This document shows positions 1 to 8,137 of a stretch of 8,137 bases of DNA, one piece after another. The notes under the pieces were generated by a model. That model had not been told where the DNA came from. It did no database searches and saw nothing but the letters and a program-made list of their open reading frames with translations. Positions within the stretch are counted from its first letter, which is position 1. Each line of letters begins with the position of its first letter. The stretch is from the IMG/VR virus record IMGVR_UViG_2778261702_000016. One strand, 5' to 3'. The translations under genes and the position numbers were made by a program. This DNA is from a virus (lineage: Duplodnaviria > Heunggongvirae > Uroviricota > Caudoviricetes).

Positions 1-259
1 CCACTGTACATCTGGCCACCCTGATACCTTCGCGTAACAACTGGCGCCAGACTTTACGCACACCGTACACCTGATGATTTTCATCGTATACGCGCTGTAT
101 CTCTCTCTTCAGCCAGTCATCGCGCTGCGCACGGGCACTGCGTTTATCCGGATGATGTCGCTGTTGCTGACAGTGGTAATACGTTGACGGGGCAATATGC
201 AGTTCACTGCATACCGGTCCGACCCCGTACTGCTCACGCAGCTTATCCAGCAGCGGCAT
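1..259 (-). CDS. IS3-family transposase OrfB (catalytic part), 5' 86 codons only, runs off window edge; normally made as an OrfAB fusion by -1 frameshifting
   Basis: Minus-strand frame from ATG at 259..257 translates [36 protein letters not shown]... with no stop to position 2; A-rich slippery run (plus strand TTTTTT 262..267) overlaps the orfA stop. Confidence 0.85.
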   Translation of the reverse strand, partial: MPLLDKLREQYGVGPVCSELHIAPSTYYHCQQQRHHPDKRSARAQRDDWLKREIQRVYDENHQVYGVRKVWRQLLREGIRVARCTV

Positions 260-585
260 TATTTTTTCCAGAGGCGGTCGAACTCCGCCTTCGCAAAATA
301 AGCGGAAGCCTGGCGAAGGATATCGTTACTGCGGCGCAGTTCACGATTTTCACGTTCCAGCTCTTTCAGACGCTGACGTTCAGCGGTGGTGAGTCCACCA
401 TCACCGCCCCCGGTATCCCGCTCATGCTGACGAACCCACACACGCAGAGTCTCTGGTGTACAGCCAATCTTTGGGGCAATGGAACAAATTGCCGCCCATT
501 GTGAGTCATATTCGCCCTGACTTTCCAGAACCATACGGACTGCCCGTTGACGGACCTCGGGGGAAAAACGTGTATTTTTAGTCAT
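259..585 (-). CDS. IS3-family transposase OrfA (helix-turn-helix DNA-binding part), IS629-like
   Basis: 108-aa [29 protein letters not shown]...[30 protein letters not shown] with leucine-zipper-like C-terminus typical of IS3 OrfA; start 55 bp inside the IS left end. Confidence 0.9.
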
Positions 586-639
586 CCTGTTTACCTCTTT
601 CTCAGGGAGTTTAGTCTCCAGGATTCCCGGGGCGGTTCA

Positions 640-1172
640 ATCTGCTGGCCGGAACTAATGAATTTATTGGTGAAGGTGACGCATACATTCCGCCTCATAC
701 AGGTCTGCCAGCAAACAGTACCGATATTGCACCGCCAGATATTCCGGCTGGCTTCGTGGCTGTTTTCAACAGTAATGAGGCATCGTGGCATCTCGTTGAA
801 GATCATCGGGGTAAAACGGTTTATGACGTGGCTTCCGGCGACGCGTTATTTATTTCTGAACTCGGTCCGTTACCGGAAAATGTTACCTGGTTGTCGCCGG
901 ATGGAGAGTGTCAGAAGTGGAACGGCACATCCTGGGCGAAAGATGCAGAAGCAGAAAAACTGTTTCGGGTACGGGAGGCAGAAGAAACAAAAAACAGCCT
1001 GATGCAGGTAGCCAGTGAGCATATTGCGCCACTTCAGGATGCCGTAGATTTGGATATTGCGACGGAGGAAGAGGCATCGTTACTGGCTGCATGGAAGACA
1101 TATCGGGTATTGTTGAATCGTGTTGATACAACAGTAGCAGCGGATGTTGAGTGGCCAGTCGCCCCACAATAA
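640..1172 (+). pseudogene. tfa: Tail fiber assembly protein (Tfa / P2 gpG family), 5'-truncated by the IS insertion at 639/640
   Basis: Frame open from 642 ([43 protein letters not shown]...[30 protein letters not shown], stop 1170..1172) with no ATG; the track start at 756 is a GTG. About 15 N-terminal codons are missing, replaced by the IS end. Confidence 0.85.
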
Positions 1173-1178
1173 AAAGAA

Positions 1179-1208
1179 AAAGCCATCGACAGAAATATCG
1201 ATGGCTTT
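1179..1208 (-). terminator. Intrinsic terminator for the acetyltransferase gene (possibly bidirectional, also behind tfa)
   Basis: Perfect 11-bp inverted repeat AAAGCCATCGA / TCGATGGCTTT (1179..1189 and 1198..1208) with 8-nt loop; on the minus strand it is followed by TTCTTTTTATT; sits between convergent stops at 1172 and 1216. Confidence 0.65.
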
Positions 1209-1215
1209 ATGTACT

Positions 1216-1788
1216 CTATTTATACAATACAACACCACTCTTTTTAGTTATATATGTGCAGTTTGATGGTATATCTTTATTTATAAAAGACATTGCACCT
1301 ATTTTTACATTATCCCCAATTTTACGTGATAATCCAATGATGCAACAATTAGCTCCGATATCAACGTTACTACCAATTTTTACTCTTGAACTAGGCATAT
1401 CACCATCTATCTGTCCAATGGTAGTATTCTGTCGTAATACCAGATTTTCACCCGCATCAACAGCAAAATGAACAACAATTCCAGCATGATGGGGAATTGT
1501 CAACCCTTTTCCAATATTTGCGCCCAATCCTATTTCACAACCAAACTTGTTAATTATTTTACTGTTTAACTTTTTGGCTGCTTTCTTATGTAATTTATTA
1601 CCATTAATATACATTTCGTTAGCCAACCGCCACCAGAAAAGGAAATTCCGGTTACGCTGCTTTTTCTCTCTTAAAAGCCTCCAGATATCCATACGTTTCC
1701 GCCGAATTACTTCATGTTTCCAGAAGTTTTTTAAATTAGTAGAGTTTCCAAATAAAACAAAGTGAATTGCCATTAAGTAAGATAGCAC
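1216..1788 (-). CDS. Hexapeptide-repeat (left-handed beta-helix) acetyltransferase, CysE/WcaB serine-acetyltransferase-like; probable polysaccharide O-acetyltransferase carried as phage cargo
   Basis: Motifs GCEIGLGANIGKGLTIPHHAGIVVHFAVDAGENLVLRQNTTIGQ...VKIGSNVDIGANCCIIG...IGDNVKIGAMSFINKDIPSN match the SAT/WcaB hexapeptide core. Start set at GTG 1788 (AAGGAG 6 nt upstream); longest ORF would start at ATG 1821. Stop TAG 1216..1218. Visibly AT-rich versus neighbours. Confidence 0.8.
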   Translation of the reverse strand: MLSYLMAIHFVLFGNSTNLKNFWKHEVIRRKRMDIWRLLREKKQRNRNFLFWWRLANEMYINGNKLHKKAAKKLNSKIINKFGCEIGLGANIGKGLTIPHHAGIVVHFAVDAGENLVLRQNTTIGQIDGDMPSSRVKIGSNVDIGANCCIIGLSRKIGDNVKIGAMSFINKDIPSNCTYITKKSGVVLYK

Positions 1789-1839
1789 GATAATCTCCTT
1801 AATTATTATTTCAGACCACACATGTTATAAGGTTAAGAG

Positions 1840-1868
1840 ATTATAAAATCCTGTTATTTGTTATTCAA
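1840..1868 (-). promoter_or_regulatory. Near-consensus sigma70 promoter driving the acetyltransferase gene
   Basis: Minus strand TTGAAT (1868..1863), 17-bp spacer, TATAAT (1845..1840); predicted transcript start about 1833, leaving a roughly 45-nt leader to the GTG at 1788. Confidence 0.55.
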
Positions 1869-1944
1869 AAACAATTTTCTGAGAAGGACATACAACAGCA
1901 AGTCGCCAGTCACCTTCATCAGGAAATTGGCGACATACGTTAAA

Positions 1945-2439
1945 TCAGAGCAGCCCCTTAACTGAGCTGGCCGCGCTATTAAGGGATGATGTCACCTTAT
2001 CTTTGAAGCCGGACAGCATATCGCTGAACGATGAGGATTGCAGGCGCTCCCGCAAATCCTCATCACAGCGTTCAAGAGTCAGTGAAAATTCTATCTTTTT
2101 CGCCTTACCGTAGCGATCAAACTCGGAGCGGGTCGTATTCGTTCCGGTCAGGACATACATGCCGTAAATCTGCCCGACGCCATCAATCAAAGGCCAAGGA
2201 CGTCCTGTATATGCCTGCGTGGTCAACAACGACAGCGACACTTCGCCACCAGTAATCTCAGGATAAAGAACACCAGAAAGAACGATGCGATCATCACCTG
2301 CACCGATATACTGCCAGCTTGCTGAACGGTTAACGCGTTCATTTTTCACATGTCGCCAGCTTTTGTTTTGCTGTAACTGCTGATGCGGCAACGTGCGCAG
2401 CTCAAAAACAAACATGCCGTAGATCATCATCATGGCCAT
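1945..2439 (-). CDS. Phage tail protein U (P2 gpU family)
   Basis: MAMMMIYGMFVFELRTLPHQQLQ...WQYIGAGDDRIVLSGVLYPEITGG...PWPLIDGVGQIYGMYVL...KIEFSLTLERCDE matches the gpU family pattern. AGGAG is spaced better for the second ATG (2433) than the first (2439). Confidence 0.85.
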   Translation of the reverse strand: MAMMMIYGMFVFELRTLPHQQLQQNKSWRHVKNERVNRSASWQYIGAGDDRIVLSGVLYPEITGGEVSLSLLTTQAYTGRPWPLIDGVGQIYGMYVLTGTNTTRSEFDRYGKAKKIEFSLTLERCDEDLRERLQSSSFSDMLSGFKDKVTSSLNSAASSVKGLL

Positions 2440-2445
2440 GACTCC

Positions 2446-3282
2446 TCAATCTTTATCGTAAAAACTGCCACGCCTGGCACGGGCGCGCCGTTCCATTTCT
2501 GCCCTGACCATTTCGCCGACCAGTTTCGCCAGTTCGCGGGGATTCTGCGTAACAACGTTATGCAGATGAACATGAATTTCACCGCCAAATCCGGAGGCAA
2601 CAGGCTCCCGGTTACGGGAAGTTGCAGGAACTGATGCCACTGGCGATCGTATGGCCTCCACCACCGGGCGGGAGCTGGCCGCAACAACAGGGACCAGCGC
2701 CGGAGGCAGCGGAGCCGGGACCACGGGTGTGATATTAATTGCGGGGGCAGGCTTACTGACCTGCGCAATCTTCCGCTCCTGCCACTCCCCACGAACAGCA
2801 AGTGCGCGGGGCAGGTTCTTAAAGACAATATCGCCGGGGCCAATGCGTTTTTTTGTCTCATCAACCAGCTTACCTGTGTTATCAGCAATTTTGCTGAGTC
2901 TGCGTAGCGTGCCGGTATTGCTGTCTGTGAGAGGTTTGTTGTCTTTGGGTTTATCATCTCCGGTGCCATTGCTATTTCCCGCAGACTTCGGCGGATTGAT
3001 TTTCGCAATGTCTCCCTGAAACAGAGCAACCTTGTCCTGAAGAATGGCCGCACGTTGTGCGTCTTCGATTTTCTTGCGCGCCCTTTCCGCTTCATCCGGA
3101 AGCACACCGAGTTTTTCAAGTATCCACGCCAGCGTATCCAGCAACATTTTTGCAGGCGTCAGAACAAGCTGTAACGCACCACCAAGAACGTTACCGAATA
3201 CCTCGCCAGCACTGGTACATTTATCCAGCGTTTCCTTGCTGGACTCCATCGGTGACAGCAGCGATTTAAACCAGTTAAACAC
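2446..3282 (-). CDS. Tail tape measure protein, C-terminal segment (second half of a frame-disrupted gene)
   Basis: Frame open from 3306 to stop at 2446; track start is a GTG at 3282. Sequence FNWFKSLLSPMESSKETL...REPVASGFGGEIHVHLHNVV... continues the upstream tape-measure ORF in a different frame; stop lies 6 nt before the gpU ribosome-binding site. Confidence 0.7.
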   Translation of the reverse strand: MFNWFKSLLSPMESSKETLDKCTSAGEVFGNVLGGALQLVLTPAKMLLDTLAWILEKLGVLPDEAERARKKIEDAQRAAILQDKVALFQGDIAKINPPKSAGNSNGTGDDKPKDNKPLTDSNTGTLRRLSKIADNTGKLVDETKKRIGPGDIVFKNLPRALAVRGEWQERKIAQVSKPAPAINITPVVPAPLPPALVPVVAASSRPVVEAIRSPVASVPATSRNREPVASGFGGEIHVHLHNVVTQNPRELAKLVGEMVRAEMERRARARRGSFYDKD

Positions 3283-5258
3283 CTGGCTGAACCGCTTCCG
3301 ATTACGTCAAAAACAGGGCCAAACCGTTCAAAGGTGTCGCGCAACGGGGTCAGCCTTTCCATAATCCCGCTGAACACCCCGGCAAAGAAAGCCCTGATAG
3401 GATCCCAGTATTTCCAGATAAGAACGGCAGCTCCGGCAAGCGCAGCCACGATAAGACCAACCGGACTGAACAACGCCCCGATAACGCCTCCCAGTAAAGA
3501 AACGGAACCCGTCACCATTCCCCATAGCGCAGGTAACACCCTGACGACATTCATTGACCGGGTAAGAATGTCAAAACCAAGACGCAGGGTGGCCAGCTTC
3601 CCGTAAAGCACCCCAATAACCAGCGACAACGAGCCAATCGTTGCAGTCATTGCCAGCAACGCACCGCCTGCTATCAGTAGCTGGCGCGTCAGTACCGGAT
3701 GGGCCTGCGCCAGCGAGGTGATTTTTTCAAGCACCCGCGTGAGCCACTGCGTGACAGAACGCAGCGGACCGTCAACCAGATCACTGATGCGAATACGAAG
3801 ACCTTCCCATGCGCTGTCGAGATTTTTCAGGTCCCCATCAAGATTATCAGCCATTACTTTTGCGACGCGATCGGCCTCTCCCCTTGCCCCCTGCAATTCT
3901 CTGGTCAGTTTTTGCAGCTCTCCTGAACCAGCCGCCGCAACAAGCGTCTGCAAACCAACGAACGCCTCTTCTCCGGCGATGTCCTTGAAGAAGGAGACCT
4001 GGTCCACCTGTCCGTATTTTTGTGTCGCCTTATAGAGATCAAGCAGCACATCCTCCATCGGGCGCATTTTGCCTCTGGCGTCAGCAACTGACACCCCCAG
4101 CTCTTTCAGTGCATCAGCCGCAGCTTTTGGCGGTGATGCAAGGCGGGACAGACTTGCGCGCATGGCCGTGCCAGCATCGCTTCCGCGAAGACCATTATTG
4201 GCAAGCATCCCGGCCATGGCCGCCGCTTCTTCAAGACTGATACCAAGTTTTGCGGCAACCGGACCGGTATACTTCATGGTTTCGCCCAGCGCGCGTAAAT
4301 CAGTATTGGTCCGGGTAAATGCTGCTGTCAGCGTATCGCCCACCCGGTCCATTTGATCGGCTGTCAGGTTGAACTGTGTGAGGATATTGGAGCCTATATC
4401 AGCCGTCTCGCCGAGTTCGACGCCACCTGCCAGCGCCATATTAAGAACACCGGGCAATGCGGCCTGAATGGCCTGCGGAGTAAAACCAGCCATTGCCAGA
4501 AAGCTCTGCCCACTGGCGGCATCACTCGCAGTAAACTGTGTTTCAGCAAGTTTTAACGCCTGCTCACGCAGCGCCTTAAACTGCGGGCTGTTTTTGTCGA
4601 TTCGCGTCAGTGCCTGAACGCGGGACATCTCTTTGCCGAACCCGATCGCAGGCTGCAAAAAACGCCCGGCAGCATAGCCGCCCGCCGCTGCCGCACCAAT
4701 TGCCAGCGCACCACCTGTTTTCAGTTTTCCCGCGGTTTCCTGCGCGTGCGAATACCGCTCACGCGCCTGCGTTACACGCGCAAGCGCCTGCCGTTCGCGT
4801 TCAAGCTGGTTGTTGTATTGTTCGGTGCGTCTGATGGCCTGCTGAATGGTGTTATCGCTGCCTGTCAGGGAAATGCCGTGGCGTTTCAGCTCTCCGCCAA
4901 GTTCCCTCATTTTCTGAATTTCCCGTGTGCGCGATTCATTCAGGCGTTCAAGCCGGGTGCTTAACTGCTGCATCAGCTTTTGTTGTTTTTCGCTGAGCAC
5001 TGTACCCGTGCGTTGTAACTGATTAAGGGCGTTAAGCTGGCGTCGTGCTTTCACGATGCCAGCATCCGCTTTACTGACAGCGTCGCGGGCGCGCTCAAAT
5101 GATCGCGCCTGACGCTCGAGATTTTTGATCGCCCCCTGCGTTCGCTGGATGGAGTCACCAAACTGCCCCATCAGGCGGCGTGCGTTTTCGGCAGGTCGGG
5201 TCAGCCTGTCAACGGCGCTGAAAGCGACCCGGATATCAAGAGTCTTCATTGTCTGCAT
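3159..5258 (-). CDS. Tail tape measure protein (P2 gpT-like), N-terminal segment; reading frame lost near 3290
   Basis: Long alpha-helical Q/R/L/A-rich ORF with Gly/Ala-rich transmembrane-like stretches typical of tape measure proteins, placed between chaperone and gpU. Track start 5285 is GTG; first ATGs at 5258 and 5249 overlap the E' stop. The last ~44 codons before the stop at 3159 look out-of-frame (SARCLTGLNRCCHRWSPARKRW...). Confidence 0.8.
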   Translation of the reverse strand: MQTMKTLDIRVAFSAVDRLTRPAENARRLMGQFGDSIQRTQGAIKNLERQARSFERARDAVSKADAGIVKARRQLNALNQLQRTGTVLSEKQQKLMQQLSTRLERLNESRTREIQKMRELGGELKRHGISLTGSDNTIQQAIRRTEQYNNQLERERQALARVTQARERYSHAQETAGKLKTGGALAIGAAAAGGYAAGRFLQPAIGFGKEMSRVQALTRIDKNSPQFKALREQALKLAETQFTASDAASGQSFLAMAGFTPQAIQAALPGVLNMALAGGVELGETADIGSNILTQFNLTADQMDRVGDTLTAAFTRTNTDLRALGETMKYTGPVAAKLGISLEEAAAMAGMLANNGLRGSDAGTAMRASLSRLASPPKAAADALKELGVSVADARGKMRPMEDVLLDLYKATQKYGQVDQVSFFKDIAGEEAFVGLQTLVAAAGSGELQKLTRELQGARGEADRVAKVMADNLDGDLKNLDSAWEGLRIRISDLVDGPLRSVTQWLTRVLEKITSLAQAHPVLTRQLLIAGGALLAMTATIGSLSLVIGVLYGKLATLRLGFDILTRSMNVVRVLPALWGMVTGSVSLLGGVIGALFSPVGLIVAALAGAAVLIWKYWDPIRAFFAGVFSGIMERLTPLRDTFERFGPVFDVIGSGSARCLTGLNRCCHRWSPARKRWINVPVLARYSVTFLVVRYSLF

Positions 5259-5765
5259 TCCCGCTGCGAAGTGCCGCCCGCTCACGCCAGCTAACCACTT
5301 CGCCGGGCGTCATCATGAAGATTTCGGCGGGCGACCAGTTAAAAATAACGGCAATATCTGCCACAAAGTCTTCTATGTGCTCAAAGCACACAACCGTGAT
5401 CAGGCTTCCGTCGCCTGTTCGTTCTTCCCGCCAGAGTCCGCACCGCTCAAAAAATTTACGGCAACCACACATAACTGAATAAAGTCACGGGATGCCATTT
5501 TTTTGATCGTCACTTCATCCAGTCGCGGTGATGTCACGCGTGACAGCAGCGTAAACATGGATTCCGCTTTCAGATTCAGCACATCAGACAGCGACAAATC
5601 TCGCAGAGATCCAGCCTGCTCAATAGCCCCGGTGATCTCCACATACGTGATTTTTTCGCCGCCTCGCTCAATTGGTTGGGTAAGTTTTACACCACGCTCA
5701 CTGGTTTCTTTCACAGTGTCAGTAACTACCGTGTTTTCGGTATCGATGTTTTTCGTCTCTTTCAT
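5236..5765 (-). CDS. Tail assembly chaperone E+E' (product of programmed -1 ribosomal frameshift)
   Basis: The -1 frame downstream of the slippery site reads FFERCGLWREERTGDGSLITVVCFEHIEDFVADIAVIFNWSPAEIFMMTPGEVVSWRERAALRSGNADNEDS to a stop at 5236..5238, giving the P2 E/E' arrangement immediately upstream of the tape measure gene. Confidence 0.65.
5400..5765 (-). CDS. Phage tail assembly chaperone (P2 gpE family)
   Basis: 121-aa ORF MKETKNIDTENTVVTDTVKETSERGVKLTQPIERGGEKITYVEITGA...; AAAGGAG ribosome-binding site (plus 5774..5780) 8 nt upstream of ATG 5765; small acidic protein between tube and tape measure genes. Confidence 0.85.
   Translation of the reverse strand: MKETKNIDTENTVVTDTVKETSERGVKLTQPIERGGEKITYVEITGAIEQAGSLRDLSLSDVLNLKAESMFTLLSRVTSPRLDEVTIKKMASRDFIQLCVVAVNFLSGADSGGKNEQATEA
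5448..5454 (-). promoter_or_regulatory. Slippery heptamer T_TTT_TTG for programmed -1 frameshifting E to E+E'
   Basis: Minus strand GTA AAT TTT TTG AGC in the E frame (VNFLS); the heptanucleotide TTTTTTG is the plus-strand CAAAAAA at 5448..5454. Confidence 0.6.
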
Positions 5766-5819
5766 CAGGAAACTCCTTTCAGTCAGAGGCGACGCACTGC
5801 GCCGCCTGCATATTACTTA

Positions 5820-6332
5820 TCAGCCAAGCCCAAGCGCGGAACGGATGCGATCGGGCACAATGTCCTTGCCGTCCTTCCGGTAAATGAAGTTCAGCAGGTC
5901 AATCTCCCACAACGGGCGATCGTTAACACTCAGCTTGTAGTAGGTGTTTTTAATGGCGTAAGTGTGTGATGTGGCTTCGCCCTGTTTGGCTTCCCCCATA
6001 TCAATTTCCGTCACACGTCCGCGCATTTCGACTTCATACAGGTCGCTTTCATCATCGGTGTAGTATTCCCCCGCAAAACGCAGTAGCGTGCCGTCAATCG
6101 TGCCGCCATACTTCAGGAACAGCTCACGAACTGCGCCCCCCATGACAAAGCTCGCATCAAGCGCGGAGTCGTCCAGGCCGAGGTCAATACTTACCGCACC
6201 CATCATGCCACCACCCCGGTAGCTGTCGGTTTTGCGCGTCAGTTTAGGCAGGGTGACGGACGTCACCTTACCCACTTCGTTTTCACCATCCACAAACAGC
6301 GTAAAAAAGCGAAGATGTTTTGGTACAGCCAT
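5820..6332 (-). CDS. Phage major tail tube protein (P2 gpFII family)
   Basis: 170-aa ORF MAVPKHLRFFTLFVDGENEVGKVTSVTLPKLTRKTDSYRGGGMMGAVSIDLGLD...YYKLSVNDRPLWEIDLLN matches the FII tail tube pattern; start ATG overlaps the sheath stop. Confidence 0.9.
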   Translation of the reverse strand: MAVPKHLRFFTLFVDGENEVGKVTSVTLPKLTRKTDSYRGGGMMGAVSIDLGLDDSALDASFVMGGAVRELFLKYGGTIDGTLLRFAGEYYTDDESDLYEVEMRGRVTEIDMGEAKQGEATSHTYAIKNTYYKLSVNDRPLWEIDLLNFIYRKDGKDIVPDRIRSALGLG

Positions 6333-7516
6333 CAGGCACCTCCCAGCACCGCAAATGCGGGACCAAAGAATTCATCAGTAAACGACTGGTAAAGCTCCAT
6401 GTCTTCCAGCGGAGGAACGGGCGTATATTTGTAGCGAATACGCACACGCCCCTGACGTAAATTCGTGGTGCTGTTATCCTCGATGTCATACCAGCACTCC
6501 GCGCCAATCAGTTTCCCGGCAGTAACCAGTGAATCCAGTTTTGCCCTGATGGCACTGATAACATCCTTCACGTTCGCAGGTGTCAGTGGACTGTCGATGG
6601 TTTCAAACTGCGCTTCCGCAATTGAATCAGCCAGCACCTGTGCGGTTCGGGTATACACCTCAAAGATGTAGGCGTTCGTTTCCGGTGTGCGGTTGCCCCA
6701 GAAGCGGAACCCGTTGCGACGAATAATGGTCGTGATTTCTTTGTTGTTGAGGCTGTTGGCATCACTGTCTTCGGCCTGCAACGACCAGAACACATGCCTC
6801 GACATCCCAAGCACATTTTTAACCGGAACGTTGGACAGCGATTTGTGCCAGCCCTGCTCATGGTCAATGTACGCACGAAGGCCGCACGCATAAGCAGGCG
6901 CGGGGAACGTTTCGTTTTTGCCACTTTTCAGGTTGTAGGCGATGAAGTCAGGCCATAAGAGCATCACCTCACGTTCGTTGAATTTCTGGCGGTAGGTAAT
7001 CGCCTCAGCCATCGTGTTACAACCATGACATGTGGCATACACAAACGCGCGCAGTTTACCCGCAATCACGCACAGGGATTTTGTTACCGCCTCCGTGTCC
7101 AGCTCCGGCGCGGCCAGAATACGCGGACGGTATCCGATGCTTTCATCCTGCTCTGCAACAAGCAGCGCATACATCCCCGTATAGCTGCCGTCAGATTCAG
7201 AACCACCGATAACCAGTTGATCCTGCGTCTTACCGCCTTCTTCTTTGTGTTCAGCCACGCGAACGACGATCACTTTTGTGCTCACCTGGTCTGCGATAGC
7301 CTTAAGCGCACGATAAAGCGTCCCCGTAGTCCCGCATTTTCCCAGCACGTCATTGACGCGGGTCAGCAGTGTGGGCTTGTTCAGCGGGAACAGCTCCGCG
7401 TCCGCATCATCTGCCGTTGCCACGATACCGATAACACTGGAATCAACATCATTAATCGCTGTTACCAGGTCGGTACTTTCCGTAACACGGGCACCATGAA
7501 AACGAGTTTCACTCAT
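6332..7516 (-). CDS. Phage tail sheath protein (P2 gpFI family)
   Basis: 394-aa ORF MSETRFHGARVTESTDLVTAINDVDSSVIGIVATADDADAELFPLNKPTLLT...FRFWGNRTPETNAYIFEVYTRTAQVL... typical of contractile sheath proteins; AAGGGG 9 nt upstream of ATG 7516. Confidence 0.9.
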   Translation of the reverse strand: MSETRFHGARVTESTDLVTAINDVDSSVIGIVATADDADAELFPLNKPTLLTRVNDVLGKCGTTGTLYRALKAIADQVSTKVIVVRVAEHKEEGGKTQDQLVIGGSESDGSYTGMYALLVAEQDESIGYRPRILAAPELDTEAVTKSLCVIAGKLRAFVYATCHGCNTMAEAITYRQKFNEREVMLLWPDFIAYNLKSGKNETFPAPAYACGLRAYIDHEQGWHKSLSNVPVKNVLGMSRHVFWSLQAEDSDANSLNNKEITTIIRRNGFRFWGNRTPETNAYIFEVYTRTAQVLADSIAEAQFETIDSPLTPANVKDVISAIRAKLDSLVTAGKLIGAECWYDIEDNSTTNLRQGRVRIRYKYTPVPPLEDMELYQSFTDEFFGPAFAVLGGA

Positions 7517-7673
7517 AGCTTCAGCCCCTTGTATCCGTTAAATGATTCGGCAACAATCATCACCCACCACGCGCGTAATCTCACCCCTGCGCCGTTCTCC
7601 CGCCACGGCGACAACAAAAAGCAGTAACCCCCTCCGCACGCACATGCGACCATGCCGCACAGGGAGGGAACAG

Positions 7674-7940
7674 ATGACCGACACCACCATGCAATTGCTC
7701 AGTCAGGGCACAGACCACGTGAAAGTGCCGGATTTTGATATTCTCGCGGAGGGTAAAACGCTGTCAGGCGTGGCAGAGCGCCTGATGAGCCTGTCACTGA
7801 CCGACAACCGGGGATTTGAGGCGGACCAGCTCACCATCACGCTGGATGATGCAGATGGTCAGTTGCAGCTACCGCCACGGGGCGCGCGCCTGACGGTTCT
7901 CATTGGCTGGAAAGGAGAACCGCTGACAGAAAAAGGCACT
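7674..7940 (+). pseudogene. Phage late control gene D (gpD family tail protein), 3'-truncated after codon 89
   Basis: ATG 7674 preceded by GGGAGGG; MTDTTMQLLSQGTDHVKVPDFDILAEGKTLSGVAERLMSLSLTDNRGFEADQLTITLDDADGQLQLPPRGARLTVLIGWKGEPLTEKGT matches the gpD N-terminus (SLTDNRGFEAD.LTITLDD motif), then homology stops at 7941 and the frame terminates within 20 codons. Confidence 0.8.
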
Positions 7941-8010
7941 TGTAGATTCAATCTGTCAATGCAACACCCCTTTCAATTATCTCTTTCGGTGTTTTGAACT
8001 TCAGTGTCTT
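7941..8010 (+). mobile_element. Terminal fragment of an IS30-family element (inverted-repeat end), truncated by the IS3-family insertion at 8011
   Basis: 7941..7966 TGTAGATTCAATCTGTCAATGCAACA matches 23 of 26 positions of the IS30 terminal inverted repeat as I recall it (TGTAGATTCAATTGGTCAACGCAACA); starts exactly where gpD homology ends. Confidence 0.5.
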
Positions 8011-8137
8011 TGAACCGCCCCGGAAATCCTGGAGACTAAACTCCCTGAGAAAGAGGTAAACAGGATGACTAAAAATACTCGTTTTTCCCCCGAAGTCCGT
8101 CAGCGGGCGATTCGTATGGTTCTGGAAAGTCAGGATG
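8011..8137 (+). mobile_element. Second IS3-family insertion sequence (IS629-group, distinct variant), left end; runs off window
   Basis: Starts TGAACCGCCCCGGAAATCCTGGAGACTAAACTCCCTGAGAAAGAGGTAAACAGG; 118 of 127 aligned bases match the reverse complement of 513..639. Confidence 0.9.
8065..8137 (+). CDS. IS3-family transposase OrfA, first 24 codons (partial at window edge)
   Basis: ATG at 8065 after GAGG; translates [24 protein letters not shown], paralogous to the OrfA at 585..259 (V to I at residue 16). Confidence 0.85.
   Translation, partial: MTKNTRFSPEVRQRAIRMVLESQD

Follow-up and report, generated by a model that had tools for sequence, protein, structure and literature searches.

Two IS629-group elements around the tail module of cryptic prophage Sp13 in Escherichia coli O157:H7, very probably brought together by separate insertions

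Two IS629-group elements that face each other across a tail-gene remnant of prophage Sp13 very probably arrived separately, bracket the remnant by coincidence and form no transposable unit. The DNA analyzed here, a stretch of 8,137 nucleotides referred to as the window, comprises the tail module of a decaying cryptic E. coli O157:H7 prophage, Sp13/CP-933T. The left element is an IS629 remnant that is old and defective, the right element is an IS1203 that inserted recently and in a strain-specific manner, and the two-IS bracket is ordinary, already documented IS traffic. The features of the window are collected in Table 1.

The locus and gene content of the window match those of Sp13/CP-933T, which lies between yecA and leuZ-cysT-glyW and is labeled "prophage Sp13, P2-like phage" in the Sakai annotation. 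Positions 1-7940 are identical to the corresponding DNA of TW14359, UTME-4, and F6667. Positions 1939-7941 align as one piece, at 91-97% identity, to 13 phage records, each with at least 80% query coverage and including 500465-2, P88, PhiR44_2, and P884B11. Sp13 is termed P2-like; the gene order found here (tfa, then U-T-E'-E-tube-sheath on the opposite strand, then D) is that of the P88-like genus Xuanwuvirus and differs from canonical P2. The sheath-to-U operon is opposite in strand to tfa and D, in the window as in P88-like phages. An internal inversion of this operon, as judged by the P2 order, was ruled out by the colinearity of the P88-like phages in one piece.

The state of the prophage before the arrival of the IS elements is preserved in strain 493/89, which is IS629-free and carries a complete prophage with an intact tfa. 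The bracketed DNA is colinear with this prophage and 99.92% identical to it and, on this sequence comparison, is still at its original prophage position. HUSEC2011 and 493/89 carry an intact tail fibre assembly gene of 579 bp, and the homology with the window begins at AATCTGCTGG. The serine O-acetyltransferase-like cargo gene gives a weak Pfam Hexapep match (24.1 bits, cut-off 27). Relative to the intact 2808-bp gene, the tape measure pseudogene has a 1-bp deletion near position 3291 and a 3-bp deletion near position 4546. The IS30 in gene D is accompanied by a 2-bp duplication, CT, at 7939-7940, and removal of IS30 plus one CT restores the gene D frame ...EKGTYIVDEIAHEG.

Table 1. Features of the window, with coordinates, strand, and basis of assignment
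Feature	Position	Strand	Basis
Left IS629-group copy, IS nt 1-639 in the window	1..639	-	IRL TGAACCGCCCCGGGAATCC read leftwards from 639
orfB of left copy, 5' part	1..262	-	Frame continues outside the window
Programmed -1 frameshift region of left copy (ALIL pseudoknot)	188..304	-	Rfam RF01497, 120.9 bits, gathering score 50
orfA of left copy, intact, 108 aa	259..585	-	ORF list; Pfam HTH_Tnp_1, E 1.3e-12
Tail fibre assembly gene (tfa) minus first 15 codons (45 bp)	640..1172	+	Pfam Caudo_TAP, E 5e-40
Hexapeptide-repeat (serine O-acetyltransferase-like) cargo gene	1216..1788	-	PGAP WP_000954203.1, identical in 493/89
Tail protein (gpU position)	1945..2433	-	PGAP; colinear with P88 gp44
Tape measure pseudogene	2446..5249	-	PGAP: frameshifted; ORF split at about 3282
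gpE / gpE+E' tail chaperone genes	5236..5765	-	PGAP: GpE family 5236-5391, tail protein 5400-5765
Tail tube gene	5820..6332	-	PGAP; P88 colinearity
Tail sheath gene	6332..7516	-	PGAP; P88 colinearity
Tail gene D, 5' fragment interrupted by IS30	7674..7940	+	PGAP: incomplete
IS30 copy, first 70 bp (IRR end)	7941..8010	-	TGTAGATTCAATCTGTCAATGCAACA begins at 7941
Complete 1310-bp IS1203 (IS629 sub-type I), first 127 bp in the window	8011..8137	+	PGAP IS3-like element IS1203 family transposase

No inverted repeat in the window is longer than the pair of 125-nt arms at 516-640 and 8010-8134, which are 94% complementary. All other inverted pairs in the window are 25 nt or shorter, and the 125-nt repeat is therefore far beyond chance. 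The IS termini (TGAACCGCC...) are located at 639 on the minus strand for the left copy and at 8011 on the plus strand for the right copy; the extra matching base at 640/8010 is flanking DNA and lies outside both elements. Terminal inverted repeats of the form 5'-TG ... CA-3' are present, with TGAACCGCCCCGG at 8011 (+) and 639 (-). As the sequence-only reading had described, the left ends (IRL) of both copies point inward and enclose approximately 7.37 kb. Its count of nine mismatches over the 127 comparable IS bases was reproduced (IS nt 14, 69, 84, 93, 99, 100, 102, 125, and 126), as were the coding changes that it had reported in OrfA, V16I and G24D. A third OrfA difference, T67S, lies beyond the compared 127 bp.

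The two copies were then compared at full length using loci identical to the window. Mismatches are found at 50 of 1057 positions, along the whole element, and the copies are thus not identical outside the compared ends either. They are 95.3% identical (4.7% divergent) and align without gaps, and their longest stretch of identity measures 125 bp. This divergence agrees with the 4-5% reported between IS629 sub-types of O157 (PMC3271280), and the earlier statement that the copies are distinct members of the IS629 group holds, with the 50 differences corresponding to two sub-types already described in O157. The sub-types are named here after PGAP ("IS1203 family"), the Sakai annotation ("IS629 transposase OrfB" and "IS1203 Family: IS3 partial"), and PMC3271280 rather than on an ISfinder comparison.

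The portion of the right copy in the window is identical over its 127 bp to a 1310-bp copy in L001, which has both inverted repeats (the IRR reads ...CCGGGGCGGTTCA) and the target duplication CTT. This 3-bp duplication occupies 8008-8010 and is repeated after the IS in L001. With both ends present, the right copy corresponds to the standard 1310-bp IS1203 with a 3-bp duplication, as known for IS629/IS1203 (IS3 family, IS51 group) in O157:H7. The right orfA starts at 8065. Pfam HTH_Tnp_1 is detected in both orfA copies, and rve, HTH_21, and rve_3 are detected in orfB of the full copy. Over its 1310 bp, the right copy shows no difference from IS1203 copies that UTME-4 and F6667 carry at other sites. 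No IS is present at this position in Sakai or EDL933, and the exact site is occupied in one of 5,426 complete genomes; most genomes with the left copy are without the right copy. The site of the right copy (IS30 position 70, target duplication CTT) is not among the 47 sites of PMC3271280. The second Sp13 site of that study, IS.33 (target duplication CAG), lies 909 bp deeper in the same IS30 and holds the other sub-type.

The left copy is a stump of 1057 bp in total, with its truncated end beyond the window edge and without the outer IRR. It is colinear with IS1203 over 1057-1058 bp and then ends at a deletion junction, ...AAAATACA joined to TTGTCATACG, the two sides of which are about 16.4 kb apart in 493/89. 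It belongs to the second O157 IS629 sub-type, probably sub-type III of Rump, and differs from the sub-type III copy of TW14359 at 9 of 1058 positions. PGAP describes it as incomplete with a missing C-terminus. Its orfA has three amino acid differences from the right-hand type. The run GGAAAAAATGA at the orfA stop, within 188-304, is the likely slippery site by analogy with the IS3-family model. The orfB frame ends after 226 of 296 residues, so that the C-terminal 70 residues are gone; the translation ends ...STGSTGDSYD, ahead of the NAMAES stretch of the full-length protein, and the Pfam rve_3 region (218-278) is therefore missing. An extra genuine frameshift in this copy, as the PGAP term "frameshifted" might imply, was ruled out: the alignment with IS1203 is gapless, and the programmed frameshift is the only one.

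When 5,426 complete genomes were queried, the junction stb flank - IS - tfa was obtained from 264, and the same stump is present wherever the junction is kept. In PMC3271280 the left copy appears as site IS.14, with the downstream flank ATCTGCTGGC and a length of about 1057 bp; this site is listed as Sp13, truncated, and present in Sakai, EDL933, EC4115, and TW14359 (Rump 2011, PMC3271280 Table S2).

The independence of the two insertions, which had been proposed from the partial comparison, is borne out by a right copy that has its own CTT, matches IS1203 copies elsewhere, and is absent from Sakai and EDL933, and by a left copy that is a shared stump. A check of the outer flanks for target duplications had been suggested; the right copy carries its CTT, and on the left the outer flank consists of a deletion junction rather than a duplication. 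A shared local origin of both copies, by a single duplication or in a recent composite, with later divergence in place or through patchy gene conversion, is exceedingly improbable. Small patches with a switched sub-type do occur, and window positions 406/408 (IS nt 234/232) differ from Z1323HEC0494 exactly at sub-type-diagnostic sites. However, the copies are 4.7% divergent compared with 0.08% for the bracketed DNA (O157:H7 versus 493/89), the differences are spread over the full length, and IS1203 copies elsewhere match the right copy exactly. The population distribution also contradicts a common local origin, given that the right copy is missing from most genomes with the left copy. Nothing contradicts an independent origin of the copies.

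The bracketed segment had also been thought to resemble a composite transposon that could be mobilized as a unit. This does not survive inspection of the left copy, which lacks the IRR and 70 OrfB residues; because the IRR is lost, the pair has only one outer end. A working composite, in which transposase acting on the outer ends moves the 7.4-kb tail module, would fit the enclosure of a segment by inverted IS copies and a right copy that is complete and probably active, with identical copies at many sites in other strains. Its probability is nonetheless close to nil. The left copy gives way to prophage DNA after IS nt 1057, the CTT on both sides of the right copy is the mark of a single-IS insertion, and there is no common target duplication, the left outer flank being a deletion junction. 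The segment also retains its original prophage position, at 99.92% identity to the IS-free prophage, and the geometry of the IS ends suggests that the inward IRL ends could drive only inside-out events. No copy of the module was found at a second genomic location: all examined loci lie between the prophage partition genes and a right end at yecA-leuZ.

In Tn10, Tn5, and Tn9, as here, two IS elements bracket DNA, and the inverted arrangement is that of Tn10 and Tn5. Unlike in these transposons, one of the IS elements here is a stump that has lost its outer end, the pair shares no target duplication, and nothing indicates movement. Elements of the IS3 family transpose via IS circles that join IRL to IRR, and composites are uncommon as a result. 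The locus is a worked example of how unrelated insertions can, by coincidence, produce "composite-transposon architecture" in a genome rich in IS elements, and the outer ends need checking before mobility is proposed.

The pair could also serve as a recombination substrate, with the tail module flipping or being lost at an appreciable natural frequency. The inverted homology of 1057 bp with identical runs of up to 125 bp, the 99.15% identity of the pair in 19 genomes, and the frequency of IS-adjacent deletions at this locus all speak for such a process, which is still very unlikely. An inversion junction was detected in none of 5,426 genomes (at least 80% coverage), with the reservation that assemblies show the majority state and miss rare sub-populations; the query design works, because a parallel query for the normal junction matched 264 genomes. 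The 19 genomes with the 99.15% identical inverted pair show no inversion. No O157 genome is without the module, and the single match to its loss comes from an O111:H21 relative whose architecture differs. The inversion or loss for which a comparison of strains had been proposed was thus not found, with inversion in 0 of 5,426 genomes and loss in no O157 genome. It is reasonable to suppose that the divergence between the copies lowers the efficiency of recombination. IS-adjacent deletions without target duplications are present in 8_140198, CEC13002, 08-3914, and a variant lineage. In EHEC, excision of IS629 associated with IEE, as well as deletions next to IS elements, is described in PMC9943667 and bioRxiv 10.1101/2023.06.07.543989. 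This locus likewise has IS-adjacent deletions, and a deletion end-point lies inside the left IS.

The separate arrival of the two elements very probably took three steps. An IS629 of the second sub-type would have inserted into codon 15 of the tail-fibre-assembly gene. A deletion would then have removed the head, baseplate, and fibre genes (approximately 16.4 kb) as well as the outer 253 bp of the left IS, leaving a 1057-bp stump incapable of transposition; the order of insertion followed by deletion at this junction is the one suggested by the present arrangement. Much later, and in one sub-lineage, an IS1203 (sub-type I) would have entered the IS30 already resident in gene D with duplication of CTT, presumably by the copy-out/paste-in route known from the IS3 family. 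The inward-facing inverted arrangement would then reflect two chance events in an IS-rich, selectively neutral region.

The variant lineage, a minority of eight genomes, has a full-length IS1203 at nearly the same left junction, displaced by 7 bp and 4 bp. On the right side it has a full-length element that matches the left stump with 0 mismatches in 1057. Because of this arrangement, the history of the left junction is more complex than one insertion and one deletion. A recombinant origin of the left IS1203 of this lineage, considered on account of the G at nt 14, was set aside for insufficient evidence, with 60 of 61 diagnostic sites being sub-type I; nt 14 may simply be variable among IS1203 copies.

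For IS629, the right end of Sp13 is a hypervariable site: most of the 264 genomes carry no insertion there, and the others are occupied at more than 14 alternative positions. The IS30 copy is 1172-1175 bp long in O157:H7 and 1221 bp long in 493/89. At least 14 independent IS629-type insertions, each with its own target duplication, are found in this element of about 1.17 kb (O157:H7 accounts for 13 and another lineage for 1); besides the right copy, there are 13 in the same IS30 with duplications of 3-4 bp. An identical scan of the neighboring 1.2-kb stretch of the tape measure pseudogene yielded no O157 insertion. IS629 target choice is described as unknown in PMC3271280. The chances are about even that the defective IS30 copy in Sp13 gene D is a preferred target for IS629-type elements. 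If this preference is true, it would offer a handle on IS629 target selection, and the locus would be a possible natural assay. The hypervariable right end could refine IS-based O157:H7 typing, and it may be misread by short-read assemblies and IS-printing primers.

The insertions in IS30 are oriented 11 one way and 3 the other, a ratio that is not decisive. The first list contained a single orientation and was biased, with pieces joined on one strand only. A reverse query returned five genomes, three with verified duplications, and a strict orientation bias of IS629 in IS30 was ruled out. IS30 position 58 was rejected as an independent site, in that 8_140198 has retained the 979-type insertion's right junction and carries an IS-adjacent deletion. 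A 3-bp gap in the Sakai-type IS30, adjoining the site at position 107, could be an excision scar, a weaker suggestion than the target preference.

The longest inverted repeat in the window has arms at 516-640 and 8010-8134 (125 nt, 94%), and no other inverted pair longer than 25 nt was found in the window. The arms are the left ends of two IS3-family elements; the IS end TGAACCGCCCC runs leftwards from 639 and rightwards from 8011. Nine mismatches separate the two copies over the 127 IS bases that can be compared, including the changes V16I and G24D in OrfA. The inward-facing pair of the sequence-only reading was thus recovered by the inverted-repeat search and the alignment. The sole adjustment is that the base common to 640 and 8010 belongs to the flank and not to the IS.

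Full copies were read from the loci of strain Z1323HEC0494, with its right-hand junction as in the window and just two bases different, and of strains TW14359, UTME-4 and F6667, which are identical to the window over 1-7940. The left copy extends for 1057-1058 bp, is followed by prophage DNA and lacks the right inverted repeat. Its orfA is intact, and its orfB ends after 226 of 296 residues, without the Pfam rve_3 part and ahead of the NAMAES stretch that, from the IS3-family DD(35)E spacing, would hold the catalytic glutamate. The right copy in Z1323HEC0494 is complete, with 1310 bp and both inverted repeats. Full-length alignment of the left and right copies gives 50 differences in 1057 positions and no gaps; the differences are scattered over the whole element, with identical runs of at most 125 bp. 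The copies are therefore not identical outside the compared ends; identity there was the outcome that the sequence-only reading had named as refuting its proposal, which is thus not refuted. Independent insertions of distinct IS629-group members are borne out by these differences and by the separate duplication of the right copy.

The right copy is 100% identical to IS1203 at other positions in UTME-4 and F6667. Between the left copy and a full-length copy of TW14359 there are only 9 differences in 1058 positions; the TW14359 copy itself differs from IS1203 at 61 of 1310. The IS629 sub-types in O157:H7 diverge by 4-5%, sub-type I resembling IS1203 and sub-type III the O26:H11 element (Rump et al. 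2011, PMC3271280). The left copy is listed in Table S2 of that paper as site IS.14 (Sp13, truncated, ~1057 bp, downstream flank ATCTGCTGGC), present in Sakai, EDL933, EC4115 and TW14359. A second Sp13 site, IS.33 (flanks GCTCAGACAG and CAGTGTCAGG), is given for EC4115 and TW14359 only and is the full-length TW14359 copy extracted here. The finding is a catalogued IS remnant together with a further strain-specific insertion of IS1203, both in a prophage that is decaying, an ordinary arrangement already known in kind.

The two differences from Z1323HEC0494 lie at window positions 406 and 408 (IS nucleotides 234 and 232), sub-type-diagnostic sites of the left IS at which the state changes from one sub-type (I or III) to the other. 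Of the nine differences that separate the stump from the TW14359 copy, six likewise switch at such sites. These switches suggest short gene-conversion patches among IS copies.

The composite-transposon architecture and mobility proposed for the bracketed segment are contradicted. The left copy has lost its outer end, its outer flank is a deletion junction, the right IS has its own duplication, and the bracketed DNA is still at its original prophage position; the arrangement is therefore not a composite transposon. Of the target duplications sought at the outer flanks, that of the right copy was found (CTT on both sides); at the left copy the outer end itself is deleted. By the geometry of the IS ends, the inward-facing left ends would allow inside-out events at most.

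Inversion was searched for using a 3.5-kb query in which the left flank is joined to the reverse complement of the D side, which is bridged in any flipped genome regardless of the position of the right IS. None of 5,426 genomes matched at ≥80% coverage, the assemblies giving the majority state only, and a control with the normal junction matched 264 genomes. No O157 genome matched the query for loss of the module; the one match was an O111:H21 relative with a different structure. The inversion or loss envisaged for the segment was thus seen in no O157 genome. Inversion is also absent from 19 TW14359-type genomes in which the inverted pair is 99.15% identical, so the data cannot show that recombination is held back by the divergence, as had been proposed.

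Complete E. coli O157:H7 genomes match the window at 100% and place it in a cryptic prophage with yecA on one side and the tRNA genes leuZ-cysT-glyW on the other. The Sakai annotation names the locus 'prophage Sp13, P2-like phage', and the arrangement in EDL933 is the same. The features are collected in the table.

Features of the Sp13 tail module, IS copies of the variant lineage and insertions in the IS30 copy of gene D
Feature	Position	Strand or orientation	Remark
tfa without first 15 codons	640-1172	+	first between the IS ends
Hexapeptide acetyltransferase gene	1216-1788	-	next after tfa
gpU-like, frameshifted tape-measure, E/E', tube and sheath genes	from 1945	-	strand opposite tfa and D
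First 267 bp of gene D	up to 7940	+	interrupted by IS30 copy
IS30 copy	window 7941-8010 and onward; Sakai locus 20108-21279		
49-bp deletion in IS30	Sakai locus 21190-21279		near left end
AGT gap in IS30	IS30 ~108-110; Sakai locus ~20215; Z1323HEC0494 locus ~21357		
Variant-lineage IS copies	L013 3394-4703 and 11652-12961		also L008/L009
Insertion, duplication CAC	IS30 27	as in window	
Insertion, duplication CTT	IS30 70	as in window	
Insertion, duplication TCT	IS30 107	as in window	
Insertion, duplication GTTG	IS30 118	as in window	
Insertion, duplication AAA	IS30 151	as in window	non-O157 strain, third IS variant
Insertion, duplication GTG	IS30 414	as in window	
Insertion, duplication GTT	IS30 481	as in window	
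Insertion, duplication GTGT	IS30 617	as in window	
Insertion, duplication CGG	IS30 796	as in window	
Insertion, duplication AAC	IS30 841	as in window	
Insertion, duplication CAG	IS30 979	as in window	
Insertion, duplication CGG	IS30 49	opposite	
Insertion, duplication GTA	IS30 151	opposite	
Insertion, duplication AAA	IS30 250	opposite	

By P2 gene order the sheath-to-U block would appear inverted; this was rejected, as P88-like phages align with 1939-7941 without a break. The annotation of a P88-like phage (genus Xuanwuvirus) gives the gene order of the window, and in these phages a sheath-to-U operon on the strand opposite tfa and D is normal, as in Sp13. The 'P2-like' label of Sp13 obscures this order. 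Between tfa and U, 493/89 and O104:H4 HUSEC2011 have the acetyltransferase gene as Sp13 does, whereas P88 has an invertible tail-fibre segment with a DNA invertase; the difference is an exchange of cargo genes at a spot known to vary. The real tfa product has 192 aa, and its first 15 codons were lost through the IS and the deletion. PGAP treats the gene as intact and calls a 176-aa 'tail fiber assembly protein' (WP_001310336.1) that begins one base past the IS, apparently at a CTG codon. An Rfam IS009 (RF02111) match of 191 bits at 937-1135 (+) falls within the 3' half of the tfa coding sequence.

The lineage of the sorbitol-fermenting O157 strain 493/89 is reported to be without IS629 (PMC3271280). 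This strain has a complete prophage at the same locus, from portal to tail fibre, with tfa (579 bp) and the tape-measure gene (2808 bp) both intact, together with the remainder of D, ogr and hok. The inner 7.37 kb of the window is 99.92% identical to it, with two substitutions and two tape-measure deletions relative to the intact gene of 493/89 and HUSEC2011, a frameshifting one of 1 bp at ~3291 and an in-frame one of 3 bp at ~4546. The two stretches adjoining the left IS of O157:H7 are ~16.4 kb apart in 493/89, so the left IS marks a deletion of head, baseplate and fibre genes and of the outer 253 bp of the IS. The IS would have entered tfa first, with the deletion following. A query that spans the IS from the partition-gene flank into tfa matches 264 genomes. 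Strain 493/89 also supplies the empty-site sequence for the left junction. Its D contains a full 1221-bp IS30 with the same CT duplication as in O157:H7, so IS30 was in place before the IS629 events. The non-O157 strain SMN013SH2 carries the same D::IS30 allele.

In eight O157:H7 genomes (e.g., Gim1-1 and NCCP 13918), the module is flanked by two full-length IS copies in inverted orientation. The left copy of this variant lineage is IS1203; compared with the usual stump, it is bordered by 7 bp more of ancestral left flank and 4 bp less of tfa. On the right lies a full-length sub-type III element, identical to the stump in the window over all 1057 bp and preceded by an 11-bp internal IS629 fragment; past it, D' (the 5' fragment of D), IS30 and further DNA are deleted. 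On both sides, the ends of two different IS copies lie only a few bases apart.

The right copy is a recent, variable insertion. In Sakai and EDL933 the IS30 copy is free of IS629-type elements. Insertion sites were located using a query of 1 kb of the D side and 400 bp of the IS left end, where the gap between the pieces gives the position. An IS in the orientation of the window was found in 49 genomes and, using the mirror query, in the opposite orientation in 5. The site in the window, 70 bp into IS30, is occupied in one genome, Z1323HEC0494.

Among 17 fetched loci, insertions in the IS30 copy were verified by clean 3-4 bp duplications. Complete genomes contain at least 14 IS629-type insertions that arose independently, each marked by a duplication of its own, 11 oriented as in the window and 3 opposite; IS-adjacent deletions derived from such insertions occur in strains 8_140198, CEC13002 and 08-3914. 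The tape-measure pseudogene served as the control region in the same two-query design (anchor 2300-3299, target the next 1.2 kb). No O157 insertion was found in the 1.2-kb target, which has one site common to four non-O157 genomes; two O157 insertions lie within the anchor. Thirteen O157 insertions in IS30 against none in the target have a probability of ~2e-4 under equal rates (two-sided sign test, single control region, phylogeny ignored). According to Rump et al. (PMC3271280), neither a hot spot nor a target preference is known for IS629, which is frequently found among other IS elements. The hot-spot behavior of IS30 may already have been described; it alone among these results might merit further study.

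The IS30 copy of O157:H7 is 1172-1175 bp long versus 1221 bp in 493/89. Its 49-bp deletion removes the start of the transposase gene, and the copy itself is therefore immobile. The IS30 of Sakai and Z1323HEC0494 also lacks 3 bp (AGT), reading CCAGATCT-TCATG versus CCAGATCTAGTTCATG in TW14359 and 493/89. The gap exactly adjoins the position-107 insertion site, which is occupied in nine genomes, and it may be a scar of imprecise excision.

Follow-up and report, generated by a model that had tools for sequence, protein, structure and literature searches.

The 8,137-nt stretch of DNA analyzed here (the window) is a tail-gene remnant of the Escherichia coli O157:H7 prophage Sp13, a decayed P88-like member of the Peduoviridae. 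Taken as a whole, it is best explained, with high confidence, as a piece of Sp13 from the P88-like branch in which the orientation of the FI-U block is native and goes back to one ancestral inversion. Both the locus and its gene order are already known, the former as an annotated defective prophage and the latter as the standard order of a common enterobacterial P2-like group. The identical gene string is annotated in O157 Sakai as 'prophage Sp13, P2-like phage' (the EDL933 counterpart is, we assume, the prophage named CP-933T), and at least 80% of the window is held in one place by 517 complete genomes.

The contractile-tail module of the Peduoviridae is present in the window, with homologs of the sheath, the tube, the E/E' chaperone pair, the tape measure, U, and D. 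The features are as follows:

1..639, minus strand: truncated IS629/IS1203 copy, with orfA at 259-585 and the ALIL frameshift pseudoknot at 188-304; left edge of a 15.6-kb deletion
642..1172, plus strand: tfa, tail fiber assembly (Caudo_TAP, E 5e-40); first 15 codons removed by IS629
1179..1208, no strand: hairpin (13-bp stem) that separates tfa from the acetyltransferase gene, the two being convergent
1216..1788, minus strand: cargo acetyltransferase gene of low G+C (33-37%); left-handed beta-helix (hexapeptide) of the CysE/EpsC/WcaB type
1840..1868, minus strand: sigma-70-like promoter TTGAAT-17-TATAAT upstream of the acetyltransferase gene (consensus match only)
1945..2439, minus strand: gpU, tail protein (Phage_P2_GpU, E 1.5e-38), 46% identical to P2 U; last gene of the FI-U operon
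2446..5249, minus strand: gpT, tape measure pseudogene (PhageMin_Tail)
5236..5765, minus strand: gpE (5400-5765) and the E' frame (5236-5472), with Phage_P2_GpE at 5236-5391
5820..6332, minus strand: gpFII, tail tube (Phage_tube, E 1e-47)
6332..7516, minus strand: gpFI, tail sheath (sheath domains), 45% identical to P2 FI and 97-98% to P88-group sheaths
7517..7673, no strand: FI/D spacer of 157 bp with a dyad TCT-N12-ACA at 7596-7613 (center 7604.5); putative bidirectional late promoter
7674..7941, plus strand: gpD stub (baseplate hub, 'late control D'), first 89 codons only, 59% identical to P2 D residues 15-85
7942..8010, minus strand: end of an IS30-family element, which truncates gpD
8011..8137, plus strand: left end of a full IS629/IS1203 copy inserted in the IS30-family element; absent in Sakai

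A sequence-only reading of this DNA had placed tfa and gpD on the plus strand and FI through U on the minus strand. Pfam matches and tblastn with P2 proteins confirm this (G on the plus strand; FI, FII, E, T, and U on the minus strand; D on the plus strand at 7728-7937; E values 1e-10 to 1e-112), and the 157 bp given there as the distance between FI and the divergent gpD is exact. The gene identities hold as well, with the qualification that T is a pseudogene and that gpD, cut at 7941, is a stub of just 89 codons, while the tfa reading frame, taken to start at 756, has been corrected to 642, its 5' end being cut by IS629. The gpD stub is identical, in frame, to the beginning of the 368-residue D protein of the intact prophage L014, itself a Phage_GPD match, and homology of tfa to its L014 counterpart begins 45 nt inside that gene. 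Alignment of T to its homologs in L014, P88, and L013 reveals a frameshifting 1-nt deletion near 3293 and an in-frame 3-nt deletion near 4546; existing annotation, that of Sakai included, likewise marks the gene as frameshifted. The programmed -1 frameshift of E/E', a feature of the P2-like tail module, is predicted to be present: the P2-type slippery heptamer T TTT TTG is intact in the reading frame of E (5454-5448), and the E' frame stays open as far as 5236.

Compared by blastn with L014, the O157 prophage has lost 15.6 kb from the portal gene to the start of tfa, and with them the head, lysis, baseplate, and tail-fiber genes; at the right end, the remainder of D, ogr, and hok are missing. 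The ogr gene, which lies downstream of D in intact relatives, is absent from the window and from the rest of Sp13. Judged by its sequence, the O157 tail module is non-functional through the IS629-associated 15.6-kb deletion, the 1-nt deletion in T, the truncation of D after codon 89, and the loss of ogr. Sp13 has been described as defective, with most morphogenetic genes missing, yet it undergoes excision and replication after mitomycin C treatment, and an ogr homolog is located on the P4-like prophage Sp2 (PMC2669165).

The convergent junction between tfa and U is a cargo slot, here occupied by an acetyltransferase moron. Its product scores under every equivalog cutoff and lacks the CysE N-terminal domain; an alternative start is possible at GTG 1821. 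The gene adjoins tfa in the intact prophage too, and also occurs in large phages and in plasmids of ~98 kb. The sigma-70-like promoter at 1840..1868 would fit a moron gene expressed from the prophage, and the hairpin at 1179..1208 is terminator-like and probably works bidirectionally. An inverted match of 20 nt pairs the 5' region of tfa (661-680) with the acetyltransferase-U spacer (1909-1928) but is no better than other chance pairs.

The arrangement of the window recurs in intact phages and prophages. Positions 1939-7941 align as a single BLAST piece, at 91-97% identity, to P88, 500465-2, PhiR44_2, P884B11, PhiSM, and Chuche, and the FI/D junction is found in P88, PhiSM, PhiR44_2, 500465-2, and others. 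The comparison with an intact P2-like prophage that the sequence-only reading had proposed as a check shows the O157 locus to be collinear with the intact-looking prophage of FDAARGOS_1288 in two blocks, one of which spans window positions 639-7941 at 97.6%; the tfa-acetyltransferase-U junction is likewise present in this apparently complete prophage. P88 forms plaques, with EM images and a burst size of 65 reported in its publication, and PhiSM is described as 'fully functional'; both are thus functional relatives with divergent gpD and FI, the very observation that the earlier reading had named as refuting its inversion. Its fallback, a native arrangement, stands, although the lineage is not an undescribed one: it corresponds to known ICTV genera, and the locus is annotated as Sp13 in Sakai.

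The distribution of the divergent order points to a single origin. The adjacency of FI on the minus strand and D on the plus strand occurs in Serratia phage KSP20 and in phages of at least six ICTV genera (Xuanwuvirus, Gemsvirus, Novemvirus, Senquatrovirus, Reginaelenavirus, and Reipivirus; ICTV sets genus membership at a whole-genome nucleotide identity of ~70% or more), and the divergent junction is found in 1358 of 5426 complete E. coli genomes. When 80 species-representative loci were compared by the identity of their FI sheath to that of the window, every locus with at least 53.5% identity was divergent (39/39), and every locus with 51% or less had P2 order (40/40). A neighbor-joining tree of 83 FI proteins places the 40 divergent-order sequences, including that of the window, in one clade, separated by a clean bipartition. 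The window shows the traits of this P88-like clade, with D divergent from FI across a spacer of ~150-170 bp and U convergent with tail-fiber/tfa genes. Because divergence is perfectly split by FI identity and by the clade tree, the sequences argue for a single old inversion that became fixed in the branch's ancestor and defines the P88-like clade, and for no event at this locus. Since the midpoint root lies between the two groups, we infer the direction of change, from P2 order to P88 order, from host range, which is wider in the canonical group. No explicit statement of the inversion was found in the literature searched (P88, Sp13, CP-933T, Xuanwuvirus, Peduoviridae synteny, and 2026 P2-like diversity), and neither it nor the bidirectional promoter architecture considered below is explicitly stated in searchable papers, though the sequences have been public for years.

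The inversion would have carried the FI late promoter and its Ogr dyad along with the block, placing them beside gpD. On balance, we consider it slightly more likely than not that the unidirectional pF of P2 became, in this way, another bidirectional late promoter like pP/pO, its two -10 hexamers mirroring each other 48.5 nt from the dyad center. The single dyad at 7596-7613 would then serve two outward late promoters, leftward for FI-U and rightward for D, and the D-side transcript would continue to ogr in intact relatives. Late promoters of the Ogr/Delta type are recognized by TGT-N12-ACA centered ~55 nt upstream of the start, a weak -10, and no -35. The dyad in the window, TCT-N12-ACA, has one mismatch to this pattern and is accompanied by -10-like hexamers at the P2 distance, which face outward (GATGAT on the minus strand at 7561-7556 and GACCAT on the plus strand at 7648-7653) and end 48.5 nt from the dyad center; in P2, the -10 hexamer of pF ends 49.5 nt from the center of its dyad. 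E. coli clade members carry TCT instead of TGT in one half-site, while relatives have a perfect TGT-N12-ACA.

The position of the dyad is well conserved. All eight phages compared carry a single T[G/C]T-N12-ACA in the spacer, at 81.5-88.5 nt from the ATG of FI; for the seven whose D start is defined (all but KSP20), the distance to the ATG of D is 68.5-87.5 nt. Among the 39 divergent genome loci, the dyad lies 74.5-88.5 nt from the FI start in 34 and is absent, within one mismatch, in 5. When 28 non-redundant sequences are aligned on the dyad without gaps, nAnnAT hexamers end exactly 48.5 nt from the center on both sides. The extended motif GTTCT-N12-ACAACAAAA has only two copies in the 28 kb of P88, located in its two divergent late spacers, and the Ogr of the clade, an Ogr_Delta match, is 42% identical to that of P2. 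The short pattern T[G/C]T-N12-ACAA is not enriched relative to shuffled sequences (7 versus 6.6 expected in P88; 2 versus 2.2 expected in the window); hence the case for a promoter rests on position and conservation, not on counts. The spacer has the same geometry as the pP/pO pair of P2, late promoters that share one annotated activator site and start transcription 56 and 55 nt to either side of it; FI-U and D are therefore probably both driven from a single activator site.

Alternatively, the arrangement could be native with the activator site unshared, the dyad acting for FI only and D having an independent promoter or being transcribed from elsewhere. The distance from the dyad to FI would suit this, being the same as for the unidirectional pF in P2 and at canonical loci (78-85 nt), as would the predicted leader of the D transcript, only ~13 nt long. 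We nevertheless regard it as rather unlikely: the D-side nAnnAT, conserved at the mirror position in the 28 sequences, is absent in 14 canonical controls, a sigma-70 scan found no consensus promoter in the FI/D spacer, and in P2 a single site serves two divergent late promoters.

Another account would make FI-U a programmed invertible segment, switched by the Gin/Pin-type invertase encoded beside gpU in P88-like phages, and the invertase gene does abut gpU in P88 and 500465-2 and abuts FI in the canonical-order ENT90. However, the only crossover-type inverted repeats in P88 flank its tail-fiber segment (L001 16229-16293 and 19269-19333), and none of its repeats links the invertase-U junction with the FI-D junction. 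Inverted crossover sites of the Gin/Cin/Pin type were found neither at 1822-1944 and 7517-7673 nor at the P88 equivalents, the window has no invertase gene, and every clade relative sampled has the same orientation. We therefore reject such switching as very improbable, for lack of crossover sites and of any relative in the alternative orientation.

A recent inversion of the FI..U block (5.6 kb), either in this genome or somewhere in the O157 lineage, would correspond to the main proposal of the sequence-only reading, which put the breakpoints near 1822-1944 and 7517-7673. The block is indeed reversed relative to P2, and turning it would restore P2 order, but both junctions are uninterrupted in intact, functional relatives and in roughly one in four complete E. 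coli genomes, and P88 has an identical spacer of 157 bp. As that reading had also noted, a repeat search of the window confirms that there are no inverted repeats at either breakpoint. The collinear intact relatives already refute a rearrangement at this locus, which we rate as having next to no chance of being correct.

Recombination between the flanking inverted IS629 copies (1-639 and 8011 onward), whose ends at 516-640 and 8010-8134 are complementary at 94% over 125 nt and make up the window's sole long inverted repeat, is an equally negligible prospect and is rejected. Everything between the copies, from tfa and the cargo gene through U..FI to D, would turn as one, so that no gene would change orientation relative to another. 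In addition, the segment is oriented to the replication and parM genes just as it is in P88 and the intact FDAARGOS_1288 prophage, and Sakai has the same arrangement without the right-hand IS629.

The ancestral inversion thus remains our reading of the locus. P2 is no universal synteny template for the Peduoviridae. With two deep branches cleanly separated by the orientation of FI-U (39/39 versus 40/40), divergence of FI and D is no reason to call a rearrangement. This carries little weight as a discovery but has practical value for annotation and scanning; the putative shared-activator promoter would be a modest, testable addition to the P2 late-gene paradigm.

Among known systems, Sp13 of Sakai occupies the same chromosomal site, between yecA and leuZ-cysT-glyW, and has the same series of truncated IS629, tfa, acetyltransferase gene, U, T pseudogene, E, FII, FI, D stub, and IS30-family element; it lacks the extra full IS629 copy that the strain of the window carries inside the latter. 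P88 (Xuanwuvirus), the Citrobacter phage PhiSM, 500465-2, PhiR44_2, P884B11, and Chuche share U, T, E', E, FII, and FI on one strand with D divergent, and in the P88 group the FI/D spacer has the same length and sequence as that of the window. In contrast to the remnant, P88, PhiSM, and their close relatives are complete and functional, and between their tail-fiber genes and U, an invertible tail-fiber segment and a DNA invertase take the place of the acetyltransferase of the window. P2 (Peduovirus) has homologous FI, FII, E/E' (with the same TTTTTTG slippery site), T, U, and D at 30-59% amino acid identity. Its annotated record confirms the canonical order from which the sequence-only reading had argued, with H, G, and fun(Z) on the complement strand followed by FI, FII, E, T, U, D, and ogr; D is co-directional with FI..U in one operon, last and without a promoter of its own, whereas D of the window lies on the opposite strand. 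The cargo slot of P2, holding fun(Z), is upstream of FI, whereas that of the window is downstream of U. An Ogr-type activator and a dyad of the corresponding type are common to P2 and the clade of the window, and the pP/pO pair of P2 provides a precedent for one activator site with two divergent late promoters.

The window was laid out from an ORF listing, Pfam matches, and public annotation, and reads as follows:

1-639, minus strand: truncated IS629/IS1203
642-1172, plus strand: tfa
1216-1788, minus strand: hexapeptide acetyltransferase, G+C 33-37%
1945-2439, minus strand: gpU
2446-5249, minus strand: gpT
5236-5765, minus strand: E'/E
5820-6332, minus strand: FII
6332-7516, minus strand: FI
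7517-7673, no strand: 157-bp spacer
7674-7941, plus strand: first 89 codons of gpD
7942-8010, minus strand: end of an IS30-family element
8011-8137, plus strand: full IS629 copy, inserted into the IS30-family element

Searches by tblastn with P2 proteins as queries place G and D on the plus strand and FI, FII, E, T, and U on the minus strand, and together with the P2 record they confirm the strand assignment of the sequence-only reading, in which tfa and gpD oppose FI through U. The P2 order given there also agrees with the annotated record: H, G, and complement-strand fun(Z) come first, followed by FI, FII, E, E', T, U, D, and ogr. The gene layout stood in its orientations and needs amendment in three places: tfa lacks its first 15 codons, gpD is only a stub, and gpT is a pseudogene with two deletions that intact relatives lack, one of 1 nt near 3293, which causes a frameshift, and one of 3 nt near 4546, which keeps the frame. 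Separately, the tfa coding sequence wholly contains a match (191 bits; 937-1135, plus strand) to IS009, an Rfam family for a candidate small RNA of E. coli.

Many E. coli O157:H7 chromosomes match the entire window at 100% identity, and at least 80% of it sits at one place in each of 517 complete genomes. The chromosomal site is flanked by yecA on one side and by the leuZ-cysT-glyW tRNA genes on the other, and exactly the same gene string is annotated in strain Sakai as "prophage Sp13, P2-like phage." Sp13 is described as the sole P2-like prophage of O157 Sakai, with most of its morphogenetic functions defective, yet it excises and amplifies after mitomycin C (PMC2669165). An intact-looking prophage of FDAARGOS_1288 has complete replication, head, lysis, baseplate, fibre, and tail gene sets, as well as ogr, hok, and an intact D of 368 aa. 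Because blastn against this prophage returns only two collinear blocks for the O157 locus, one of them window 639-7941 at 97.6% identity, Sp13 is a phage of that type, altered in three respects: 15.6 kb from the portal gene to the tfa start is gone, with the truncated IS629 in place; all sequence beyond D codon 89 is absent; and T is frameshifted. Sp13 has also lost ogr. IS content at the locus varies among O157 strains (records L002 and L095): in Sakai the IS30-family element is uninterrupted by IS629, and other strains carry extra IS1203 or IS30 pieces in the matched span, giving record spans of 8.5-9.3 kb versus the 8.1-kb window.

The orientation of the FI-U block is not the product of a local event. 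The sequence-only reading had proposed an inversion at this locus, and had named intact, functional relatives with divergent gpD and FI as what would speak against it; P88 and PhiSM are such relatives. Window 1939-7941, from U to FI with the spacer and the D stub, aligns as a single collinear BLAST piece (91-97%) to P88, 500465-2, PhiR44_2, P884B11, PhiSM, and Chuche, and the left junction (tfa plus, acetyltransferase minus, U minus) recurs in the FDAARGOS_1288 prophage at 98.3% identity. P88, for which plaques, burst size, and EM images have been reported (PMC5285337), is annotated as H+, tfa+, tfa'-, H'-, invertase+, U-, T-, E'-, E-, FII-, FI-, D+, an order shared by 500465-2, and PhiSM is described as a fully functional temperate phage (PMC6456863). 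Invertase-driven switching of FI-U is unsupported, since the only crossover-type repeats of P88 flank its tail-fibre segment and the opposite orientation is seen in no relative. A flip by recombination between IS629 copies is excluded: it would leave the relative gene orientations unchanged, it is ruled out by how the segment lies with respect to the replication genes, and Sakai has no right-hand IS629. An assembly artefact is ruled out by hundreds of independent complete genomes. In three relatives (L012, L013, and the FDAARGOS_1288 prophage, L014), RefSeq labels gpD (e.g., L014 26529-27638) "VgrG/Pvc8 family," with a length of 266 aa, and places a spurious partial pseudogene ahead of it; translated from the P88-type start, it is uninterrupted at 368 aa, and the shorter calls are probably a start-site annotation error.

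The divergent order extends well beyond these phages. Of 5426 complete E. coli genomes, 1358 contain the FI/D junction (7250-7940) as one uninterrupted piece. By tblastn with FI and D, the two genes are adjacent on opposite strands in Enterobacter phiT5282H (Novemvirus), Klebsiella ST16-OXA48phi5.4 (Reipivirus), 3LV2017 (Reginaelenavirus), many Kp48xx phages, Serratia KSP20, and Salmonella SEN4/SEN5 (Senquatrovirus). The P2 order is instead seen in ENT90 and Yersinia vB_YenM_42.18, whose FI proteins share about 50% identity with that of the window. A tblastn-scored census covered 80 loci from species-representative genomes having an FI alignment, one of them unscorable owing to a short contig. 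At FI identities of at least 53.5%, D is divergent and directly upstream of FI in 39/39 loci, with ogr beyond D in 38; at 51% or below, D lies downstream of U in 40/40. The divergent loci represent 22 genera (Salmonella, Citrobacter, Enterobacter, Kosakonia, Klebsiella, Raoultella, Erwinia, Pantoea, Pectobacterium, Brenneria, Symbiopectobacterium, Yersinia, Serratia, Providencia, Morganella, Photorhabdus, Xenorhabdus, Mixta, Trabulsiella, Yokenella, Chania, and Dryocola), and the canonical group includes Burkholderia, Ralstonia, Acinetobacter, and Stutzerimonas in addition to enterobacteria. A neighbour-joining tree built from 83 FI proteins groups the 40 divergent-order sequences in a single clade. 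The simplest reading is a single inversion that became fixed early within one branch of the P2-like phages of enterobacteria. Since the canonical order is the more widely distributed one, we infer, on a tree that is not formally rooted, that the change ran from canonical to divergent.

No sigma-70 consensus promoter was found in the 157-bp spacer. Across eight phages the spacer has a mean identity of only 59%, with conservation of the block GACAACAAAAAG and of a T.T 12 nt upstream of the ACA in this block. The dyad T[G/C]T-N12-ACA (TCT-N12-ACA at 7596-7613 in the window) occurs exactly once in each of the eight spacers. Its distance to the FI ATG is 81.5-88.5 nt; to the D ATG it is 68.5-87.5 nt across the seven phages with a defined D start (KSP20, with none set, was omitted). 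KSP20, 3LV2017, and SEN5 carry a perfect P2-type TGT-N12-ACA, and the KSP20 dyad, GTTGTC-N10-GACAAC, has the GTTGT half-site of the annotated P2 activator-binding sites (pF, pO/pP, and pV). With at most one mismatch, the dyad lies 74.5-88.5 nt from the FI start in 34 of the 39 divergent genome loci and at 78-85 nt in canonical loci and P2; given these similar distances, the pF promoter probably moved along with the block. Information content in a gap-free, dyad-anchored set of 28 non-redundant sequences peaks at two nAnnAT hexamers, each with its end 48.5 nt from the dyad centre: one faces FI, and its mirror image lies on the D side. Fourteen canonical controls have the FI-side element, with only a T-rich terminator tail opposite. 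The window hexamers are:

7561-7556, minus strand: -10-like hexamer GATGAT, FI side
7648-7653, plus strand: -10-like hexamer GACCAT, D side

The Ogr protein of the clade shares 42% identity with that of P2 and matches Ogr_Delta. In P88, the extended motif GTTCT-N12-ACAACAAAA of the FI/D spacer is identical in the portal/scaffold spacer, and these are its only two occurrences in 28 kb. On this sequence evidence we modestly favor a single Ogr-type site serving both units, which would drive FI-U one way and D the opposite way. The stretch from the dyad to the D-side hexamer includes a conserved GC-rich element (consensus GCGCGCG, then CATG), at 7625-7647 and at the aligned spot in 28 relatives, and a conserved GCGTG lies on the FI side, 19-24 nt from the dyad centre. 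Elsewhere in P88 (L001 11386-11522, 12615), R/S-like genes abut the baseplate genes, and a V-type promoter gap and upstream dyad are absent.

The tfa-acetyltransferase cassette (639-1787) is 91-93% identical to tfa-acetyltransferase pairs in the large phages JL22 (99.6 kb) and vB_EcoM-Ro157c2YLVW (80.7 kb) and in E. coli plasmids of about 98 kb, which suggests that the acetyltransferase is a moron travelling with tfa among unrelated phage types. The protein is of EpsC/WcaB/CysE-type likeness and scores under every equivalog cut-off. Intact relatives show two cargo slots (L013 27874-29376; L014 27730-28899; L004 22382-23404; L011 778-2681): one from the tail-fibre/tfa genes to the U 3' end, holding a DUF262 protein, an invertase, or an acetyltransferase, and one from D to ogr, holding a PIN-domain, DUF3800, or hypothetical protein. 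A 20-nt inverted match (85%) between 661-680, in the tfa 5' part, and 1909-1928, in the acetyltransferase-U spacer, could be a relic of the inverted tfa' of a former invertible segment or plain chance.

The locus and its clade are already represented in databases and in ICTV taxonomy. We found no explicit account of the inversion or of a shared promoter in the literature searched, and describing them adds something small but testable and falls short of a discovery. P2 offers a precedent for the putative promoter pair: the -10 hexamer of pF, GAAAAT, has its end 49.5 nt from the centre of the dyad, and the divergent pP and pO are annotated with a single activator site in common, their transcription starts lying 56 and 55 nt to either side of it. 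The clade may have just two late control regions, both divergent, versus the three of P2 (the pP/pO shared site, pV, and pF). The window module shares gene content and the E/E' slippery site with the P2-like tail family, departs from the P2 gene order, and conforms to the P88-like clade.

Follow-up and report, generated by a model that had tools for sequence, protein, structure and literature searches.

The stretch of DNA analysed here (8,137 nucleotides, called the window below) carries, between a tail fibre assembly gene and a tail gene of a prophage, one gene of strikingly different base composition, which raises the questions of what this gene encodes and what it does for the phage or the lysogen. 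An earlier note, made from the letters of the sequence, had described it as an AT-rich acetyltransferase gene with its own expression signals, and all the elements that it described in positions 1173-1944 were found there. The features to which we refer are the following.

639-1172, plus strand: tfa, tail fibre assembly gene of the TfaQ/TfaR type (Caudo_TAP, E 3e-40)
1179-1208, both strands: bidirectional intrinsic terminator (hairpin then U run) common to the convergent tfa and acetyltransferase genes
1216-1788, minus strand: acetyltransferase ORF, 573 bp including the stop codon, 190 aa, GTG start
1795-1800, minus strand: ribosome-binding site AAGGAG, by sequence inspection, six nt upstream of the GTG
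1840-1868, minus strand: sigma-70 type promoter match TTGAAT-17-TATAAT, 10/12 consensus positions, 52 nt upstream of the start codon
1902-1934, minus strand: extended hairpin GTCGCCA...TGGCGAC, directly past the gpU stop and upstream of the cassette promoter match
1945-2439, minus strand: gpU tail gene, right border of the cargo site (Phage_P2_GpU, E 2e-38)

A low-G+C cassette at the tfa|gpU junction

The one gene in positions 1173-1944 is the minus-strand ORF, which corresponds to ECs_2638 of prophage Sp13 of E. coli O157:H7 Sakai and has its GTG start codon at 1788-1786. As the earlier note had said, its G+C content (34.0%, GC3 28.8%) is far lower than that of the surrounding DNA (about 54%; 54.3%), tfa having 49.6% and gpU 49.9% (GC3 55.8%), and all other 573-bp stretches of the sequence have at least 48.9%. 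Placed downstream of gpU, the ORF reads in the direction of the FI-U tail operon and converges with tfa, which in the window is 5'-truncated by an IS element, homology to intact tfa beginning at 639. A search of Rfam gave no match inside the cassette.

The host element is a decayed P2-family prophage in which tfa, the tape-measure gene and gpD are broken while the acetyltransferase gene is intact. The description of the phage as P2-like holds at the family level, but the element belongs to the P88-like genus Xuanwuvirus (Peduoviridae) rather than to P2 itself. Likewise, the comparison of the locus with the Z/fun site of P2 was right in that fun(Z) is also non-essential cargo placed immediately downstream of, and convergent on, a Peduoviridae tail fibre assembly gene. 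However, the junction here is tfa|gpU rather than G|FI because the FI-U block in Xuanwuvirus normally faces the fibre operon, so that this inverted tail block presents gpU as the other flank instead of the FI of P2; moreover, sequence comparison disclosed no similarity between the product and Fun(Z) (E 14), and the mechanisms proposed for the two differ. An inversion of the FI-U block specific to O157 was ruled out, since unrelated E. coli lineages and the isolated phages P88 and phiSM show this order too. Comparison of related prophages showed that the tfa|gpU junction is empty in ECN24, holds an invertase segment in UTI89, EC958 and P88, and holds the cassette in O157, O26, O104:H4 and 55989, with homology among the three kinds of site starting at the gpU stop codon. 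The gene is not a conserved core component of these prophages, and the cassette is an accessory cargo ("moron") of the Xuanwuvirus prophage. Equivalent sites downstream of tail-fibre genes elsewhere carry P2 fun(Z), a SAM methyltransferase or invertible segments; since this region is a general cargo site, position alone does not prove a receptor-related role. Neither this gene nor acetyltransferases are mentioned in two papers on the P2 hotspots.

The signals around the gene suggest that the cassette is likely an autonomous expression unit with a putative promoter. The near-consensus promoter claimed for it is present (TTGAAT at 1868-1863, a 17-nt spacer and TATAAT at 1845-1840), but the match is not by itself statistically unusual, as a scan of this AT-rich stretch gave four promoter-like sites against 3.2 expected from shuffles, and its support comes from its position and conservation. 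In the P2-like copies (O26, O104:H4, 55989 and an echidna isolate) both hexamers were identical and variation was confined to the spacer; the match is degraded in the homolog L006 and replaced in JL22. The AAGGAG at 1800-1795, also as described, is kept in the P2-like copies and in L006 and is missing from the P1-like copy, whose start is ATG. The terminator at 1179-1208 proved as strong as had been stated (-18.1 kcal/mol, z = -6.6), although its stem counts 13 pairs including wobble instead of 11, and it is kept in all the backgrounds compared. At the other end, the hairpin at 1902-1934 (-22 kcal/mol, z = -4.6, with a U-rich tail) may end transcription of the FI-U tail operon as a candidate non-canonical terminator and possibly insulate the cassette; other, canonical hairpins sit in its place in the empty and invertase-type sites. 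The idea that this hairpin is too weak to terminate was dropped, folding having given a stable structure. Because the gene is co-oriented with the tail operon, late read-through into the cassette is possible, which tempers the autonomy attributed to this single-gene, low-G+C cargo with signals of its own.

The cassette was detected in 530 of 5426 complete E. coli genomes (about 10%), gpU being present in 1404. The carriers span O antigens O157, O26, O111, O103 and O104, the main EHEC serogroups included, and members of the family occur on phages, plasmids and islands, with P1-like phage-plasmids among the carriers. The dN/dS between copies was 0.07-0.14, with dS up to 0.38, which indicates purifying selection, and the ORF was intact in each background examined, a heavily decayed prophage included. 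Members of the family share invariant catalytic and motif residues even at 35% identity. We regard the cassette as variable cargo under purifying selection; loss of the whole prophage is tolerated in strain Xuzhou21.

Fold and family of the product

The AF2 monomer model of the product (pLDDT 88.3, pTM 0.85) is confident and contains five N-terminal helices and a beta-coil domain, arranged as a basic helical N-domain (residues 1-83) and the expected left-handed beta-helix (84 to about 180), in which short strands keep the coil register from residue 84 onwards; no transmembrane segment is predicted. All 50 PDB matches listed by Foldseek were beta-helix serine acetyltransferases (probability 1.00, TM up to 0.73), and phmmer against the PDB also retrieved serine acetyltransferases (E 1e-12). 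By its predicted fold the product is a hexapeptide-repeat acyltransferase of the serine-acetyltransferase type, with CysE/WcaB/EpsC-like similarity, in agreement with the short serine-acetyltransferase-like enzyme of the earlier note. Profile searches recovered the proposed similarity to CysE and WcaB, but the 190-aa product missed every curated family score of NCBIfam, where many hexapeptide families matched weakly. The highest similarities were to EpsC (76 bits, cut-off 150) and WcaB (56 bits, cut-off 196; 55.8 against 196 and 54.4 against 194.65 with the two WcaB models), the gene lying in a prophage and not in a wca cluster; cysE TIGR01172 gave 62.4 bits against 210.65 and PRK11132 36.6 against 397. 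In Pfam, Hexapep scored 24.4 bits (E 2e-5), below its gathering score of 27, Hexapep_2 scored 17.7 bits, and SATase_N was not matched. The phage protein family PHROG 2154 was matched over its full length (E 2.9e-87, 291.9 bits), residues 13-190 aligning with profile positions 3-181 of 185.

The closest solved structures, CysE of E. coli (1T3D) and of N. gonorrhoeae (6WYE), share with the product the helical N-domain followed by a left-handed beta-helix. However, the product has an N-domain some 60 residues shorter, which is strongly basic (pI 11.4; the median net charge of the family is +13), a charge that would suit attachment to the anionic surface of a membrane or of LPS precursors, and the genomic setting of the product is that of phages and LPS loci. 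In the PDB alignments, His158, Asp143 and Gln178 of CysE are retained as H100, E85 and Q120, positions that are near-invariant or invariant across the family (H100 near-invariant). In contrast, the serine-contact positions are changed, D157 to P99, R192 to S134 and H193 to R135, the last two falling in a loop of variable length. The roles of Asp92, Asp157, Arg192 and His193 as L-serine/L-cysteine contacts of CysE have been described (PMC9547175, PMC13040420), and no RDPA motif (the equivalent of D92) was seen by eye in the N-domain, a region outside the tool alignments. The C-terminal Ile tail of CysE is needed for CysK binding (PMC13040420); the product ends in ...SGVVLYK, without Ile, and the C-termini of the family are variable. 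With serine contacts and CysK tail gone and the curated scores missed, the sequence indicates that the product is not a true CysE, and the uniform database name of the family in RefSeq, serine O-acetyltransferase, is a mis-naming as a cysteine-pathway enzyme.

WcaB and EpsC-type enzymes resemble the product as short serine-acetyltransferase-like hexapeptide enzymes and are encoded in polysaccharide loci; their substrates are presumably lipid-linked sugars on the cytoplasmic side. The family studied here differs from them in having motifs of its own (FWWRLANE and RQNTTIG), in being carried by phages, and in that its chromosomal members lie in waa or O-antigen-type loci and not in wca or eps loci. 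NeuO of prophage CUS-3, a phage-borne soluble hexapeptide-repeat O-acetyltransferase of the K1 capsule that modifies the surface polysaccharide of the lysogen, had been offered as a parallel. The likeness extends to the lifestyle proposed here but not to the subfamily (30.7 bits with the NeuD/NeuO-type model, cut-off 160.8), and there were no tandem repeats in 1150-1960 that could correspond to the heptanucleotide phase-variation tract of NeuO; furthermore, the cassette is also found in strains without sialic-acid capsules.

Pairing with tail fibre assembly genes and relatives in LPS loci

The main pattern is that members of the family recur in tight pairs with tail fibre assembly genes in phages that are unrelated to one another. 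In E. coli, tfa and the cassette were joined in 529 of the 530 genomes. Among about 150 neighbourhoods looked at, out of some 600 homolog loci detected, a convergent tfa lay 4-64 nt from the homolog in nearly all the viral loci with enough flank, for homologs of 35-100% identity to the product and in P2-like, P1-like, lambdoid-fibre and other myovirus contexts. The divergence of the enzyme follows that of the neighbouring Tfa (Mantel rho 0.69, 0 of 5000 permutations), a correlation that could be due to shared host ancestry and physical linkage. We ruled out that a special tfa sub-allele is tied to the cassette, since the associated tfa is of the common TfaQ/TfaR type, which most E. coli carry in cassette-free form at about 91% identity, and since tfa copies joined to the cassette in other phage backgrounds diverge just as much. 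Two relevant phages have known receptors: phiNP carries a 44%-identical member arranged in this way, phiSM belongs to the genus of the prophage studied here, and both bind outer-core glucose residues of the LPS (PMC6456863).

Other neighbours were found in particular phages. In Xenorhabdus prophages a Glyco_transf_25 (GT25) gene lies 59 nt downstream of the homolog, at one locus (L177) a YibB/HtrL equivalog sits between homolog and tfa, and in some phages genes for HicAB or Abi proteins are adjacent. One further homolog (L187) has a P22-type tailspike gene nearby, an arrangement like that of the Oac and GtrABC systems. In P22-like and Shigella phages, these conversion genes stand beside the tailspike gene, modify the phage's own receptor and limit superinfection. 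Oac and GtrABC are embedded in the membrane as integral proteins and modify O antigen there or beyond it, whereas for the product we propose cytoplasmic use of acetyl-CoA with the core as the probable target.

Chromosomal relatives carrying every family motif were present in three genera. In Leminorella, the gene order is a WaaI/O-type glycosyltransferase, WaaY, WaaZ, a 190-aa homolog and a convergent RfaL (waaL), all above curated cut-offs. In Halomonas, a low-GC islet consists of WaaZ and the homolog, and in Pseudomonas just 4 nt separate a GT2 gene from the homolog behind it, and a UDP-sugar dehydrogenase and an oxidoreductase are encoded close by, as in O-antigen-type clusters. Since these relatives are only 42-48% identical, their acceptor could differ from that of the phage enzymes. 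A counterweight is that many distant homologs, in Citrobacter, Erwinia, Rahnella, Pantoea and Orbus, are lone insertions that have no glycan genes around them. The relatives in LPS core and O-antigen loci make surface-polysaccharide acetylation, which had been suggested from the protein class, the best-supported role.

Acceptor, rival readings and consequences

We believe, with middling confidence, that the gene encodes a cytoplasmic surface-glycan O-acetyltransferase which most likely acts on the LPS core, converting the lysogen surface and masking phage receptors. We picture the product as an O-acetyltransferase from the serine-acetyltransferase/WcaB/EpsC branch that depends on acetyl-CoA, is probably trimeric and is either soluble or peripheral to the membrane; it would use the conserved His100/Glu85 pair as general base and an acceptor other than L-serine. 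The acetyl group would most likely go to a sugar in a surface glycan still being built on the cytoplasmic side of the inner membrane; the favoured acceptor is the LPS core oligosaccharide during its assembly on lipid A, ahead of flipping by MsbA, and a less likely one is an undecaprenyl-linked O-antigen or exopolysaccharide unit. Expression would take place in the lysogen from the cassette's own promoter, with late tail-operon read-through possibly adding to it. The LPS that the enzyme would modify is what many tail fibres of the P2, P1 and Mu types attach to, and the outcome would be lysogenic conversion, with related phages adsorbing less or the phage's own progeny sticking less to debris. 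The constant position convergent on tfa and the terminator in common suggest that receptor-binding tip, chaperone and receptor-modifying enzyme may form a unit that recombines between phage families. Surface-glycan lysogenic conversion is textbook knowledge for O antigens (the membrane proteins Oac and Gtr) and for the K1 capsule (NeuO). A point against the core as acceptor is that the published E. coli O157 core structure (R3 type) is not known to include O-acetylation.

The acceptor could instead be another cytoplasmically assembled polymer, such as an O-antigen unit, colanic acid, enterobacterial common antigen or a capsule, and we consider this unlikely. The top NCBIfam similarities are to EpsC of exopolysaccharide loci and WcaB of colanic acid, the Pseudomonas homolog is within an O-antigen-type cluster, and the low G+C of the cassette resembles that typical of O-antigen-type and other polysaccharide clusters. 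However, all the WcaB and EpsC cut-offs were missed, and two independent associations with WaaZ, the position in a waa locus and the GT25 and YibB co-cargo point to the core. In addition, the presence of the cassette in strains of many serotypes makes an O-unit-specific acceptor unlikely, which is not in itself positive proof of a core acceptor.

A more remote reading is that the gene serves intracellular defence, counter-defence or detoxification by acetylating a small molecule, an antibiotic, a signalling nucleotide or a phage component. Such genes are the usual content of P2-family cargo sites, and the analogous P2 fun(Z) blocks T5; the family forms single autonomous genes on phages, plasmids and islands, sometimes next to HicAB or Abi genes, and other hexapeptide enzymes inactivate antibiotics. 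Against it, the PADLOC-DB defence models gave no family at E values up to 1, no partner gene is conserved, it is tfa and not defence genes with which the family is tightly paired, and relatives stand inside LPS operons.

It is very improbable that the product is a genuine serine O-acetyltransferase, that is, an extra CysE isozyme making O-acetylserine and boosting or deregulating cysteine synthesis in the lysogen. In its favour, every one of the nearest solved structures and sequences is a CysE, the His/acid catalytic pair persists and RefSeq uses this name, a reading that the literature adopts without testing it (PMC9603915, PMC6456863). This cannot be reconciled easily with scores far under the curated cut-offs, three replaced L-serine/L-cysteine contacts, no RDPA seen, no SATase_N match and no C-terminal Ile, nor with an N-domain that is basic, unlike that of CysE, and relatives in LPS loci instead of sulfur-metabolism loci. 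Finally, a functionless passenger spread solely through linkage to the often-recombining module of fibre tip and tfa is scarcely credible: the left junction is always tfa, the fibre and tfa flanks common to phage families provide ample homology for recombination and Xuzhou21 does without the prophage, but the low dN/dS at appreciable dS, the intact ORFs and the invariant catalytic and motif residues at 35% identity all speak against it.

The literature that we searched contained no biochemical or genetic work on any member of the family and mentioned it at the annotation level: the gene appears with "reason unknown" in PMC9603915, as a "fitness" factor in PMC6456863 and in a gene-loss table in PMC3338595. 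That search likewise found no soluble serine-acetyltransferase-like LPS-core enzyme tied to tail-fibre genes. With more reserve than for the role of the single gene, we put forward as a tentative hypothesis that the family is an unrecognised class of phage-borne cytoplasmic LPS-core O-acetyltransferases, co-inherited with fibre tip and chaperone as a portable module to bind and mask receptors, which passes among temperate phages of P2-like, P1-like and other types. Should the gene prove to be ordinary cargo with a different acceptor, the analysis would still provide a corrected annotation for the large family PHROG 2154. If the hypothesis is true, about one tenth of E. coli, EHEC (O157, O26, O111, O104:H4) among them, would bear a prophage-imposed core modification that present LPS structures and phage host-range models overlook. 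Acetylation of the core would affect host range and superinfection of LPS-binding phages, with a bearing on phage therapy and typing, and might change how antibodies and innate receptors recognise core epitopes; it would also represent a concrete case of receptor-binding and receptor-masking genes travelling together.

The cassette and its signals

The window shares 100% identity with E. coli O157:H7 and is equivalent to prophage Sp13 of strain Sakai. The interval 1173-1944 is the exact block between the stop codons of tfa (tail fibre assembly gene, plus strand) and gpU (minus strand), and the gene, promoter match, ribosome-binding site, terminator and low G+C that an earlier note had described there were confirmed in full. 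The elements of this block and of the surrounding prophage fragment are:

1-639 and 8011-8137: partial copies of IS629/IS1203 (IS3 family), bracketing the prophage fragment
188-304, minus strand: Rfam ALIL frameshift pseudoknot of the left IS copy
259-585, minus strand: orfA of the left IS copy
tfa without its first 15 codons, the left IS standing in place of the fibre gene and the tfa 5' end
1208-1179: terminator (13-pair hairpin plus U run; -18.1 kcal/mol, z = -6.6) downstream of the acetyltransferase ORF, back-to-back with tfa and common to both
1216-1788, minus strand: acetyltransferase ORF (190 aa, GTG start), the sole gene in 1173-1944
six nucleotides before this GTG, minus strand: AAGGAG
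1868-1840, minus strand: promoter match TTGAAT-17-TATAAT, upstream of the ORF
1902-1934: non-canonical but stable hairpin between gpU and the cassette promoter (-22 kcal/mol, z = -4.6)
2446-5285, minus strand: tape-measure pseudogene, split into two overlapping ORFs because 1 nt present in intact copies is missing near 3290
near 4546, minus strand: 3-nt indel in the tape-measure gene
7542-7997, plus strand: ORF of gpD, cut after about 130 codons, homology stopping at 7941

The approximately 70 nt between the end of gpD homology and the right-hand IS copy received no assignment. The G+C content of the acetyltransferase ORF was 34.0% (28.8% at third positions), as compared with 49.9% in gpU and 54.3% elsewhere in the prophage, and the lowest value among all other 573-bp windows of the sequence was 48.9%. 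With four promoter-like sites found in the AT-rich stretch and 3.2 expected, the promoter match is unexceptional; it gains support only from its position and from divergent P2-like copies, in which both hexamers remain constant while the spacer is mutated. Since the gene is co-oriented with the FI-U tail operon and only the non-canonical hairpin lies between gpU and the promoter, late read-through into the cassette may occur. A match to Rfam IS009 at 937-1135 (plus strand, 191 bits) lies wholly within the tfa coding region; this family, proposed as a small RNA after a screen of E. coli intergenic regions, may simply pick up the 3' portion that TfaQ/TfaR-type genes conserve.

Cargo polymorphism and linkage to tail-fibre genes

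The prophage is a member of Xuanwuvirus (Peduoviridae), a P88-like genus in which the FI-FII-E-T-U block is normally oriented towards the fibre operon, with gpD and FI divergent; in P2 itself, G is followed by fun(Z) on the other strand and then by FI to D. Homology among the three states of the tfa-gpU junction starts at the gpU stop codon. Strain ECN24 has an empty site, a 41-bp gap containing a bidirectional terminator; UTI89, EC958 and phages P88 and phiSM have an invertase and an invertible segment of alternative fibre sequence; and O157, O26, O104:H4, 55989 and an echidna isolate have the cassette. The gene that had been taken for cargo is variable within this lineage. Among 5426 complete E. 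coli genomes, gpU of this type occurred in 1404 and the cassette in 530. The window's prophage is badly decayed and its cassette intact; in strain Xuzhou21 the whole prophage is lost (PMC3338595).

Other cargo was seen in these prophages. Just past the IS, Sakai Sp13 carries stbA-like plasmid-partition genes (L031 1-1106), which fits the published partition systems in the cos-proximal hotspot of about one quarter of P2-like phages. In O157 strains whose Sp13 fibre region is intact (PV15-279, L001 13511-14413), an inserted 903-bp gene for a macro-domain protein separates the tail fibre gene from tfa; the module copies of O26, O104:H4, the echidna isolate, P1-like phages and others lack it. A second cargo site lies between gpD and ogr, and its gene changes from prophage to prophage (YecA-family, DUF2971, PIN-domain and DUF3800 proteins; L001 21876-23015, L003 16748-17533, L004 16849-18351, L005 16708-17877); it resembles a defence-type hotspot. 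Other prophages (E. coli E12, 4621 and AVS0542) give a further case of cargo at the 3' ends of such operons, with a class I SAM-dependent methyltransferase gene flanked by two tfa genes.

At about 90% nucleotide identity, the cassette was also found in P1-like phages and phage-plasmids (e.g. JL22), where it occupies the invertible tail-fibre segment, and in an unrelated myovirus prophage, which carries it at its end. The block common to the P2-like, P1-like and myovirus copies runs from the final 620-1080 bp of the fibre gene through tfa to the acetyltransferase gene. On the right it stops at a different point in every background, at the start codon in JL22 and shortly beyond the -35 box in the third phage. 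The E. coli cassette was joined to a TfaQ/TfaR-type tfa in 529 of the 530 genomes, a tfa type that is usually without it. Distant homologs (35-71% identity) likewise converge on tfa, 4-64 nt away, in P2-type, gp53-like and lambdoid Stf-type fibre contexts and in Citrobacter phage phiNP and Hafnia phage yong2, and one group lies near a P22-type tailspike gene. In phiNP, a hicA/hicB toxin-antitoxin pair lies directly upstream of the homolog and co-oriented with it (L195 643-1835), forming a small cargo cluster adjoining tfa. Because the divergence of the enzyme correlates with that of the neighbouring Tfa (Mantel rho 0.69, with 0 of 5000 permutations as high, a statistic that ignores host ancestry), the comparison suggests a long-linked pair. 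A convergent tfa was found beside none of the chromosomal, non-phage homologs.

Fold and family of the enzyme

The earlier note had proposed a short CysE/WcaB-like hexapeptide enzyme. In NCBIfam profile searches EpsC (76 bits), CysE (62) and WcaB (56) ranked at the top, but all scores fell far below the cut-offs of 150-211, and Pfam gave no more than a Hexapep match under the threshold. The AlphaFold model, built on a 41-sequence family alignment, was confident (pLDDT 88.3, pTM 0.85), with five N-terminal helices followed by a beta-coil domain, and its top solved-structure matches were all serine acetyltransferases (TM up to 0.73). The product is a full-length member of PHROG 2154, annotated there as of 'unknown function'.

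Alignment to the Y. pestis and N. gonorrhoeae CysE, whose residue roles are described (PMC9547175, PMC13040420), showed that the catalytic His158, Asp143 and Gln178 correspond to H100, E85 and Q120, invariant or nearly so across the family. In contrast, three residues that hold L-serine or L-cysteine are replaced (Asp157 by P99, Arg192 by S134, His193 by R135), the last two in a loop of variable length and sequence. No RDPA motif was seen by eye in a region outside the tool alignments. The C-terminus is ...LYK and not the Ile required for the CysE-CysK complex (PMC13040420), and the N-domain, about 60 residues shorter than that of CysE, is strongly basic (pI 11.4, net charge about +16, family median +13). 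Since the catalytic residues are kept and the serine contacts, Ile tail and N-domain are not, the predicted chemistry is serine-acetyltransferase-like, an acetyl-CoA-dependent O-acetylation with His as general base, in a protein that by these comparisons falls outside CysE.

Chromosomal relatives, proposed acceptor and role

Non-phage members with the full set of family-specific motifs are in lipopolysaccharide loci. The Leminorella grimontii locus reads GT4, WaaI/O-type galactosyltransferase, WaaY, WaaZ, homolog and convergent RfaL/WaaL, every assignment being above curated cut-offs; from the K-12 and Salmonella waa operons, we take the homolog's position to be that of the enzyme that decorates the outer core last. 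In a Halomonas MAG (L042 4001-5384), waaZ (Kdo III transferase) and the homolog form a two-gene islet of low G+C (0.44 and 0.34 vs 0.57) between unrelated genes. The recurrence of this pair hints at Kdo III or its surroundings as a possible acceptor. In a Pseudomonas genome, 4 nt separate the homolog from a preceding family-2 glycosyltransferase gene, and their cluster also encodes a UDP-sugar dehydrogenase and an oxidoreductase of the GFO/IDH/MocA type. In phages, a family-25 glycosyltransferase gene lies 59 nt downstream of the homolog (Xenorhabdus prophages), and in another group the homolog and tfa are separated by a YibB/HtrL equivalog; as annotated, these are two independent co-cargo genes of lipopolysaccharide-core type. 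Phages phiNP, with a 44%-identical family member in the same tfa arrangement, and phiSM, of the same genus as Sp13, adsorb to specific outer-core glucose residues (PMC6456863). A 50%-identical homolog is also present in an IS66-rich region of EPEC EAF-type virulence plasmids (L014-L017, 6001-6594), just downstream of a type IV pilus operon resembling bfp (ATPase, prepilin peptidase, transglycosylase).

Taken together, the enzyme class, tfa linkage, lipopolysaccharide-locus relatives, co-cargo and phiNP/phiSM receptors favour a glycan O-acetyltransferase that would act at the cytoplasmic face, most likely on the lipopolysaccharide core while this is being assembled on lipid A; the phage copy would serve as a lysogenic-conversion and receptor-masking gene. 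Beyond the enzyme class, the acceptor, the expression and the phage phenotype are our inference, and we give a surface-glycan acetyltransferase used for conversion about an even chance; the core specifically is a more tentative proposal. Against this interpretation, many distant homologs are isolated insertions away from glycan genes, the zone after the tail-fibre genes is a general cargo site, the lipopolysaccharide-locus relatives are only 42-48% identical, and no O-acetyl group is known to us from the O157 core. That another polymer is the acceptor seems unlikely. An intracellular defence or detoxification role is less probable still, no PADLOC defence model being matched by the protein. 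A true CysE isozyme is very doubtful: CysE, the closest solved family, is alike in fold and catalytic residues, but differs in substrate contacts, tail, N-domain, scores and genomic context. A functionless passenger is barely credible; the dN/dS of the gene was 0.07-0.14 among copies with synonymous divergence up to 0.38.

Among polysaccharide acetyltransferases, the EpsC and WcaB types are closest by profile, although their scores leave the enzyme outside both. NeuO of CUS-3, the parallel drawn earlier, is the closest in lifestyle but belongs to another subfamily, and its repeat tract is absent from the cassette; the suggested correspondence with P2 fun(Z) extends only to a position convergent on tfa. 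By genome logic, the closest are Oac/GtrABC of P22-like phages, conversion genes beside the receptor-binding gene; unlike the cassette enzyme, Oac and GtrABC reside in the membrane and modify O antigen. The acetyltransferase gene has carried an annotation ever since O157 was first sequenced and is mentioned without explanation in two papers (PMC9603915, PMC6456863), and we found no functional study of it in the literature. What we propose as new is its reading as a soluble serine-acetyltransferase-like enzyme aimed at lipopolysaccharide and co-inherited with tail-fibre modules. Lysogenic conversion by acetylation is an already known kind of biology, and the proposed lipopolysaccharide reading, of moderate interest, would be cheap to test.

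Follow-up and report, generated by a model that had tools for sequence, protein, structure and literature searches.

Sp13, also known as CP-933T, is a defective P2-like prophage of Escherichia coli O157:H7. According to Asadulghani et al. (2009), Sp13 is devoid of portal, head, host-specificity, packaging and lysis functions, and its minor tail was scored as defective (PMC2669165). The prophage is still inducible, and it excises and replicates after mitomycin C treatment, indicating that the locus is transcriptionally alive (PMC2669165).

The stretch of DNA analysed here, hereafter the window, is 8,137 nt long, and an identity search assigned it to Sp13/CP-933T. The 2901-nt region around its tape-measure gene matched 1377 complete E. 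coli records, with 100% identity in O157:H7 strains Sakai, EDL933, TW14359, EC4115 and many more. The Sakai copy sits in a region annotated as 'prophage Sp13, P2-like phage' and is designated pseudogene ECs_2640, and the EDL933 copy is EDL933_RS14220 (CP-933T), labelled by PGAP as 'phage tail tape measure protein, frameshifted'. Every base of the 2804-nt gene is the same in the window and in these two copies, frameshift included, and we found no difference inside the gene. Outside this gene, the window is likewise identical base for base to Sakai and EDL933 as far as position 8011, whereas its right end (8012..8137) consists of IS629/IS1203 sequence where both reference strains carry IS30, indicating that a different O157 strain was the source of the window. 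The tape-measure frame break was, then, known before: the gene is annotated as a pseudogene, and the defective prophage that contains it has been well described.

The tail module of the window

The window contains a P2-type tail module in the order sheath, tube, E/E', T and U on one strand, the minus strand, with gene D on the opposite strand. The tail sheath (7516..6332; PF04984) and tail tube (6332..5820; PF04985) genes precede a gpE-type tail assembly chaperone gene (5400..5765), which is the upstream neighbour of the tape-measure gene. A canonical E/E' -1 shift site, T_TTT_TTG (5454..5448), gives access to the E' segment (5236..5391), which belongs to the GpE family (PF06528). The gpT-type tape-measure pseudogene of the TP901 family occupies 2446..5249 (2804 nt), as defined by its identity to Sakai and EDL933 and by PF10145 and TIGR01760, and is followed by a gpU-type tail protein gene (1945..2433; PF06995). 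T therefore lies between E/E' and U, the position of this gene family in a P2-type module.

This layout differs from that of P2. The sheath-to-U block seemed oddly inverted with respect to D and the fibre genes, an anomaly that we dismissed because the same layout is standard in Gemsvirus and Xuanwuvirus phages, being the normal arrangement in 500465-2 (Gemsvirus) and in P88 and P884B11 (Xuanwuvirus).

The two reading frames and the ancestral allele

The original prediction, made from the sequence alone, placed a single-base frame change in the tape-measure gene; the identity of the gene, the frame change and its position were all borne out, and the coordinates proved correct throughout. On the minus strand, an ORF spanning 5285..3159 begins with GTG at 5285, although the annotated start is the ATG at 5249. 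From this ATG, the upstream frame (3159..5249) encodes 653 native residues followed by 43 aberrant ones, for a product of 696 residues ending at a premature stop (3161..3159). As had been proposed, this frame is coherent down to ...FGPVFDVIGSG and then gives implausible residues, reading SARCLTGLNRCC...VVRYSLF; at the transition, the bases are ...GAC GTA ATC GGA AGC GGT TCA GCC AGG TGT..., that is, ...DVIGSG and then SARC.... The adjacent, -1 frame (2446..3306, minus strand) is bounded on its 5' side by a TGA (3307..3309) and holds the C-terminal 280 tape-measure residues, ending at the stop 2448..2446. Its translation, open after the TGA, starts as RNRKRFSQVFNWFKSLLSPMESSKETL... and its bases, CGT AAT CGG AAG CGG TTC AGC CAG GTG TTT AAC TGG TTT AAA..., correspond to RNRKRFSQVFNWFK..., in agreement with the predicted opening right after the TGA and continuation to 2446. 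Within this frame, a second minus-strand ORF runs from GTG 3282 to the same stop.

Both halves derive from one tape-measure protein. The upstream piece agreed in 652/653 positions with residues 1-654 of the uninterrupted tape-measure protein (935 aa) of O157 strain 493/89, and the downstream piece in 280/280 positions with residues 656-935 of the same protein. Additionally, a single PHROG profile crosses the junction, with positions 1-111 of phrog_17114 (388 positions) matching the upstream piece and positions 111-388 the downstream piece. These matches supplied the continuous alignment across the junction that had been suggested as a check, and established the second fragment as tape-measure sequence rather than a stretch without homology. 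The core tape-measure domain of the TP901 family scored above the curated cut-offs, both with TIGR01760 on the upstream fragment (283.7 bits; cut-off 28.8) and with PF10145 on the repaired protein (185.6 bits; cut-off 33.2). However, the continuous ORF of 935 codons present in close relatives is broken in the window at 3291 and then meets the premature stop at 3161..3159, so the gene is a pseudogene of the TP901 family and not a functional member. Intact relatives carry one continuous gene here, and not the two separate genes that would have spoken against a frame change: a single 2808-nt gene is found in phages 500465-2 and P88 and in many E. coli prophages.

The most informative intact alleles are those of the O157 strains 493/89 (WP_000853407.1) and LSU61 (O157:H7; WP_000853406.1), with 2808 nt and 935 aa. 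Both strains harbour the same prophage as the window, with identical protein accessions for the tube, gpE, gpU and acetyltransferase, but they read GGG ATC at the junction and retain a GCT codon that is missing from the window. Only two events separate the gene of 493/89 from that of the window, namely a 3-bp in-frame deletion between 4546 and 4547 (minus strand), converting the ancestral ...KLGSETQF... into ...KLAETQF..., and a GGGATC>GGTTC change. The intact junction is likewise GGA AGC GGG ATC AGC CAG (G S G I S Q) in phage 500465-2 and in strains MDR_56 and 2015C-3107, whereas that of the window reads GGAAGCGGTTCAGCCAG. From the comparison with intact alleles, the lesion (3290..3293, minus strand) is thus GGTT in place of the ancestral GGGAT, with GA replaced by T at 3291 and a net loss of 1 nt, which throws the rest of the gene 3' of it into the -1 frame.

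Part of the original prediction has to be modified in this light. It proposed to restore one T in the minus-strand GGTTCAGCC (3293..3285), and the addition of one base there does regain the frame and fuse both halves into a 2805-nt ORF of 934 codons. Nevertheless, the added T, and the Phe it would encode, are not historical, because the ancestor had GGG ATC, with Ile. For the same reason we rejected the contraction of a T run as the lesion: the closest intact alleles read GGGATC, and the event was a two-for-one replacement in which an Ile was lost, not a Phe. An exact 81-mer search for a possible intermediate, GGGTTC, gave no match in 5426 genomes. We consider that a genuine inactivating frameshift, GGGATC>GGTTC at 3291, produced by ordinary prophage decay, explains the locus with a probability of about 0.95. 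The value of the result is mainly one of housekeeping, in that the frame break originally noticed is confirmed as a true mutation, fixed and pseudogenising, and the inferred ancestral sequence has been corrected.

Comparison of O157 strains also ordered the events. The 3-bp deletion is present in PV15-279 and F3113 and absent from 493/89 and LSU61. PV15-279 and F3113 keep GGGATC yet share the deletion, indicating that the deletion is older than the frameshift; in both, the N-terminal part of the gene has been lost in association with IS1203, and the gene of F3113 contains an internal stop as well. An intact gene thus underwent the 3-bp deletion and then either the GA>T frameshift, in the lineage of the window, or truncation by IS1203. 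These comparisons show that the GA>T frameshift had a single origin, after the 3-bp deletion, in a copy that is still intact in earlier-branching O157 strains, and that vertical inheritance has since carried it through the common O157:H7 lineage. This clean order of decay events in Sp13 within O157 is modestly useful and could serve as a lineage marker.

Alternative explanations for the frame break

The original prediction left open whether the break was a real inactivating mutation or a homopolymer sequencing error, and our results identify it as the former. One-base indels are a frequent assembly artefact, and the lesion does touch a short GG/TT context, so that a miscall hiding an intact gene deserved attention. 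However, the runs concerned measure no more than 2-3 nt, and the change replaces GA by T and does not alter the length of a run. Moreover, the exact lesion-bearing 80-mer (3329..3250) is present in 264 complete E. coli records from many laboratories, among them Sakai and two independent EDL933-lineage assemblies. An artefact would be missing or variable among independent assemblies of the lineage, whereas these 264 records all agree in the 80-mer. In a rank-spread sample of 60 matches to the 80-mer, 12/12 identical matches span 80 nt and 48/48 non-identical ones span 81 nt, all 48 with the extra base. A lesion shared by 264 complete assemblies, outside any long homopolymer, is a real, fixed mutation, and we consider a sequencing or assembly error extremely improbable. 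The two pieces could also form a functional gene pair, in which an N-terminal protein of 696 aa and a C-terminal one of 278 aa, started at GTG 3282, are made separately and cooperate or have acquired new roles. An ORF with a GTG start does exist (3282..2446), and two tape-measure CDSs are annotated in some phage records, such as that of phage 520873. Against this, the GTG is not preceded by a convincing, well-spaced Shine-Dalgarno sequence. Nor can reinitiation be coupled to termination, the upstream stop being located 120 nt past the GTG. Besides, the split of the window is restricted to one clonal lineage whose closest relatives are intact. That of phage 520873 occurs elsewhere, at about codon 382, and the sheath gene in its record contains an IS100, which identifies this split as another decay event and led us to reject a conserved two-gene architecture. 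We therefore regard a working gene pair as highly unlikely.

Translational rescue of the frameshifted mRNA was the remaining alternative to an inactivating mutation. A T_TTA_AAT heptamer (3270..3264, minus strand), 24 nt downstream of the lesion, fits X_XXY_YYZ in the upstream frame and falls within the frame overlap, between the TGA of the -1 frame and the stop of the 0 frame; an SD-like AGGTG is located 9 nt upstream of it. A -1 slippage at this site would yield a full-length tape measure in which the eight residues ISQVFNWF are replaced by SARCLTGL, leaving the gene partly functional, and translational 'correction' of indels is documented, as reviewed in PMC5009743. Nevertheless, the sampled intact relatives contain the same heptamer, out of phase and simply specifying W-F-K (TGG TTT AAA T), indicating that it was not selected as a slippery signal; it is a chance by-product of these conserved codons. 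The 96 nt downstream of it have a folding energy of -29.8 kcal/mol versus a shuffle mean of -27.5 (z = -0.66), which is not significant, and thus we found no stimulatory RNA structure in that interval. According to a systematic study in E. coli, -1 motifs are efficient only with cognate re-pairing in the A site, as in A_AAG, the tetramers listed as shift-prone are limited to A_AA.G, U_UU.C, U_UU.U, C_CC.U, C_CC.C and A_AA.A, and little shifting takes place at motifs that lack stimulators (PMC4066793). This list does not include A_AA.U, so T_TTA_AAT does not qualify as a motif of proven efficiency, a judgement based on the general rule and the tetramer ranking of that study and not on a value for U_UUA_AAU itself (PMC4066793). 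The two-frame arrangement is not conserved either, since all sampled relatives outside the 264-record clone have the extra base, and the relatives with annotation that we examined contain a single tape-measure ORF. Finally, even if the protein were rescued, no tail could be built with it, because baseplate, fibre and head genes are missing from the prophage and its D gene is not intact. We thus rejected a programmed or compensatory -1 shift at T_TTA_AAT, given the type of motif, its insignificant downstream fold and the architecture of the relatives, and consider a partly functional, rescued gene very improbable. There is an equally slim chance that rare slippage at this heptamer, possibly aided by AGGTG, produces a little full-length protein with the 8-residue substitution; if so, translation would be 'correcting' an indel adventitiously in a still-inducible prophage.

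Predicted consequences of the frameshift and comparison with other phages

Under the favoured reading, an inactivating frameshift, translation from the normal start would give the 696-residue product, lacking the C-terminal 281 of 935 residues. A tape-measure protein has to extend through the lumen of the tail tube and interact with the baseplate hub as well as with tail-completion proteins. For this reason, the truncated product with its nonsense end should fail in tail assembly, being able neither to support nor to template it. Nothing in this analysis contradicts the reading of an inactivating frameshift, with the truncated polypeptide as the only predicted product.

The lesion is accompanied by others in the same prophage. 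The D gene is interrupted by IS30, leaving an N-terminal fragment at 7674..7997 of the window, and IS629 cuts the tail fibre assembly gene at about position 640. On the far side of this IS629, the place of the fibre, baseplate, head and lysis genes is taken by plasmid-type genes for partition and replication. The frameshift has probably persisted because the other virion genes of the prophage were already gone, or were disappearing, so that there would have been no selection against it. Independent lesions of the tape-measure gene occur elsewhere: strain 1613 carries an IS1203 insertion in it, and phage 520873, which is prophage-derived, has its own split. Together with the losses in PV15-279 and F3113, these lesions show the usual pattern of neutral decay.

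The programmed shifts of the tail chaperone genes of P2 and lambda (E/E+E' and G/GT, respectively) are likewise -1 frame changes in the tail module. The T_TTT_TTG of the window E/E' is the same heptamer as in the P2 E/E+E' site, and the shift there reaches the PF06528 segment, which is annotated by PGAP in the relatives examined. Unlike the E/E' shift, the tape-measure break has neither an efficient motif nor a stimulator, is absent from intact relatives and is specific to one lineage. The corresponding genes of the Peduoviridae phages 500465-2 and P88/P884B11 show 89-96% nucleotide identity over the whole gene and the same gene order, and, whereas the gene of the window is broken, theirs are single ORFs of 935 codons.

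Insertion sequences at both ends of the tail-gene remnant

At the left end, an IS629/IS1203 copy (1..639, minus strand) interrupts the tail fibre assembly gene (642..1172, plus strand) at its 5' end, leaving 531 nt of it in the window, as compared with 579 nt in strain LSU61, which carries the same prophage. Beyond the IS, the Sakai strain contains plasmid-type partition and replication genes at the expected place of the fibre, baseplate and head genes.

At the right end, only an N-terminal fragment of the late-control D gene (gpD, VgrG/Pvc8-like; 7674..7997, plus strand) persists, truncated by IS30; PGAP labels it an incomplete D-family pseudogene, and the fragment gave no Pfam match at E <= 0.001. 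An IS30 end of 71 nt (7941..8011) is followed directly by the left end of IS629/IS1203 (8012..8137, plus strand; TGAACCGCCCCGG..., orfA start MTKNTRF...); two inverted IS629 copies flank the tail-gene remnant. Sakai and EDL933 diverge from the window from 8012 onwards, with IS30 going on in those strains and IS629/IS1203 in the window, which therefore comes from another O157 strain. A single-piece match across the IS30/IS629 junction at 8012 was absent among the top hits.

Genes beside the tape-measure gene

A short distance upstream of the tape-measure gene, the tail module keeps its genuine programmed −1 frameshift intact, with the T_TTT_TTG shift site (5448..5454, minus strand) close to the end of gpE (5765..5400, minus strand). 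Entered through this site, the E' frame (5391..5236, minus strand; GpE-family, PF06528) runs on into the beginning of the tape-measure gene.

A hexapeptide-repeat or serine O-acetyltransferase-like gene (1216..1788, minus strand) separates gpU from the tail fibre assembly gene and looks like a moron; it is AT-rich, with 33–37% GC compared with ~54% in adjoining genes. An identical protein (WP_000954203.1) occurs in LSU61 and 493/89, both of which have an intact tape-measure gene.

Lesions in related copies of the prophage

The tape-measure gene also contains a 3-bp in-frame deletion (between 4546..4547, minus strand), changing KLGSETQF to KLAETQF, that is common to strains PV15-279 and F3113 but absent in 493/89, LSU61 and all phages examined. 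This deletion is older than the tape-measure frameshift.

The lesions of this gene in other strains are independent. In PV15-279 and F3113 (loci L008 and L009 4573..6885), an IS1203-associated truncation affects its N-terminal part, and a C>T change at window-equivalent 2781 gives F3113 an additional internal stop. In strain 1613 the gene carries an IS1203 insertion, and in the prophage-derived phage 520873 (locus L010 1552..4358) it is split near codon 382 (approximately). Finally, gpU of strain 2015C-3107 (locus L004 3898..4375) is annotated as 'frameshifted', its adjoining tape-measure gene being intact; this gpU frameshift is a further case of piecemeal decay within this prophage family.

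Follow-up and report, generated by a model that had tools for sequence, protein, structure and literature searches.

IS629 of E. coli O157 is often found among other IS elements, in what have been called 'IS islands', and a single gene can take up the element at more than one site (Rump et al. 2011, PMC3271280). The same paper gives a target duplication of 3–4 bp for this element and reports that no specific hot spot was found, that its target preference is unknown and that the target sequence is not recognisable. For prophage Sp13 of strains Sakai and EDL933, only a truncated copy termed IS.14 is listed there, so these two strains can be taken to lack an IS629 inside the IS30 copy of that prophage. 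The Sakai annotation at the locus reads 'prophage Sp13, P2-like phage; IS30 partial; insI1'. IS30 itself, as known from K-12, measures 1221 bp, is bounded by 26-bp inverted repeats, duplicates 2 bp of its target and encodes a transposase with the Pfam domains HTH_38 and rve. Both IS30 and IS629 transpose via circular intermediates in a copy-out-paste-in manner (bioRxiv 10.1101/2023.06.07.543989), and IEE-dependent excision of IS629 is reported to cause adjacent deletions that range from a few nucleotides to more than 40 kb (PMC9943667).

The window, that is, the whole stretch of 8,137 nt analysed here, is the right-hand part of Sp13, a defective P2-like prophage of E. coli O157:H7. It differs at 2 of its 8,137 positions (406 and 408) from the complete genome of E. 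coli strain Z1323HEC0494 (NZ_CP148319.1), in which the Sp13 locus adjoins leuZ-cysT-glyW, pgsA and uvrC. Open reading frames and BLAST together identify its content as the tail-gene block of a P2-like prophage with an IS629-type element at each end. According to the list of open reading frames, the minus strand encodes the sheath (6332–7516), the tube, E, a frameshifted tape-measure protein and U; a tail-fibre assembly protein and gpD are encoded on the plus strand. The intergenic region between the divergent sheath gene and gpD (7517–7673) is untouched by insertions, and the arrangement is the same in intact relatives. Within the block, the tape-measure gene (2446–5285, minus strand) is split into two overlapping reading frames, 3159–5285 and 2446–3282; RefSeq annotates it as frameshifted in O157, and it is intact in SMN013SH2, DEC5B and strain W150. 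Between the tail-fibre assembly gene and gpU lies a serine O-acetyltransferase-like gene (1216–1821, minus strand), found in strain W150 too; phages of this group probably carry it as cargo (a 'moron' gene).

The element at the left end (1–639, minus strand), delimited by BLAST of IS629 against the window and the NZ_CP148319.1 locus, is another IS629-type copy, older than the one that begins at 8011 and oriented the other way. It is 95–96% identical to that copy and truncated at its own nt 1057 (4084–5140 of the NZ_CP148319.1 locus); the two copies are mutually inverted and 7.4 kb apart, and the left one bounds what survives of the tail-gene block on its other side. Its flank, ATCTGCTGGC at 640–649, is the published flank of IS.14, 'Sp 13, truncated' (Rump et al. 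2011, PMC3271280). The immediate neighbours of this copy are plasmid-like parM/partition genes on one side and the tail-fibre assembly gene on the other, which means that head, lysis and baseplate genes of the prophage are missing at this point. Over 8 kb, the window and strain TR01 show 13 differences, all of them within 638–839, where the tail-fibre assembly gene begins beside the truncated IS; this cluster looks like a small recombination patch.

At the opposite end of the block, gpD ('late control gene D', the P2-type tail/baseplate hub) starts with an ATG at 7674 on the plus strand and ends at 7940, after 267 nt or 89 codons. The fragment was assigned by homology and by RefSeq, which labels the same span of a near-identical genome as a 3′-truncated 'phage late control D family protein' pseudogene. 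Its 89 amino acids are 97.8% identical to gene D of the P2-like phage P88, and identity to gpD of P2 is 59% over residues 19–88. In O26:H11, the corresponding chromosomal site holds a full-length orthologue that matches Pfam Phage_GPD (PF05954) with 8e-18 and 65 bits, the gathering cut-off being 30; no Pfam match was obtained with the 89-aa fragment, of which only about 20 residues overlap that domain. What is left here is a remnant, not a functional member of the family. The initial annotation had placed the break after codon 89, at 7940/7941, and these coordinates are right: gpD homology across 7941 was looked for in all frames and is absent. The truncated frame instead runs on for 18 IS30-encoded residues to a stop at 7995–7997, and the next true gpD codons (YIVDEIAHEGPPDRL...) sit beyond IS30 in NZ_CP148319.1.

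What interrupts gpD? Positions 7941–8010 represent the right end of IS30, nt 1–70 counted from the right inverted repeat, with the transposase gene on the minus strand. BLAST of this segment returns 70 of 70 identical positions (E = 4e-27) to the IS30 end in 3,435 E. coli genomes, K-12 MG1655 included, and confirms the IS30-family match proposed in the initial annotation. The figure that came with that proposal, a 23-of-26 match to the terminal repeat, has to be corrected, for the repeat at 7941–7966 agrees at 26 of 26 positions with the right repeat of K-12; between its own left and right repeats, IS30 has 3 mismatches in 26 positions, and the lower count arose from comparing the right repeat with the left one. 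The minus strand of 7948–8010, listed by RefSeq as a partial 'hypothetical protein', holds the last 20 codons and the stop of the IS30 transposase, the only part of that gene within the window, and its translation (KTLKFKTPKEIIERGVALTD, then the stop) is identical to the C-terminus of the K-12 protein. By usual ISfinder practice, an isoform of an IS shares at least 95% nucleotide identity with the reference element. The remainder of IS30, read at three loci including the one in NZ_CP148319.1, is 99.5–99.9% identical to K-12 IS30. Judged by its sequence, the 70-bp segment is thus IS30 itself, not merely a member of its family.

The insertion left a clear footprint. Uninterrupted gpD reads ...GGCACTTACATTG..., and the interrupted allele reads ...GGCACT, followed by IS30, followed by CTTACATTG.... 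The left copy of the duplication, CT, occupies 7939–7940 of the window; at the far end of the element in NZ_CP148319.1, the IS30 left repeat is present and is followed by CT TACATTGTTGATG..., and the uninterrupted gpD genes of O55:H7 DEC5B and O26:H11 FWSEC0001 (...GGCACTTACATTGTTG...) contain CT once. Since CT flanks the element on both sides and is single in uninterrupted gpD, IS30 made its usual 2-bp duplication here, which supplies the target-site duplication that the initial annotation had proposed to look for. The gpD::IS30 junction recurs in 263 complete genomes. O55:H7 DEC5B had been considered as a direct ancestral empty site and was rejected in that role, its P2-like prophage lying elsewhere, near ihfA/pheT; it serves solely as a comparator with an uninterrupted gpD. 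Likewise, the idea that the outward TTGACA of the IS30 right repeat drives gpD and the sheath gene was dropped: a search for a hybrid sigma-70-like promoter at the IS30 end found none, with no matching –10 at a spacing of 16–18 nt.

Only 70 nt into IS30, a further element begins. Positions 8011–8137 (plus strand) are the left end of IS629/IS1203, of the IS3 family, 127 bp of a 1310-bp element and identical to a full copy at 127 of 127 positions; they comprise its left inverted repeat (8011–8035) and, from 8065, the first 24 codons of orfA. The start at 8011 had been correctly called before for an IS629-like copy. Three nucleotides, CTT at 8008–8010, are the left copy of its 3-bp target-site duplication inside IS30, as seen from the flanks in NZ_CP148319.1. 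That genome carries the element complete, at 1310 bp and with CTT on either side (...AGTGTCTT, IS629, CTTTCTCG...), nt 68–70 of IS30 being present on both sides, and IS30 restarts at nt 68 directly after it and continues to its left repeat. The 25-bp imperfect terminal repeats of IS629 in NZ_CP148319.1, TGAACCGCCCCGG...CCGGGGCGGTTCA, begin with TG and end with CA; OrfA has a Pfam HTH_Tnp_1 match, and RefSeq names the product 'IS3-like element IS1203 family transposase, programmed frameshift', with a two-part CDS and a pseudoknot.

These observations settle the order of nesting. A repeat search of the NZ_CP148319.1 locus finds the IS30 repeats at 12442–12467 and 14901–14926, enclosing those of IS629 at 12512–12536 and 13797–13821. 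IS629 thus lies inside IS30, the reverse of the earlier description, which had the IS30 end inside and the IS3-family element outside. The core of that description, two successive insertions at one site with IS30 entering gpD before an IS3-family element arrived, is well supported. Its further suggestion, that the second event removed most of IS30, conflicts with NZ_CP148319.1, where IS629 is a simple insertion with a CTT duplication; a search beyond IS629, as had been advised, recovers the rest of IS30 and then the resumption of gpD. We therefore read the locus, with high confidence, as a gpD 5′ fragment, IS30 nt 1–70, IS629, IS30 from nt 68 to its end, gpD codons 90–113 and a deletion. Both junctions lie inside the window, and both target duplications and the IS30/gpD continuation are read with the help of NZ_CP148319.1; the window ends 127 bp into IS629, and we infer that its own genome continues past 8137 as that genome does. 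Nested IS insertion in a decayed prophage is an ordinary arrangement, and public genomes already carry an annotation of this one.

Past IS30, the reading frame of gpD is taken up again for about 25 codons (YIVDEIAHEGPPDRL..SARSADFRD), from which 6 bp, encoding residues TV, have been lost without a shift of frame. This remnant, codons 90–113, then joins sequence that lies 3.3 kb further on in the O26:H11 prophage (15001/15002 of the NZ_CP148319.1 locus versus 2692–6000 of the O26:H11 locus), and the rest of gpD, a yecA-like gene, ogr and hok are lost in between. Because the breakpoint is 75 bp beyond the far end of IS30, the 3.3-kb deletion is a separate event and not a simple IS-adjacent deletion. 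IS30 has itself been shortened: the O157 copy measures 1175 bp and lacks 46 bp (its own nt 58–103; at about 14870 of the NZ_CP148319.1 locus), whereby the native ATG and ribosome-binding site are gone. Where this IS30 copy is uninterrupted, as in FRIK944, RefSeq nevertheless annotates a 378-aa transposase, with a GTG inside the left repeat as its start.

Together, this suggests a stepwise history. IS30 would have entered gpD between codons 89 and 90, duplicating CT and placing its transposase gene antisense to gpD. In the O157 lineage, IS30 would then have lost the 46 bp around its own start codon, and the 3.3-kb deletion would have taken gpD from about codon 114 onward along with the yecA-like gene, ogr and hok. 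Finally, in the sublineage of the window, IS629/IS1203 would have entered IS30 by copy-out-paste-in transposition 70 nt from its right end, duplicating CTT and splitting the last 20 codons off the IS30 transposase gene. Strain SMN013SH2 seems to preserve the earlier state, for its IS30, at the identical point in gpD, is full-length and the 3′ portion of the gene is intact; the order in which the deletions arose is one that we infer.

Could IS30 nonetheless have been reduced to the 70 bp seen in the window, an IS3-family insertion with an adjacent deletion having removed most of it together with the 3′ part of gpD? IS629-adjacent deletions do occur at the same locus in other strains, for example 8_140198 and CEC13002, and IEE-dependent excision is reported to remove anything from a few nucleotides to more than 40 kb beside the element (PMC9943667). 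However, the sole complete genome with the exact junction, which differs from the window at those 2 of 8,137 positions, has a CTT duplication and the whole remaining IS30 after IS629, and the distal part of gpD was lost in a different deletion, with its breakpoint 75 bp past the far end of IS30. We accordingly consider loss of most of IS30 in the second event very unlikely. That the 70 bp might belong to another IS30-family element, or resemble the IS30 repeat by chance, drew what appeal it had from the match of only 23 of 26 positions given in the initial annotation; against identity to K-12 IS30 at 70 of 70 positions (E = 4e-27), a minus strand that encodes the exact last 20 residues and stop of the IS30 transposase, and a count of 23 of 26 that reflects how the left and right repeats are known to differ, it deserves virtually no credence.

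The same holds for the notion that the junctions are assembly artefacts. With about 20 copies of IS629 per O157 genome, repeat-induced mis-joins between IS copies have to be kept in mind, such repeats being a classic cause of mis-assembly. Yet each junction is marked by a target duplication typical of its element, CT for IS30 and CTT for IS629, the same structure is found in an independent complete assembly, and gpD::IS30 is shared by 263 complete genomes, so that we regard mis-assembly as scarcely conceivable. The nested arrangement, IS629 inside IS30 inside gpD, is the reading that we carry forward.

How often has IS629 struck this IS30 copy? The junction of IS30 nt 70 with IS629 occurs in one piece in 1 of 5,426 complete E. 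coli genomes, namely NZ_CP148319.1. For a wider view, we used composite queries in which the 1 kb ending at the gpD break was fused to 1 kb of IS629 in either orientation; these retrieved 63 and 9 genomes, respectively, with an IS629-type element nearby, and 18 alleles were mapped base by base. Among the 263 gpD::IS30 genomes (O157 and related), IS629-type elements occupy 15 or more positions in the 1175-bp IS30 copy: nt 28, 70, 107, 118, 151, 414, 481, 617, 796, 841 and 979 in the orientation of the window, and nt 49, 154, 250 and 887 in the opposite one. Target duplications of 3 or 4 bp accompany 14 of these 15 sites, and the nt-887 allele has an adjacent deletion instead. Two further IS629 insertions lie in the 75-bp gpD remnant just past IS30. 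Spans of 743 and about 310–315, taken at one point for additional IS30 sites, proved to be IS629 in the sheath gene (FRIK944 and CEC13091).

The sites are unevenly spread: 7 of the 15 fall within the 154 nt next to gpD, where about 2 would be expected under a uniform distribution (binomial P = 0.0016). No obvious consensus emerged among the 15 target duplications, and the preference for one orientation (11 of 15 sites) falls short of significance (P = 0.12). As a control, a query was anchored in the tape-measure gene, an equally defunct, frameshifted neighbour in this prophage; run in the plus orientation only and for O157 genomes, it found 2 distinct sites, versus 12 within 1.5 kb of the gpD break. 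The regional enrichment is moderate, about six-fold, and based on small numbers, and it accords with the published observation that IS629 is often located near other IS elements (PMC3271280). That the Sp13 IS30 copy is a real regional hot spot for IS629, rather than neutral DNA tolerating hits, is a possibility we view with some doubt. In IS30 copies outside Sp13, IS629-type left ends likewise occur up to about 0.5 kb from the right end (O157:H- 493/89 plasmid, ETEC, NCTC9038). The IS30 sequence itself may be a frequent IS629 target.

Deletion derivatives of the locus are found in other strains. In 8_140198, IS629 is bordered by IS30 nt 58 and nt 977; CEC13002 lacks everything from nt 888 to the end of IS30; and in several strains gpD has been wholly lost. 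Judged from the window alone, its own strain might therefore have a deletion too. A smaller deletion of 3 bp (AGT/TAG), at IS30 nt 108–110 (13859–13861 of the NZ_CP148319.1 locus), abuts the TCT duplication of the nt-107 allele. A local hop of IS629 from nt 107 to nt 70 in the strain of the window, considered as an explanation, is refuted by the occurrence of this deletion in about 100 genome records, among them Sakai and EDL933, which have no IS629 there. The 3-bp deletion is thus an older lineage marker; from its position in the sequence, it might go back to an ancient, imprecise excision of IS629, given the adjacent deletions of a few nucleotides upward described for IEE-dependent excision (PMC9943667), or be a coincidence.

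We expect the insertions to have had no functional consequence beyond the earlier losses, and no phenotype, because the prophage was already dead: ogr, the activator of gpD, is absent along with most head, baseplate and lysis genes, and gpD itself is dead. Rare as it is, IS629 at IS30 nt 70 is useful only as a strain marker. More generally, O157 sublineages differ in where IS629 sits at the Sp13 locus, a variation on which typing by IS-printing is based, and repeated hits in a single 1.2-kb target could help define what attracts this element.

In comparison with described systems, the closest match is Sp13 of Sakai, with which the window shares the locus, the gpD break after codon 89, the IS30 copy with its 3-bp internal deletion and the truncated IS.14 copy at the other end of the tail-gene block. 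Sakai and EDL933 carry gpD::IS30 without an inner IS629, whereas the window has an extra IS629 at IS30 nt 70. Relative to IS30 of K-12, the 70 bp in the window are identical, but the O157 copy as a whole is 1175 bp long, without the 46 bp, and in the lineage of the window nt 108–110 are missing too. A near parallel to the inner insertion is IS.33, described for Sp13 of EC4115 and TW14359 (PMC3271280): it is an IS629-type element in the same IS30 copy and in the same orientation, with a 3-bp duplication (CAG), and its published flanks, GCTCAGACAG and CAGTGTCAGG, match those that we mapped in TR01. It differs in its position, IS30 nt 979 instead of nt 70, and in its IS629 sub-type, which is about 95% identical to the copy in the window. 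The Sp13 locus also fits the description of 'IS islands' around IS629 in O157 (PMC3271280). While no specific IS629 hot spot was found in that work, here a single 1.2-kb IS30 copy has received IS629 at 15 or more sites.
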